From Psilocybe cubensis (lineage: Eukaryota): a stretch of DNA of 64,000 nucleotides. The DNA lies in NCBI GenBank assembly GCA_017499595.2, contig CM038999.1:1550001-1614000 (forward strand), written 5' to 3'. The translations under genes were made by a program, and so were the position numbers. Within the stretch, counting starts at the first letter, position 1. Each line of letters opens with the position of its first letter. Shown here piece by piece: positions 1 through 64,000 of this stretch. The notes under the pieces were generated by a model. It ran no database searches. It was not told the origin of the DNA and saw nothing but the letters and a program-made list of their open reading frames with translations.

Positions 1-1135
1 AATCCGACTTTGCCCTGCGTTGCAGAACAAGCCTGCGCTCCCGACCCCCCACTTTGACCAGAAAGAGAAAGTCAAGTTTGATCCATTTGCACCGCCGTAC
101 AATGCGAATCTGCTTGTTGGCGAGCTGACGGATGAAGAGTCGAAAGAAGAGTTCATTATCCTTGTAATCCGTTTTTTTTGGTTGTTCCCTCTATTCATTG
201 AATCCATGTACTCACCATGTTCGTTTTTAGTTGAACAAATATGCTGTCATCCCCCGCCACTTTTTGCTAGTGACCAAAGGTCCAGTTTTTTGTCAATTAA
301 CAAAATATCTCTCCTTGCTGACCTGACGGGTCATAATACAGAATTCAAATCTCAGTCGTCTCCACTGATGCCTCCCGAGCTCGTCCAATCGTACCTGCTT
401 CTCGTCGCCGCCCAGAAGCAAGGGCACAAATTCTTTGGATTCTACAATTGCAAGTCTCCGATCGGCGAATGCTTGACGCTCCTTCCACTCAGATATCTAT
501 CCATTCAGGTGGCGATAACAGCGGAGCCAGTCAGTCGCATAAACACATCCAATTCGTACCCTTAGACAGCGGCGAAGACGGACCCCCAATCGAACTACTC
601 GCAAGACGCACCCGGCTTGAGCATCAAGGTATCTAAAACTTCTTTCTCCAACAAAACAAAAAACGCGCATATTATTCCGGCTGTGAATTTTCTAGACAGG
701 CCGTTTTCGCTCACGCAACTGCCGTATGCAAGCCACACGTACCGGTTCCCAAGCCACCTACCTACATACGCGCCCGAGCACCTCGAATCGCTCCTCGCAG
801 ACGCCTTCCTGCAGCTTCTCGACCTCACCATCTCGACCATCCGACACGACCCAGACTATCCCACCGGCAGCCCGTCCTACAACGTCATCCTCACTCTAGA
901 GCACCTCCACCTCATCCCCCGCAAGCTGGAAAACTACGTCCTGGCAGAATCGGGCGACAAGCTGAGCGTCAATGCGCTTGGGTACGCTGGGATGCTGCTT
1001 GTGAAGAGCGCGGAGGAGTTTGAGGTTGTCAAGCGCGAAACGGTCGGCAAGATTTTGCGGGGCGTGGGCCTTGCGAGTGTGCATGAGCTCCAGGTGGAGG
1101 GTACAGCACAGGAAGCGCCGCTTGCTGGATTGTAG
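1..1135 (+). CDS. APA2: Ap4A phosphorylase / ATP adenylyltransferase (Apa1/Apa2 family); 5' end lies outside the window
   Basis: Spliced frame gives FDPFAPPY...LNKYAVIPRHFLLVTKEFKSQSSPL...FYNCGDNSGASQSHKHIQF (HxHxQ motif)...SYNVILT...LSVNALGYAGMLLVK. Four introns, one with a GC donor at 450. Confidence 0.9.
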
Positions 1136-1693
1136 GCTTACCAGTGACCTTTCGTTTTATCTTATCTGCTTTCGGAATGGGCGCTTTAGCTCAGGAGATA
1201 GGTTCATATACACACGGGAACCGTAGATTTTGATATCCTGAATGTCATAGATTATCACCGTGAATAGAAAGGATTGTGCAGTACATTACCCGATTGTGGA
1301 CGGATTCAAGAGGTTAGATGGAGAGATGTTGTTTGCTCAAGACTATGACGTTTTTGTCAGGTACCCCATACATGAAAAGCGCTCGAACGTTCCTTCAGAC
1401 AAGGGAAAAAAGGGAGCATCTTTCATTCATTCATAAAAATGTGTTAGGCATGGGGATAGAATATAAGCAATACAGTGAATCTTTCATTATTTATACAATC
1501 TATCAGGCAAAGGGATAGAATCCGACCATCCTTGTTAGTGGATGGTGTTTGAAAAGAAACTCGAAAATTTCGTCAAGGAACCATTAATCGTACATATCGA
1601 TACCCATCTCCATCTATGCGGTATGCGATCGCGTGCGTGTCGTGTTATAGGTACAGTGTGTGCGTGTTCATGCAGTTGATTTTAGGGGAGGTG

Positions 1694-3814
1694 TTACAGT
1701 CGAGCAGCCTTTGTAGAGGTTGAATTCGGATTTGAGGATAGAGAAGACGTGGAAGTGGAAGAAAGGGATGTGGGCGAGATGAGCGCGACGACGACTGAAA
1801 TGTCGTCGCTCTTCCCACCCCTAAACGACCGCCCCGCAAGTCGCGCGCGCCGTGCGAACGGGACTTCATCCTCCTCCTCTTCCTCCGACGCTTCATCCGA
1901 CTCCTGCTCACGCACCGCTCGGGTTCGTGCGCCCGCCTTCGCCGCATCAATCTCACACTCCCTCTCCTCAGGTATCACATCAACACCAAACCGCCCTCCC
2001 CTCTCCTTCATCTTAATTTTATTACTCCGTTTCGACATGACATGAGACGGAGGGCGCGTTTCCGAGACACGTTTCGCACGCGAGCACAGAGCTTCAGCAA
2101 GCATACCCGCAAATGCCCGTCTGCGCAGGGTCGTTGTGCTGCTTTCTGGCATTTCTGTGGGCTCTAGTTTCCCTGTGCGCACACCATTCAAATCCGAACC
2201 CAGCGCACACGACACACCCCCACTCCCCGAAAGACACCCCGCGCGGACCTTGACGACCTCATCTAGCACGTCCTCATCCCATAGGTTGTCGCTCAGCCCA
2301 TCAGATGCAAGAATTAGGATATCACCCGAGCGCACGGGAAGCGTACATGTGTGCGGCTGTGTGGGGAGGGCATGAGCAGTGGGTGTGGTAGAAGTGCTTG
2401 AAGAAGACGATGATTGGGAAGAGGGGTGCATAGTGCTTTTTGAGGAGGTGGATGAAGATGTAGACGGAGAAGGTCGAGGGGGGCCGAGCTGCAGGGGGTG
2501 GTTGTACCCCCACCACATCTCATCGCTACGCCAAGCGATTGCGTCGCCGCGCACGAGCATGCCCATGCAGTCGCCGAGGTGTGCTATGCGAAGCACGGCG
2601 TCGTACGCCTCCTGATCCTGGGACCTACCAGCATCCGTGCGCTCCTCTGTTTCCTGTGGTATCGCGCTTGATGGGGATGGCGAACTAGAAGTGGAACTTG
2701 TCTCGGATCCAGATAGACTTGGCGATGCTGTGGATGAGGGAGATAGAGCGGGAGGGGAATGCGAGTAGACGGACCCAAGGGCGTAGTTCTTCTCCGGAGC
2801 AGGAGGATGGTGTGGGAGAGGGCCGGAACCGGGCGGAGGTGGATGGTCAAGGACGGCGAGAAGAGCGGTGGAGGATCCGGTGGTTAGGGGTATGGGAGTC
2901 TCTATCGATGAGGAGGCGGGGGGAAGATGGTGGACTTTTACGGTGCTATCGTATGCGCGCTCGAGGATGCGGAGGATGTCGATACCCTCTTCGAGCTCTT
3001 CGAGAGACGAAGTGAGTGAATCCTGAAGATCGGAAAAGGAAAAGGGGCCGGGAGTTGATGGGGGGGCAGGGACGGCAAAGGGTGTGTAGGATGCAGGGCC
3101 AAAGGATGTGCGGGGTTTCAGGTGGTGCGTGAATGAAAAGTGGGTCGTAGGGGGGCGGGCAGTCGGGTCAGGACGGAACGGAGTTTGGTCGTGGGCAGAG
3201 GCATCGAGGGCCTCTATCTCAGCGGCGCAAAAGTGCATGAGACGGCGGGAGAAGAGGGCGCTGGGGGTCGGATGGGCAGGGTTGGGTGTCTGGGAGCGAG
3301 ACCAGCCGCCAACGCCGTCTGCGATGCCCATCGCATTGTCGCAGACAAAGTAAGAGTCTTCCCCGACCTGCACTGAAAGGGCAGTGTGGGGGTACTGGCT
3401 CGTAGATGGGCTTGCTGAGGAGTGGTATGCGCGGGTGTGGGGACGGTGCTTGGGGATGCCATATGCGCCTACATCGAGCTGGTAACGCAGCCGCTGACGC
3501 TTGTGTGCGCGGGGGCTGGCGGCTGCGGCGGCTGCGGCATGTGTGGGGGGCGGCTGCTCTGGGAGATGGACAAGGGCGGGGAGAAGCGGGGGAGAGAGGG
3601 GAGCGGGGTTGGTGAGCGGGGGCTGGTTGGCAGGGGCAGGCTGAGTGAGGGCGAGCTGGGAGTGCTGAGACTGCTTGGGGGCCTCGCTGGGGAGACGGGG
3701 GGGAGTAGTGAGGACTGGGCGGGAGGTGGATGTCGGTGGCTGGGCAGTGAGCGTAGAGAGCGAGTTGGAGCGGACGCGGGGCAAGACAAGCAGACGCTGG
3801 CGCATCCGACTCAT
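1694..3814 (-). CDS. PTC7: PP2C-family protein phosphatase, PTC7-like, with low-complexity inserts; apparently intronless
   Basis: Motifs VGEDSYF, IADGVGGW, GSSTALL, AHLGDCMG, ILASDGLSDNLWD, GGKSDDISVVVA. First plausible ATG is 3814 (MSRMRQRLLV); protein ends -KAARL. Confidence 0.85.
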   Translation of the reverse strand: MSRMRQRLLVLPRVRSNSLSTLTAQPPTSTSRPVLTTPPRLPSEAPKQSQHSQLALTQPAPANQPPLTNPAPLSPPLLPALVHLPEQPPPTHAAAAAAASPRAHKRQRLRYQLDVGAYGIPKHRPHTRAYHSSASPSTSQYPHTALSVQVGEDSYFVCDNAMGIADGVGGWSRSQTPNPAHPTPSALFSRRLMHFCAAEIEALDASAHDQTPFRPDPTARPPTTHFSFTHHLKPRTSFGPASYTPFAVPAPPSTPGPFSFSDLQDSLTSSLEELEEGIDILRILERAYDSTVKVHHLPPASSSIETPIPLTTGSSTALLAVLDHPPPPGSGPLPHHPPAPEKNYALGSVYSHSPPALSPSSTASPSLSGSETSSTSSSPSPSSAIPQETEERTDAGRSQDQEAYDAVLRIAHLGDCMGMLVRGDAIAWRSDEMWWGYNHPLQLGPPRPSPSTSSSTSSKSTMHPSSQSSSSSSTSTTPTAHALPTQPHTCTLPVRSGDILILASDGLSDNLWDEDVLDEVVKVRAGCLSGSGGVSCALGSDLNGVRTGKLEPTEMPESSTTTLRRRAFAGMLAEALCSRAKRVSETRPPSHVMSKRSNKIKMKERGGRFGVDVIPEERECEIDAAKAGARTRAVREQESDEASEEEEEDEVPFARRARLAGRSFRGGKSDDISVVVALISPTSLSSTSTSSLSSNPNSTSTKAARL

Positions 3815-3941
3815 CGTGGTGGTAGCAACAAAACTCTCATTTCGTTTATTTTCTATTTTCATTTCATTTCTTTGATCTGTCCCACACTTGTCTGCATTCT
3901 TGCTCACTCTTCCCCCGCTTCTCTCTTTATGACCACAACTC

Positions 3942-4597
3942 ATGTCTCCCTCTCTCTCTTCAACATTCAGTGAGTCCTTCTCTTGCTCAATCTCCCCTTT
4001 TCTCATTGCTGTCCTAGGTTCGTTACATAACGCTGCCCGTGTAGTCGTTGCTCGCGCAGTCAGCTCCTCCGAGGCTGCTTCTCTGGGAGGGTATGCTCTC
4101 ACCACATTCACGACTTCTGCATCAACTAACTCCCTTCCAGAAAGAAAGCAAAGACACCCATCATCGCCGGCAGCATCTGCGGAGGTGTCCTCTTTCTCGC
4201 ATGGGTCATAGGCTTCGCTATATACTTCAGAAAGAGGATCAACCGCAAGAAACGCAACAGGCTCATTGCACAGGGCAAGGCAACGCCCAGAGAGAAGGAC
4301 TTGGACATCCCCACTGAGAAAATCGTCATCCCTCCCGACCCAGCCGTACTCCTTGGCCGTGCCAAACCGGGTGAGAATGTCTTCCCAGAGCGTCAGCATT
4401 CAAAGGACGGCCACCACCACCACCTGCCATGGTCAACTCCCTCCCGGCATGGCTCACACTCGACTACCAACGGTTCTACTCCTAATCGTACCCCGGGCCT
4501 TGTCGAAAGCAGCATCATGTCCAACAAGCTGGTTTCCTCCCCGCGACCACAGGACGACGATATTGTCGATACAATGACGGTCCCGTCCAACGTGTAG
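3942..4597 (+). CDS. Small single-pass membrane protein of unknown function
   Basis: Exons 3942-3969, 4018-4090 and 4141-4597 join in frame via GTGAGT..TAG and GTATGC..CAG introns. One TM segment (IIAGSICGGVLFLAWVIGFAIYF) followed by a basic stop-transfer stretch (RKRINRKKR). Confidence 0.7.
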
Positions 4598-4739
4598 GCC
4601 CATGCTCAATACTCTTAGACGACCTTGCAACGACATGATAACCAACGGACTTTGTTATACCCTACGACACATGATAGCTACGTTTTGAATCCCTGGGGGC
4701 ATAGATTGGTTGTACAATGACTTTAATATCTATTTTTAT

Positions 4740-7700
4740 TCAATCACAATAAGCACCCTGACTGGCGGGCTGGACAAATATATCCTCATCAATGTATATT
4801 CTCGGAAATCCATATTTTTGATGCTTACCGCCACATCCCGAGCATATCTGAGCAGTATACCGCGCTTTACATTAAGCTTGCCTTTATCCGACGCCAACCA
4901 CTCCTCTCTGCGTCGTTTCTGTTCTTCCTCGTCCACAAACCAGTCAATCTGGCGGGTAGCAGAGTCAATCACAATCCGGTCCCCGTCTTTAGCTAGCGCA
5001 ATAGGTCCGCCCAGACGAGCTTCCGGTACGACGTGCCCGATGATGAATCCTCGACTAGCACCCGAAAATCGTCCGTCCGTGATAAGAGCTGTAGAATTGG
5101 CCAACCCTGCACCAGCGATAGCTCCGGTCGGACCTCGTAAATAAAGATAATTCAGTAGGAGCAAAGTCAACTCTAACTTCGATCATATGCACCTAGCATT
5201 TCTGGCATCCCTGGAGCACCCTTGGGTCCTTGATATCTGAATATGAGCACCATGCCGGCTGTGATTTCTCCCTTTTCCAATAAAGTGTAGAACCCCTCCA
5301 AGCTAAAGGTATGACGTCAGAAGAGACGCCAGTCAACAAAAATCGAACATACCTATCGAAGCATTTCGCAGTCCCCTATTCAAACGGTGCTTAGGATACA
5401 AAAAACGATGCAAATTAAAACAGCATGCTGACCTCGAAGCGCAATCCTTCCTTTCCAGTCAATTTAGCTACTGCGGTCCCAGGAGCAAGGTTGCCTCTGA
5501 GAATAGTCAAGTGCCCGGTAGGTTTAATCGGGTTACTGAGTGGGCGGAAAACATCCTGCTTGTCAAAGTTGAGCTCAGCAACATCCTCCAAGTTCTCCGC
5601 CAGTGTCTTGCCCGTCACCGTGAGCTGAGAACCGTCAATCAGGTCTGTATGATTCAAAAGGTATTTCAAAATGGCGGGAATGCCGCCAATGCGGTGTATG
5701 TCCTCCATGTAATATCTTCCAGATGGCCTGTGTGATTCTTCGTCGGCGGTGAATCCTGTGCAATGAATGATTTATGCTCACATTAAATCAGCCAAAAATG
5801 GCGTTTTATCTGCTATCATTTGGAAGTCGTCAATAGTGAGATCAATCTCGGCCGCTCGAGCCATTGCCAACAAATGGAGGACCTGAAAGAACACATCAAT
5901 TTTGACCCAAGGCGAAGTTGAGGGGCACGTACTGCGTTGGTGGAACCTCCCAAGACAGTGATGATGACAATTGCATTCAAAAATGAGTTGCGGGTCAAGA
6001 TGTCTCTGCAAGAAGCGATTTATAACCTATACATCGAGAAATGATATAAAGGCTAACCTTGGTTTAATATCCAGCGCAAGAAGGTTTTTGAGGTACTTTG
6101 CAGCTCGAATGCACTCCTGCACCTTTTCTGGAAATCTGAGCTTTAGCGTGTCGCAAGCTCGATTAATATGCTTGCAGGCGTACCAGGGTATGCAGCAGGA
6201 ATGCTCGAAGAGTAGGGCAGAGACATCCCCAGAACCTTCATACATTATCAATAAAAACAATCAAGGCGATACCAAAGCAAAAAAATCTTCAAACCTCAAG
6301 TGCGGAACTCATTGTGTTGGCGGTGTACATCCCACCACAAGCACCAGCTCCAGGGCAAGCATGTCGAACGACATCAAAGCGTTGCTCGTCGGTTATCTTT
6401 CCGACGGCGAAAGCGCCTGTAATTCAGGTTCAAAAGTTAGAATAAGATGTGTGGAAATTTCTCTGTCAAATTCACCATAGGATTCAAATGCATCGGAGAT
6501 GTTCACAGTTCCGCCCTTTTCTTTTCCCATGGATGGACAATCTAAAGTAATATTTCTGTTATTTGGAAAGACGTTGAGAAAAAAAATTTATATGCCTACC
6601 AAGATGTCTAACTCCAGCTTGGATTGTACCTCCGTACACAATGATAGTCGGTCGGTTGTGTCGAACGGCAGCCATAAAACAGCCTGGCATGTTTTTGTCA
6701 CAGCCAGGAAGAGAGATGTTGCCGTCATAATGTTGCGCCTAAATCAAGTGGGTTCATTCATAAATGTAAGGTATAGATGATTGCTAAGGCGTACCATTAC
6801 GACCTGGATACACGTCAAGTCAAAAAACAAGCTTGTGGTATAAACAGTGATTTACTGACCGCTTCAATGGAATCCGCAATGATGTCCCGACTCGGAAGGC
6901 TAATCGCCTGTTGGAGCTCACTCGAATAATTTGAAACGAATGCACTTACGAATATCGCATTCCTGAACATTGTCCATCAGAAACAAAGCCACCTTAAGAA
7001 CAAGAAAGATAATTTACCATCGGTTCCCATTGTAATTGCATCACTATTATCATGCCCATTAGTTCCTCCGTAAGCCTTTCATAACAGAGTGTCGACTAAC
7101 CTGACACCAATGGTGTTGAAGATGAGTCCAACAAGGTCTTCCTGCTTACATCCCTCTTTAACATGTTTCGCAAGGTCAAGCTACAAAAACGACGGAAATG
7201 AACTCGTAATCCAATCTCTTGACAATGATAAAATGCGTACAAGGTGGGAATTGCAAGGGTTTCCTGGTACACTGTAGTAAGCATACTTATCTAGAACTCA
7301 AAAAACAATCCAAGCATCAGCGTACCTTCCCACCAAACCGGAGAAATTCCGATCTATTTAGAATCATCAAAAAAGTGAGAACGGGCTCGGTCTTCCGGTT
7401 CCGCTTGAATTGGCGAAAAGACACACACCTGCGGTTTGTTCATATCATTCTCATCCAACCCCACAGCATACACTGTTCGAGTCAAGACACTTCAGCGTCT
7501 GCTAAGTCAATACCCAACTGTTTTGAATTCTTACGCATCGCTTGTGCACCACCACGAATCTTTTAATCCAAAGTTACATCAATCACCTCGCATCTCGAAA
7601 GCCCATGGGTTGGGTTGCAAGAATACCTTGTTTTGTGTAATTTGACATGATACCCTATTCAGAACAGGAGAGCCAGATGCAGGCCTAGTAATTGAATGGC

Positions 7701-7796
7701 TGCAAGCGATGGCGCAAGTCAGAATCCTTGAGCCAAAATGACATATAGCTAGCGCCGACGGAGAACTTACATTTGAACCTCGCCTTCGGAAGACAT
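4740..7796 (-). CDS. ILV3: Dihydroxy-acid dehydratase (IlvD/Ilv3 family), about 20 exons
   Basis: Spliced motifs [104 protein letters not shown]; last exon PASQGAYCD*. Confidence 0.93.
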
Positions 7797-8120
7797 GATG
7801 AACCAAAAGATACAGGGGTACCCGGGACATTATTATGCCTTTGTCTCGCCCTTATATAGATGTTGGATATCATCAATCCTGCCTGGCGGGAGGGAGGCCA
7901 ATTGGTCGCGAATTGCAAGTCATTGGACTCGTCCTCATGAGGGGGCCAGACAACCCTCGGGCCGGTTCTCTTCAATGGTACATATAGTATCGTGTAATTT
8001 GTGTGTAATAATATTTAGGGTTAGCCAATAGGATTGATGTAGATTGTCATTACTCGACGAATGCCAAAGCCGCGAAAGCACACAATAGAAAAAAAATAGA
8101 GATGTAGCACAGTCTCAGAT

Positions 8121-10541
8121 CTAGAAGTCAAACCCTTCCCTTCGGAAAATATCAAGGCTGCTCTTCGCTTCAGGCTTTGCGAGATCTGCAAGGTCGTTGC
8201 GTTTCTGTAGAAATATGTCGTCAGTTATAACGTCTATGGCCCAAGACTAAATATGAAAGTACCATAGACAAAAAGGCACGACGGAGGGTAAACCAAAGTT
8301 GATCACTAGTATCCCCGCTAGTGGATTCTTGAAGACTCAACGCGCTCAAGAAATGCTCAGCGGCTTCGTGATCTGCCCCGATGTTCAGACCTGGAATGAA
8401 GATGAGTTTAATCAACAATCGCGCAGTCTAAATTCGCTCACAAGCAACGCCAACGTTGTAAATGGCACGGGTGTATGTTGGCCTTAGTTGCAATGCTTCT
8501 CTGTATGCTCCGAGGGCCTCCTCTGGTTTGTTGCCATTAGAAAGGGAGGATCCCAGCCTATTCCACAACAGATAATCCTGGAGTTCGAGTTAGAATGCAA
8601 GCGGGGATCCGCTCAAAATAAAGTCCATACCTTGGGCCGTGCATTAAGCGCCGCTACAAAGCAGTCCTGTGCTCTTTCGTATTCAGCGTTTGTGTAGAAC
8701 AATACACCCAGTGCAATTTGCAATTCAGGATCCATCTGATCTTTTCCATGTTGCGTTCTCGCTAAATCGAGGAATAACTCTGTTATGCGGCCATGGGTAT
8801 CCCATGACGAGTTGGTCGAGATGGCCCTTATTGTTTCCTCGGGAATTTGCACATCCGGGTATCTGGCTCTGAACCACCTCATTAGCATGGTATGAGATGC
8901 GCGATCGTAGGATTCATTCGTGAAAGATATCGCCAGAGACTTGTAGAGAATAATGGTTAGCGTCCACATAAACATTAGGATAGAAATTTTTTTACCAGCA
9001 TTCCTGCCCCTGGAGTACCGTTTTCCTCTGCCTTCCTAACACCTTGAAGCAGAGCGCGCATGCCGGCGTCCTCTCGTTCATCCATATTTCTGGTTTCACC
9101 AAGTAGAACCCAAGTTTCGTATCCACCTTCACCGAGCTCCCCTTGTTGGATTGCTGCTTCAAGCATCAAGGCGGCTTCCGATAATGACCCGTTGTTTTCA
9201 AGCAGTGCTTTTGCTTCTCCCAAAAGCGAGCGTGACGAGGAAGGGTCGAGATATTTGTTATTTGGTTCTAGAAAGGATTCAATCGGACATGCACAATTTA
9301 ATAAAGTTAGATTCATCATACCGAAGGTATAATCTCCCAACAGAGGGATGCCTTCGCCATCAAATTTCATGCCTTGGTCAAAGGTGTCCTCAAAATTACC
9401 CAAACCTCCTTCCCATGCTTTCTGCATATTTGCTCCATAGTCTTCAAGTTCGTCTCGCTGTGCATTCATTAACTGTGAGAATTCAGCCTCCCATTTTGCC
9501 ATATCTTCCTTTGGCGGCGGAAGTTCCGAGTTCTGTAAGTGATCCCACACCCTGACGATGAAAAAGGTCAGTTAATCTGCGCCAGATGAAAAACAAAAAA
9601 GTAACAACGAACTTTTGGAAATCTGTACCAAGTTCTTCGTTTTCTCCGTTGAGGGTGGCGTTTTTCAAAGCCTCTTCTAGACTAGCAACGGTATCGTCTA
9701 CTTCCTCTATACGTGAAGTCTGAGCCTCTTTGGGTCCAAAAGACTCTGCGATTTGAGCAAAGGCGGCCTCGAAATCGACTTCCCTGGCCTTGCCTTTTCC
9801 CTGATCGGAAACATTCATGTTTGGATTAAGTCCATATTGCATAGGGGGGCTATTCATGCCATACATCCCCAGGCCCACTGGCATAGAATTTCCATACATT
9901 GGCTGCATGTAAGATGGACGCTGTTGATCTGGATGTTGGTCAGTCATAAGTCAAATGGATAGTGTTCTACAAGACATACATTCAGGTCTACTCGGTATAC
10001 CCTGTTGCAATGGAGCTGCTGAAGAATTTGTCTGGGGTGCATTACTGAATTCCGTGGCCCACGCGGCTTTCGCAGAATCTTCGAAGGCCCGCATTTGTTG
10101 TTGCTGCTGCTCCATAGCCCACGCTTGACCCATCCCTGATCTCGCATTTGCTTCAGACATACGAGCGAGATCAGCAGGATGCTGCATAGAAAATCCGGGT
10201 ACCAATCCGTGAGAGCTTCCTTCAAAGAATTGGCGAGCAAGGGCCAAGTCTTGTTCATTGGCGGGAATAGATGACGAACTTCCAGGAAGTTGGTGAAGCT
10301 ACAGCTCAACTGTTGGTGATGATATCACGATGCAATAAAATAGTTTTGCGTACTCTAGATGTTGACGGCCCCGATAGTCTGTCCTACAGGTGACTAAGAA
10401 TCGCCGACTTGCAAAGTGCAGATACCCATCTAAACTCACCTGCTGAAGGCTACGATCGCCTTCAGTGTGCTTCAAAACTTGAGAGAGTGGATTTGATGGT
10501 GCAGCACATTCTGATCCAGAGATGAGACCTTGGAATGACAT
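8121..10541 (-). CDS. PEX5: Peroxisomal PTS1 receptor Pex5 (TPR protein)
   Basis: N-terminal conserved Cys ([14 protein letters not shown]), WxxxF motifs (WATEF, WEAEF), TPR motifs LGVLFY and [40 protein letters not shown]; ends FRKEGFDF*. Confidence 0.95.
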
Positions 10542-10740
10542 TGGAATGGGTATGATGAACAACGACGAAAAGCAGTCGCGCAACTGACGAAGATCAAAAG
10601 TTGCGGGGTTTAGCTTACAGCCGGTCCGGAAAGTAATCACGGGAAAGATTGATGACAAAGCAGTGCGGACTCTGAATAGGGACCACACCCTGCTCTTGCT
10701 CCTCGCCCTTTGCTTCAATTTCTTTCCTCTCTGACAACAC

Positions 10741-10752
10741 CCTGACGTCAGG
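10741..10752. promoter_or_regulatory. CRE/ATF-type palindrome CCTGACGTCAGG in the PEX5/BUD4 divergent intergenic region
   Basis: Perfect 12-bp palindrome with a TGACGTCA core about 200 bp upstream of the PEX5 ATG; function is inferred only. Confidence 0.3.
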
Positions 10753-11300
10753 CGCTTCCTGAGATTCTCTTGAGACTACTGGTGCCATATGCACTTTGAT
10801 GGAGCAAGAGTTATGCGATCTGCGAAAGTGTTCCCGAACTTACGCGAAAGATATCGTCAAGCATCAGCGATTGACCCCCACTTTGCTGGCACCCATACTA
10901 AAAGAGCACCCTGTTTATGGATGCGCATCAGCCAGGTGTTCGAGACCCCGGCGCTAAAACGGTGGGCGTTATTATATAGGAGTTTCAGGTTTGGAAAGTA
11001 CATATCTGTCCATACTTGCCAAACCAAGGATGCATGGATTAATTACGATGAATGATGGAAATATTTCTCCCCATTGCCGAGATAGGGAGTTAATATGGAG
11101 ACGCCGTCATGTGACCGACGCGCAAGGAGGAACGGAGGCAAATTCCCACGGAAGCTGTTTGTTGAATGTGGGCGGCAGGCTGTACTCTGCTTTCTTCCAC
11201 CATCTGCTTTCAATTCTTCTACCTATCTTTTTTTTTTCTCCGGCCGCGATACTCTCTCTGTAACAACTCATACCTTGGGCCTTTTTCTCTTGTATACCCA

Positions 11301-14300
11301 ATGGCGTCTCGTAAATCTCCTCTAAGAGACCGTTTGCTTTCAAATTCTCCCGATCCCATCAAATCGTCTATCTTGCGCGAATCAGGAATGGGGTGGAATA
11401 CTCCAACATCGAATGGCTCTATTCAACCTTCCGGAAGTACAGGATCCATAACCTCTCCACTTCGCATTGCCAAACGAGATTCTCCCAGTGGTCGTGTTCG
11501 AGGTCCTGCCGTGGCTCGCAGAACCTCGTCTAGCTACCGACATGTTCATAACAACAATCTTGTGTCCAAATCTCCATTTAAGTCTCTGATACCAACGCCA
11601 TCGACCCCATCTTCACGACCGCCTCCTATTTCATTTCCGACGAGGAAAGTATCTGGTGAAAAACGCCCACGCCCCTCATCGATGCACGAACTAGGTGAGA
11701 CGGAGAATGACCGCCCATTCGCTCTGAAGAGAGACCGGAAGCAAAGCAAAACATTCCAGGGTCTTATCGACAAAGAACCAGTTACCAAGAGTCCATTTCG
11801 TGTTCAACAGAAACAGCCGGTTTCCCAGCCCCCAAAGCCTCCCCTTGCTCCCATTCAAAACGAGCAATCAACTTTATCTTCAACCCCACCCGCGCCGTCA
11901 CATATTTCACCCCCGGTCTCTACACCCAATAATGGTCCATCTCCTGGTCGCTCTGCCCTTGTTTCGAGACGTATGCACGGTCCTCGTCTGAGTGGCGGAT
12001 CTAGGCGAGAGCGGAGAAAGACGGTCACGTTTCACGAGCGTTGCGACGTTCTTGAATTTGACCGAGAAGACACGGAAGACGAAGTATTTGAAAGCTCAGA
12101 TGAAGAATCCCGCGACGAAACCCCTCACGACCTCCAGAATGAAGATGAATCTATGACAGATTCTTCACGACCGAATAACGACCCTCACGACGTGATGGAA
12201 GATGATGCCTCTTACGAAAGTGTTGGACTTTCCGATAGTGGGCATAATCCTCCAGTTCCATCTCTTCTAGCCGACCCAGATGCAAGCATAAATGGTATCG
12301 TGGATGAGATGTTCTTTGAAACTAATGCTGCAAACCTTTTGGCGGATATCAGTATGATTTCTGGAACCAGCACTCCTCCCCGTCATGCCGATATTCCAAC
12401 AGACCTGGAGACAGAGGACGGTGTTCCGTTTGGCCGAAGTCATCACGTTGAACGCTTTATGCAGAGTGAACATTCCTTACCATCTCAACCTCCTCCACAT
12501 TTCTCTCCTCACTCATCGCCTGCCCACCAGGCCTCTTATAATCAGAGTCCTTCTTACCTCAACAGCTTCAATCTTCCGACTCATGCATCTCCTCTTGGAC
12601 CGCCTGCTACTCCTCCTCGTAGATCACCGGGCGTTCGATACAGCACGCCGCCTCTCGGAAGGTCAACTCACGTCGAGAGAATCCGCAAGGCCAGAGAAGA
12701 AGAACGAGTCGATCAGGCAGAAGGAGATGATGTCGCTAAGCTGCCCCTTAGTCCATCACCGATGAAAAAGCCATCCACAGCGGACCTCTCGCATGATGAT
12801 AGCTTGATACCTAAATTCGACCTCAATGCGGGTAAGAACGGTGCTTGGTTATTTTGACTAACTGTTAAATACTTACTCCTTTCTCACCTAGGTTCTTCGG
12901 CTGAGACGGAAGTAAACTCTAGTACGAATATCAATCTCGATCCCTTTGAACACAGAATTCAGGATGAATCTACTCTTCCTGGGCTTGACGAGAAAGACAT
13001 ATCTGAAATACACGAACATGAACGCCCGCTTTCTCCGGGCAGTATCTCTATCGGCAATTCAGAAGTAAACTTGTCCGCCTTGGTTAGCGAACGTGATTGT
13101 GAAGAGGTAAAGAAACTGATTCGTACTACACGCCAATGCGCTAAATAGATGAACTAGGTTCTGCAAAGCCTCAATTCCTCCTTTCACTCAGAGGGACGGT
13201 CGCGTCGGGAAGGCAGCGTCCCTCGAACGTCACCACCTCCATCTGATTATTTCCCCCCTGTCTCGCGCCATATGACACCACCAGTACACTCAGGTTCACC
13301 TTTATTGGCGGCGGTGCAAAGTACACATTCTCTTGGGAAGGTGGCAAGTCGGGAGCGTATTTCTAGGGAGGAAGTGCAACGGCGTCTCATGATTCAACGA
13401 AGCCCTGGAAGCCCAATGCCCGACAAAGTCGCTACACAGAGTCCCAGGCCCACGATATTCGTCGACCCTGCTGGAGATATCGCCACTCCATCTAAACGAT
13501 CTATGTCTTCTTCCTTAGAGGTTCTCGATCCAGAAACCAACAGGTTATCAGTGCTCACTACACAAACCGACTTTAGCACCGAGACGGCCATCGTTGATAC
13601 TGCTGAAAAGAGGAATCTCGGAATGACAATGTTATCCGCGTCACACCCTGCTGGGGATAATGAATTTGGTCTTCTCGGGCCTAGCCAAAGACTTCAATTC
13701 GACTTCGGTAGCAAATTTAGCGTCGGAGGCTTAGGCATTTCTTCCAAGGATGTAGATTCGCGCCACAATGAGGGCATGCGTCAAAACCATGAGCTGGCCG
13801 TTGAACCAGCACCTTCGACCATGAGCATTCAAAGCACCAGTACATCGGGGATGAAAATGGGAGATGTTGATGTGGACATGGACATGAAGAGCGCTCTCGA
13901 CAGACTGATGGAAGATGTCGCTGGCGCTGGCGCGAGGGCTGAAGATTCCATTATGTCTGACGAGTACGACGAATCTTACGATCACTCTCGATCTCATGAA
14001 GACCACGATCGCGTCGATTTCACCGATATACATCCTAAGATAATGGAGCGCGCGGCTACCGATTCTGCTCTTCTACAACAAAGCGAAGTTGACGGTATCC
14101 ATAGTAGGACTGCCAGTGGATCATCTACACTAACAGCGCCTCCTCCTGTTCCACCAAAGGACAATATTAGACAAAGGGAGCAGATTATCTTAGAGAAAAG
14201 GCGTGAAGCAAGACGTATCGAAGAGGAAGGCTCTAGTGGTTTTAAACCATCTCGTGGCAAAGATCAAGAACATTTGGGGGTGGGCAGACCTAGCCGACGT

Positions 14301-16169
14301 AGAAGTATGAGTACTGGTGACGCTGAGGTTCTTGGTGGCGGCGCCAGGAAACGAGGCAATGCTTTACTGGACATCGCTAATCCGGATACTGGTGATGATC
14401 CCCTTGCTGATAGTATTGAGAAAGAACTTCAGAAACTTGTTGAGCCTGCCAAAAAAAGCGTAAGTGACTTGATCTCGAATTTGAAGCAAGTTTGTGGGGT
14501 TCTGAACTATTTCATTAGAAGTATCATGTTCGCGAACGTGAAACCACCATTTATGCTTCGTCTTCGGATGAAAAGGTTTCGCACATGGCTGGCCCTGGTG
14601 ACGTTGATACCGGAAGAGCCTGGAGGACAGTTAGACGCCCTTCTGATATGGTAAATCACTTTATACTTAGATTGGCGTCTTTATTGACCGACCTGTATAG
14701 AACGAATACGCTAAGCAAATCAAGGAATACCGTGCTCAAGACAAGGGGAAAGCCTATGGAAAAGTATTCGTCAAAGGTAATGTGAAACCAATCTTTTCCG
14801 GGGAATACTATCTGACCCTATTATACACTTTCTGTAGTGCTAGGAATCAGGGGAATGCATTTACCATTGCCTCACGAAGCCACGGCTTTCACATGCACGC
14901 TCAACAACGGCATTCATTTCGTCACAACACCTGAATGCCAACTGTTGTCAGACTGCCGAATCGAACAAGAGTTTGAACTGTAAGTTTTTCTTGGTTTCCT
15001 GATCTAGCATTGCATGCTGACATATCTGCAGTATCGAGCACAGCAAACTCGAGTTCACATTAACACTTAAAGTTCGTCGGGATCCTCATATCATCGCTCA
15101 ATTCAAAGCTCTCGCGCCCAGTGCTCCTGCACCTGCTCCGCCTCCCGTTATGCGCCCTCCTGTCGTGGCGCAAACGGCATCCAAAAGCAGTGGAATGCGC
15201 AGCTTCTTCTCTTCCTCACCAAAGAAGTCATCAAAGGACAAGATCGTTGTTCAACCTCCTCCTGTTCAACAACAACCTCTGCAGCCTCAACGTCTAGTAG
15301 AAAATTTGGCGCGACATTTGAAACCAGATGGGACTCTTGCTAGGGCATTCATTTCATTCAAGGACATTGCCGCCCGATGTGACACCCGGTTGTTTGAAAC
15401 GAGTTACCCTCTCATTGGTCAACGTGTAGAAGTTGGGGGCAAGTTTTCTCCTTTGGAAGTCGGAGAGATTGTCCTTCAATTGTTTAGACTCCCTCCTTTA
15501 CCTGGGATCCCTCAGGACCAGCTACCTCAAAGCTTGGAAGAGTGCCACCGCGGATTACGCCATATCAATTGGCACAAAGTGACATATTTCCAAGGTACCC
15601 TTACGCAAATTGGTGGCGATTGCAGCGTAAGCCTCTTAATTTACTTTTTTTACCTCTGTCTTTCTCATTATATTTCCTTTAGACTTGGCGTCGCCGACAA
15701 CTTAGGGTGATAGGTGCAAATTTAGTTGCCTTCAATGATGTTACAAAGAAAGCAACGGCGACGATCGACCTGAAAAAAGCGATTGCTGTTGAAGATGACC
15801 AAGAAGCACGGAATAACGCTCAAAGCCCAGGTGGCACAAGTCGATATGCCGACGAATATGATGGTTTATACGGCGTCGAAAGATCTTTCCGCTTGATCTT
15901 CCCCCAGTCGCAGGAGATCATATTCTTCGCTGACACTGACGAGGAAAAATCCAAATGGTACTCTCACATGCAGTGCTTTGTTATACGTATTGATTGATGT
16001 TCCGTTTAGGCTCGACGTTCTTCGGGCCCTTGTTGGTCGCATTCCGCCTCATCCACTCTGGGCGGAACTTCTATGGCAACGGCAAGAAGAAATATCGAAG
16101 CGCATGAATGCTGCCCAACAAACTGTGCCCCAAACGTCTCCGATTGATTCAAGACGCCCACAGCATTAA
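11301..16169 (+). CDS. Bud4/Mid2-like anillin-related septin organiser (disordered N-terminus, anillin-homology region, C-terminal PH domain)
   Basis: S/P-rich N-terminus; spliced C-terminal region GKVFVKVLGI...FTCTLNNGIHFVTTPE...EQEFELIEHSKLEFTLTLK; PH domain GTLTQIGGDC..WRRR...ERSFRLIF...IIFFADTDEEKSKW. Confidence 0.8.
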
Positions 16170-17602
16170 GTAGTCCTCTCTCCATTTCTTGTAACATACC
16201 ATTCCGTATATGCTATTGACTCTCTGGATTGCTCTCGCATGTTGACTCTCTTGCACTCTTGCACTCTTTCTCCATCTTTTTTACTCTATTTGATTCTACA
16301 TTACTTTCCTTGGTCAAACCTCGACATGTATTATGCTAAAATTAAGTAGGCGATTATGTGTACACAATCATTGTGTTTCCCGTTAAGTAGCTAAAACTCA
16401 ATTCTTTTCACTTCTAACCTACGTAGACTCGATTCCAAATTGAACTAGGATTGATACCTCCAGGAGTATGTGCTATGCACGCATCGAAGAAACCTGTGTT
16501 AATGATATAGGCACTCGGTGACTCTTCCGTAGTAAACTAAACTAATTATGGGCCTGTGCTATCAAAAGATTCTGAATCATTCTGCGAGCCGCTCTCTACA
16601 TAATTATTAGACGAACGACAGTTCACATATTACTGATACTCAATCCCGACAACATGAGCGTTGCCAGATGTGATGCTAGCTCGAGCCTTAATCAACCGAA
16701 TCTGACGGAATTTGTCACTATGTTGTTCACTCTCGCCAAGGGAAGGAATGATTTATGGTTAGTTTATAAATGAGTGTCACAAAGTGAAAAAGATTGAATT
16801 AAAGCGAACACATTAACAGCATCACCTGTATTGGATGCTTCATGTGAACCAGTGCATGGGTAGCTTGTATTCGAAGATAGTTAGACGCGCAGTAACAGGG
16901 CAGAGTAACTAGATCCGTGTACAGTGGACTCTGAATCGGCATTCTAGAGAGAATGCAGGCTCCCTGGCAAGTACTATTAAGTTTGAAGTTGGTTTGTCAA
17001 AGTCAAATCTTTTGACCAGCTGTTCGTGATTCTGCGCCCTTTGGATGGCTGGATCTTTCTATCTCCGACTTTATCCATCACTGTTCTCGTCTTCTTGAGT
17101 GATGATTGGAAACCTCAAGGGCAAGGCAGTGGGAACTTGGTACTAATTTCGTATCGTCTCACGCGGCGATTATTCTATGGTCTGTGCATGATACTTTCTT
17201 CAAATTTCTGGAATATGCAAGGATGAAGATTTTATGTCAAATACTACATTGATCACATTCCCGGATGAAAGCTGCTAGAAAGAACGCGCAAAAACTATTC
17301 TAACAGAATTTTGCCAAGAGCCATCGCCATCAGTGAGTCTATAAATAACGGGCGGCGGTGTTGAAGCTCAGTGTAGATCTTGTCCTGTGGCACAATGGCT
17401 CCGAATGATTCTTTACTGAAGCCGAAATCCACTAAATCCCAGACACAACAGCCACTTTCTTCTCCCTCAAACAAGTTATACTGTCCCCCTTGCTAACAGC
17501 TTCTTTGGTTGTAGGCGCATTCAATAGTTGGCCACTGACGTCCCTGGAGAAGGCAACCGAAACTTTGGATGCTAATTCATCGGCCAAGTGGTCAGGCCGC
17601 CT

Positions 17603-19210
17603 ATGTCTGCCCTGCTCTTTTGGAGTCGCTTCGATGGTGGTGTACCCTTGTATAGCCCGTACAGTTCCGCAGACATTGCAAGGGGGGCCCAGGCAGTGAA
17701 TCGCAGTTCAGGTTCGTTATCCCTTCTATCCTATTGCAACTGGCTCATTATAGCTTACGAATGCTCTTCACCACACTAGTGGCAGCATTGACATTTCTGG
17801 TTTGGGATGTCCTTATAACGATGGATGATGAGGCATGTTCAAATGAATCCCTAGTGGGAAGGCTTATGTGTATTGACACGACTATATCTCTAATTCTTTC
17901 AGGTCAAGCTCATATGGCCGTGAGTTACATACCTGCTGAGAATATGGTCTCAATCTCATTCACTGTCTCTCACCAGACGATCATGGACATACACCAAATA
18001 TGTTTATTTTTTGGCACGGTATCTGCCTATCATGACCCAGATGTAAGTAGAGTATCATGACACTGGCACGACGTGAACTGGTTTGTAACCTTTTCTGACA
18101 CACTTTTCAAAGATCCATCTTGTTCATAGGGACAGAGCTCAGCGCCTACTTCCACTTCACGACTCACGACTGCTACATATGGCAAATATACCAAGGAGTC
18201 GCTGCCTCTGTGATTGTTGGTGCAGTAGACACCATTTTAATCCTACGAGGTATGTAGCTTGAGTTGAAATACGTTTCATACCTTCCGGCAGATTTAACGA
18301 CTGTATGATCATAGTTCACGCGCTTTATCATGGAAATCAGATAATTCGCCGTGTTGTTGCGGTATTTTATGCAATGGAAATCATTGGAATGGCAATAGGA
18401 CTCGCACTGGCGTTGCCTGGAGTCACGTATGATAATTTATGCCTTGTGCTGAGTGTCCCTCACTCTCTTATCATATACGGGTGCGTCCTTGGCTGTATAA
18501 TCTTTCAGCAGATCCTAATTATATATCTATCAACCACCAATTCAGTGGAGCCACGATTGTCTTCCAGTTTTTTCTATTCAGCCTTACTCTTTACAAGTTC
18601 ATTGAGGCAGCACGCTCAGGCTGGGGTGATGTCCCTTTGATAGTCCTCCTAATGCGTGATGGCACTTGGGCATTTTTTCTTCTCTTTTGTAAGTAAAAAC
18701 TTTCTGGAGATGGGAAATAACTGAGCTAATCCATTTTTTACAAGTCATCTACGTTGGCCAACTCTCTCTGTATGCACTACCGAACACTTCGTATGCTGGG
18801 GTTCTCTATGGGTAAGTTGGATTCTGAATGGTACTTGATTAGGCTCAATGAATGTTTAATTACCAGTTGGTTGCTAACGATCTTCTCATTCTGTGTAAGT
18901 AACCAGGAGGTTGCATCAAAGTGGAACCATATTTTTCATACTGACATCTGGAAAGGGCTATCGCATCCTTCATAACATCAACCGCTTGGCTGACCGCGTA
19001 AGCGGGCCCGAGAACCACATGTCCAATACACGACCCACAGATACCAATATTCAATTCTCGACCCAGATATTCAATACGGAGCGACAACTTACAAGCTACG
19101 CTCCGGATGAATCTTTCCCGCTTTCCCAGATTTCTCGGGGAGAAAGTTCACAATTCGGCAAGAAAACCTATGCAAGCACTCAGATATCAACCCTCTCTCT
19201 TGGAAGCTGA
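17603..19210 (+). CDS. DUF6533-type multi-pass (about 7 TM) membrane protein, copy A
   Basis: Spliced AALTFLVWDVLITMDDEVKLIWP-RSWTYTKYVYFLARYLP (family signature), ILILRVHALY, LMRDGTWAF, GYRILHNINR; about 10 exons. Confidence 0.8.
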
Positions 19211-19932
19211 TGCAACAAGATTGAATTGACGTGTCAATCCTTGCCTTGAGACCAATTGCTCCCGATCATTGTGTAGTACGAATCAACGAACCAGCCTTAC
19301 GACCTTAACGATGCCTAAAAGTAGACCCCAGTGTATCTAGTGCATATTTAGAATTCTCCAGGTATTGTGTATTTCCCCAGCACCACGGATGTTGTGTACT
19401 GCTGTATTATTTGGTGTACTTGTCCACCATGTACTTCTTTCGACGAAAAAAATGACGACGTACCATTCTGCTCAAAGGTTATTTGTCTAAGGCAGTAATG
19501 TTGCCTCGCAGTGTTGTGAAGTCTGATATTAAGTTCAAGTCATAGTTATGAGATTACTGAGGAAGGTTAGTGTGTTCCAAAATGCGCAGACCAGGCCTCT
19601 CTGATGATTGCTGTTTTGGGAAATAGTTATTCCATTTTTATCGATCGCGGCAGAATTAACATATCTTGGCCTGGGGAATTTGCATTGAATCACCACTGTT
19701 AATATTTCAATTGATCAACATCACTCCAAACACTGTACAGCCAAGTTCATTAACAATAAATTTAATATTATCAGTCCCTAGGTGAATAGGGAAAGATGGT
19801 ATAAAGCCTTAATGAAAATGGCTCGTTCCTACATTGTTCCTATTTAAAAAGGTGGAAAGCACAATGATAACTACTTACAAGTTGGATATTCAAAGTCCAT
19901 TCGAGTCTTGGGCAGAGGATTTAGCATAAAAT

Positions 19933-21181
19933 TTAATCCACATCGACAGGGTTCCAGCTAACAGCGCCCTCCTTTCCCCTATCAAGTCCGTCGAGGGCAT
20001 GCATGTCGGTTTCATCTAATTCAAACCCAAATACATCAATGTTGGAGAGAATGCGTTCAGTTTTCTCGCTTTTAGGAAGCGGCACATATCTTATTAATTT
20101 GTTAGTAGATCAACTTTGGCACAATGACGGCTCAAAACTCACCCATGTTGCATTGACCAACGAATTAAAATTTGGGCAGGATCTCGTGAGTACTAGATTT
20201 ATGGGTGAGTATGAAATAAAATTAAAATCACTTGAAATTGCTAGGGCACACCTTGGTAGCCAACTCGTTGATTACAGGGTGGTCCATTTTACCTCGGACA
20301 ATCGGACAATATGCCTGAACAACAATATTATTCTCCCTACAGTACTTCACTATAGGCTTTTGTTGGCAGAACGGGTGTAGCTTTGTGCGATAAAATATTG
20401 ACAATGGTTCCTTGACAAAATAAAATGATGTACATACCTCAATTTGATTGACAGCTGGAAGTTCGTAACCCGCTTCTCTGAGCTCCTCAATGTGTTTGAT
20501 ATTGCTTGACACGATATGTTGAGTTGTACAACTTTTGAATTTGATTCAACAAATCAAAACTCACAAATTAGACACGCCTACAGATCTGATTTTACCCTCC
20601 GATTTCCCCTCTAACAGGGCTTTGTAGGTCTCCAAGCGGCGCTCCTTCCCAGAGAACGGGTCATGAATAAGAAATAGATCTATGTAGCCTAAGAGAAGTC
20701 AAGATGACATTATTCTAAAAGAGGTTTTGGCTATTTACCTATTCCTAGGACTTTAAGAGATTCTTCAATGCCTTTTTTTGTGCTTTCATAACCGTGGGTT
20801 TTGGACACACATTTAGTGACTGTTAGAGGTACATGCCTTGAACATGTTAGCTTTCCATGCATCAGTGAACACGACACTCACCGACGAAAACTTGACTTCG
20901 TTCAATACCAGATTCACGCACAGCCTGGCCGACATCCTTTTCATTACGATAAACCTGAGCAGTGTCAATGAGGCTGGTAAGATATATCATAAGCATTCCA
21001 TCGAAACACTGCGATGGCAAAAGAATAGAAATGTCACATACCGATAACCAGCTCTGAAGGCTTCCAATGTCGAGACCGATGCATTGTAGTTTTGGTAGAC
21101 ACCAAATCCAATCATGGGCATATCATAACCGGTGGCAAGGCGGATCGTAGAGGTAATGGATAATTTAGAGATAGGCGACAT
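19933..21181 (-). CDS. Aldo-keto reductase (AKR5-like), copy A
   Basis: [53 protein letters not shown]; catalytic D/Y/K/H tetrad present. Confidence 0.92.
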
Positions 21182-22046
21182 TGTCAGATTAGTTGATCGT
21201 GATGTCAAGGTGATAGATAATCCTCTGATGACGGTATTTGGCAAACAAAACGTAGTCTGACCGATTCTCAGTGTTGGCGGAAACTTGGAGTGCTTGTGAA
21301 TCGACAAACTGGTTATTTATGTTCGGTTGTCTCATCGGTGCTGAGTTTCGCAAACTTGTCAAGTCTTTGTGCAAGTGACCGGCTAAGGTCTACCGTTGAG
21401 CTTAGTAATTGCCTGATCGTTAGTCAGCTTGACTGGATTTAACAAGTTGAGACCAACTCAGACTCGGACTACGTCTTCCATTGGTCTTCAGCTGCTTCAC
21501 AACTCACTCAAAGTACCCATCGTTCTCCTACAGCCACCAGCCAAGTCAGTGTTACAACTTCCCATAGCTTACTCCCAGAATAAGCTACGGGTTTCTTTCA
21601 GGAAATATTGCAAACCAACAGGCCACCAGTGTAACAGGCGGTACTAAACTGCTCTATTACTTTATGGATATCGGTAGCCTTGAAGCGATTTAGTCAAGTC
21701 TTGTTCGTCAATCGAGGTTGCTGCGCTGATATAATGAACAATTCTTTGAGTTCAATCGCTTAGTCCCTTCCGACTCTATGAGTACAAGGATCCCATGAAT
21801 CCGAGGTGAGATACACTCCTGGTATCATTATATTCTTGAAACAGGAGGATATAACACTTAGTTCTGGCTGTCCCGACCAACTAGATTGATGTTGAATGTT
21901 TAACTTTGTGTTAGTACGTTTCGCATACCGATTCGTGTCGGACTTGCGACCCTGCGGAATGCATGCTGCACTGCATTCGAGCTTATTTCGTTCTTTAATT
22001 GCAGCTCGAGGGGAACTTTTGTTGACTATTCACTTCTGCTTTTACG

Positions 22047-23478
22047 ATGACAAACTCAGGTGTTGGCTCTACGATGGCAAACCGGACTTTCCAGTATAAT
22101 TCATTTGCATCTACTGACATAGCAGCTGGGGCCCAGGCGGTCAATCGTAGCTCAGGTAATGGCCGCATTGGATAAATTCATCAGTAGTTTACTGCCAATT
22201 AACTCGATGTACAGTGGCAGCTTTGACCTTTTTTGTCTGGGATATTCTTATAACTCTTGATGATGAGGTGCGCCATTATTTACAAATTGGCGTCAAGGAT
22301 ATTTACTCACTCCATGTTTGTTGACACTGGAAGATTGATTTGATTTGGCCGTATGTTTCCAGGGCGCCATGTGCAAGAAAAATGCGTTGAGGATCTTTGA
22401 CTTATCCAGGAAACCCAAATCCTATGTAAAATTGATATATTTCGTACTGCGCTACCTTCCTGTGGTGATTCAAATGCGAGTTTTCCACTGGATCCCTAAA
22501 CATGGAGAATAACATTAGACCCATTCATGACAGACCACTCCTCCTCGTAGGTTCCGAGCTCACACCGTATTTCCATTTCACGCCTCGTGATTGTTACATT
22601 TGGCAAGTATACCAGGGTGTTGCAATGCTCGTTGTCGTTGCACTCACGGATATCATCCTTCTTTTGAGAGGTACGAGCATTTCGTACTCTGTCTTTCTAG
22701 AACCCATATTTTTCTTTTGCAGTCAATGCCATGTATAACCAGCAAATTGTAGTTCGCCGTACTGTTACCTTCCTATTTTTGCTGGAAATCGTTGGCATGT
22801 CTACGGGTCTGGCCCTTGCACTTCCTGGGATACAATATGATCTCCTCTGCGTTGATACCCACGTCCCTCTTACAATTGCTTCCTATGGGTGAGTAGCGCT
22901 GTCTTCCATTGTTCCACATTTAACAAGGTCTCAAATTCCTGTAGTGTATCGGCGCTTGTATTCCAATCCTGCTTGTTTCTCCTTACTCTTTTCAAATTCA
23001 TCCAGACAGGCAAGGAAGTTGGTTGGAGGAACATGCCCCTTTTAGTGGCACTGATGCGAGATGGGACATGGGCGTTTTTACTATTGTTTAGTAAGCATAC
23101 AATTTGTGTCCCTTAGGCATTCAGTTCAATAACCTCAAGTTGTTTCATGATGCAGCTATATATGTGACGCAGTTCATAATCTTTGGGCTGAACCCACAGG
23201 CGTATTCCGGAATCTTCTACGGGTGCACGATGCAGTCATTGATTACTTAAAATTTTGAGGCACTAAAGCATGACTTTCATCCAGGTGGCAGATGACATTG
23301 TCGTCGTTTTGTGTAAGTGATTCCGAGTCTTCAGCCTTCGCGCTTTCCTCTGGAGTTTTGAGCTTTCAATAGTAACAGGGTTCAAATTACTTAGGGTTAT
23401 CGCGTACTCCTGAACCTGAACCGATATAGAACTCCTACATCGGACCTGAACACGAGCACGGAACTCCATCTACAATAG
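22047..23478 (+). CDS. DUF6533-type multi-pass membrane protein, copy B (shorter C-tail)
   Basis: Paralogous to 17603-19210 with the same intron positions: GAQAVNRSS|VAALTFFVWDILITLDDE|IDLIWP, DCYIWQVYQGVA, LMRDGTWAF, GYRVLLNLNR. Confidence 0.8.
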
Positions 23479-23789
23479 ACTGTATGTAAGTCAGGTACAT
23501 CACGTACACAATGACAAAACGGTACACCTCAGTATGCGTGTAAAACAAACTGAGGTATGAATCTAGATTTTCAATCATAAGGGACGTGACTGAAATATAT
23601 GATAGGGGATGGAAAGTGTATATCTACCGAAAAGCATTGGCATAATTTTCTAGTAAATAATACTTCGAAGGGCAGTACCCAGTACATTCTACAAAGTACT
23701 TTGCCCTAATTAGGCGAAGATAGTCCAAGCTGTCCTAGCTAGCCAATATTCTCAATTCTATCACTTCTTCTTTAACCAGGCTGTCGGTA

Positions 23790-25600
23790 ATGCCATCTTT
23801 TCCAGTGGTCATCGAGGACACCTCTCCGATGCTGACGTTCTCGCTCACGGACTGGCGGGCAGGCGTCTCAGGAGACAGTCAACTAGATCAGTGAGTGCCA
23901 TGGTTAATGGGCGCCCATTACCTCATTTGCAGGGATGGCTAAATAAAAATTGATCTTTTGGCGATCATTGCTTAGATACAGCCAAAGCAGCTACTTGTTG
24001 ACTCAAACAGACGGAGCGATGATATCTCTCGAGTTTTACGGCAACTCTGTGCAGATCTTTGGCTCCAAGCGCTCGTACCATGGTTTGTACATGGTTCAAC
24101 TCGACAAGAACCCCTTTCAAATCTTCAATGGCATTTCGGATACGGAACTTTTCCAGCAATCTTTATTCAGCGCGTACATAACTTTAGGAGATCACGAGAT
24201 TCGGATATCGAATCAAAACAACACATTTACAGATGTAAACTACGTGCGTTTATTTTAAACATTATCTAGACGACTGCTCATCCAATTCGACTTTGCAGAT
24301 TGAATTTCAAACCAGTGTCGGGGCTGTAGATGAGACGCTCATTGTGAACACGTTTCAAGATGGACATTCTTCCTTTAATTATTCGCCTCCCACGTCTTGG
24401 AGAACTCCACAAAATGTCGGTACCTTTATAGGAAGCACTGGACAGTGAGTTCAAACTTGTTGATATCGTCAATCCCACAAGTATCAACCTGACCAATCGC
24501 AGTGCAACTACAGACCCATTGGCATCTGCTAACTTCACATTTACAGTAAGTTCATGCCACTTTTCAAACTTATTTGCACATGTCTTAACGAAATATGTGT
24601 CTAACAATGTCAATAAAGGGTAAGCGCCCATGACCCACTCCCGATAAGCGCCGATCAATGAATCTAAGCGCTGACCTTTTTCAGGTGATGCGGTTGCTTT
24701 ATATGGGCCTGTTGGTCCGAATAGCTGCACGGCATACTCTGTCAAGGTGGATAATGGAAACCCTACCGTATTTTCAGCGAGTAGGCAGTTTTATAAGCCC
24801 CAGCAAATCTTGTTCTATGCTTTTAATCTCGGCAGTGGGCAACATGTGTTGCAGATATAGTTTCCGGGATTATCAACATCAGGCGAGTTTGCGATTGATT
24901 TTGCGACTATATATACAGCGCCCTCTCTTGGTGGAAGGTGAGCTTGGAGATCACTGGAACGAGTGCATTAACTCAAGACCTAGCAGCTTTGTTGGCACAG
25001 ATTCTGTGGCTGATGCACCCAACCCTTCCAACGCCGTAGTTCCTGTCGCAAGTGTCGCAAGTGCGAATGAAAGGTACCGCTATAATCGAATTTCCATTTC
25101 TACCTGGGACCTCATTAAAGGCTATTTTTAGGGATCTTATCATTGGGATCGCCGTTTCTGCAGGCATCGCCGCACTAGCGATCATATTGTGCTTCATACT
25201 CTTCTTGCGCCGCTCAAGAACGAGTCATACAATAAAGTTAGATGATAAAGAAACTGAACGACACGGAAAGGTGGTTTCTCCATTCACATATATACCTTCC
25301 GCACGGGCTATAAGCCTCAATTCGGCGGCATCGCGAGCATCCGAGTCGCAGACGATGCTGCGACGCGGGCAGCGGGGACAGCACAGTAAATTTACACAGA
25401 GTCAGGCACCGGCACCGTTCCTGGGGCAGGTCGATGAAAATCACCATCGTGTGGAGACGAATGCATCTAGGTCTGAAACCGGGGTTCAAGTTTTTTCGCA
25501 GGTTGCTGAGGTTCACATGTCGCAAGAACATACAGACAGCTCGGTTTTGCCCCCACAGTATACTCTCACTCCTCGAGGTAACAGTCATGGTCGTTTGTAG
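23790..25600 (+). pseudogene. Single-pass membrane protein with two tandem beta-sandwich-like extracellular repeats; in-frame TAG at 24858-24860 (pseudogene, null allele or sequence error)
   Basis: MPSFPVVIEDTSPMLTFS...SLEFYGNSVQIFG...YMVQLD; second repeat FTFTGDAVALYG...YSVKVD...LGSGQHVLQI*FPGL...FAIDFATIY; TM LIIGIAVSAGIAALAIILCFILFL then RRSR. Confidence 0.65.
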
Positions 25601-26032
25601 GAAGTAGTTATTTTGGTTTTTCTTACTTTTAATTTTGGATATGTAATTGGTGCTACTCAAGCATTGCTTTCATTCAGGTGGCTGGCACAAATTGACATTG
25701 GCGTCGTTTCGCGCAAGTAGATTCTCGGCCTTCTCGGCCATCGTCTTTCTTCTCGAACCTTTCTCTTTTCAGGAATGACAGCGCTGTTTCTTGGGACATT
25801 GCGTGTCTCCTGGATCTGAGTTGGTTTACATCCACGTCGGAATTAGCGCAATACCGCCATAAAGACCTGTGCGTCTACAACCTGGCGCCGGTTTTTTAAA
25901 CTTTGCAATCAATCAGCCGTGGATATCGAAGGGGTATCACGGTCCCATCTCAATGCACTTCCGTGAGTTTATAACTTTATGCGATGGGAATATTGTTACA
26001 ATTATGCACTCTACCAGGCAGTATTCTTCTTC

Positions 26033-27375
26033 CTATTCCGCGTCGATTGGGTTCCAACTGATAGCGCCCTTGCTTCCCCGATCAAGGACATCAAGCGCGT
26101 GCATGTCATCCGCGTCTAGCACGAAATCGTACAGGTCGATGTTCGATTGTATGCGAGAGGGCGTCACGCTCTTGGGCAGAGGCACGAATCTAGGGGAAAA
26201 CAACATTCTTTTTTCAGTGACTGCTTTACTTTACCCTGGAACGCGCTGTCGGTCTGAAAGAAAAGAGGAGGGGTTTGGGGAGCTTACCCGTGTTGTAATG
26301 ACCATCGGAGCAGGATCTTCGCCGGGTCGCGGACATGCTGTGGTGCATTCGATGAGAGAGGGCAGATATTTTTCTCAGTTCATGGTATGGTGTATCAGGT
26401 AACGGGACGCAAACCTTGTTGGCTACTCCTATGATGGCGGGATGGACGAGGTTTCCACGTAGAATCGGGCAGTACGCTTGAATCACGATGTTATTTGCTC
26501 TGCAGTACTCAACAATCGCTTTTTGTTGGCAGAATGGGTGAAGCTGTATATCATTCAACACGGCGCGTTCTTGCGTTACGTGCAATTAATTTTATTTACC
26601 TCTATCTGGTTAATGGATGGGAGCTCGTACCCGGCTTCTTTAATTTCTTCTATGTGCTTGACGTTACTATACATTTGATTGAATGCAAAATTAAAAAAAA
26701 AAAAAATCATCGGATTAAACGGTTCATGATCACTCACAAATTCGACACGCCCACAGATCTGATTTTACCCGTGGCTTTGCAGTCCAAAAGCGCCTTGTAT
26801 ATTTCGAGCCGGCGCCGCTTCCCTGCGACAGGGTCATGGATCAGGAAAAGGTCAATATAGCTCGTCTGCAGGTTCTCGAGGGACTCGTCGATGCCTTTGA
26901 GCGTCGCGTCATAGCTCTCTGTGTTGGAGACGCATTTGGTGACTGGGAGAGAGAAAGGTAATGCAGTTCAGTACAGGGAGACAAGCGGTCGGAGGTGGAG
27001 ATGCGCCGATTTGTTGAGGGATCCCGGGAGATGGTAATTGCTTTATGCGTTCTTTGGAAGAGGATACATACCGATGAATAATTCGCCACGGTCGAGGCCT
27101 GAGGAGTGAATAGCTGCACCAAGCTGCTTTTCGTTGCCATATATCTGTGCAGAATCTACAAGTCTGTGATTATGTAGATCAACGCGTCTTGGTTAGATTT
27201 ATTTTGGAATACAGAAAAGTGTGTTAGAATAGTACCGATAACCGGCTTTGAAAGCATGCAAAGTTGAGCGGCGAGCGTCGTAGTTTTCGAAGAGGCCGAA
27301 TCCAATTCTGGGCATTTCGTATCCGCTCGAAAGGAGGACGGTGGATGTGGGCGACAGTTCTGTTGACGAGTTCAT
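26033..27375 (-). CDS. Aldo-keto reductase (AKR5-like), copy B
   Basis: MPRIGFG, GYRLVDSAQIYGNE, VTKCVS, LFLIHDP, SVGVSNF, INQIELHPF, VPLPKS; ends GAISWNPIDAE*; paralog of copy A. Confidence 0.9.
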
Positions 27376-27972
27376 TCCAACTACGAAAAGGATAATCAAA
27401 CGCGGCGAGTAGTAGTAAAGTAGGCAACAACCATTCCTCCAAATTTCATCTTCTGGGTATTTATATCTCTGATTACCTTTTTTTTTAAATGTCTACGCGA
27501 GCTGGAATTTAGAACGCTGTGAGTAAAAAGCAAAGGGAAAGGGAAAGTATCCGAAACGCGCTTAGTATTCCGTTTTCGCTGATCCCAAGCCAAAATACGG
27601 ATATGAATAATAAGTTTACAACCCATCCTAAGCTGATTGCTAAGCGTTGATTACTCCCCATGCGCAATTTGTGATGGGTGTGTAGGATGCGTAGAAAGGA
27701 TACTCGGACGGATATCTGCCCCGCGCTTGCAGCCTTACCCGCCCCGTCGCGTTCCCGTGATGACGGGCTCCGACGGTACACGACAAGGGAACGGGAGCCT
27801 GAGGGGTGCGCTGTGTGCCACGTTCGACGCGTTTGATGTCGTCATCTTCCCAGCGACATGACACTTTAATTTTCTTGCCCATACTTGCTATGGCAGAAAC
27901 AAAAAAACTTCGCGTAACGCGGCGCCCACCCCCAACCGTTAGCGAGCATTGCATCCAGCGCAGCGATTCTAT

Positions 27973-27997
27973 GAGGTTCGAGGTTCGAGGTTCGAGG
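27973..27997. repeat. Short tandem repeat (GAGGTTC)x3+
   Basis: gaggttcgaggttcgaggttcgagg read directly. Confidence 0.8.
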
Positions 27998-28966
27998 GGG
28001 AGTACGGCACTTGGATTGCTCCTCGTCCGAGTTGCACCACCCCTACCCTCGCCCCTCGCCCCCCTGACTGCGGAGCTGAGTTTGGCTGGAGATACGCGAG
28101 GACGGCGCGGAGCGCGAAACCCGAGCCTGGGCGCTTATTGAATCTTTTTTTGTGATGCATTTATGAATGTGGGAAAAAAAGACAGTTCCGGGACTGGAAG
28201 GCTAGAAGCTTTATCTGGTTGTGGTTCTGTTTTTGTGCGTGTGGTTGTGAGTTGGGTATGGCGGGCAGGATGGATGGGTTCTGGGGTTGGTGAGTGTGTT
28301 GTTTATAGCTGAATGTCGTTGGACTTGGGCTTGAAACCCGCGGTTGGGATTTATTTTTTCAGTTTGACAGCATTAAAATAATATACTGTCATGCGTACCA
28401 GTAGAACGTCGTTATTACCATGAATAAGAAGCCCAACTGAGACGACTTATCCGTTGTTATCCGACAAGGTAGGAGGAAGAGACTGATTTGAGTTCCGAGT
28501 AGGTAAATTTACAGCATATTGGGTGGTATTTATAGTGAGGTTAAACAGTATTGTCGGCACCCGAGGTCGAGAGTATGGTTCTGAAAGATCTATATGCGGT
28601 TTAATATCTTCAACCCTTAGATTCATAACCTTTAGTAATTAAGTAAAGCCACGCAACAAACAGAAAGCGAAACCAAAGGCTTAAACTAGTTCAATATTCC
28701 TGGTACGTGTTAGCTGTTTTTGTGTTTCCGAACATGATCGTTGTAGTTCAAGGATAATACGAGGCGCTCAGCTCGTTATCTTATCTCTTGACATGATCTA
28801 ATCTTATCTTAGACAAAGGCTGACCAGAACCGGATGTCGGCATCCCGAGCGGAATGCAAGTGGACCTTGGACTTGGACTTGATCTCGAAGAGCCTCTGCT
28901 ATTGCTCAAAGCAGGGATTATAACCTACCACCTTATTTATTCCTCGTCCAATTACGGAGTAGGACA

Positions 28967-30041
28967 ATGTCACTGTACAACTACGTCGACACGCCAAATA
29001 ACAACCTGGTGCGTTGAAAAGTCTAATGCATCTATGTATTCTCACTCAATTTCCTGGCACATTAGATATGCTGCATCTGCCGGGCACCGTTCACGGACCC
29101 GACGACAACGCGGACGTGCGCACATACGTTCTGCTACGAGTGTATCCTGCGCGCGCTGTCTCATGCAGGACAGTGCCCCGTGGACCGCTCAGCGCTGAGC
29201 GTGGAGGACCTGTCTCCCGCCAGCCCGATCGTGCGCTCGGTGCGTTACCTTTGTGCTTTTATGATTACTCTCAGGCTAATACAAGTAGATGGTGGATGAG
29301 CTGGTGGTGGAATGCGTTTACTCTGGGGAGGGGTGCGGGTATACGTGCGAGCGGCAGCGGATGGTGGGGCATTTGAAGGAGGAGTGCGAGTATGCGGAGG
29401 TGGAGTGTGCGCTTGCGGGGTGCGGAGAGGTGATGCGGCGGCGGGATGTACTGGAGCATGTGGAAAAGATGCACAAGAGCGTCGAGGAAGAGGATGGGCA
29501 AGACGTCGAGGACAACGAGGAGAATGCAAGGAGCAGAGAAGATAAAGGAAAGGGGAAAGAGGAGGAGCGGTGCCCGCATGGAGAGATGGGGTGTGCATTC
29601 AAGGGCGAGGGCGTAGAGGCACACCTTGAGACGTGTGTGTATGAGCAGCTAAAGGGATTTTTGAGTGCAAACACGGCACGGGTGGCGGCGCTGACGGAAC
29701 AGAACGTGATGCTGCGGCACCGGGTAGAGATGCTGGAGGGGACAGTGGAAAGGACGCGGCGGGAGGTGAGTGGGGTGAAGAATGTGGTGGGTGGGTTGAG
29801 TGGAGGGACGCTGGAGGGAACACTGGAGGGGCTGCGGGAAGAGGTGCTGGGGCTGGGAGTGTTGGTGGAGGAGGTGCGGCGGCGGAACGAGATGGCGCTG
29901 ACGAACGAGACGCTGCGGCTGAGTGAGGAGATGATGTCAATACGGGGGCAAATGCACGGACTGCGTATGCAGATGCACGGGATGATGATGGAGAGAGACG
30001 CGTACACACGGCCGATGACAGGATCAATTACAAAGTTGTAG
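28967..30041 (+). CDS. RING-finger + TRAF-type zinc-finger + coiled-coil protein (putative E3 ligase)
   Basis: Three exons: NLICCICRAPFTDPTTTRTCAHTFCYECI...CPVDR (RING); VECVYSGEGC..HLKEEC, ECALAGC, CPHGEMGC..HLETC (TRAF zinc fingers); C-terminal coiled coil. Confidence 0.85.
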
Positions 30042-30070
30042 TAGAATAGAGTACATGAATACTATAACTC

Positions 30071-30658
30071 TCACTGTGCGGCGGCCCACTCTGCATCGAG
30101 CTCGTCGAGGAGCGCCTGGAGTTCCTTGACTGCGGCCTTGCGGTCTGCGCGGGCGATGAGCCAGTCGTGCTCGGGGTTGATGGCGTCGAGGCGGAGGAGG
30201 GCCTGGAGAAGGAGCTCTGCGATGCGGGAGTGCTCCTTTGCGAGGGCGGCGCGGGGGCGGTCGGCGAGATCGCGGAGAAGGGCGGCCTGGGCGGGAGCGA
30301 GGTCAGCGCGGGCGGCGGCGAGCTCGGCGTGGATGGCGGCGATCTGGGCGTGCTCCGAGTTCTTTGGGGGCGGGGGCATGTCCTGGTTGGCTACGATGGC
30401 GATGGTCGAGTTGGGCCGGAGATGGTATGCGCCGACTGCGAGTGTCTGGTTGGCAGCGAAAAAAGAAAAGAAAAAAAAAGATGACGTACTGGGAGCATTG
30501 TCGTCTGCGCAGACAGCGCCATCGTGGATGATCTGAAAGGCAGAATAGGGCAGCTGGGTATAGGCTGCTATCGAATGGCGGACAGCAGAGAGCAGAGTGT
30601 CTGGCGCAGGCAGGTCAAACGAGAACCGGTCTCTGCCCCACTTGACGGTAACTGGCAT
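30071..30658 (-). CDS. BAG-domain co-chaperone with N-terminal ubiquitin-like domain (BAG1-like)
   Basis: UBL VTVKWGRDRFSFDL...FQIIHDGA; BAG helix motif ELLLQALLRLDAI...RADRKAAVKELQALLDELD; one in-frame intron. Confidence 0.85.
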   Translation of the reverse strand: MPVTVKWGRDRFSFDLPAPDTLLSAVRHSIAAYTQLPYSAFQIIHDGAVCADDNAPSTSSFFFFSFFAANQTLAVGAYHLRPNSTIAIVANQDMPPPPKNSEHAQIAAIHAELAAARADLAPAQAALLRDLADRPRAALAKEHSRIAELLLQALLRLDAINPEHDWLIARADRKAAVKELQALLDELDAEWAAAQ

Positions 30659-30693
30659 GATGTCCGAATTGGTCCAACTTGCTTCTGACTCCC

Positions 30694-32272
30694 ATGTCTG
30701 ACAATCTCCCCAAACGCAACCTCACCCTCAGGCAGCCCGCCCCCGCCTCCACTCCCATTCCTCCCTCCCTCCAGGCAAAGATGGCCGCCTTTGCCAACAG
30801 GCCCCCCGCTCAGACCCAGGGCTCAATCCCCGCCCTCCAGCATCCTGCCCTCAACCAGGCTGCCTCTTTCCCCCCGCCTCAAAAGCCTCAGAAACCTCAG
30901 AGCATGGCTGCACGCAGAGCTCGTCCAAACTTTTCCCTTCGCGACATAGACTCCTCCTTTGTCATCCCAGACGGCCCCTCAGCTGCTGGTCTCGGTGCTG
31001 GTCGTCCCTCTCACTTCCACGACCCGCCCCGCAAGCCTCCCCCAAATTTCGCCTCTCCCTTTTCCAACTTTTCAAAGATCGTGTATGTTCTGCTCTCTAT
31101 TCTTGTCTTCTCCCACTTATCTCGTCTAGTGATCCGTCAGGCGCTCTCAATTTCAATGGCAAGGCCGTCCTCCACGCTGCAGGTGTCAACTTTTCAAACG
31201 GCGCCTCCTTTGCAATCAACATGGACCAGCTCCAACTAGACGAGGAGCTTGGCAAGGGAAACTATGGCACTGTAAAAAAGGTTCTCCACAAGCCCACCAA
31301 TGTCGCCATGGCCATGAAAGTCCGTCTGCTCTCTCTCTCTTGACCCATAACACGCTCTAACTCTGCAACAGGAAATCAGACTCGAGCTCGAAGACGCAAA
31401 ACTCAATGCCATCATCATGGAACTCGATGTTCTCCACCGTGCCGTCGCTCCAGAGATCGTCGAATTCTACGGCGCATTCTTCATAGAATCATGTGTCTAC
31501 TATTGCATGGAGTACATGGATGCCGGCTCCCTCGACAAGCTCCAAGGTGCAGGTGTCCCCGAAGACGTCCTCGCCCGCATCGCTTCCTCTATGGTCCGCG
31601 GCCTCAAGTTTCTAAAAGACGATCTCAACATCATCCATCGCGGTATGTCTCCCCTAGCTACTCTACACGAACAACCCTGATTGCTGCCTAGATGTGAAAC
31701 CGACAAACGTACTCGTCAATCGCAAGGGCGAGATCAAGCTCTGCGACTTTGGCATATCCGGCGAACTTGACAAGTCTCTTGCCAAGACCAACATCGGATG
31801 CCAATCCTACATGGCCGTACGTGCTCCACTTGCCCCTCTCCACCATTTTTACTGACCCTCTTGCCAGCCGGAGCGCATCAAAGGCGAGTCCCAGAACAAC
31901 CTCGGCACCTACACCGTCTCTTCAGACGTCTGGTCTCTCGGCCTCTCCATGATTGAGATTGGGCTGGGACGCTACCCATACCCGCCCGAGACGTACTCGA
32001 ACGTGTTCGCCCAGCTCACCGCGATCGTGCATGGCGACCCGCCCGAGCTCGACGAGACCAAGTACAGCGAAGTCGCACGGGAGTGGGTCGCCATGTGCCT
32101 GAGGAAGGACCCGGAGCGGCGCGCGAGCTATCGCGAGCTGCTCGAGCACCCGTTCTTGAAAAAGGACGAGACGAGCGACGTCAATATGGTCGAGTGGGTC
32201 GAGAAGGCGCTGGCGCATAAAGCGACTGCTGCTCTCCTTGCGTCAAAGGCGCAGCTTCCGCAGTCTGTATAG
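30694..32272 (+). CDS. PBS2: MAP kinase kinase of the HOG pathway (Pbs2/Wis1)
   Basis: [76 protein letters not shown]. Confidence 0.93.
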
Positions 32273-32859
32273 GAGTCCTGTGCTCTTTTTTGAGCACCAC
32301 ACACACATACACACGCATTTGTGCATGCCCTGGGATCGCGTCGGGTGGGATGGATGCGGGCATGCGATGTACAGACGGAGAGACAGATATATAGGGGGGG
32401 TCCGTATTCGATAATCGAACGACCTACCGACCGACCGACTAAACGAACCCGTACCAACACCTCCATCGATCGATCACCGTAATGGCGACGCGACGCGGCA
32501 TTCGTACTTGTTTTTGTTGTTGATATAAGTTATCCAGGGCAGAGGGGTGGTTGATTATTGGAGTATAATTTTGGGGGGAGTTCGATATGCCGTCGTGGCG
32601 TAATCCCCTCTCTCGGCTCGGTCTTGGTCTTGGACTCTGCGATTGCGCGCCATGGCGTTCGATTTTTTGGATTGGATCCTGACGAGGAAGGACGACTACT
32701 TGCGTGCTTACTCTCGCCAAATGCGATATCGATCAAGGATCAAGGACGGTTAGGACCTCTACCCCTTTTTTGCGTGTTAGGTTGAGGACGAAGTCGAGAT
32801 GGAATGGGATGGTCCCATCCATCGCGGGGAAGCGACACCTCTTTTTTTGTTTTCTCCTC

Positions 32860-33820
32860 ACCTTTCCTTTCCTTTCCTTTCCTCGCCTTTCCTTTTCATT
32901 TGCTTGCTTTCCAATTTTGCACACTTTGCTTTTTTTCGCTTTCGGTAATACACACAACGCACCACACATCACATATCACGCACCACGCAACAGCGCACCA
33001 TGCAACAACGCACCATGCAGCAACTCATGCATACACCTCGCCTAATTCTACCATGGCTCGACATGACTATTGAAATCATCTTTTTTGAGTGGTTGGGGGT
33101 TATAACTGAAACTGACCATTGGTCCACTTTCGTTTGCAATTTTGTTATAGTTATAGTTGTACAGGTTTAGGTTTAGGTATATACGATATACGATACGATA
33201 CGATACATATGTATATGCTATGTTCGTACGTGTTACTTCCAATTGATACACTTGAATCTTTTGGAGGATATAGATAACTTGGATTTTCGAATCGTGTTTT
33301 TTCACGTTTCGTCTTTACATCTTCGTGTATGCAATATTATGGTACTCTATTCAACTGATCATGATCATGATTATGATTGTGATACGTGTCCATAGGACCG
33401 TATTTCGAGTTGCGTTTACTAACGGGTTGTTAATCGTTGCGCTTGTTCAATTCATTGAGGCTAACTTGGTCCTGCTCTAGATCTTGTGCTCTTGGGTGCA
33501 TCATGCAAAACACAAGATATATAACGAAATCTCAGTGATTGTACCTCAGACTAGGTACTCCCTCCGTACATAGTACATAGTATATAGTATACATATATAT
33601 ATCGTTTTATTTGAGGTGAGGTACCATCGAGAAAAGATGGATGGTTGTTGTTGCATTTTTATATTGAGCTTGAGCAGATCCCTACTTCCTATTCATATAC
33701 TCATCCCTATCCCTATCCCTATCCCTATCCCCTGATCTGCTCGTTGATTCAAGTTGATGCGTTTGGAAAGCGGTCCTGATTCCTGATTCCTGGTTCTTGA
33801 GTCCTGATTCCGGAGCCTGA
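32860..33820. repeat. Cluster of microsatellites and short degenerate tandem repeats
   Basis: (CCTTT)n near 32860-32895; CACCAYGCAACARCG-like units near 32980-33020; (ATACG)n 33181-33206; (ATCCCT)x4-5 33703-33731; TCCTGAT-like units 33774-33811. Confidence 0.75.
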
Positions 33821-36800
33821 TGACCGTCGCGGTTGCTTAGACTTCCTCCAGTATGTTACAGTGTTTGTTTTTTGGTCTAGTTTAAGTTTAACGCGACGCG
33901 GTTTGTGAATTATGACTCAATTGTGATGATGGAGTTTGAGGAACGAGAAAAGATGGTGATAGATGGGTTGCATTGGTTCGGTGGTTTGGTGATTTCAGGA
34001 GAGGTGTGCAGCGGTTCAAACGTTCACTGTTCATGATAATCTCAGTGAAAAATGTTGATGAATCTCGCGTCTATCATCTTAGTTCGTCTGTTGAACTTGG
34101 ATACACAGAGGATGGATCTAATTGAATATATTCGAGCTCGCAACCTTGCTGCTTCATCGCACCATTGCCGTGTTATGTCGATGATGATGTTGGTACCCCG
34201 AATTTAGGGACATGTTACAGCCCCTCCCACCCTTCGAAGAAACACGTCAAACGCGTGTAATAACGTACGCACGACGGGATCCTTGACGTCATACATTGTT
34301 ATAACGATAACGCAAACCTGTAGTAGCTGTAACCCCGAAGCAGAGCACGAGGCGCAAAGCCCCCTTTGACTTCTCGAGGCGATGTCATTGTCATGTCATA
34401 CGCACTCACAGAGAGGTCGAAAGAAACGTATCTAATGACCTGTATGACATGGACAAAAACACGTCATTTTCGCAAGGGCAAGGCAGTTGCTATTGAATTA
34501 TGTACGTATTCAATTCACCGTTTAGAGCAATATCAGCTTGGGGTGGGGACCCTTTGTTGCTTTTTTTTTCACTGTGTGTTGTATTTGACTCCGAGAATCA
34601 TGATGTACTGGCATATGTAGTTTCAATATAGAACTCGAGCTGACTTTTTTTACTTGGAGCAAGGAGGGAAATTTGGCACCGAAGAAAAGGAATTGTGAAC
34701 TTGGTGACTGTTGAGTTGGACGGGGACATCGTGATTTGTGATAGTCAAAGTTTCGTGATAGAGCAAAAAGAGCAATTAAGCCCGTTTTTAGCTCACGCTT
34801 TGTATAGTACCATCTGTGTTCAAAACGACTGTATGCACTGCAACATTTGTACACGCCGATTTGACTGTCTCGCGGATAAAGAGCAAGCGATATGATTGAT
34901 TGCTGAATCCTGATGAACTCGCCATTTGCCCTCCCATATGGTTACATGGATAGATGGATGGATCAGAGTCCAGAAACAGACGTCGCGTTGTTACTTTCGG
35001 TATGGGGTATTTTGTTTTCCTCATGAACCACTTTGCGCTGTCAAACGCGTCTTTTCAGGACTCGGGGATAAAAGGCTCGGTGCCTGGATTTTTTCTCATC
35101 TACTTCCCCGAGAGCGCGAGAGAACTCTTGAGGACAGTAAACAAAGAAAAATACGCGAGCAAACGTTTGATTAGCATCATCGTTTGTCATTTGCGAGATG
35201 GCTCCATATCATTTCGCCATGGCACAAAGTGGAAAGATAAGCGCTGATAAGTGAAAAGCGCCACCGCAGCGCAAGGGCAAGAAGAGGCAACGTCGTCATC
35301 GATGACGAGCGTCGAGCATATGGGTGGAGGTCCCAAGGAAAAAGGAGAGAATGTACAAAGCGTACGCCTGTGGCCTTCGGCTGAGGTCAGAAGATCGACG
35401 CTCGTCCGAGAAAAGAAAGAGGGGGGCAGCGCCGGAGAGCGTACACTGCGCAGGTCAAGTTAATAGCAACAATTGCTCCACGTTGCTTTACCTGCGTCCA
35501 CCCTTCGAATTTTCGTATGTAGTATGCAGTGTACTGCTCAGAGCATTGCATATGCGCGATCTCAAAATTCGCCCGCGGGTTTGGAAACTGACGCCGTGTG
35601 CGCCTCATGGTGATTACATCGGCTGGTGAGAGGAAATCCTGGGCTCGATAAACATCTTGTAGCTGTCGAAGTGGCGAAAAGCCATACGCTGCAACGCATC
35701 AAATTGAAAATTGAAGAGACACATCGGTCGATTTGCAGGGTCTAAATTCAAACGACGAACTCTGCTTGACACCTTGACTAACCCGACAGGAAATCGACAT
35801 ACCTAGTATGAGCTGTGTTGGTGTAATTACACGTTGGCCAATAGAAAACAAGCGGTAATTGGAAAGTCGAAAGCACTTCTGATGTGCACCGGGCATTTGT
35901 TCCACCGCCGAGATGTACATTGTGCTTGCGATAGGGGTACAGCACAGGTTAGTTGATCCCGAACCGCACACCGATGTGGCAGAAAAATCGAGCGAAAAGC
36001 CAACTGGTAAGGTAGATAGAAATGAATTTGATTCATAGACTTGTTTTGATTTCTCTTTGTAGGCGCAAGTAATAGTTTGTGATGGTGTCAAGCCCTCAGT
36101 CAAGCCCTCTAGGCACTTTCAATACATCTTCAGCGCTTGCGAGGTGTGCAAAACATTCGAGTTACAATCACGGTCCGGGGGTCTCGCGTCGGCCCGACAA
36201 ATCAGGTACTAATTGGAAGTGGAGGACCATGGGACGGCTGAGACTGGCAAAGAAGATAATAGACGAAGGAAGGTCCTGGGATCTCGAGGGTGCATTAGAC
36301 ATTGGGAAAGGCACATTGTTGGGTCGTCGTTACTAAAATAGAATTTTGAATTGACTTGTCACGCTTTGAAGTTCGGCTGCGTATAGGAAACACTCCATTC
36401 GACTGGATCATAGAAACCATTGTTCTGTTCCCGCTTCCAGGGAACTGACAATATGAAATCCATTTTGCTGGGTCTTAAATCTCGATGATCGAGAAACATC
36501 CACGATTGAACCTAAAAACGTAGTTTTTCAATCGTCCTTTGTCGGTTTTTTAAGACGAATTGAAGTAGTGATCTTTCGTATACAAGCAAGTTGAATTGAG
36601 AATATTCTTTAGTGACCATATAGGATTTGGAAGCCCCAGATGTCGAAATTGACAGTTTTCTAGTGGTCTGCCAGTTATGTTAGGAAAAATGCGGATAGAT
36701 CTTTGAAAGAAGAAAGAAGACATAGACAAAGTGCGTCGTTTCCCCAGAAAGAATCCCTCTCCCGACATTGCCTATCTTCTCTGCATTCGTTCCGGCTCGG

Positions 36801-37915
36801 ATTTTTATGAAGGCGGGAATTTTCTGATGGAATTCGATGTTCTATGTATAACATCGCAGATACAGGGCTGCGGACAATCCTTGGGCCTTCTCTTTATGAT
36901 TAGGTTAGAGGACAGTTGTTTTCAGCCTGACTGGTTGCGATGAGGATATAGGGTGCTTCGGCCTATTTGTGTCCAAAAAGTGCTACTTCAAACTTACTTT
37001 CACATTGGTGGACAAATGTATTATAGACATCTGACATCGTCGGGCAATAACGTCTTCGAATCATAGAGTCCTGTGAAAGGCAAATGCTTCAGACAAAATC
37101 CATCAATATTCGAGAAAGAGCACCTTAAACTAATAACGCTCCAATTTCGCAGGCTGTGAACACTGCATGCGATTTTAATGTACGTAGACCTCCTGCTTCA
37201 GTGACCAGAAGCTGAAAACAGCCCTTGAACTGCATTAAGCATCAACACGGGGGGGCTTGGGAAACGTGAAGTGATATGTATTAATACCAACGCTAATGTT
37301 GGTCATTCGGGGTCTTTTGCGCAATCGGAAGCAATTGAGTAAAAGTCGGCCCAGATACTTTTCAGAACTAGCTGGATGTACTTACATGTCAGTAACTGAA
37401 AGCTTCAACAATTATCCGCCGGCTGGATGGAAGAGAATTAGGATGTACTGTTTGGTTGAGAACGAGACCAATGAGTCAAGAACGTCAACATGGCTTCATT
37501 GAAGGTTTGGTACTTCAACGATGAACGACGAACTTCAGAGGGGTTGAAATTAGGCAATAGACTTCGATTTCAAGCTTCAAACTCAACTGGGAGATGGCTT
37601 AGATGTTCTTCAAAGGAAGAAGATTCATGGAATCTTGTAGAGATCGAAAGGGGCGCACAAATCCAAATGAGCGAATGACATGGTCAGTCCGGTTTGACCA
37701 ATGGCGACGCGACTGATTAACTTGCAAGATTCAAAGTAGAAGATAATCTTATCTCTTATCGGCAAATGCCGACCAGTGTCGTTTTGTTGATCTTTTGAGA
37801 TAACTAAAATGACTCGTCAAGAACCCAAGTAACTAGTACTCATTGGAGCTCTAGTGACCGATTGATCAATACAGCCTACGTATATCTGGCTGCTTGGATA
37901 GCATCCTTCTGTACA

Positions 37916-41870
<3,955 letters not shown>

Positions 41871-41974
41871 AACGAAGTCGCTAGGAAGTGAAATAAATTT
41901 TGTAATACAATAAGCAGACTAACAATACAGGGTGTATATAGAGCGACTGAATTTGTTACGCACGTTGGAGGCAC

Positions 41975-42739
41975 CTACTTCTTCGTTGAACCAAAACCAC
42001 CAAAACCCATGAGAGCAGCCATTTCAGAATCGCCATCATCTTGAATCATAGCCAGGCGGGCTTTCTCTTTCTCAGCCTTTCTCTCGGCCTTCTTATTCTC
42101 TCGTATTTCGCGTTCCTTTTCCCTAACTTCTGCCAGACGTTGGTCGAAGTCGAATGCTTTAGCTGATGCAGCCTCTTTGGTTTTTTCTCTGAGATACGCT
42201 ATTCGTGCTTGAACCTGTGCTAGAGTCGACCGTTCTATTTTTGTCGTCTGACCCAAGGCGCGTAGATCTAATGGCAATAATTGAGAAATTTACAGAACGA
42301 TGAAGTGGAATAACTTACGCGCTCTACTATTTATGTGATCAAGATAGCCAACACTGTCTTTGTAAGTCCTGTTACACGTTTCACAGTAGAATCCAGGCTG
42401 CCCCGGTCCCTTTCCACCAGGATTTTGGACGACCATGGTCTTGCCAAGGTTTTTGTCAAGCTCTAACGGAGCCTCTCTTTGTTGCATCAGTTGAGTAGGT
42501 TTGGGCAAGTCATCTTTTCGACCTTTTAGAGGACGTTTACCTAGACAGAAAGTTAGTTATTATCGAGAAATTGAGTGAAAAAGTTGACCCTTTTTCATGC
42601 GCTCTTCATTCTCCTGCATGCGTTCCCTTTCTTCTTGGTCTTTCTTTTTGGCACGTTCAGCATACTCTTCCTTGTCCCATTTCTTCCGGAAATCAGTATC
42701 TGCGGCTTTAGTGCCGTATGCGCCGCCTTTGTCTGCCAT
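41975..42739 (-). CDS. SNU23: U4/U6.U5 tri-snRNP zinc-finger protein Snu23/ZMAT2
   Basis: DTDFRKKWDKEEY, GFYCETCNRTYKDSVGYLDHINSRAH (matrin-type C2H2), MAALMGFGGFGSTKK. Confidence 0.92.
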
Positions 42740-42916
42740 GAGGAGGAGGTATTAGCCTTGTCGGCTGGTCAGTGGCAGTTGCAGGGCAGTTGCCAGAAAA
42801 GGTCACGTGAGTAAGCCACGGACGGTGGCGCCAACTTGCGACCTTGGAAGAACTTGCATCGAAACATCAATGCCTTACAGACCGTTGCGTCTTCATACGA
42901 CTACTTTGCTGCCATA

Positions 42917-44512
42917 ATGCCCTCCAACGATAACGAAATTCAATATCATCTGTCATTCCCACTACCATACCGCGCACTCCTTCTGATAGGTCTTGGAATA
43001 TTTGGATGGGCCAGCAATCTCCATGGCCTCGACATTCTTGGGGTGGACGCAGTGTCGGCGATGGACCTGCGAACGGACACCTATAGCTCCAACTCAGTAA
43101 TGCCTGTACATCATTCTACCAGTTTCAGACACACCAAAGCCGCCATTCTCTACCATTCTGTATACCGCATATTCTTTTCCTATGCTACAGCTTGCTTTTT
43201 TTCCTGGACCATCTATAGATTTGTTACTCAAGGCGATCCTTTGCGCGTAGACGCATATGGGTATATACCAGGGATTACTGCAATCGCCCTTCTACTCATT
43301 CTGTTATGCCCATATAATATCATGTTTTTGCATGAACGCGCCAAGTTTACCATGTAAGTCCAACTATGACGTGTTTTTTTTCCGCGTTATAAGTGTCTAA
43401 CCTGCGCATCTTCCAGGGCCATCCGAAGATGCTTGTTTCCTGCTGGAAGTGGTGCAATATATTTTTCTGATGTGATATTTGCCGACATTGGTACATCCTT
43501 CGCCAGAGTTTTTGGGGACATTTGGCTATCACTTTGGATGCTGAAACCAGGAAATAGCATCTTAGTGCCTCCTGTAGAAGATTACTGGTCGCGTTGGTTT
43601 TTCCCTCTGGTTATGAGGTGAGTGTTATCGTTGAAGTTTGTATGGGTTTGTTTTAACGTCAAAATAGTTTTCCCTTTTTCCTACGATTCCGGCAATGTCT
43701 CATAGAGTACAATTTACCATCCAATGACAGTCGGAAGCCATTGTACAATGCATTAAAATACGCGACGTCATTTCCGGTTATATTCTTGTCTGCTGCTCAA
43801 CGTACACTTTCCACGGATATGAGTAAGGAAAGCGAGAATAAAATTTCTGGAGGAAGTTGGCAAGGCCCCCATCCCCTATTTCGACTGTGGTATGTAATGC
43901 TTTTTGGCACCCCTCGAACGAAATTGATCAGGTTTAAGGTTGCTGGCAGCCGCCGTCAATTCCTTGTATTCATTTTGGTGGGATGTCACCAACGATTGGG
44001 GCTTGGACTTGTTGAAGATCGAGCGAACAAAGGCCGTGGATCGTCACATTCCGAGACCACTTATTCTTCCCCGACTGCATTCTGGTACTCCTTTGGTTAA
44101 TAGCCGCACATCGCTTGATTCCCAGTCGTCAGAAGATCACCCGCCAGTCCGTATTGAACTCAGCGATCCGCCCAAATATCGACACCGTCAATCGTGCTTT
44201 GGCTTGCGAACAATCTTGTTCTATCCACGCGCCATCTATCCAGTTTTGATTTTCGTCAATCTGCTGCTACGCATGATATGGTCGGTCAAGTTGTCTACAC
44301 ATATGCAATCGTCGCGAGATGGGAGTGTAGCCTTCTTCTGGTTGGAGGTCGCCGAGTTGGTTCGCAGATGGCTGTGGGTATTCGTGAGGGTTGAGTGGGA
44401 GTTAATCAAGAAAACGCATGACAAGGTTCCCACAAGTCTGTCAGATGAAAGGAGTGGGGATGAGGGTGAATACGAAATGATTCCTAACACACCCGACGTG
44501 ATGGGTAGATAA
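42917..44512 (+). CDS. ERD1: EXS-domain membrane protein (Erd1-like)
   Basis: FPLPYR, FSDVIFADIGTSFARVFGD, LRFRQCLIEY, NALKYATSFP, NSLYSFWWDVTNDWGL, ELVRRWLWVFVRVEWE; no N-terminal SPX domain. Confidence 0.85.
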
Positions 44513-45402
44513 CAGTGGCTTAAATAATCAATCATCCGGATATCCAGTGTAGTAAGTGTAAATATGTCTATTATGATGCTGGTATTAACTTTCTCTTCTT
44601 CGCTTAGATTCCTCCCTAATATAGACCTTTATTCTATGTTCTCAATCACACAAACCAATTACATTCATATTGATGAAACTCTTTCAACCCACGAATACAC
44701 TGCCTATAATATCAGCAGATACTCACCAAGAAGCCTTTACATATCATGAAATAGACTTCGCTCTTCCAAGATTTTTCTACAGTTGCCACGCGATCATGAA
44801 TCAGTGTCTTGATGTGGGTGTTTGCTCACCTTTAGAATTGGCTCACTCACATAGCCCGCACAATTAACACATTTCCTTTCATTAAGCACGGCGGCACCGT
44901 AACCAGGTCCTAACATAACTTGGTGGCCTGAAGACGCCGATTCCGACTTAGACCGCCTCATCTCGGGGTGAACGGGATGTCCAGAGGATCATGCTTGATA
45001 CCCATGGAAAGCAGCAAATAGACAGGTTCGAAAATAGAATGCACATTGTGTGTGAGTCCATTTCCGGAACAAAACGGTACACTACATCCTCCTGCATTCC
45101 AATTTCCATCGACCAAGGTTACCGATTACACGTGATCTCTTTTGGAAGCTTTACCATGCAACTATCCATGGGCCTGTATGCCTAATGTGTAACATTTGGT
45201 ATGCATCGGGAGGATTCGATTGATTTACCAGGCTTTCATTGTCATCTGACGCCCGCTCAGATTTCCCTTGTAGATGTTCCCGCGTAAATCGAATGGCAGA
45301 GTGGCTGAGACATAAAAGGACCATGCTCTCATTCATTCTTTCCACATCCCAGTTACTTGCCCACTTCACTCATCCACTACCAACTTTTTATCAGAATAAG
45401 TC

Positions 45403-47266
45403 ATGAAGGTGGTATTTCTTGAGAATGACCCAGCTTAGATTGTTGACGTTATATCAAAGGTCCTTGCAATCCTCTACGAAGGTGGCCAGGCTGCTAAAGA
45501 AGAACCACGCCTGTTGGGCACGGTTGAGAACAAGGTACACTTAATTTATATTTTTGAAGTTACGACTTTCTGACTTTAAATGAATAGCTGGGCATTGCGG
45601 AATGGCTTACATCCCAAGGCCACGAATTGATCGGTAAGGTCATTGTGCATACTCGATTAATCACTACTCACGTTGATTAATGTAGTGTGTAACATCTTTG
45701 CTCCTTTGCTCTGGTTGTTCATGCTCTTTTGTAGGTCTCAAGTAGCAAGGAGGGCCCCGATAGCGATTTCCAAAAGCACATAGTTGATGTACGACCCATC
45801 ATTTTTCAAAGTGCTCATTTGACAACATGCTCTGTTATAGGCTGAAGTTTTGATTACAACGCCTTTCCATCCGGGGTGAGTTCATAAAGTATACCATAAA
45901 TTACATTGGGCTCAGCAAGGTCAATGTAGGTATTTGACTCGAGACCTCATTGAGAAGGTAAAGCTACTGGTTATCGGGTGACTATCTCATCCGAACAAAA
46001 CTTGTTAGGCCAAAAACCTAAAGCTTTGCATCACTGCTGGCGTTGGCTCTGATCACATCGACCTCAATGCTGCAGTCGATCATAGAATTCAAGTTTTAGA
46101 GGTAAATTGATTGTAGTGCATCCTTCGCCCCTTGTTTACACGTTAGGCAGGTCTCTGGGTCAAATGTCGTCTCTGTTGCCGAGCACGTCGTGATGAGTAT
46201 TCTCCTTCTCGTCAGGAATTTTGTCCCTGCCCACGAGGTTAGAAAATATACTACAGCTTTTGCGTCGCTGTTTTTCACTGTTTTACAGATGATCGAAAGG
46301 GGAGATTGGCAGGTATCTGACATTGCCAGAAATGCCTTCGATTTGGAAGGAAAGGTTGTTGGCACTATTGGTGCTGGACGTATCGGCTACCGTGTCCTTC
46401 AACGTCTCGTTCCCTTCGATACCAAGGAGCTCCTTTACTATGATTACGCCCCTCTTCCAGCAGGTAAAAAATGGTTGTCAACCAATCATCCTTTAATCTC
46501 ACCCGTCGTTTAGCTGCTGCCGAAGCTGTCAAGGCCCGTCGAGTAGAGGATCTCAAGGCATGTTTTAAAATGTCTCGACTTCTTTAAAATCCCACTTATT
46601 TCTGCTTTATAGGAATTTGTTTCTCAGGTACACGTCATTCAAGAAAGTTGAATAAAGTGTCGCTGATCAGACCTACAGTGTGATGTTGTCACTGTCAATT
46701 GCCCTCTCCACGAAGGCACCCGAGGACTTGTGAACGAAGAATTGCTCAAGCACTTTAAAAAGGGTGCATGGCTCGTTAACACTGCTCGTGGTGCTATTTG
46801 TGACAAGGATGCTGTTGCCGCCGCTCTCAAGAGCGGACAACTTTCTGGCTACTCTGGCAAGTATAAACTTGCCTTTTTGCTACTTGTGGATTCTAAAATT
46901 GCAGCATCATAGGCGATGTTTGGAACGTTCAGCCCGCACCCAAAGACCATGTTTGGCGTACTGTGAAGAACCCCCTCGGTGGTGGTAACGGAATGGTACC
47001 ACACTACTCTGGCACTACCCTTGACGCTCAGGCACGCTATGCTAACGGTGCCAAGAGTATTCTTGAGAATTACTTGTTGAACAAGCCTCAGGACCCACAG
47101 AACATCATTGTTGGCATTGGTGAGTTCACCTATTCTACTTCCAGGTTTTATTCAGGTACCTAATATATTAAAATCTCAGGCAAGTACGAGAGCAAGGCTT
47201 GTGAGTGTCACTTTCATTGTACAAATATACTTTTGTTGATGATAATTTGCAGATGGTCAACGCTGA
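45403..47266 (+). CDS. FDH1: NAD-dependent formate dehydrogenase, about 15 exons
   Basis: [87 protein letters not shown]; ends KAYGQR*. Confidence 0.96.
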
Positions 47267-47594
47267 AAGCTTGCAGGGATGTTGCAACATCTCTCGATTA
47301 CATCGATATTTCGTCGCTGAAACGCTGTCCTGTTTTTTCTTACACATGTATAACTACCTGGAAATAAACATAAATTGTCCTCGTCAACGTTAATCTTCGA
47401 AATAGGGTAAATTTGTGTGTGTGGTATAGATACAGAATTGATGATAAGTTATACAAATATTACTCTTTAAGTAATGAATGACAAAGCAGGAAAATGACTA
47501 CATAGTGATGGCTAATACTGACAGTGTGGCGTGGGTGCAAAGTGGGCATGGTTTAAATAATAGATAGCGAATGATAGCGAGCGAGGCAACGGAA

Positions 47595-50028
47595 TTACTT
47601 CCCTTGTTTGTCTTGCGCGCCCGAGGTTAGATACTTGGATAAAAGCTGCGTGAAGAATTGATCCATATGTCTCGCGTTCTTTGCGTAAATGGTCGACTCT
47701 GGATTGTAGAGTCGGCAATTGTCGAAGATTAGCTGAACATCTTCTTGGAAACCTTCAAAAGATTTATATTGATTCGTGGCGATTTTATTTTGTATTGTTG
47801 ATAAATCTACGAAAATATCAGGTACAAAGGATAAATATAATCAGTATATACAAACAGCATCATGAACCGCGTACCCATTGGATGCTTGATGACGTCGAAA
47901 TAATCAGCAACGTCGGCCGGGTCGACGGGATCTCGGAAAGCCCAAGATCTCGGTTCCTCAATCAACTCTGCTAGGATTTTTTCCATGGTAGTCCGTGTAC
48001 TAGGTTTAACAGGACCACGGGCCAATCTTCGTATAATATGATAAGAAACAAAGAAAGTAGAACAGTTGTGTAAACTTACAGCGCTGCCATTTCAGGAGTC
48101 CAACCTGTTTCTCCTGGAATTTTTTGTTTTTAAAAAAACATTCCCAAAAACGTTCAGGTTACTCACTTAGACCAGGAACAGTTTTTGGGTCGACTTTAAT
48201 GCCTGGTGGCGCGCCTGGTTGGAATTGAGGGAGTCCAGGGTATACGATATGAGAAGTCGATTTCTCGCGAATTTTTGCAAGGATTGCTTCGGTTTGCTGC
48301 TTGAAGATGGATTGCTTATCCAAGTAGTCAATCTTGGGTAACATGGTGCACTGCATTATAGTTCCGCCTTCATAATCTTTAATATACCCCGCCCACACCG
48401 AACGGTCTAATGAGATATCTTTGGAGAAACCCTGCTTTTCGAAGTATCCAACAGCATAGTTGTCAGCATATGTGAGGAAGTGCATCATATCCGGATAAGT
48501 CTTTCGAATGTGCGCTTTGAAATGATCCATCAACATTCCCCCGTAGCCCTAAACTTCAGCATTTAGTTGAATGTCGAACGATGAACGCAACATTGATGAA
48601 TACCTTTTCTTGATCAGCAGAGTTTGTGGCAAAGAAGACGATTTCTGCGAAGCCTCTTTGTATGAAGGGTCGGTAACAGATCCCTCCAACGACTTTATAT
48701 CCTCGTTTGATGATAGCAAGAGATTTTGAATTAATATCAAAAACGAGGCGAGCTATGTATTCGCGAGGCATTTTAGGAAGCTGCTTCTGGAAGAGTGTCT
48801 TAAGACCTGTTAGAATTATTAAAGAGCGAGCCTGTCTGTCGTTTTCCACTGCAGTAATTTGTATGACCCCTTTTCGCAATTCAATTGCTGATGGTTTTTC
48901 TGTTCTCACTGGTGGCTGCAATAAATGCCGGTAAATGTGCTGGAACAAAAGAAAGAAACTCGAATTCCTACGCACGCCTGCTGACGACCTTCCAACGGAG
49001 TCCACTGGTATACCAGCAGTCAAGCGATTGAGCTGGCCTTCGTCCATCTTGTCCTCTTGTTTAATTCGGGGTTCATGCCCATTAATTCCATTATGTTTCC
49101 CATTAAAGGTCGGAGCGTTGGCATTGGCTTCTTCAATTGATGATGCAGGTACAGCACCTCCTGCAAGAGTATGTGACTTCTTTGTCTTTTTACCAGGTGC
49201 TTGTTTTCCGCTTCGCTTTCCAGGAACCGAACGAGACCCCATTGTAATCCGAGCAGCGAGAGGCCGATCTTCTTCATCATCATCCTCATCGTCATCCTCG
49301 TCATGGTCAGCATCACTTAAGGAGGAGAAAGACACGCGTCGTTTTTTGGTCGCGGGTTGCGGAGGGTCGCTAAGTATAGATGATGTTGGAGAACGAGGGG
49401 GAACATTTTCTATTCGGTGGTCTGACAAATACTTAGGGAGAATAGGGATACCAGAAACGGTGTATATTGCTTACCTGGAGATGAGTTGGTAGCTGCAAGA
49501 CTGACAGACGAAATTGTATGAGCCATTTGTTTCCGTAGGGAGGATATATCGTCATCCGTGTAGTCAAAGTCCGGTAGACGACCAGAGTCCTGACATGGGA
49601 CAATTATACATAAAGAGAGTATGCGAATGGTCGTTGCGTACCTAAACAAGTTAACAGCCGTGTTGTTCATCGGACAGTGGGCTTACCTGCAATAGTTCAT
49701 CAAGTCGAATGGCGACTCTGGCTTTTCGATTGAACTCTACTCTTCCAAGTTCCTTCTCGTCTGCATTATGTTCCTTTACACCATGACCACAGGCACAGCT
49801 TGACAGGTAAGAGGATGGTGGTTCGTCCTCGTCGTCTGAGCCATACTGCCCAAGGTCACCTAAACTTGAATCGCTCTGACCGTCGACCACTACGTCAATG
49901 CCGGGTGGCGGATGGAGTCCAGGACATTTGATACATCTGGAACAAGGAGAATGTCTTGCAATCTTGAGTGCAAGAAGAGAGGTATCTAATTTCTCAAAGG
50001 AATGACATGAGGGATATCCGACCTTCAT
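47595..50028 (-). CDS. GCN5: Histone acetyltransferase Gcn5 (N-terminal Cys/His domain, GNAT, bromodomain)
   Basis: [61 protein letters not shown]; bromodomain WAFRDPVD...[11 protein letters not shown]...NCRLYN. Confidence 0.95.
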
Positions 50029-50233
50029 GATGATCGTGTATGAGAGCTTAAACTGAAAGCATCTGGCGGATCGTTTCAATAGCCAATATCACGTGACTGA
50101 TGAGGGCTGAGGCAACCTGGGTTTCCGTATTAACTCCATCAAACTGCATCCGTTTCTTGGGCGATGTGAATCGGACACACCTAGGGTGTTGGGGCTTTAT
50201 ATTTCTTGTCTTCTGCTTTCATGTATCCCTAGG

Positions 50234-51213
50234 ATGCTGTTTGTACCAGCAGCTCCTCTACTTTTGCTCTGCCTCTCCTCCCATGTTATTGCTCAGTGGA
50301 TTGAATACTCCGACAATGGACTCGCAACGATGACGCACTATGAGCTTCCGTCAGGATACGTTGCATCATGCGGATGTACTCCTTCCAGCACGAATTACCC
50401 TACAGCGGCACTTTCGCAGATGGCGTATGGTAGCAGTACTAATTATGGTACGCCTGTATTACTCACATCTCGCATTCGCGCATACATGGTTATTAACTGG
50501 TGAAATCATGGCAGGTCCTGGCTGTGGACGATGCTTCAATTTAACGCTCATTAATCCGGTCACTGCGACCCCCCCTTTCATCCCTCCTGTTGTAAAATCT
50601 ATCGTTGTGAAAATTACGGACCTTTGCCCTCTCTCTCAAACTGGATGGTGCTCCGGGACCACCTCCAAACCCAACACGTCCGTGACCAATATCAACGGTA
50701 CAGAAAAATATTGAATCTTGCACGATTATACAGTGCTGGTGCTTTTCTGAATTTTGATCTTGCATACCCTTCAAAGGCTATACCTGATGATTTCTTTCCT
50801 TCTGATGAGGCTCTTTATGGCTACAAGGCATGTAACAGAATCTTCTTGGCCCACATTTACCTTACCTCCTACGAATTGTAAGGACTTTGGTGTCTGGAAC
50901 ATCTCGTACCAGAGCGTGCCGTGTTTGAATGACTGGGCTGGGTCCGATAATGCTGCTGCTTTGGGCAGTGTCAAAGCTTTGGGTACCGGTGCTTGCTGCC
51001 CAGCTGAGCCTTCTCTCTCGAATACCTCGAACGTCTGTCCTTCTTTTTCTGATCAAAACGGGATCCCGTATGTTCCTCAATTCTCATCAAGGTACAAACT
51101 AATTATATCGTGAAAACAGGCCTGACACTAGCACAAATTCCTCCGCAGCACTCACCATGCAATGGCCCGTCGGCGTACTATTTTTATTGGTATTGCTTTC
51201 AAATATTCAGTGA
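50234..51213 (+). CDS. Secreted GH45 subfamily-C/expansin-like double-psi beta-barrel protein with probable GPI-anchor signal
   Basis: Signal peptide MLFVPAAPLLLLCLSSHVIA; ASCGC, TAALSQMAYG, GPGCGRCFNLT, VVKITDLCP, NFDL; hydrophobic C-terminus WPVGVLFLLVLLSNIQ*. Confidence 0.75.
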
Positions 51214-51496
51214 ATATACCCCTTGTGTATACTACAAATATGTAGACCTCAGTTTGTATCTGACATTCTCATGGGTTACATCTGCCAATGTATTATTGAT
51301 AATTATACATACCCATGCGATATGGATTGGAGGTGGAGCGGAAAAAGATTATATACACTAATAAATCTAGATCTTTCGTGATTTCATAGCACAATCAAGA
51401 TTCAACGCCTTTATGCAACCGTTATGCCGATTGTCCTATGCGATGCGCCTGAAAGGAAGCATTGGTGGTTTTGTCAAGACTGATAACATTGTAATT

Positions 51497-53094
51497 TTAC
51501 TTCACCAAGTCGTCATTGGCGACTTGACTATAGCGAGCTCGCATGCCGCTGGGAAGAAATCGGGAAACATATCGCAGACCTCCTATCCAGACAAAGGCAG
51601 ACACAACAACTCCAACGATAATGAGGACGAAAAATAAATCAGCAAATTGTGTCCCTGGGGGAATAATGGCCGTCTCCGACGCAGAAGTAGCCTCTGTGGA
51701 CACAGGGGTTGATGCATTGGCTGCTTCAGTCTCTATCTTCGCATTTACTGGGGTCTTAAGGGCTTCAGGTGTGCCACCAGGTATATCCTGTTAATAATAA
51801 TATGGATTTATTGATACGAAATTTTGGGGCACTCAGAGAACGTTTAAAGTTCAGCATGAAGAGGTACCTCATTGCCATCGGCATCCTTGGTTTTCTCAAC
51901 AGGAAGCTGAAAGAAAGTTTATGTAACACTGGAAAAGAAAAAATGAAGAAAATATCGCACCTCTCCAGAGTCTGCAATAATGACATCCTCCTTGGGACGA
52001 TCACCTCCACCCTTAGGCACGTTCTCTGTAATAGATTGAGCAAAGAAACACATGAAACCCAAAAAAGAAAACAAACCAATCTGATGGACAACGTCCATGC
52101 CATCTATAACTTTCCCGAAGACAACCTGATGGTAAAGGCGTGAATAAATTGCGCTGCAGAGCTTGAGAAGAACTTACGTGTTTGCCATCGAGCCAGCTAG
52201 TAACAACAGTGCAGATAAACTATGAGGAGATGGTTAAATCGGGAGCAAATGAGCAATGCCCTAGAGACTGACGAATTGAGAACCTATATGACCAGCATAA
52301 GACATATGAAATATATTGATATTAGTCTAGGTAATACATACCGTTGGTATCCTTGCCTGCGTTTGCCATTGAAAGTGTACCTGGTCCAGTGTGGCGAAGT
52401 TTGCTGAATGAAGGGATAGTGAGAAGGGTTCATTCATTGGTAAGAGCTAGGCATACAAGTTTTCGTCCGCAAAGCGGTCACCATAGATCGACTATCCCGA
52501 AAATAGGTAAGTCATGAATCATTTCAAAGTATAAGTGATATACCTTGCCACCTGTTCCATCGCCACGAGCTAATAGGGGTTTAGCTTTTCTATGATACAT
52601 GTCTGCTAAGTTCAAACTCACTAAAATCACCACCCTGGATCCTATCATTTTGAAAACAAGGTCGTGAGTCGGCGGTTAACGTTTATAAGGATGTCAACGA
52701 ACATGAAGTCTTTGATGACGCGGTGGAATTTGGAGCCTTTGTAACCATAACCAAGTTCTTCGCCGTTTTTGTTTTTGCCAGTAGCAAGAGCGCGGAAGTT
52801 CTCCACTGTTTTGGGGACAGTCTAAACACAATGATTAGAGGAATAGACAGAGACCAATAGAGTCAACATACGCCACCGTAGAGACCCATGGTAACTGTAC
52901 AGAATTCAGCAAACATTCAAACAGCAAAACTCAAATTAACATTACGCACTACGACCAAGGTCCTTGTCGCCATGCTTGATATCAAAGTAAACGATATTGG
53001 TGATTTTGGGGCCCTTCGCAGCTTCTGCGGACTGAGCGCAGAAGAAGGCGACGACAGAGACAACAACGAAAGCGAGGGAAACACGGCCGAACAT
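51497..53094 (-). CDS. CYPB: ER cyclophilin B (peptidyl-prolyl isomerase); two predicted C-termini (stop 51844, HAEL; or stop 51497, TM-anchored)
   Basis: Signal peptide; [76 protein letters not shown]. Confidence 0.93.
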
Positions 53095-53433
53095 GGTGGT
53101 ATAAAGTCAAAGAATGTAGACGTGTCGGATTAAACGAGACGTGGCGACCACTGATGATTCAGAGTGTGGGAATACCACAACGCGACGGATCAACCTCTGA
53201 AAGATCAAACCAGTTGTGTGGTCCTTGTTGGCCCGTTGGGTATAACTTAGAAATTGGAAAAGAAAAACATAACAAGATCCTCTTTGAAAATGCGGTAGAC
53301 CCAACGTAGTGCACAATCATGTACTCGATACATTACAATAAACTCAATAAGTATATATATAGCTCAAATCAAACACTGCTTGTCAATCTAAATCAACAGT
53401 GAAGCCGGGAGAATTTGATATAGAACACATCAA

Positions 53434-56041
53434 CTACCGACCAACTAACTTTTCGAGGTCATAACCACCAGAAATTTGGAATTCAGATGCACCCATACTG
53501 GCCATAACACCACCCTGCTTGATAAGGCGACCCTGTGCTCGTACGATGGCTTGCATACGTTTCTCAGCTTCACCACTGTGACTTTTCTCCCAATCTTTTA
53601 CACCCTCTGTTTTGGCTTTATTACTGGCCCGGTGAGTTTTGGTTTGGGCATCATTTTTCTTTTGTGATGGAGCATGGGCAACCTTGACGGATTTTGGAGC
53701 ATCTCGCAGAGCAAAGGCTTTTGCCAAGTGTCCCATATGAAGATTACGGATGTGGAAAATATGTTTTTCACTTGAAGGGTGCGTGGCGTAAGCTCGCATG
53801 TGTGATAAGAAAGCCTTTCGTGCCATGAGTGCATTCTGCGAGAATAATATTGATTGAGCGAAAATAGTTGATAAATATTGAAATCAACTTACCTCTTTAT
53901 TCTGCAGAACCCACCGTTCGAACGCAAGTTGAACCTCTGTCGAACGTTGTTCGTATTCAGACCCTCTTCCTCCAAATCCCGATCGAAGAAGGTCTTCGAC
54001 AGCAACTCCAATCAGCGACACCTTTGAACTGTCGCCTGTCTCTTCGCCTTGCATCTTGTTCTCCGCCCACTTGACCCATTCTACTTCGCTCGGCGCAACG
54101 AAGGCCCAAGCTTCACCACCCTTCCCGGCGCGTGCAGTGCGTCCCACACGATGGACGTACTCAGTAACGCCACCTTCTGTCGGGAGATCGTACTGAACAA
54201 CTGCGCGAACTAGAGGCAGATCTAAACCGCGAGCTGCTACAGAAGTACAGAAAAGAATAGAGGAATTTTCTTGAGCAGGTTTGTTCTTCTTGCCTTGGCT
54301 ACCCGTAAAACCTTTAAGGGCAGCAAGACGTAGATTGTTGGGAAGGGAACCGTGGAGTCGGAAAACTGTGACATCGGGTAAAAGTGAACATTGTGCTTCG
54401 ACCTTGTCAGGATATACTTTAGATGTGGATTTCACATCCCCATCTTCGCTGCTCTCATCGCTCTCATCGTCATCTTTTCCTGCCAATGAATGAGGTTCGG
54501 GACCGGCCATTGAAGACCCAGCCAACAAATTCCAATGGAAGTCAACTGAATCTGTGCAACTGAGAAAGACAATGATTTTGGCTCCTCGTCGCACCTGAGT
54601 TTCTGCAACGAGTTTCCGCAGGAGTGCGATAAGAGAAACTAACCGCAGTTTCAGTGGTACCGTAACGTATTTTTGCGAGAGTTGTGAAGGCGGGGTAAAT
54701 GTTTCGGGATTGGATCCAATGACAAGGGATTTTTCGGGATTCGACGACGTTGTATTGACGTTTTCGTCTTTGTCAAATTCAGTTGCTTTTACCATGAGAG
54801 GATTCGAGAGAGCAGTCCCTGCAAGTTTCTGGACATCCTCCCTAATAGTAGCGGAACATAGGATCGTCCTTCTACGTCGTTCCCAGTCCCACCCACCGAC
54901 TTCATTTGTTTTCCCCTCCTCCATTGCCTGCTTAGCCATTCTGCGCCGTCCGTCAAGACCTTGAATAATACCGGTAATCGTCTCCTCAAACCCAAGTTCC
55001 ATGAGCTGATCTGCTTCATCCAACACCAACCATCGACATTTCCCCACGTTAAATGAGGAAGTATTTTGTAGATGGTCAAGAAGGCGACCAGGTGTCGAGA
55101 CTAGAATGGGGAGGCCTTTACGTAGCCTTGCTTTTTCATGTGTACGCGTTGCTCCACCTACAAGAAGGCCGGAGACTAGCCAGCGTGTTAGTTGAGTCGA
55201 GGTGTCTGGTGAGGTGGTCGATGAGTCCTCAGCACGCAAACGCATTTTCAGAATAGCTTCTAGTACATCAGAGATTTGCTTGGCCAATTCTCGAGTGGGG
55301 GCAATGATTATTGCAAGAGTCCCTATTGATCTATCAATATAGGACAGTGAGCTGAGAGGGAGTAGATCTTGGATGATGGGAAGAAGGTAAGATAGTGTCT
55401 TTCCGGAACCAGTTTGGGACTGAAGAAAAACATCTCGAGAACTTTTTTCGGGTAAAGTCGACAAGAGAGCAGGTAAGGAAGCACGTTGAATGGCTGTGGG
55501 TTTGTGAATGTCCATTTTTGAGGATAGATGCGATATGAGCAAAGGGTTAAGACCAAGTCCAGAAAATGTTGAGGAATCTAGAGGAGCATTGCTTGGTGCA
55601 GTGATTTTGGAGGGTTCAATTGGTCGAGGGGCGGGGGCATCCACTTTGGGATTGTATGAAAATAGAGAAGATATTATCTGAGTAGGTCGTGAAGGCTGCA
55701 CAGGTTGAGCAGCACGCGCCTGTTTCGATGAGTTAGGTTGTACGGTGGGCACCTGCGCGGTAGACTTGGGCTGTGCGCTTTCAATTCGTGCCTTTTTGGA
55801 AGGGCGGTCATTCTCCGAAGATTTAGATACAAGCACGGAAGGCGTTGATTTCTCCTCTGTTCGAGACTTGCGTTTTAATGTACGCTTCTCTTTTAATCTT
55901 TTCAAATAATAAGCAGGGCTACACTTTTTTGATTGAATGAGAAAAATACCTTTCCGTCCATCTTCCACCTTTCTTCCCCAAGCCGGCCTTGATAGATACG
56001 CTATCGTCGGTTGCGATGTTGAGAACAAGGTCATCGTCCAT
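53434..56041 (-). CDS. DBP7: DEAD-box RNA helicase Dbp7 (60S biogenesis)
   Basis: [69 protein letters not shown]; start [19 protein letters not shown] at 56041, followed by an intron. Confidence 0.92.
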
Positions 56042-56247
56042 TCTGCGAGTCTTGAGGGCGCAGAAATAGGCAGTCCCAATCTTAGGGACTTTCTATGCCC
56101 AAAAATGGCTTGAGTCTGACAAAAGATGCTGACTTATTATGTAATAATTCGAGTCAGGTTGAGGTTTTCGTTCTTTGTGTGAAGTGGCAGTTTAGTCGTT
56201 ATTGCAGGGCAATTCCAAACTCTCTCTTCTTTCTAAGTAACTTTTGT

Positions 56248-58091
<1,844 letters not shown>

Positions 58092-58197
58092 AACGTTTAT
58101 CCGCTTTTGTTTTGGGAATGTACACTATACAGTAATAACGGTCGAAAACTGTTTGTATGTATCATAGTATTACTACGAATTTATTGTAGAATAAGCT

Positions 58198-58907
58198 CTA
58201 ATCCTTGCTACCGTCTTCTGGTACATCTTCCATCTGGACAGCGTGTTGTTTCCGGTGGCGAAGAGATTCGGAGCCAAGATCGGTGAGGTCGCGACGACTG
58301 AGCGTTGGTGAAGGGGGTAATGATGCTGCTGGCGAGAACACGCCCACCCCTGACAACTTGAGACTGCTTTCTCCTGCATAGAATACCGCTGGGGGTTGCG
58401 AAGAGAGACCATCGTTCGCTTCCGAGATCGAGTCCGACAAGGGACTACGCATTTTGTTGTGAAGGTTGTGGTCCACACCTGAGTCGGAGTCACTGAAGGC
58501 GGAATCTGAGGCCGGGCTGATGGCACCATTGAGCATGATAGAAGGTGTCTGTAGGTGAACTGTGGCTTTGTCGCTCGTCGAAGCTTTCACGTCATCGACT
58601 ACTCCAAGAGTCCTGGCTATTCCATATGACGCGATGTCCTATAAAATAAATAAAATAAGGCTTCAGTTCAATATATACATGATCCCAATGGGCAAAAAAA
58701 CCGCACCAAAAGTCCGAGAATGATAACTGGCAAACTGATGAGAACGGCAAGCACACGGCACGAATACGCGATTGTGGCCACCCATGAGTCTGGTTCATAA
58801 AACCACAGGTATTCAAGATAGTATGCCCAGATAGTTCCGGGTATTGTTAAAATCGGGATTTGGGAAACCTGGGAGGTGAACTCAGAGGTATAGAAAGTTA
58901 CGTTCAT
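58198..58907 (-). CDS. Hypothetical fungal membrane protein (one intron)
   Basis: MNVTFYT...VLAVLISLPVIILGLL|DIASYGIARTLGVVDDVKAS... spliced in frame to the 130-aa ORF ending at 58198. Confidence 0.7.
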
Positions 58908-59580
58908 GATTGTGAGTTTTCCCGGAATTGTTCTGGATGAACCGGTAGAGAAGGTCGAAACGATGAAATGTTTCGTTGGAGGTGACGCGGAACGGTACTG
59001 TAGTTTTATGAAGGCGTTTTTCTAGACTTGCCTGGAGCTTAAAGGTGAGATGAGTGTAGTCGTTGTTTGAAAACGGAAAAGACATACATAACTGTGAGGG
59101 GATTCCATGAGTATCACATGATCAAGCATTTGATGCAATGGTCATCCGGCCCTCTAGGGGCTACTTGGCTCACGGCGCATAACAAAACAGACAACAAAGA
59201 GTTCATCAAGCAGTAAATTCATATCTCACCAAATCATCGAAACAAATAATTGAGGAACAAACTTGCATGAAGCGATATCTTCTTAATCCTGCTTTGATTT
59301 TGAATTTTTTGCGGTAAACAATTGATAATTTTGTTTACACTGTCTATGGAGGTTCGTTAAACTTCATTCCGTGATAGCAATGACATGCGTCGAGCATGGG
59401 TAGCAAAAAGGGGGGATATAGGAATAGAAGTGAGGTATCATGTCCGATCTAAGAATACATGGGCGAGAGATGCAAACGAAATAACAGAGTACAGATCCAG
59501 CAAAAAAAAAAGATATGAAAAACAACACATGCTGAAACAAATGGCGAATAAAACAACGACGAAAGCAATGCATAGAAAGA

Positions 59581-62500
59581 CTAGGGATATGTGGTGTTCG
59601 ATGGGAAAACGACACCGTCCGATCGGATGAGGATGATCGGTCGTCGCTTGACGATCTGTGACTCTGGTGGGAGACAACCCAGAACCTCGGTGCAGCGAAC
59701 CTCGACGTAAGGCGACGGCTCCGAGCCAAAGAAGACACTGACAGGATCGGTCTTGGAGAAGTTCTCGCCGTAAACGGTGAGCATCTTTGAAGCATGGGGG
59801 TTGGGTTTTGAAAGAACAGCTCGTGACGATGCACAATTTGATTTTGGTGCCTCTGCAGCACGATCGGGGGGAAGGTATTTCACGACGCCGGGGAATGGTG
59901 TTACAGGTTTAGAGGGTATAGGGAAAGAACCGGTCTGTGGAGCGTGTTGGTTGTCGAAGAGAATGGGGGGAACGTAAAAGTTGTAGCGAATTTGGTCTAT
60001 TCAAGAAATGTGAGTAGAGTACTTTGATGTAAGTTTAGGTATTCCGACTAACCTGTGCCAACTATTGTCCAGACGCTGGTTTCGCCAATGTCAACTTGCC
60101 AAAGTGCACCTGAGGATGCTCCAGAATCGCTTGAAGATCCACGACGAGAAGAGACGGATCCTGCAGAACTTGGCCTCCTGCGACCTTTACCGACAGATTT
60201 GGTGATACCACCAGCACTTGAATTCGAGCGTTTTTTCTTCATGACACGACCTCCGTCGTTAGAAGTCATGAACTCAGTCGCAGATGGAGACGATGGAGCA
60301 CTATCAACTTTGCCAGGATGAGAGAAGTATTCGTTGGCACTGGAAGGACCCGCGGTCGGCGATATCGGTGAACCTGGCATTGTAGGGGAAGTCGCACCAG
60401 CGCCGTTCGCAGTATTCCATTGACGACCATCGATGGGACGGTACGTGTTAACTTTCTCGCCCATGCAGGACAGGAAGGCGCCAGTAACACCGGGTGTGCC
60501 GGGCTCGGGCATGCCTTTGCTGGGGTCATAGACCTCAAAGGCAATTTTGTGCAGTTGGGACACTGGGTCGCCACATACCTCTCCAGGGGAGCAATAATGG
60601 TCGGCGATACCCTTCGCACCTTCTTGCAGACCACCACCAACAACAGTGGTTTGATGATCAACCTTACGGATAATGAGCACGGGACTAACAACTCCCGAGG
60701 TCAGGCACTGCAAAACGACTGTCTGGTTATAGTATATGGGAATTTGTGAACCATTGTTCGTGAACGGAATGGCGTTAGGCGGAGGTGATGGATAGTCGGC
60801 TTGTGGTGGGGGAGGTGGCGGCGCATCGAGACCTGCGCCTGCAGGCTTGTTGACATCAACGATGTACATGACAAAGGGGTCTAAATCGGTTGTAAATCTA
60901 TGAAAATTTGGGACTTAATAATGTTGCTTACCCCAGCTGGCCGTTCGCGCAATAAACGATGGAGTGGTGGAGCGCGAGCGCTGGTCGAGACCCATCAATG
61001 GAGCGCCATCTGATCCTTTAAACGATGATCCCGAACCCGAAACGCACAGATACTTCGTAGAAACCGTTTGCGAGCGCAAACGATGGAACAGAGAGATAGT
61101 CGAACCATGGTTGATGCAAACTACAAAGTTAACAATAGATTCAACACATCAATCTTTCATTAACAGTTCGGAAAAATTTACTGACGTTCCAAATTTTTGG
61201 CACTCTGCCTCTTTTTGCTAGGTTTGCTGATGACTTTGATTGGTCGGCTTGGAAAGACACCAATTACTCGCTCAGGTTCGTCTTCTGATGCGGGAGCGGT
61301 AATTTTGACAAGCGCTTCCACTTTCTTCTTCTTCTCGTCGACGTCGGAGATAAAGAGCTGTTTGCCGACACAACGTCCGATGTATGTTGTACCAGCAGGA
61401 GGATCGCTAACATCGAAAGACTTTCCAGACGAGCCAGTCCATTCAATCGTGCCCTCTTGTGGAGCAGGTTCCCCGGAGATGGAAACTACTACTCGTGGTG
61501 GACACAATTTTGGTTCTTCTCCCCGGCGAATGACATCTGTCCACCAAGAATTGCCAATCATTATGGCAGTGGGTGGCGGGCAAAGGAACCTGGAAGTTTC
61601 ATATCGTAAACAATGAGGAGATGTCAAAAAACAAAAGACCCTAACCTTTTTTCGGTACCGTAGGACTTCTGTGCGACCTTACTCGACATCACAATCACAG
61701 TTCGTTCACCAAATGCCAGACGATTTGGTGTTCGTACATATTGGTCGAGGAAAGGCCTATTAATTGAAAAGTCAATTGGTTGGTGTTTCGGAATTAGAAC
61801 AGGGTTTTCAGTTACCTAATGAATGTCTGGAGGTCGTTGGAACCCATCATGGGATGGGCCTGAAGCTTCATCCGTGCCAAAGTCTCGTCGACAGCGTGCA
61901 TGCGCATTTCAGAATGCGAATTGCTAAGATAGTGCATATCATCGTAGGGCGATACAGGACTCTCGCGGAAAGAATTGGTTGCATGAGGAGCGACCCCCCG
62001 CATAAGTTCGGAGCCATGACCATTGGACATATGAGAGGGCACAGGCCCTGATCCATGGGTGTAACGATCCGGGGGGAAGCGTCCCAATCGATCGTTGAAG
62101 TGTTGCATGGCAGAAGGACCAAAGGGGAGGCCATTGTTTACGCCAATCGCATAGTCCGAGTCTGGATATTCAGAATGATATCCATTGCTGCCAATCCCAG
62201 GAAGCCTCCGCTCATGGATATCGGCATAGCCTGGAGGTGGGTAGTCCTTACCGGCTACAGAAGGAGGAAATCCTCCTGGATGGTGCAAGTTACTGACAGA
62301 GTCAGAAGGTGTCAATGGGGAGACTTTGCCGCTGCTAAGATTGGTAATAATATCATACGGGTTGCCATTGGATCCATTGAAAGAGGGAACAGAATCAGAG
62401 AAAGACCCATGTGAATAGATGCCCTCCGAGTTCATTCCGAAACCGTGACCCAGGGAAGACGAGGAAGAAGCGTTTGTGCGGTAGCGCTGTGAGGTGAAGG

Positions 62501-62828
62501 AAGTGGGGGAATTGGACTCTGGAAATAGACCGTAACTTGGGTGGTCAGGACCGTCCATTGCTTCTGCCTGGTCATAAGAATGGTGCTGAATATGGCCGTT
62601 CATATGAGGGTGGGTCGGGGAAGAACTCTGATTCTCAGAGCTGTGCATGAACGGCTGGTCAAGGTCGCTCGGAGGATAAATGCTATGGGGTGGCTGGGCG
62701 GTGGTCTGTTGAAAATCAAGCGACATCTTCTTGTCCCTAGAATGAATATGGTCTGGATGGTCCCAACGGGAGAGTTCTGAGAGAGTTGGACGAGATGCAA
62801 CTGGAGAATGTGCAGAATTGTCGTTCAT
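59581..62828 (-). CDS. CSL (CBF1/Su(H)/LAG-1) family transcription factor, fungal type
   Basis: Spliced SKVAQKSYGTEKRFLCPPP, KQLFISD, IKVISKPSKKRQS, beta-trefoil region VSQLHKIAF, WTIVGT, IPT-like YGENF..PIILIRSDGVVFP; long disordered N-terminus. Confidence 0.92.
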
Positions 62829-64000
62829 GCCACCTTCTGATGGCGGTGCGGCGTATGCCGTGTTGTGATGAGCGCTCTTGGGGCAGAAAGAGGAGTTGGT
62901 GGTGAAGCGGCGCTTAGTGGCGGGCAGAGGGATTCTAGGAATCGTAAATGTTGATGGTCTTTTATCAGAACAATACCTTGCGCCGAACTCTATTTCGCCC
63001 GTCTGACATGACCGCGGAATCCGAATGAGATCAGAGATTTACCTCCGTTTCTGTAATGTTGAAGATTTTAGTCACACTGCAGAGATTTCCCCACATTCTC
63101 GCGCCTCTTGCCTGTTCAGCCTATCGGTTTCGTGCGCTTTCCGCCCTTGTTATGCAATGCTCCCCCGCTCCGAAATACTCACCCCAGCCCCCGATTGGTC
63201 TGCCCCCAACATATCCCCCAACACCCACGTGGAACGACGATGCCGAGTGTCGGCGGAAGAACTACACCAATCTCCTCGATCACTTTCCAGATCTTGAATA
63301 GCGTTTCGGCTTTTCCCGACACCGATATGTTTTCCAGGATTTGCATCCATTTGCTTTGCGCCAAACTCCTGGCGGTCCACCGATCCTCCTCTTCCCCCTC
63401 AGGTCCAAGGTCCTTACTCGACGTCCTCTGAACTTCTTATAGCCACCGTCCTCTCTCTCCAGAGCCAGCCATTTCTCCCCAGCGTCGATCCACTGCACTA
63501 CATACCATACCTCTACTTCGGCCCCATTTCATCTACACAATAAATGACCTCAATTTCTTGTTTTCATTTTCATTTTCTGCCATAACCGAGCCATTTGTGC
63601 CTGTATTTGATGGAGTGGAGAAAGTGCTCTTTTTGTCCCAGTCTATCAAACGTCTTCATCACAGACTGTTGGCACCTTACAAATATCTTCTCTCAACAAA
63701 CGGTCACAGACTCTCTTCACGGACCCATCCGAGAAGAATGACGGCATGGGGACCGCGCGATTTCAATGTTTATAAAACTAATGCACACATGGCTATATTT
63801 GAGCATGCGTCAGCAGATTGCGGGCGTGCCTACTTCGCCTATTCCTCATTCTTTTTTTATATCCATGCGCTAATTACTGTACTAACCTCATCGTCAAACT
63901 TGGAAGGGACGAGGATGTCCTCTGCATTCTCTATGCGTTGTCTAAAAGACCGGCGGCTTCATAATAGTATATCAGGCTCGCATGACATCCCCGAATGTTG

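Follow-up and report, generated by a model that had tools for sequence, protein, structure and literature searches.

Exons 4 and 5 of a Psilocybe cubensis gene raise a simple question: how can two exons be joined in frame, when the canonical splice sites at the two ends of the 139 nt between them differ in phase by one base? The last base of exon 4, at 24545, closes a codon (phase 0), and exon 5 opens at 24685 in phase 1. The gene lies within the 64,000-nt stretch of DNA analysed here (the window), and the answer that best fits the available data is that a single G, at 24619, is very probably a constitutive one-nucleotide exon, flanked by a U2-type intron of 73 nt on one side and another of 65 nt on the other, both of them complete.

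The gene is read on the + strand from ATG to TAG, and was modelled with eight exons, giving 1368 nt of coding sequence and a frame of 455 codons (Table 1). With G24619 included, the frame is kept and the product reads ...ANFTFT-G-DAVALYGPVGP...; with G24619 skipped, the frame is lost. A first-pass annotation, made from the DNA letters, had already proposed that this G is needed for the frame, and the eight-exon model bears this out. It had also drawn a parallel between FTFT-G-DAVALYG, in the second repeat of the protein, and LEFY-G-NSVQIFG, in the first, and the joined exons give exactly that peptide, parallel to ...ISLEFY-G-NSVQIFG. The bases it had listed between 24545 and 24685 (donors, CTAAC, CTGAC, lone G, and acceptors) all agree with the sequence.

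Table 1. Features of the gene, in window coordinates. A caret marks a splice boundary, here and in the text.
Feature	Position	Strand	Basis or remark
Whole gene	23790-25600	+	Introns 23891-23975, 24938-24986, and 25074-25131 confirmed by X1 joints
Exon 1	23790-23890	+	Gene model
Exon 2	23976-24243	+	Gene model
Exon 3	24299-24444	+	Gene model
Exon 4, 43 nt, phase-0 end TTC ACA TTT ACA (F T F T)	24503-24545	+	
Upstream intron, 73 nt, GTAAGT...AAG (AAAG at end)	24546-24618	+	Read from sequence
Candidate branch site CTAAC, upstream intron (A at 24604, 14 nt before 3' splice site)	24601-24605	+	Consensus match only
Proposed one-nucleotide exon G, first base of Gly codon G^GT	24619-24619	+	Frame, paralogous RNA joint, homologues
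Downstream intron, 65 nt, GTAAGC...CAG	24620-24684	+	Read from sequence
Candidate branch site CTGAC, downstream intron (A at 24674, 10 nt before 3' splice site)	24671-24675	+	Consensus match only
Exon 5, phase-1 start GT GAT GCG (-G D A), encodes DAVALYGPVGP...	24685-24937	+	3' end: X1 joint
In-frame TAG in exon 5, between VLQI and FPGLSTSGEFAIDFA	24858-24860	+	Gln in P. cubensis and P. cyanescens (LQIQLPG)
Exon 6	24987-25073	+	Gene model
Exon 7, last of the gene	25132-25600	+	Gene model

Both introns flanking the G are complete, each having a donor, a branch-site match, an acceptor, and a usual length. The remaining five introns of the gene measure 85, 55, 58, 49, and 58 nt. Given this range of 49-85 nt, halves of 73 and 65 nt are ordinary, while a single intron of 139 nt would be an outlier. 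When the 139 nt are shuffled, AGGG[T/C] with both halves of at least 40 nt appears in 3.8% of cases, so that the motif is, by itself, only mildly improbable by chance in the window. It is the frame requirement, the RNA joint, and the presence of the same layout in 35/35 genomic homologue copies that, together, place the one-base exon beyond chance.

The product is a two-repeat, single-pass membrane protein, with two CE2_N-like beta-sandwich repeats, a PPQY motif at its end, and no obvious signal peptide. Pfam CE2_N scores stayed below threshold on the homologues P0007 and P0019 (19.4 and 23.9 bits, for a cut-off of 27.9), and Pfam gave no match on P0002. Neither Rfam nor a search for tandem repeats gave a hit anywhere in the window. 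The PPxY at the end of the cytoplasmic tail (PPQY or PPEY; 25555-25566 in the window) is kept across the family. PPxY is the kind of motif that is bound by WW-domain ubiquitin ligases.

Layout across the gene family

Genomic homologues were sought by scanning metagenome contigs with the family alignment. This yielded 36 loci, which were parsed over the 230 nt that precede the D/N-A-V-x-L-Y-G exon. Thirty-three of these loci hold 35 genomic copies, and all 35 show the same arrangement, exon^GT..AG^G^G[T/C]..AG^GN. Exon 4 ends with x-F-x-F-x in phase 0 in every copy, exon 4 of the window being homologous to this end, and the terminal GN completes a Gly codon (35/35). With the window counted, a G occupies the one-base exon position in 36/36 copies. 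The first-pass annotation had suggested looking for a shared AG-G-GT in orthologues, and the homologues extend this to AG^G^G[T/C]. Partial third copies at the ends of two contigs (L009 and L016) were left uncounted, as the region is missing there.

The 35 copies fall into 26 groups at >95% similarity, or 27 with the window; as the metagenome loci are mutually related, many of them coming from similar record series, 26 groups do not amount to 26 independent events. Shuffling leads one to expect AGGG[T/C], with halves of at least 40 nt, in 0.71 of the 27 groups, and it was observed in 27/27. The intron halves vary in length, from 47 to 84 nt upstream and from 46 to 71 nt downstream in the 35 genomic copies. 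The rest of the intron sequence has diverged beyond alignment, and the AG^G^G[T/C] motif has clearly been held in place. The strict branch-site pattern [CT]T[AG]A[CT] is missing from some halves of some homologues.

Several loci deserve individual mention. For example, two copies on one contig (L013 and L015) read F-T-F-A/S^...AG^G^GTATGT...CAG^GA GAT, and their exon 5 is 90-95% identical to the Laccaria-type transcripts P0019 and P0012. The three loci outside the genomic set differ in kind. L001 and L002 have no introns in the whole coding region and are cDNA-like, reading F-Q-G-N and F-Q-G-D. L030 (332-1198) shows 188 uninterrupted codons, then a 53-nt GT..AG sequence at the place of the upstream intron, then GGC, the downstream intron being absent. 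From its sequence, L030 could equally be genomic DNA that has lost an intron, or an incompletely spliced transcript from a distant relative. No same-species pair of cDNA and genomic sequences was found among the metagenome loci: the best match of L001 to another locus covered 137 nt at 76% identity, and neither L002 nor L030 had a hit.

Members of the family are often arranged in tandem, as at L004, at L016, and at L013 with L015, where a span of 3-6 kb holds two or three copies. Each tandem copy has its own one-base exon, which makes the layout older than these duplications.

The donor of the second intron is GC in five of the 27 groups (GCATGA, GCAAAT, GCACGC, GCGTGT, and GCAAGT), carried by L004 (the copy at 243), L016 (the copy at 2070), L029, L031, and L035/L036. 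GC-AG introns usually make up roughly 1% of introns, and the 5/27 groups found here are far above this.

Protein databases offer a second view of the junction. Exon 5 of the window matches Psilocybe cubensis (93%), P. cyanescens, Gymnopilus, Galerina, and a P. cubensis paralogue, and the full P. cubensis protein retrieves 32 homologues across Agaricales. The alignment used here (A1) comprises 28 proteins, P0021-P0025 having been left out as five near-duplicates of P0019. Ten of the 28 (P0007, P0008, P0012, P0014, P0019, P0020, P0029, P0030, P0031, and P0032) derive from short transcript-like contigs, which are JGI or Logan contigs of about 1.1-3.8 kb with contiguous ORFs of about 300-500 aa. 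All ten read F-x-G-D-A/G-V/I at the junction, so that, with L001 and L002, they show the extra G in the mRNA of relatives; this reading is absent from all 18 genome-annotation models. The first-pass annotation had remarked that gene finders miss one-nucleotide exons, and 0/18 genome-derived models of this family read the junction correctly.

All 18 public models are wrong here, at A1 columns ~190-250: exon 4 is left out, parts of an intron are kept, or the donor is placed 4 nt away. Three of them (P0004, P0009, and P0028) read Q/E-V-S-D, and two (P0010 and P0015) read E/Q-V-R-D; in all five, V-S-D or V-R-D would fit a gene finder that repairs the phase mismatch by setting the donor 4 nt further on, inside GTAAG. 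The ...S-K-G-D-A-V of P0002 and P0003 would be explained by AAG^G^+GT, if the last bases of the upstream intron were taken for coding sequence. P0027 carries 39 extra residues with R-V mid-way, as might be expected from a read-through of AGG GTN. Cyclocybe P0026, which reads Q-G-K-L...Y-L-G-N, suggests CAG G^GTAAGC...TAG^GT, that is, one retained 57-nt phase-1 intron.

Several short models end with ...SLGGR, which, in the window, corresponds to reading through the next donor (GGA AG^G TGA). The shared ending points to the same read-through in the other genes.

Transcript joints and a second gene copy

Contigs from four of the five runs listed for one organism were aligned to the window: X1 and X2 (presumed RNA), and X3 and X4 (DNA). 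X3 and X4 span the whole stretch without joints, which is how DNA behaves. X1 and X2 can be read as spliced transcripts, since they contain four intron-sized joints that are missing from X3 and X4, the RNA label itself being a guess. Three of these joints, all from X1, fall at other introns of the gene: 23890→23976 (85 nt, GT..AG), 24935→24985 (49 nt), and 25071→25130 (58 nt). The second of these matches the 3' end of exon 5 (cut +2).

The fourth joint, 24543→24682, skips 138 of the 139 bases, and is present in one X1 contig (depth 9.27) and one X2 contig (depth 9.17). It slides by 3 letters, giving TTTACAGGTGATG, and the RNA reads TTTACA-G-GTGATG. No joint skipping 139 bases was found among the X1 and X2 contigs, and no 138-base joint in the DNA runs X3 and X4. 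The first-pass annotation had predicted a spliced read of TTTACA-G-GTGATGCG. Such a read was indeed recovered, in one contig of each run, its source being a second, diverged gene copy. No X1 or X2 contig over 24546-24684 keeps just one of the two introns; contigs tend to drop rare forms.

The contigs bearing this joint are not from the window's own copy, which they support only indirectly, and resemble P. cubensis P0002. The X2 contig, for instance, differs from the window by 3 letters in 24503-24543 and by 10 in 24682-24790. Upstream of 24503, the joint-bearing X1 and X2 contigs encode A-G-T-F-I-G-G-T-G-H, as does P0002, where the window encodes V-G-T-F-I-G-S-T-G-H. P0002 is also the closest public protein to the window's product, at 69% identity overall. 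Searches of the 64,000-nt window with blastn and tblastn found no paralogue of the gene. The DNA runs contain a 44-nt contig (24678-24721) at about twice the depth of its neighbours; this doubling implies that the second copy has the same last 7 intron bases and the same acceptor, CAG^GTGATG.

Identity between the two copies is uneven. They are identical over these 44 nt (24678-24721) and about 91% identical in exon 5, and reach only about 80% over the final 30 nt of exon 3. This pattern may reflect gene conversion acting locally, near the one-base exon.

The window's own copy is transcribed in X1, where contigs 24692-24800 and 24784-24935 show no other letters. The X1 and X2 contigs that are specific to this copy cover neither exon 3 nor the joint between exons 4 and 5.

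One X1 contig lacks 9 bases at 25044. The gap lies in exon 6 and keeps the frame, and is a length variant of the low-complexity linker ahead of the membrane helix.

The in-frame TAG of exon 5 is seen without other letters in the DNA runs X3 and X4, and in the X1 contig 24784-24935. Apart from it, the 455-codon frame is intact up to the normal stop and the PPQY motif. The TAG is probably a recent nonsense allele, or the mark of a disabled, still transcribed paralogue. The frame of the window's copy may, therefore, be free of selection, and this copy may be a recently disabled paralogue that has kept the ancestral layout.

A stronger reading of the same observations would make the odd phase itself a product of decay. 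The window's copy would be a decaying pseudogene, in which a 1-nt deletion at the donor (from ACAG^GT to ACA^GT) leaves one 139-nt intron and an mRNA that is out of frame. The TAG, found in both DNA and RNA contigs, fits this account, as does the lack of an RNA contig of the window's copy across the joint between exons 4 and 5. Nevertheless, it is very unlikely, because the phase-0 donor, the AG^G^G[T/C], and the phase-1 acceptor are the norm of the family (35/35 genomic copies) rather than a private lesion. Save for one TAG, the frame is whole and all splice signals are intact, and the paralogue's mRNA, when aligned to the window DNA, skips exactly 138 bases.

The joint could also be produced by a single intron of 138 nt with non-canonical ends, either GT (24546)...CA (24683) or TA (24547)...AG (24684). 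On this account, the G kept in the mRNA would come from the end of CAG in the former case and from the start of GTAAGT in the latter, and the internal AG-G-GT would be irrelevant. The RNA joint, being ambiguous by 3 positions, is compatible with this, as the mature mRNA is blind to which G stays; and as all loci have AG^G at the last acceptor and a G at the first donor, the trick would be workable everywhere. This solution is, however, highly improbable: it demands an intron that is neither GT-AG nor GC-AG in every member of the family, and leaves three observations unexplained. These are the AG^G^G[T/C] in 36/36 copies (for a chance expectation of 0.7 in 27 groups), an intervening length of 97-142 nt, about twice that of other introns (49-85 nt in the window), and the branch-site matches ahead of both AGs in the window. 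The reading with two complete introns and a one-base exon between them is retained in what follows.

Order of intron removal

Fungal introns are recognised as units, a mode known as intron definition, and with intron definition the length of an exon is dispensable for its recognition. The single G matches the consensus of both sites that it adjoins, AG^G and G^GT, so that one base can probably serve as an exon. G24619 would then supply the start of the conserved Gly codon (F-x-G-D-A-V) in the second beta-sandwich repeat of this Agaricales membrane protein, in an inherited layout, common to many paralogues and species of the family. Both introns would be recognised by intron definition and removed consecutively, because the acceptor and the next donor are one base apart, and two spliceosomes would hardly fit there together; the first-pass annotation had gone further, holding sequential removal to be required.

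As to the order, the upstream intron may be the first to go: AGG^GTAAGC would become CAG^GTAAGC, a stronger 5' splice site. The GC-donor variants bear on this point. Exon 4 ends in A in 5/5 GC-donor groups, versus 11/22 GT-donor groups (about 0.05 by hand calculation, relatedness ignored). This gives a weak hint in favour of the upstream-first order, with an AG^GC that would form only after the first step; that order, if true, would explain the A ending in all five variants. No overall enrichment in A was found at the end of exon 4, with 16/27 groups versus 115 A to 89 G at the third positions of Q, E, and K codons in exon 5. L030, if it is a partly spliced transcript, favours the downstream-first order, since it retains only the upstream intron; neither this nor the case for upstream-first is decisive.

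A broader scenario can be put forward tentatively, as possible rather than probable. The one-base exon would be ancient, predating the expansion of the paralogues and the split of several Agaricales families; it would be kept by its Gly codon and spliced upstream-first, and the independent loss of one or other flanking intron would appear as one-base 'sliding'. If the exon is both ancient and spliced in this order, the 5' splice site of the second intron would become complete once exon 4 is joined to the G. The family would then constitute a natural variant series for asking how an exon smaller than the footprint of the spliceosome is processed. More generally, both the order in which the introns leave and the one-base 'sliding' of introns can be approached through these natural variants.

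Known one-base exons and related systems

Stwintrons are one related fungal system. The [D1,2]/[A2,3] stwintrons, with their 1-nt intron shift, are abutting fungal introns that are spliced consecutively; once one or other part is lost, relatives are left with canonical introns that are 'discordant', their positions differing by 1 nt (Fekete et al. 2017, PMC5587772, in the sections drawn on here). The present family echoes that work (PMC5587772): L030 has only the phase-0 intron and Cyclocybe P0026 apparently only the phase-1 intron, the states that losing one or other flanking intron would produce. If L030 is a genomic copy after intron loss, it represents a one-base intron shift relative to Cyclocybe. 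The locus could be imagined as a stwintron proper, i.e., a nested pair in which an internal intron splits one of the signals (donor, branch site, or acceptor) of the external one, with two obligatory steps, given that consecutive splicing of abutting introns is known from fungi (PMC5587772). This is extremely improbable here, since GTAAGT...AAG and GTAAGC...CAG are both complete and neither splits the signals of the other, and since a stwintron leaves no base in the mRNA, while one base is retained here. Within the stwintrons described in the part of the study cited, internal introns overlap by one G, whereas one retained G separates complete introns in this gene (PMC5587772).

Zero-nucleotide recursive splicing was ruled out, as one G stands between AG and GT and is kept in the mRNA. 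In Drosophila, ratchet points (AG^GT) act by zero-nucleotide recursive splicing, with no base kept, and subdivide very long introns. The likeness is that a 3' splice site abuts a 5' splice site, and that a first step may regenerate a donor, here CAG^GTAAGC; the difference is that one base is kept here and that both introns are short.

Proper one-base exons form a short list. Arabidopsis APC11 contains a constitutive 1-nt exon between ordinary introns, as proposed here, and its authors favour intron definition and a one-by-one, 'recursive' removal (Guo & Liu 2015, PMC4674806, in the passages used here). APC11 is a plant gene, for which that text describes the use of GFP fusion constructs, whereas the present case is known from sequence and run contigs alone (PMC4674806). 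Closer in taxonomy, Coprinopsis cinerea has 13 genes that together contain 13 exons of 1 nt, according to an annotation based on long reads (PMC12230235). This species also belongs to the Agaricomycetes, in which 1-nt exons occur and leaving them out breaks gene models; unlike the present description, the text available from that source gives counts, without describing the 13 exons (PMC12230235). Its five searchable supplementary files contain no per-gene list of them (PMC12230235).

A literature search found nothing on this membrane-protein gene family or on Psilocybe microexons among the matches listed. Corrected models for the family, together with gene finders that apply an AG^G^G[T/C] rule to neighbouring exons that are out of phase, would improve basidiomycete annotations.

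A close parallel is the one-nucleotide exon of the Fusarium P450 CYP621A, presented as the first fungal case (Nelson & Syed 2026, PMC12940212; comparisons refer to the portions of the paper drawn on here). Both are found in fungal nuclear genes, with AG^G^GT and a G within a conserved Gly codon, and in both the intervening stretch is about twice a normal intron, measuring 139 nt in F. graminearum and 139 nt here (PMC12940212). Both were found through out-of-phase exon boundaries and break automatic annotation; CYP621A was confirmed by joint-crossing reads (PMC12940212), and here the joint is crossed by contigs of the second copy. They differ in that CYP621A is an ascomycete P450, as opposed to a basidiomycete two-repeat membrane protein, and in that its G is the middle base of the codon, whereas the G here is the first (PMC12940212). 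The CYP621A orthologues described come from one genus (20-24 genes), while the present family includes many paralogues, several Agaricales lineages, and GC-donor variants (PMC12940212). Set beside these systems, the family-wide one-nucleotide exon is a genuine new case of a known but very small class, and an unusually well-conserved one: none of the genomic copies examined lacks it, and the series includes GC-donor variants and possible single-intron derivatives.

Follow-up and report, generated by a model that had tools for sequence, protein, structure and literature searches.

The question raised by this locus is how a stretch of 102 nt, of which the apparent ends are GG..AG (or GT..GG if the stretch is slid by one base), is removed from the transcript of a formate dehydrogenase (FDH) gene of Psilocybe cubensis. 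The gene lies in a window of 64 kb, which is the whole stretch of DNA that was analyzed. A first-pass annotation, made from the letters of the window, had proposed that the 102 nt is a [D1,2] stwintron, that is, an intron nested in the donor site of another intron. The features concerned are as follows.

45403..47266, plus strand: NAD-dependent formate dehydrogenase gene from ATG to stop, with 15 exons, 14 intervening sequences and 358 residues, based on joints in RNA-like contigs
45588..45632, plus strand: exon 3, which ends ...GGC CAC GAA TTG ATC (GHELI)
45633..45734, plus strand: intervening sequence of 102 nt, with the joint 45632->45735 in contigs X1, X2 and X3
45735..45788, plus strand: exon 4, which starts GTC TCA AGT AGC AAG GAG (VSSSKE)

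Removal of 102 nt from the FDH transcript

The gene model was rebuilt from the joints in the RNA-like contigs and translated, and the 358 residues obtained are the usual length for such FDHs. The database protein P0001, which is named Psilocybe cubensis FDH by its source, was 100% identical with this product except at four junctions, and its precomputed annotation gives the domains Pfam PF00389 and PF02826. In another protein, P0092, 332 of the 358 positions match those of the RNA-supported product. That is, the gene encodes the catalytic and NAD-binding domains of a D-isomer 2-hydroxyacid dehydrogenase and resembles fungal FDH over its full length, as expected of an NAD-dependent FDH.

The joint 45632->45735 was seen once each in the RNA-like contigs X1 and X2 (study P1) and X3 (study P2), and the stretch removed is exactly 102 nt. 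Every one of the 13 other intervening sequences is likewise missing from these contigs, and X1 shows a loose end of poly(A) at 47387. Because of this poly(A) end and because every intron is spliced out, we regard the contigs as mature transcripts; their status as RNA is presumed, with these two features as its support. Thus, the 102 nt is missing from the mature mRNA, and the junction TTGATC|GTCTCA, which the first-pass annotation had predicted, was found in all three contigs.

The deposited model of P0001 differs at this place. It reads HELIGKVSS, with two extra residues, which corresponds to an in-frame GT-AG intron with the donor GTCATT at 45639 and the acceptor at 45734; the first-pass annotation had named this form among the results that would speak against its own reading. 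All three RNA-like runs gave 45632->45735, and the joint 45638->45735 occurred in no RNA contig of these runs, although contigs lose rare forms. The form with GTCATT is therefore not the main form of the mRNA, and the deposited model is wrong at the 45632/45735 junction. Comparison with the RNA-supported model revealed that P0001 is also wrong at three further junctions of the same gene. In addition, among 75 database proteins in which the motif is present, 61 keep the normal spacing of 5 residues at the junction, with no insertion. The other 14 depart from it, 8 of them starting with IG or VG, as expected when GGT is read through. It is thus very improbable that the public gene model is right.

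A miscounted homopolymer would give exactly such a picture as well: if one G of 45633/45634 were spurious, the stretch would be a plain GT-AG intron of 101 nt. The stretch is covered in full by X4, a DNA-like contig of another strain, in which 7 substitutions and one inserted C set it apart from the window over 2101 nt. No difference was found at 45633/45634, where both G's are kept, and the two differences inside the 102 nt (45676 A>G, and the C inserted after 45710) leave the splice motifs untouched. Since both G's are present in this independent contig, the GG is not an error of the assembly, which disposes of the doubt that the first-pass annotation had raised. P0001 likewise reads GGT as Gly, and G|GT is common at the same place in relatives, although they were collected with a scan pattern that required it. 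The probability left for an assembly error is close to nil.

Two overlapping introns and the proposed removal in two steps

The bases are as the first-pass annotation had described them: exon 3 ends at 45632, G45633 is followed by GTAAGG, both TAGs are in place and exon 4 starts at 45735. Judging from these bases, there is no single GT-AG or GC-AG intron that gives the 45632->45735 joint. The sole canonical candidate, 45634-45734 (101 nt), would lead to ATC GGT CTC AAG TAG, that is, to a frameshift and a stop, and a joint removing just these 101 nt was not among the listed joints of the RNA-like contigs. Position 45634 also fits the register of the best U1-type donor, TCG|GTAAGG. Solutions with T or TGT as a microexon, already set aside in the first-pass annotation, were confirmed to cause frameshifts. 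The stretch can be divided as follows.

45633, plus strand: upstream G; by the definition in PMC5587772, it opens the external donor if the [D1,2] route is taken and closes the exon if the [A2,3] route is taken
45634..45685, plus strand: putative 5' U2-type intron of 52 nt, with donor GTAAGG at 45634-45639 and acceptor TAG at 45683-45685
45685, plus strand: shared G, with which the 5' intron ends and the 3' intron begins
45685..45734, plus strand: putative 3' U2-type intron of 50 nt, with donor GTGTGT at 45685-45690 and acceptor TAG at 45732-45734

The sizes of the two halves, 52 and 50 nt, are within the normal range when compared with the 13 other introns of the gene (49-60 nt, mean 52.7). 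The 5' half has a branch-point-like element, TACTCAC, at 45665-45671, of which A45670 is 15 nt before the 3' end. The corresponding element in the 3' half is GTTCAT at 45717-45722, a weak match, of which A45721 is 13 nt before the 3' end. Thus a YTNAY-like element is located 13-15 nt before the AG in both halves, and the distance is 11-29 nt in 12 of the 13 other FDH introns.

Among the points against the reading as a stwintron are that GTTCAT is weak as a branch point and that the donor GTGTGT is absent from all 13 other introns of the FDH gene.

We consider it highly probable that the 102 nt at 45633-45734 is a stwintron of the alternative [D1,2]/[A2,3] type, removed by two consecutive standard splicing reactions. 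In this arrangement, two short U2 introns would overlap by one G, with one further G flanking each side. In the [D1,2] route, the 5' intron would leave first and G45633 would be joined to T45686; since TGTGTAAC starts at 45686, directly after the TAG at 45683-45685, the intermediate would have the junction ATCG|TGTGTAAC, in which G45633 plus TGTGT restores the external donor GTGTGT. The remaining 50-nt intron would then be removed. In the [A2,3] route, the 3' intron would leave first and A45684 would be joined to G45735, so that TA (45683-45684) and the exonic G complete the external acceptor TAG; the intermediate would have the junction AATGTA|GTCTCAAG, and the remaining 52-nt intron would be removed in the second step. 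Either route would lead to the identical mRNA, ...TTG ATC GTC TCA..., and to the normal protein, HELIVSSSKEG. No splicing intermediate was seen in the RNA runs, which are available as contigs that lose rare forms and leave 45655-45725 uncovered; we therefore infer the two-step mechanism and the choice of route from the arrangement of these signals.

The proposal of a [D1,2] stwintron stands in part. The stretch starts with G|GT, and no single canonical U2 reaction can take it out in frame; after the first G there is a candidate internal intron with its own donor, branch-point element and acceptor; and its removal would restore a canonical external donor, for which the branch-point match is weak. 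The signals of the [A2,3] type are present too, since the overlap at G45685 and the exonic G45735 would restore an acceptor of the form YA+G. The class is therefore not purely [D1,2]. Likewise, two overlapping introns fit the ordered two-step splicing that had been proposed, but a fixed order would not be required, because the same mRNA would arise from either order.

We then considered how easily such an arrangement arises by chance. An internal AG|TNNGT with both halves of at least 40 nt appeared in 1.1% of 5000 dinucleotide shuffles of the 102 nt. A loose regular expression for the whole pattern matched twice on the two strands of the window, where 0.24 matches were expected, so the pattern alone is not diagnostic. 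What counts is the exact fit of the pattern to the RNA joint. The second of the two matches, on the minus strand at about 21817-21929, was rejected as a candidate; it is without coding support, and its three flanking ORFs have no Pfam match. Its neighbor is the gene of a DUF6533 protein on the opposite strand.

The same junction in related FDH genes

A pattern scan of metagenome contigs gave 14 loci, of which 13 were FDH. The pattern required GGTRNG after an I or V codon, so that G|GT is present in these relatives by design and relatives in other states were outside its reach. Within this scope, G|GT...AG|T was found at the same position of FDH in other Agaricomycete-like contigs, as the first-pass annotation had anticipated.

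A long intervening sequence (99-118 nt) was present in 9 FDH contigs, which represent 7 distinct sequences in 4 deep groups, or 8 distinct sequences in 5 deep groups when the window is included. Each of these 8 contains one mid YAG|TNNGT, which divides it into a 5' half of 51-64 nt and a 3' half of 48-55 nt overlapping by one G. In all 8 the 3' half is also followed by an exonic G that would complete an acceptor, and the large canonical GT..AG option causes a frameshift. The rebuilt donors in the relatives would be GTGGGT, GTACGT and GTGAGT. In alignment, the halves are 34-55% identical between groups; the invariant columns are the GT at the start, the AG at the end and the GT at positions 5-6 of the 3' donor, to which a single column of the 5' half and two columns of the 3' half are to be added. 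Thus the layout, with its mid YAG|TNNGT, is conserved in these relatives within intron sequence that otherwise does not align. The chance of the mid junction was 1.1-5.3% per sequence (5000 shuffles each), and multiplication across the five groups gives 1.4e-8 under the assumption of independence, which goes too far because the groups share ancestry.

Four other relatives (L003, L005, L013 and L014) have only a canonical phase-1 intron of 48-58 nt, G|GT..AG|TN, where the 5' half of the window sits; L009 equals L005 but is truncated. In these relatives, therefore, the 5' half would be a working intron by itself. The entire FDH gene retains no other intron in L005 and L014. The phase-1 state is the only single-intron state found among the relatives because the scan could not detect a phase-0 state. 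The FDH tree has 52 rows, with 2 of its 49 inner branches starred, and is compatible with one origin of the stwintron as well as with several; the pseudo-proteins made for it from tblastn pieces are rough at exon edges, and coverage was too low for L001, L007, L009 and L011 to be included.

Among short database proteins with the FDH N-terminus there were 23 matches. Four of them (P0122-P0125) read HE[LF]IG..., which suggests an unspliced 5' half or a genomic source, and two (P0127 and P0128) read HEFIVR..., which is compatible with a single phase-0 intron or with a [D1,2] intermediate. The others diverge at an earlier intron (14/23), are normal (2/23) or, in the case of P0133, have no interruption here.

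These relatives bear on two other explanations. The first is that the 102 nt is removed by the spliceosome in one step, through the non-canonical ends GG-AG or GT-GG. The final product is indeed the sole RNA species seen, in contigs that leave 45655-45725 uncovered, and the curated annotation of Ganoderma lingzhi, in the available part of its paper, counts 38 GT-GG sites, the third commonest non-canonical class, and 20 GG-AG sites (PMC11590231). We nevertheless consider removal in one step unlikely. It leaves unexplained the mid YAG|TNNGT conserved in all 8 distinct long sequences, the doubled length, and the relatives that carry the 5' half alone as a normal intron, and the register of the donor favors 45634, that is, a removal of 101 nt. 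Moreover, the classes in G. lingzhi may themselves be unrecognized stwintrons.

The second explanation is a strict [D1,2] stwintron, in which the 52-nt intron always leaves first and the [A2,3] route is unused. The 5' half is transcribed before the 3' half, both its donor context (G at -1, GTAAG) and its branch-point-like element are the better of the two, and it stands alone as a canonical intron in the four relatives described above. The same signals, however, would also permit the [A2,3] route, and in the available text of PMC5587772 both intermediates arise from, and were cloned for, a stwintron of the same layout in Trichoderma reesei, whereas the FDH case is known from its mature joint and its bases. 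A strict order is thus possible but rather doubtful, and the alternative [D1,2]/[A2,3] type is the reading that we prefer.

Comparison with known systems and wider reading

Stwintrons of the alternative [D1,2]/[A2,3] type have been described in Pezizomycotina, in the alternative oxidase gene of Helminthosporium solani and a DHA1-antiporter gene of Trichoderma reesei (Fekete et al. 2017, PMC5587772). As far as the available text of that paper goes, the FDH case resembles them in several points: U2 introns overlap by one G, with a G before the 5' and after the 3' intron; identical mRNA is expected from either order; automatic annotation fails at the site; and there are orthologues with single canonical introns, as expected from internal intron loss or gain. 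It differs in its basidiomycete host, in the gene and in its shorter halves, which measure 52 and 50 nt where those of T. reesei measure 66 and 88 nt.

With the simple and sister [D1,2] stwintrons of Aspergillus nidulans and of Hypoxylaceae/Xylariaceae, as described in the available parts of PMC9024468 and PMC12403724, it shares the G|GT start and the donor split between bases 1 and 2. The sister stwintrons have similar copies and terminal complementarity or a stable fold. In the 64-kb window, blastn with either half gave only chance matches of 9-14 nt. The fold of the 102 nt had a z of about -2.1 (5 of 200 shuffles do as well), and the z-scores of the relatives ranged from -1.3 to +1.25; over the 7 distinct long sequences folded, the range was -1.95 to +1.25. 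These values are not consistently low, and a conserved fold or terminal symmetry was therefore rejected. Thus, the FDH stwintron appears to be positionally conserved in one gene and would not belong to a propagating family.

Recursive splicing at the ratchet points of long animal introns also takes more than one step, the first of which regenerates a 5' splice site. The FDH case would be similar in its multi-step removal and in the regenerated 5' splice site. It differs in that recursive splicing concerns very long introns with uninterrupted splice-site elements, whereas here the donor or acceptor would be split and the halves are about 50 nt. The available text of PMC5587772 also distinguishes the two. 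As to the non-canonical sites of G. lingzhi, they have the same apparent end dinucleotides as the FDH stretch; in the available part of PMC11590231 they are handled as splice-site types, and the words 'twin' and 'nested' occur 0 times there.

The main texts of the literature searched contained no basidiomycete stwintron, and the cases described there are all ascomycete. In the parts available, a paper of 2020 calls the stwintron of Lipomyces the first outside Pezizomycotina (PMC7138796), and a comparison of two stwintron genes across phyla gives an empty position or a standard intron for the basidiomycete orthologues (PMC5639578). The FDH case is a transcript-supported basidiomycete stwintron, of which the layout itself was already published for ascomycetes, and it thus carries stwintrons over into the other large phylum of higher fungi.

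The pairing of short fungal introns by intron definition is most clearly shown by stwintrons, which have also been proposed to give rise to one-nucleotide intron shifts and to intron gain. The stwintron would explain the mis-annotation of FDH at this codon in many mushroom genomes, and a rule for G|GT...AG|TNNGT...AG|G needs to be added to gene callers.

Tentatively, and with less than even confidence, we suggest that stwintrons are a regular, overlooked feature of Agaricomycete genomes. If this is true, the FDH stwintron would date far back among the gilled mushrooms and would lie behind the broken FDH models of Psilocybe, Hypholoma, Mycena, Volvariella and Leucoagaricus, and the 'GT-GG' and 'GG-AG' classes of curated annotations of basidiomycetes (58 sites in Ganoderma lingzhi) would largely be stwintrons like that of FDH. 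The single phase-1 intron of some relatives would then be a resolved stwintron, which could stem from recombination with the cDNA of a long-lived splicing intermediate. Because the layout is conserved in several diverged lineages beside relatives with a single intron, these genes form a comparative series, which under the same reading would be a natural basidiomycete series for the proposed mechanism of one-nucleotide intron shift.

Transcript joints and anatomy of the 102-nt intervening sequence

Six sequencing runs from three studies were found, and contigs of three RNA-like runs (X1 and X2 of study P1, X3 of study P2) and of a DNA-like run from another strain (X4, study P3) were compared with the window over 45300-47400. 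Fourteen stretches of the NAD-dependent formate dehydrogenase (FDH) gene were absent from the X1, X2 and X3 contigs, and an X1 contig closed with 24 consecutive A's at 47387. These contigs are therefore spliced, polyadenylated transcripts, the RNA status of the runs being itself a guess of the tool ('RNA?').

The first-pass annotation had noticed that the 102 nt between exons 3 and 4 begin with GG, and the sequence at the site is as it was written there. The joint 45632->45735 occurred in all three RNA-like runs ('skips 102, GG..AG, both 1'), and its cut can also be placed one base rightward, giving GT..GG. That is, the predicted mature junction TTGATC|GTCTCA is present in the contigs of each run. 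Two alternatives had been named, a spurious G in the assembly and an mRNA that uses a GTCATT donor. A single X4 contig spans all of this region, departing from the window by 7 substitutions and the insertion of one C, and it does not differ from the window at 45633/45634, which excludes the spurious G; its differences within the 102 nt (45676 A>G and a C added after 45710) leave the splice motifs untouched. Among the joints of the X1-X3 contigs there was none from 45638, the joint of the GTCATT-donor model, and none that removes just the canonical 101 nt (45634-45734). From the RNA joint together with the unchanged X4 bases at 45633/45634, it is clear that the GG is real and that the mature junction is TTGATC|GTCTCA.

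Features read from the sequence at the site (all on the + strand)
to 45632, +, end of exon 3, ...GAA TTG ATC
45633, +, upstream G
45634-45685, +, putative 5' intron, 52 nt, GTAAGG ... TACTCAC ... TAG
45634-45639, +, GTAAGG
45665-45671, +, TACTCAC
45683-45685, +, TAG
45685-45734, +, putative 3' intron, 50 nt, GTGTGT ... GTTCAT ... TAG
from 45686, +, TGTGTAAC
45717-45722, +, GTTCAT
45732-45734, +, TAG
from 45735, +, start of exon 4, GTC TCA AGT AGC

The donor-like TCG|GTAAGG is in register with 45634, and this donor with the AG at 45733-45734 makes a fully canonical 101-nt intron, the removal of which gives ATC GGT CTC AAG TAG, a frameshift and an immediate stop. Microexons of T or TGT were rejected, as they had been before, because the frame is shifted. 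The removal of 102 nt that was observed requires either non-canonical ends or two reactions.

Both halves (52 and 50 nt) are of normal intron size for this gene; they have G45685 in common, and G45633 and G45735 flank the pair. In the [D1,2] route, the 5' intron would leave first, and G45633 would join T45686 to form the donor GTGTGT of the 50-nt intron. In the [A2,3] route, the 3' intron would leave first, and A45684 would join G45735 to form the acceptor TAG of the 52-nt intron. The final mRNA would be identical. The earlier proposal of a [D1,2] stwintron is the first of these routes; the sequence also offers the [A2,3] route, which had not been considered, and we refine the class to the alternative [D1,2]/[A2,3] type. 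On the evidence of the mature junction, of the anatomy and of the sequences compared, we think it very probable that the 102-nt stretch is a stwintron; that its removal takes two steps, and in which order, we infer.

An X1 contig of low depth at 46611-46704 (28.3 vs thousands for the spliced form) keeps the intron 46628-46678. This indicates that unspliced FDH forms can enter the contig set, yet none for the stwintron was present in it. For a Trichoderma reesei stwintron of this layout, both intermediates were cloned (PMC5587772); neither was seen in the FDH contigs. At 45633-45702 the 5' half can form a hairpin, in which the GGTAAGG donor region pairs with a CTTTGCT that lies downstream of the mid junction; the MFE is -22.6 kcal/mol and z = -2.1.

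The FDH gene and its deposited protein models

One FDH exon used as query was 100% identical to P0001, a database protein of 364 aa with the source name Psilocybe cubensis formate dehydrogenase and the Pfam domains PF00389 and PF02826. The model rebuilt from the RNA joints has 15 exons and 358 residues, the usual length for these enzymes, and its product matches another database protein, P0092, at 332/358 positions. The other 13 introns measure 49-60 nt (mean 52.7), with GT-AG ends in 11 and GC-AG ends in 2.

Features of the gene
45403 (ATG) to 47266 (stop), +, NAD-dependent formate dehydrogenase gene, from the exon query and RNA joints
46558-46612, +, GC-AG intron, donor GCATGT, removed in RNA contigs
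46613-46627, +, exon 11, 15-nt microexon GAATTTGTTTCTCAG, EFVSQ with its neighbours, between GC-AG and GT-AG introns
46857-46912, +, GC-AG intron, donor GCAAGT, removed in RNA contigs

The microexon is seen in the RNA contigs as 11 'letters between' at the joint 46558->46676. P0001 differs from the RNA-supported product at 4 junctions: an additional V after MK, a GK insertion at the 102-nt site, AYL for EFVS at the location of the GC-AG intron and the microexon, and an NIIG insertion at the second GC-AG intron. Both GC-AG introns were missed by this deposited model. The poly(A) loose end of the X1 contig at 47387 points to a probable site of polyadenylation some 120 nt past the stop codon.

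The motif around the stwintron site was found in 75 of the 120 database proteins listed. The normal five residues lie between GHE(L/F) and KEG in 61 of them; the other 14 are aberrant, and 8 of these 14 start with IG or VG, as is expected if GGT is read as glycine. The source names of the eight are Psilocybe cubensis, Hypholoma sublateritium, four Mycena species, Volvariella volvacea and a Leucoagaricus. Such models suggest that the twin layout may be widespread in gilled mushrooms. Gene callers would normally get a single phase-1 intron right. The FDH stwintron is a practical cause of gene-model errors.

Related sequences in metagenome contigs

Metagenome contigs were scanned with a 39-letter degenerate pattern, (E/D)WL-xxx-GHE(L/F)(I/V) then GGTRNG, which matches once in the window against 0 expected. 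Fourteen loci were obtained, 13 of FDH and one (L006) not; as the pattern requires GGT, phase-0 single-intron or intronless relatives could not be found. The G|GT...AG|T arrangement, which the first-pass annotation had proposed to look for in an FDH alignment, is present in these FDH contigs.

Nine FDH contigs carry a long intervening sequence (99-118 nt), of which seven are distinct. One type comprises the near-identical copies in L001, L004 and L007 (L004 equals L007 and is one base off L001); the further groups are L002 with L008, L010 with L012, and L011 alone. With the window there are eight distinct sequences in five deep groups. All eight have a single mid YAG|TNNGT, which leaves 51-64 nt for the 5' half and 48-55 nt for the 3' half, and in all eight the large canonical option would shift the frame; the rebuilt donors are GTGGGT, GTACGT, GTGAGT and GTGTGT. 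The mid junction arises by chance in 1.1-5.3% of shuffles (5000 dinucleotide shuffles per sequence), and the product over the five groups, 1.4e-8, overstates the case, their ancestry being shared. Halves from different groups are only 34-55% identical. Invariant throughout are each half's terminal GT and AG and the GT at positions 5-6 of the 3' half; beyond these, one more column of the 5' half and two of the 3' half do not vary. Selection has therefore preserved the splice signals of two introns, the internal pair among them, and hardly anything more.

In L003, L005, L013 and L014, just a canonical phase-1 intron of 48-58 nt, G|GT..AG|TN, occupies the stwintron position, and L009, truncated by the end of its contig, equals L005. 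In relatives, the 5' half is thus a working intron by itself. In L005 (FDH 1471-2561, minus strand) and L014 (686-1791), the 50-nt phase-1 intron is the sole intron of the whole FDH gene, against 14 intervening sequences in the window gene; speculatively, this could reflect introns lost by way of cDNA from a transcript that had been spliced only in part. Two short database ORF proteins, P0127 and P0128, read ...GHEFIVR... and then stop, which would fit a phase-0 intron starting GTNCGN or the [D1,2] intermediate; such a phase-0 intron would pair with the phase-1 intron as its partner shifted by one nucleotide. An FDH tree, built for placing the loci and for dating the event, had good support on just 2 of its 49 inner branches.

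Other pattern matches and published stwintrons

No similar copy of either half was found elsewhere within the 64-kb window, and no fold is conserved (z = -2.1 for the 102 nt, -1.3 to +1.25 for the relatives). In these respects the FDH case is unlike the 'sister stwintrons' of Hypoxylaceae, which propagate and are terminally symmetrical. A loose regular expression for the whole layout matched twice in the window against 0.24 expected, once at the FDH site and once on the minus strand near 21817-21929, where it reads G|GTATGC..TACTAAC..CTAG|TTGGT..CCAG|G. This second match was rejected for want of coding support, as the flanking minus-strand ORFs match no Pfam family and the DUF6533 gene nearby is on the plus strand, and is probably due to chance.

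In the text available to us, basidiomycete orthologues of stwintron-bearing genes show no intron at the position, or a standard one (PMC5639578), a review places stwintrons in ascomycete species belonging to several orders (PMC7385547), and later stwintron papers deal with Hypoxylaceae and Xylariaceae. Neither basidiomyc- nor agaricomyc- occurs in PMC12403724 (0 occurrences of each). No basidiomycete stwintron was found in print in the main text of the open-access papers searched. The FDH stwintron appears to be the first from the Basidiomycota, and by the compared sequences several lineages have conserved it.

For the basidiomycete Ganoderma lingzhi, a curated annotation (PMC11590231) gives 38 GT-GG and 20 GG-AG 'non-canonical splice sites', and the words twin and nested are absent from that text. 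These sites have the same end dinucleotides as a stwintron of the FDH type, and by analogy we infer that they may be stwintrons.

What the first reader, a model, noticed from the sequence alone, without database searches (positions are those of the whole stretch)
51497..51870. Cyclophilin B intron-retention switch: soluble ER form (HAEL) versus membrane-anchored form
Seen (minus strand): unspliced read-through gives ...[11 protein letters not shown] (stop 51844-51846), an HDEL-type retrieval signal. The same bases GAG|GTACCT form a donor at 51867. Splicing to the TTAACAG acceptor at 51788 joins in frame a 96-aa exon with an A/T/P/E-rich stalk, a TM helix ([21 protein letters not shown]) and a short tail [14 protein letters not shown] containing a YxxV sorting-like motif. 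Inference: one gene makes a luminal foldase and a type I membrane isomerase that may traffic beyond the ER, with the retention signal encoded inside the intron.
Basis: partly seen in the sequence, partly recalled or inferred. Interest (0 to 1): 0.75.

Follow-up and report, generated by a model that had tools for sequence, protein, structure and literature searches.

The report
Soluble or membrane-anchored fungal cyclophilin B
In this mushroom, and apparently in many other fungi, one gene for a protein-folding helper of the endoplasmic reticulum makes either a soluble form with a retrieval tag or a membrane-anchored form, depending on whether one short intron that itself encodes the tag is removed.

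Summary
The gene is cyclophilin B; a database protein from Psilocybe cubensis equals the 308-aa spliced form. Leaving intron 12 (51867-51788) in gives 219 aa ending VPLHAEL; splicing it gives a stalk, a transmembrane helix and a 25-aa YxxV tail. One RNA-type run holds both forms; a second holds only the unspliced one. Among related loci with the short tail, 68 of 69 keep the downstream membrane exon. The donor valine codon is GTA/GTG in 98 of 98 loci, against 24 of 100 elsewhere. Ascomycetes show the same short/long pairs, apparently at another intron phase. Two additions: a conserved AATAAA inside intron 12 (19 of 31 lineages; shuffles 1.0) suggests competing intronic polyadenylation, and a 13th intron over the long-form stop would give a third tail (KRIA) seen in relatives. 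Localisation, regulation and poly(A) use are untested. Both isoforms already sit in sequence databases; ten literature searches found no description of the switch.

The parts
53020..53094 (-). Start codon and hydrophobic N-terminal signal-peptide region (about residues 1-25), shared by all isoforms
   Evidence: Hydropathy peak at residues 1-26; cleavage site not computed
51868..53094 (-). Coding exons 1-12 (introns of 50-61 nt) encoding the cyclophilin domain, Pfam PF00160 at residues 37-196
   Evidence: Gene model equals database protein P0003; 8 joints covering 9 of the 11 introns in both RNA-type runs; Pfam E 1.2e-49
51788..51867 (-). Intron 12 (80 nt, GTACCT...TTAACAG): the switch; kept in the soluble form, removed in the membrane form
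   Evidence: Spliced joint and unspliced contig in run X2, unspliced contig in X1; median 81 nt in 31 related lineages
51844..51867 (-). Short-form tail VPLHAEL plus stop, encoded inside intron 12; its first codon (GTA) is also the splice donor
   Evidence: donor codon GTA/GTG in 98 of 98 related loci
51807..51812 (-). AATAAA hexamer inside intron 12, 19 nt before exon 13: candidate poly(A) positioning element lying in the branch-point region
   Evidence: present in 19 of 31 related lineages, 15-28 nt before the exon in 18 of 19; shuffles mean 1.0, max 5 of 1000
51497..51787 (-). Exon 13 (96 aa): luminal stalk, transmembrane helix, cytosolic tail ending DDLVK
   Evidence: homologous exon in 68 of 69 related loci
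51575..51637 (-). Transmembrane helix (residues 263-283), followed by arginines on the predicted cytosolic side
   Evidence: Hydropathy; F277, G281, G282 and R288 invariant in 23 of 23 aligned long forms
51521..51532 (-). YSQV, a YxxPhi sorting-like motif followed by an acidic patch
   Evidence: Y298 invariant and YxxPhi in 23 of 23 long proteins; 29 of 31 metagenome lineages
51449..51500 (-). Candidate intron 13 (52 nt) overlapping the long-form stop; its removal changes the end from LVK to LVKRIA
   Evidence: Sequence; no joint here in X1/X2; 7 of 23 related long proteins end [KR]R[IVM]A; Laccaria has both endings
51436..51448 (-). Candidate last mini-exon giving RIA and a stop
   Evidence: the same ending is predicted in 9 of 31 related lineages

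Best explanation
This is the fungal ER cyclophilin B gene with a conserved alternative 3' end. SHOWN: the mRNA exists with and without intron 12, and the two reading frames give (a) a 219-aa signal-peptide protein ending HAEL and (b) a 308-aa protein with the same catalytic domain on a stalk, a membrane helix and a short tail. The retrieval tag lies inside the intron and its first codon is the donor, so tag and anchor exclude each other (about 0.9 that both proteins are made and kept by selection). INFERRED, choice of form: the donor is weak (GTRCCY, held by the Val-Pro codons), and an AATAAA sits where the branch point should be. Splicing therefore competes with cleavage/polyadenylation near the 3' splice site and with simple retention, much as secreted and membrane IgM heavy chains are chosen (about 0.55 that intronic polyadenylation makes a real share of the short form). 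INFERRED, function: the short form is a luminal prolyl isomerase returned from the Golgi by the HDEL receptor (about 0.85). The long form is a type I membrane isomerase with its active site in the lumen, sorted by its YxxPhi/acidic tail among Golgi, endosome and surface (about 0.55), where it would act on cargo after ER exit. A second small intron toggles the last residues of the tail (about 0.7 that it is used in this species in some condition).
For: Both forms in run X2 and the unspliced form in X1, with upstream introns spliced; no joints in DNA-type runs X3/X4. The long form equals database protein P0003. Laccaria short (P0034) and long (P0035, P0037, P0012, from short Logan contigs, read as transcripts) are identical up to the junction. 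65 of 69 loci pass a fixed test for an in-frame acceptor plus TM exon; 3 of the 4 misses have the exon just under threshold. In 31 lineages a TM+YxxPhi ORF lies downstream on the sense strand in 29, on the antisense strand in 1, and further downstream in 0 of 26; the best frame-blind acceptor is in frame in 28 of 31 against 15.3 expected. The donor codon is GTA/GTG in 98 of 98 against 24 of 100 other Val codons. AATAAA is in 19 of 31 introns against a shuffle mean of 1.0, and 5 in 27,733 nt upstream. Ascomycete pairs with a shared core are annotated, e.g. Pyricularia 207/292 aa and Alternaria 208/298 aa. Catalytic-site residues are present and the best solved relative is human cyclophilin B. 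HAEL binds a human KDEL receptor like KDEL (PMC2140024).
Against: The spliced joint in this species rests on one contig of one run of one study, with 27 letters on the short side; X1 shows no spliced contig; the runs' RNA status is a guess by the tool. There is no protein-level evidence for either form. No transcript ending at the intronic AATAAA was found: no poly(A) run within 200 nt of the short stop in any of the 100 loci, all six mRNA-like metagenome contigs run on into the TM exon, and L058 has its poly(A) after it. 12 of 31 lineages lack the exact hexamer. In Coprinopsis, poly(A)-site use hardly changes between conditions (PMC12230235), which argues against a regulated poly(A) switch. 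One structural paper states a need for D or E at position -3 of retrieval signals (PMC8248988), which HAEL lacks. Most ascomycete tails end in K-x-Phi-A (67 of 110) rather than the mushroom YxxPhi-acidic ending, so one trafficking route for all is not shown. The DNA scan required the short tail, so it cannot show how often the switch is lost.
Confidence: 0.72

Rival explanations
1. Same two proteins, but the short form comes only from intron retention in full-length mRNAs. The conserved AATAAA is a deliberately weak branch-point sequence (it contains the TAA core) that keeps splicing partial, not a poly(A) signal.
For: Unspliced contigs cross the acceptor into exon 13 in X1 and X2. Six of six mRNA-like metagenome contigs retain the intron and continue; L058 is polyadenylated after the TM exon; L042 keeps intron 12 with intron 13 removed. 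The hexamer lies 15-28 nt before the exon, where branch points are expected (recalled). Retained introns are the commonest alternative event in Coprinopsis, 67.5%.
Against: A weak branch point could take many sequences; the exact canonical poly(A) hexamer recurs in 19 of 31 lineages, more often than after the long-form stop (7 of 31). Assembled contigs extend as far as any read supports, so they cannot exclude shorter molecules.
Confidence: 0.4
2. The membrane form stays in the ER or cycles only between ER and cis-Golgi. The anchor holds the isomerase near the translocon or membrane clients, and the tail (especially the K-x-Phi-A ending) is an ER retrieval or export signal, not a post-Golgi sorting motif.
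For: K at -4 in 89 of 110 and A at -1 in 86 of 110 ascomycete long forms, matching the intron-13-spliced mushroom ending. Yeast Cpr4, a separate TM cyclophilin, is reported in the ER (PMC1618848).
Against: KRxx / KxPhiA is not the canonical KKxx or KxKxx retrieval motif (recalled). The tyrosine motif is invariant in 23 of 23 mushroom long forms while the stalk diverges.
Confidence: 0.35
3. The TM exon is a separate small gene, a gene-prediction artefact or splicing noise, and only the HAEL form matters.
For: Some ascomycete annotations call the downstream exon a separate gene (P0370, P0409, P0354). The spliced joint here is in one contig only. A survey of 16 fungi used only short forms for Neurospora and Gibberella.
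Against: Exact GT-AG joint in RNA contigs; uninterrupted long ORFs on 1-2 kb contigs from several other species; selection on the donor codon; in-frame acceptor in 28 of 31; exon 13 here has no methionine before the TM helix.
Confidence: 0.04

Closest known systems
Fungal cyclophilin B orthologues (Group G of Pemberton 2006, PMC1618848; Neurospora NcCyp3, Aspergillus AnCyp6, yeast Cpr5)
   Same: Signal peptide, cyclophilin domain and an H-x-E-L end; NcCyp3 and GzCyp4 end HVEL at 207 aa in that paper's supplement.
   Different: The passages and 8 supplement files searched show no membrane isoform for this group. Sequence databases do hold both forms, once named 'variant 2'. I recall that the curated Neurospora entry lists a long membrane and a short luminal isoform; this comes from no call and could not be checked.
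Budding-yeast membrane cyclophilins Cpr4 and Cpr8
   Same: Secretory-pathway cyclophilin with a transmembrane domain or membrane binding (PMC1618848).
   Different: Separate genes there; here one gene gives both forms. Orthology of the long form to Cpr4/Cpr8 was not tested.
Secreted versus membrane IgM heavy chain (recalled)
   Same: A donor inside the coding region of the soluble form; the soluble tail and a poly(A) signal lie in the intron; splicing adds a membrane exon.
   Different: Here the intron is only about 80 nt, the soluble tail is a retrieval tag rather than a secretory tailpiece, the hexamer lies in the branch region, and regulation is not shown.
Fungal targeting changes by alternative splicing: cryptic peroxisomal signals (Freitag et al. 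2012, title seen only in a reference list) and yeast PTC7
   Same: A short intron decides a targeting signal or a membrane anchor.
   Different: In PTC7 the retained intron is the anchor; here the retained intron is the soluble tag and splicing brings the anchor.

Membership tests
Cyclophilin-type PPIase (PF00160) | Pfam match above the curated cut-off | tested here: met
   169 bits against cut-off 21.7, residues 37-196
Cyclophilin-type PPIase (PF00160) | Catalytic and cyclosporin-pocket residues (Arg, Phe, Met, Gln, Ala, Asn, Phe, Trp, Leu, His; roles recalled) | tested here: met
   R90 F95 M96 Q98 A136 N137 F148 W156 L157 H161 present and identical in the alignment to human cyclophilin B
Cyclophilin-type PPIase (PF00160) | Measured isomerase activity | not testable with these tools
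   Needs an enzyme assay
Cyclophilin B / fungal Group G | N-terminal signal peptide and closest similarity to cyclophilin B | tested here: met
   Hydrophobic N-terminus (no dedicated predictor run); top solved relatives are cyclophilin B, E 1e-80; no tree built
KDEL/HDEL-receptor clients | C-terminal tetrapeptide that fits the Prosite pattern [KRHQSA]-[DENQ]-E-L | tested here: not met
   HAEL has Ala at -3; pattern as quoted in PMC2140024
KDEL/HDEL-receptor clients | Functional retrieval by the receptor | tested here: inconclusive
   In human cells HAEL binds ERD21 like KDEL and -3 accepts all residues but Pro; another paper states a need for D/E at -3; no fungal test found (0 papers)
Type I single-pass membrane proteins | Signal peptide, one C-terminal hydrophobic helix, basic residues after it | tested here: met
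   Hydropathy scan shows only these two peaks; R284, R288, R295, R297 follow the helix. Sequence-level only
IgM-type soluble/membrane switches | Both RNA forms exist and share upstream exons | tested here: met
   Run X2; Laccaria pair
IgM-type soluble/membrane switches | The soluble form ends at an intronic poly(A) site | tested here: inconclusive
   Conserved AATAAA, but no transcript ending there was found and contigs cannot show ends
IgM-type soluble/membrane switches | Ratio of forms is regulated by cell state | not testable with these tools
   Only contigs of two RNA-type runs were available
YxxPhi adaptor-sorted cargo | Tyr-x-x-hydrophobic in the cytosolic tail, conserved | tested here: met
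   23 of 23 proteins and 29 of 31 lineages; adaptor binding itself untested

The most novel reading that the evidence does not exclude
Mushroom-forming fungi and filamentous ascomycetes each built, at different intron phases and so perhaps independently, a switch that hides the ER retrieval tag of cyclophilin B inside an intron. In mushrooms one AATAAA serves as both poly(A) signal and branch point, so binding of the cleavage or the splicing machinery decides between a luminal ER foldase and a post-ER membrane foldase, and a second stop-overlapping intron sets the sorting tail. This would be a regulated IgM-like switch in fungi and a folding catalyst working beyond the ER in hyphal secretion.
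Probability: 0.2. Interest if true: 0.8.

Novelty: new variant of a known kind. Interest (0 to 1): 0.55.

Why it matters
Fungal cyclophilin B is treated in the survey read here as a soluble ER protein. If a membrane form is made across mushrooms and moulds, then knock-out, over-expression and cyclosporin studies, and strain engineering for protein secretion, have been dealing with two or three proteins while assuming one. It also gives a small, conserved, testable case of functional intron retention or intronic polyadenylation in fungi, where it is an open question how much retention is noise. Gene models currently pick one form or split the exon off as a separate gene.

Tried and rejected
No run on record as RNA was listed; X1 and X2 are read as RNA only because they carry splice joints that the DNA-type runs lack. 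Contig depths in X2 (242.6 upstream, 138.8 unspliced, 47.7 spliced, 55.2 downstream) would fit a minority spliced form and early termination of the short form, but they are one figure per contig and the downstream contig includes the neighbouring gene, so they are not used as evidence. The other-phase control was uninformative (30 and 61 of 69), because any upstream AG reaches the same ORF; one search replaced it. A YTRAY branch-point test does not discriminate: 7 of 31 for intron 12, but also only 3 of the window's 11 constitutive introns. The dinucleotide-shuffle control for AATAAA returned no output; a mononucleotide shuffle was used. The two unrelated chance loci also had GTA at the pattern's Val codon, a very small counter-note. 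The YxxPhi count on ascomycete tails included helix residues and was discarded. A search of this genome for other HAEL ends (24 matches) showed no other clear ER protein. Of 50 HDEL/HEEL-type matches, 30 were fetched; 1 had a hydrophobic ORF above threshold downstream and it did not look like the same layout. Earlier scan notes held nothing on this gene. No ascomycete genomic DNA could be fetched, so their intron phase rests on proteins only. No structure or complex prediction was run. Literature searches found no description of the switch; most subscription papers are outside the library, several lists were cut (20 of 63, 25 of 31, 25 of 51, 15 of 48), and the Coprinopsis supplements were only listed, not read.

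Full report
Observation. The minus strand from 53094 carries a 12-exon cyclophilin gene with introns of 50-61 nt. After ...DGNE the DNA reads on as VPLHAEL and a stop at 51846-51844, giving 219 aa. The first Val codon is also a donor (GAG|GTACCT, 51867). Joining it to the acceptor at 51788 removes 80 nt and adds a 96-aa exon, giving 308 aa. The hydropathy scan finds two peaks only: the N-terminal signal region and residues about 260-284. A search with the last exon found two longer database proteins holding it unchanged, both labelled Psilocybe cubensis; one (P0003) equals my 308-aa model. The domain is PF00160, the best solved relatives are cyclophilin B, and the usual active-site residues are present (roles recalled).

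RNA evidence. Five runs hold the stretch, none on record as RNA. Four were laid, all as contigs. X1 and X2 (one study) show 8 joints covering 9 of the 11 predicted core introns; X3 and X4 show none. X2 has a contig that skips exactly 51788-51867 (27 letters on the shorter side) and another that runs through the intron. X1 has only the unspliced path. So both RNA forms exist, but the spliced one rests here on one contig. Depths were not used as evidence.

Conservation in proteins. A search with residues 170-308 gave 32 proteins among 180 candidates: 24 long forms (including the two Psilocybe entries) and 8 short ones. Long forms are named from Galerina, Panaeolus, Crepidotus, Agrocybe, Mycena and Sphagnurus, and several come from 1-2 kb contigs with an unbroken ORF, which I read as spliced transcripts (inference). 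In 23 aligned long forms the stalk diverges but F277, G281, G282, R288 and Y298 are invariant, and all 23 have YxxPhi. One 90% cluster holds the Laccaria bicolor 218-aa form ending HAEL and 302/305-aa forms identical up to the junction. Rust-type proteins show the same short tail; a long form was not seen for them.

Conservation in DNA. A scan of metagenome contigs for the short tail returned 100 loci; 93 hit the cyclophilin core, 2 were unrelated and dropped, and 5 without a hit but with the same tail were kept. Of the 98, 69 had at least 600 nt downstream. 65 of 69 passed a fixed test for an in-frame acceptor and TM exon; of the 4 misses, 3 have the exon just under threshold and 1 (L082) lacks the intron's 3' part. 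The 69 fall into 31 groups at 80% identity. In these, a TM+YxxPhi ORF lies on the sense strand in 29, antisense in 1, and further downstream in 0 of 26; a frame-blind acceptor score, trained on the window's 11 core acceptors, picks an in-frame site in 28 of 31 against 15.3 expected. The pattern left the third base of the donor Val codon free, yet it is A or G in 98 of 98 loci, while 76 of 100 other Val codons in six mRNA-like contigs end in C or T; the codon before it ends in AG in 98 of 98 (no control run for this). The loci are related, so these are not independent draws, and the scan cannot see genes that lost the short tail.

Beyond mushrooms. A profile search listed 150 proteins, of which 13 had both a signal-like start and a C-terminal helix by my thresholds; named ones include three lichen-associated ascomycetes, Cyberlindnera, Geosiphon and Amanita. 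A search with one ascomycete form gave 796 hits, 120 listed. Clusters hold same-core pairs such as Pyricularia 207/292 aa (the long one named 'variant 2'), Alternaria 208/298 and Gaeumannomyces 208/286. They part at PEE-G|IHxEL. In 107 of 108 long forms the first divergent residue has a G-starting codon (background 52%), which fits a phase-1 intron. The mushroom intron is phase 0 and lies 7 codons before the stop. This suggests intron sliding or two origins; it is inferred from proteins only.

First, AATAAA at 51812-51807 inside intron 12. With intron ends set by hand, it occurs after the short stop in 19 of 31 groups, 15-28 nt before exon 13 in 18 of them; shuffles give a mean of 1.0 and at most 5, the upstream gene bodies hold 5 in 27,733 nt, and the 200 nt after the long stop hold it in 7 of 31. 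It may be a poly(A) element, a weak branch point, or both. Against a poly(A) role: no locus shows a poly(A) run near the short stop, all six mRNA-like contigs continue into the TM exon, and L058 is polyadenylated after it. Second, a 52-nt candidate intron (51500-51449) overlaps the long-form stop and would give the end KRIA. It is not spliced in X1/X2 contigs, but 7 of 23 related long proteins end [KR]R[IVM]A, Laccaria has both ends, 21 of 31 groups have GT at the stop and 9 predict such an end. Ascomycete long forms end K-x-Phi-A in 67 of 110, so this may be the older tail signal (inference).

Mechanism. Shown: two RNA forms, two open frames, and selection on donor, acceptor, helix and tyrosine motif. 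Inferred: the short protein is a luminal foldase retrieved through HAEL. In human cells HAEL binds one KDEL receptor like KDEL, and position -3 accepts all residues but proline (PMC2140024, passages); another paper states a need for D or E there (PMC8248988, passages). The long protein is a type I membrane isomerase; its YxxPhi and acidic tail suggest sorting beyond the ER (motif function recalled), but an ER-anchored role is a live rival. The choice is probably a competition between a weak donor and 3'-end formation or retention. Regulation is unknown; in Coprinopsis poly(A)-site use varies little between conditions (PMC12230235, passages and sections 11 and 15; supplements listed only).

What is known. 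The survey of 16 fungi defines the cyclophilin B group by its signal peptide, uses 207-aa short forms for Neurospora and Gibberella, and mentions membrane cyclophilins only as separate yeast genes, Cpr4 and Cpr8 (PMC1618848, passages and a term search of 8 supplement files). Passages of PMC10906886, PMC5430845, PMC13162259 and PMC9426557 did not describe the switch. Ten searches found no paper on it, within a library that lacks most subscription journals. Both isoforms are in sequence databases, and I recall, without a call behind it, a curated Neurospora entry with long and short isoforms. It works like the secreted/membrane IgM switch (recalled); membership of that kind is open because the intronic poly(A) site and regulation are not shown.

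Verdict. A real, deeply conserved alternative 3' end, likely functional, partly visible in databases and not found described. New variant of a known kind; interest 0.55.

Noticed in passing
window 51500-51436 (-): Candidate intron 13 over the long-form stop, with a mini-exon giving the end KRIA; it matches endings of related transcript-derived proteins and the K-x-Phi-A end of ascomycete long forms.
   Followed up: partly
window about 50100-51120 (+): Convergent neighbour with an expansin-like (EXPB1_D1) domain and an intron at 51068-51119; RNA contigs of X1 and X2 run from the cyclophilin gene into it, so the 3' regions may overlap (a contig across two genes shows no single transcript).
   Followed up: partly
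window 53434-56133 (-): Upstream DEAD-box helicase with an SPB4-like C-terminal extension, ending about 340 nt before the cyclophilin start.
   Followed up: partly
window 52273-52283, 52622-52641, 52872-52894 (-): The gene has very short exons of 11, 20 and 23 nt; letters of the 11-nt exon are seen between two joints in RNA contigs. One database model (P0002, 274 aa) skips exons 8-10 and loses catalytic residues, probably a prediction error.
   Followed up: partly
L082, after the short-form stop: This locus lacks the 3' part of intron 12 and the start of the TM exon, unlike near-identical L061 and L088; a natural deletion or an assembly error.
   Followed up: no
protein P0009 (Panaeolus model): The model reads VPLR and then continues into the stalk, which suggests a second donor a few codons into intron 12 or a prediction error.
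   Followed up: no
proteins P0205, P0068, P0193: Signal-peptide cyclophilins with a C-terminal helix also occur in a Saccharomycotina yeast, in Geosiphon and in an unnamed lineage; whether they have a soluble isoform was not tested.
   Followed up: no
PMC9426557: A homokaryotic deletion of Neurospora NCU01200 could not be obtained. I recall this number as the cyclophilin B gene; the paper calls it a CPR1 homologue, and the identity was not checked.
   Followed up: no
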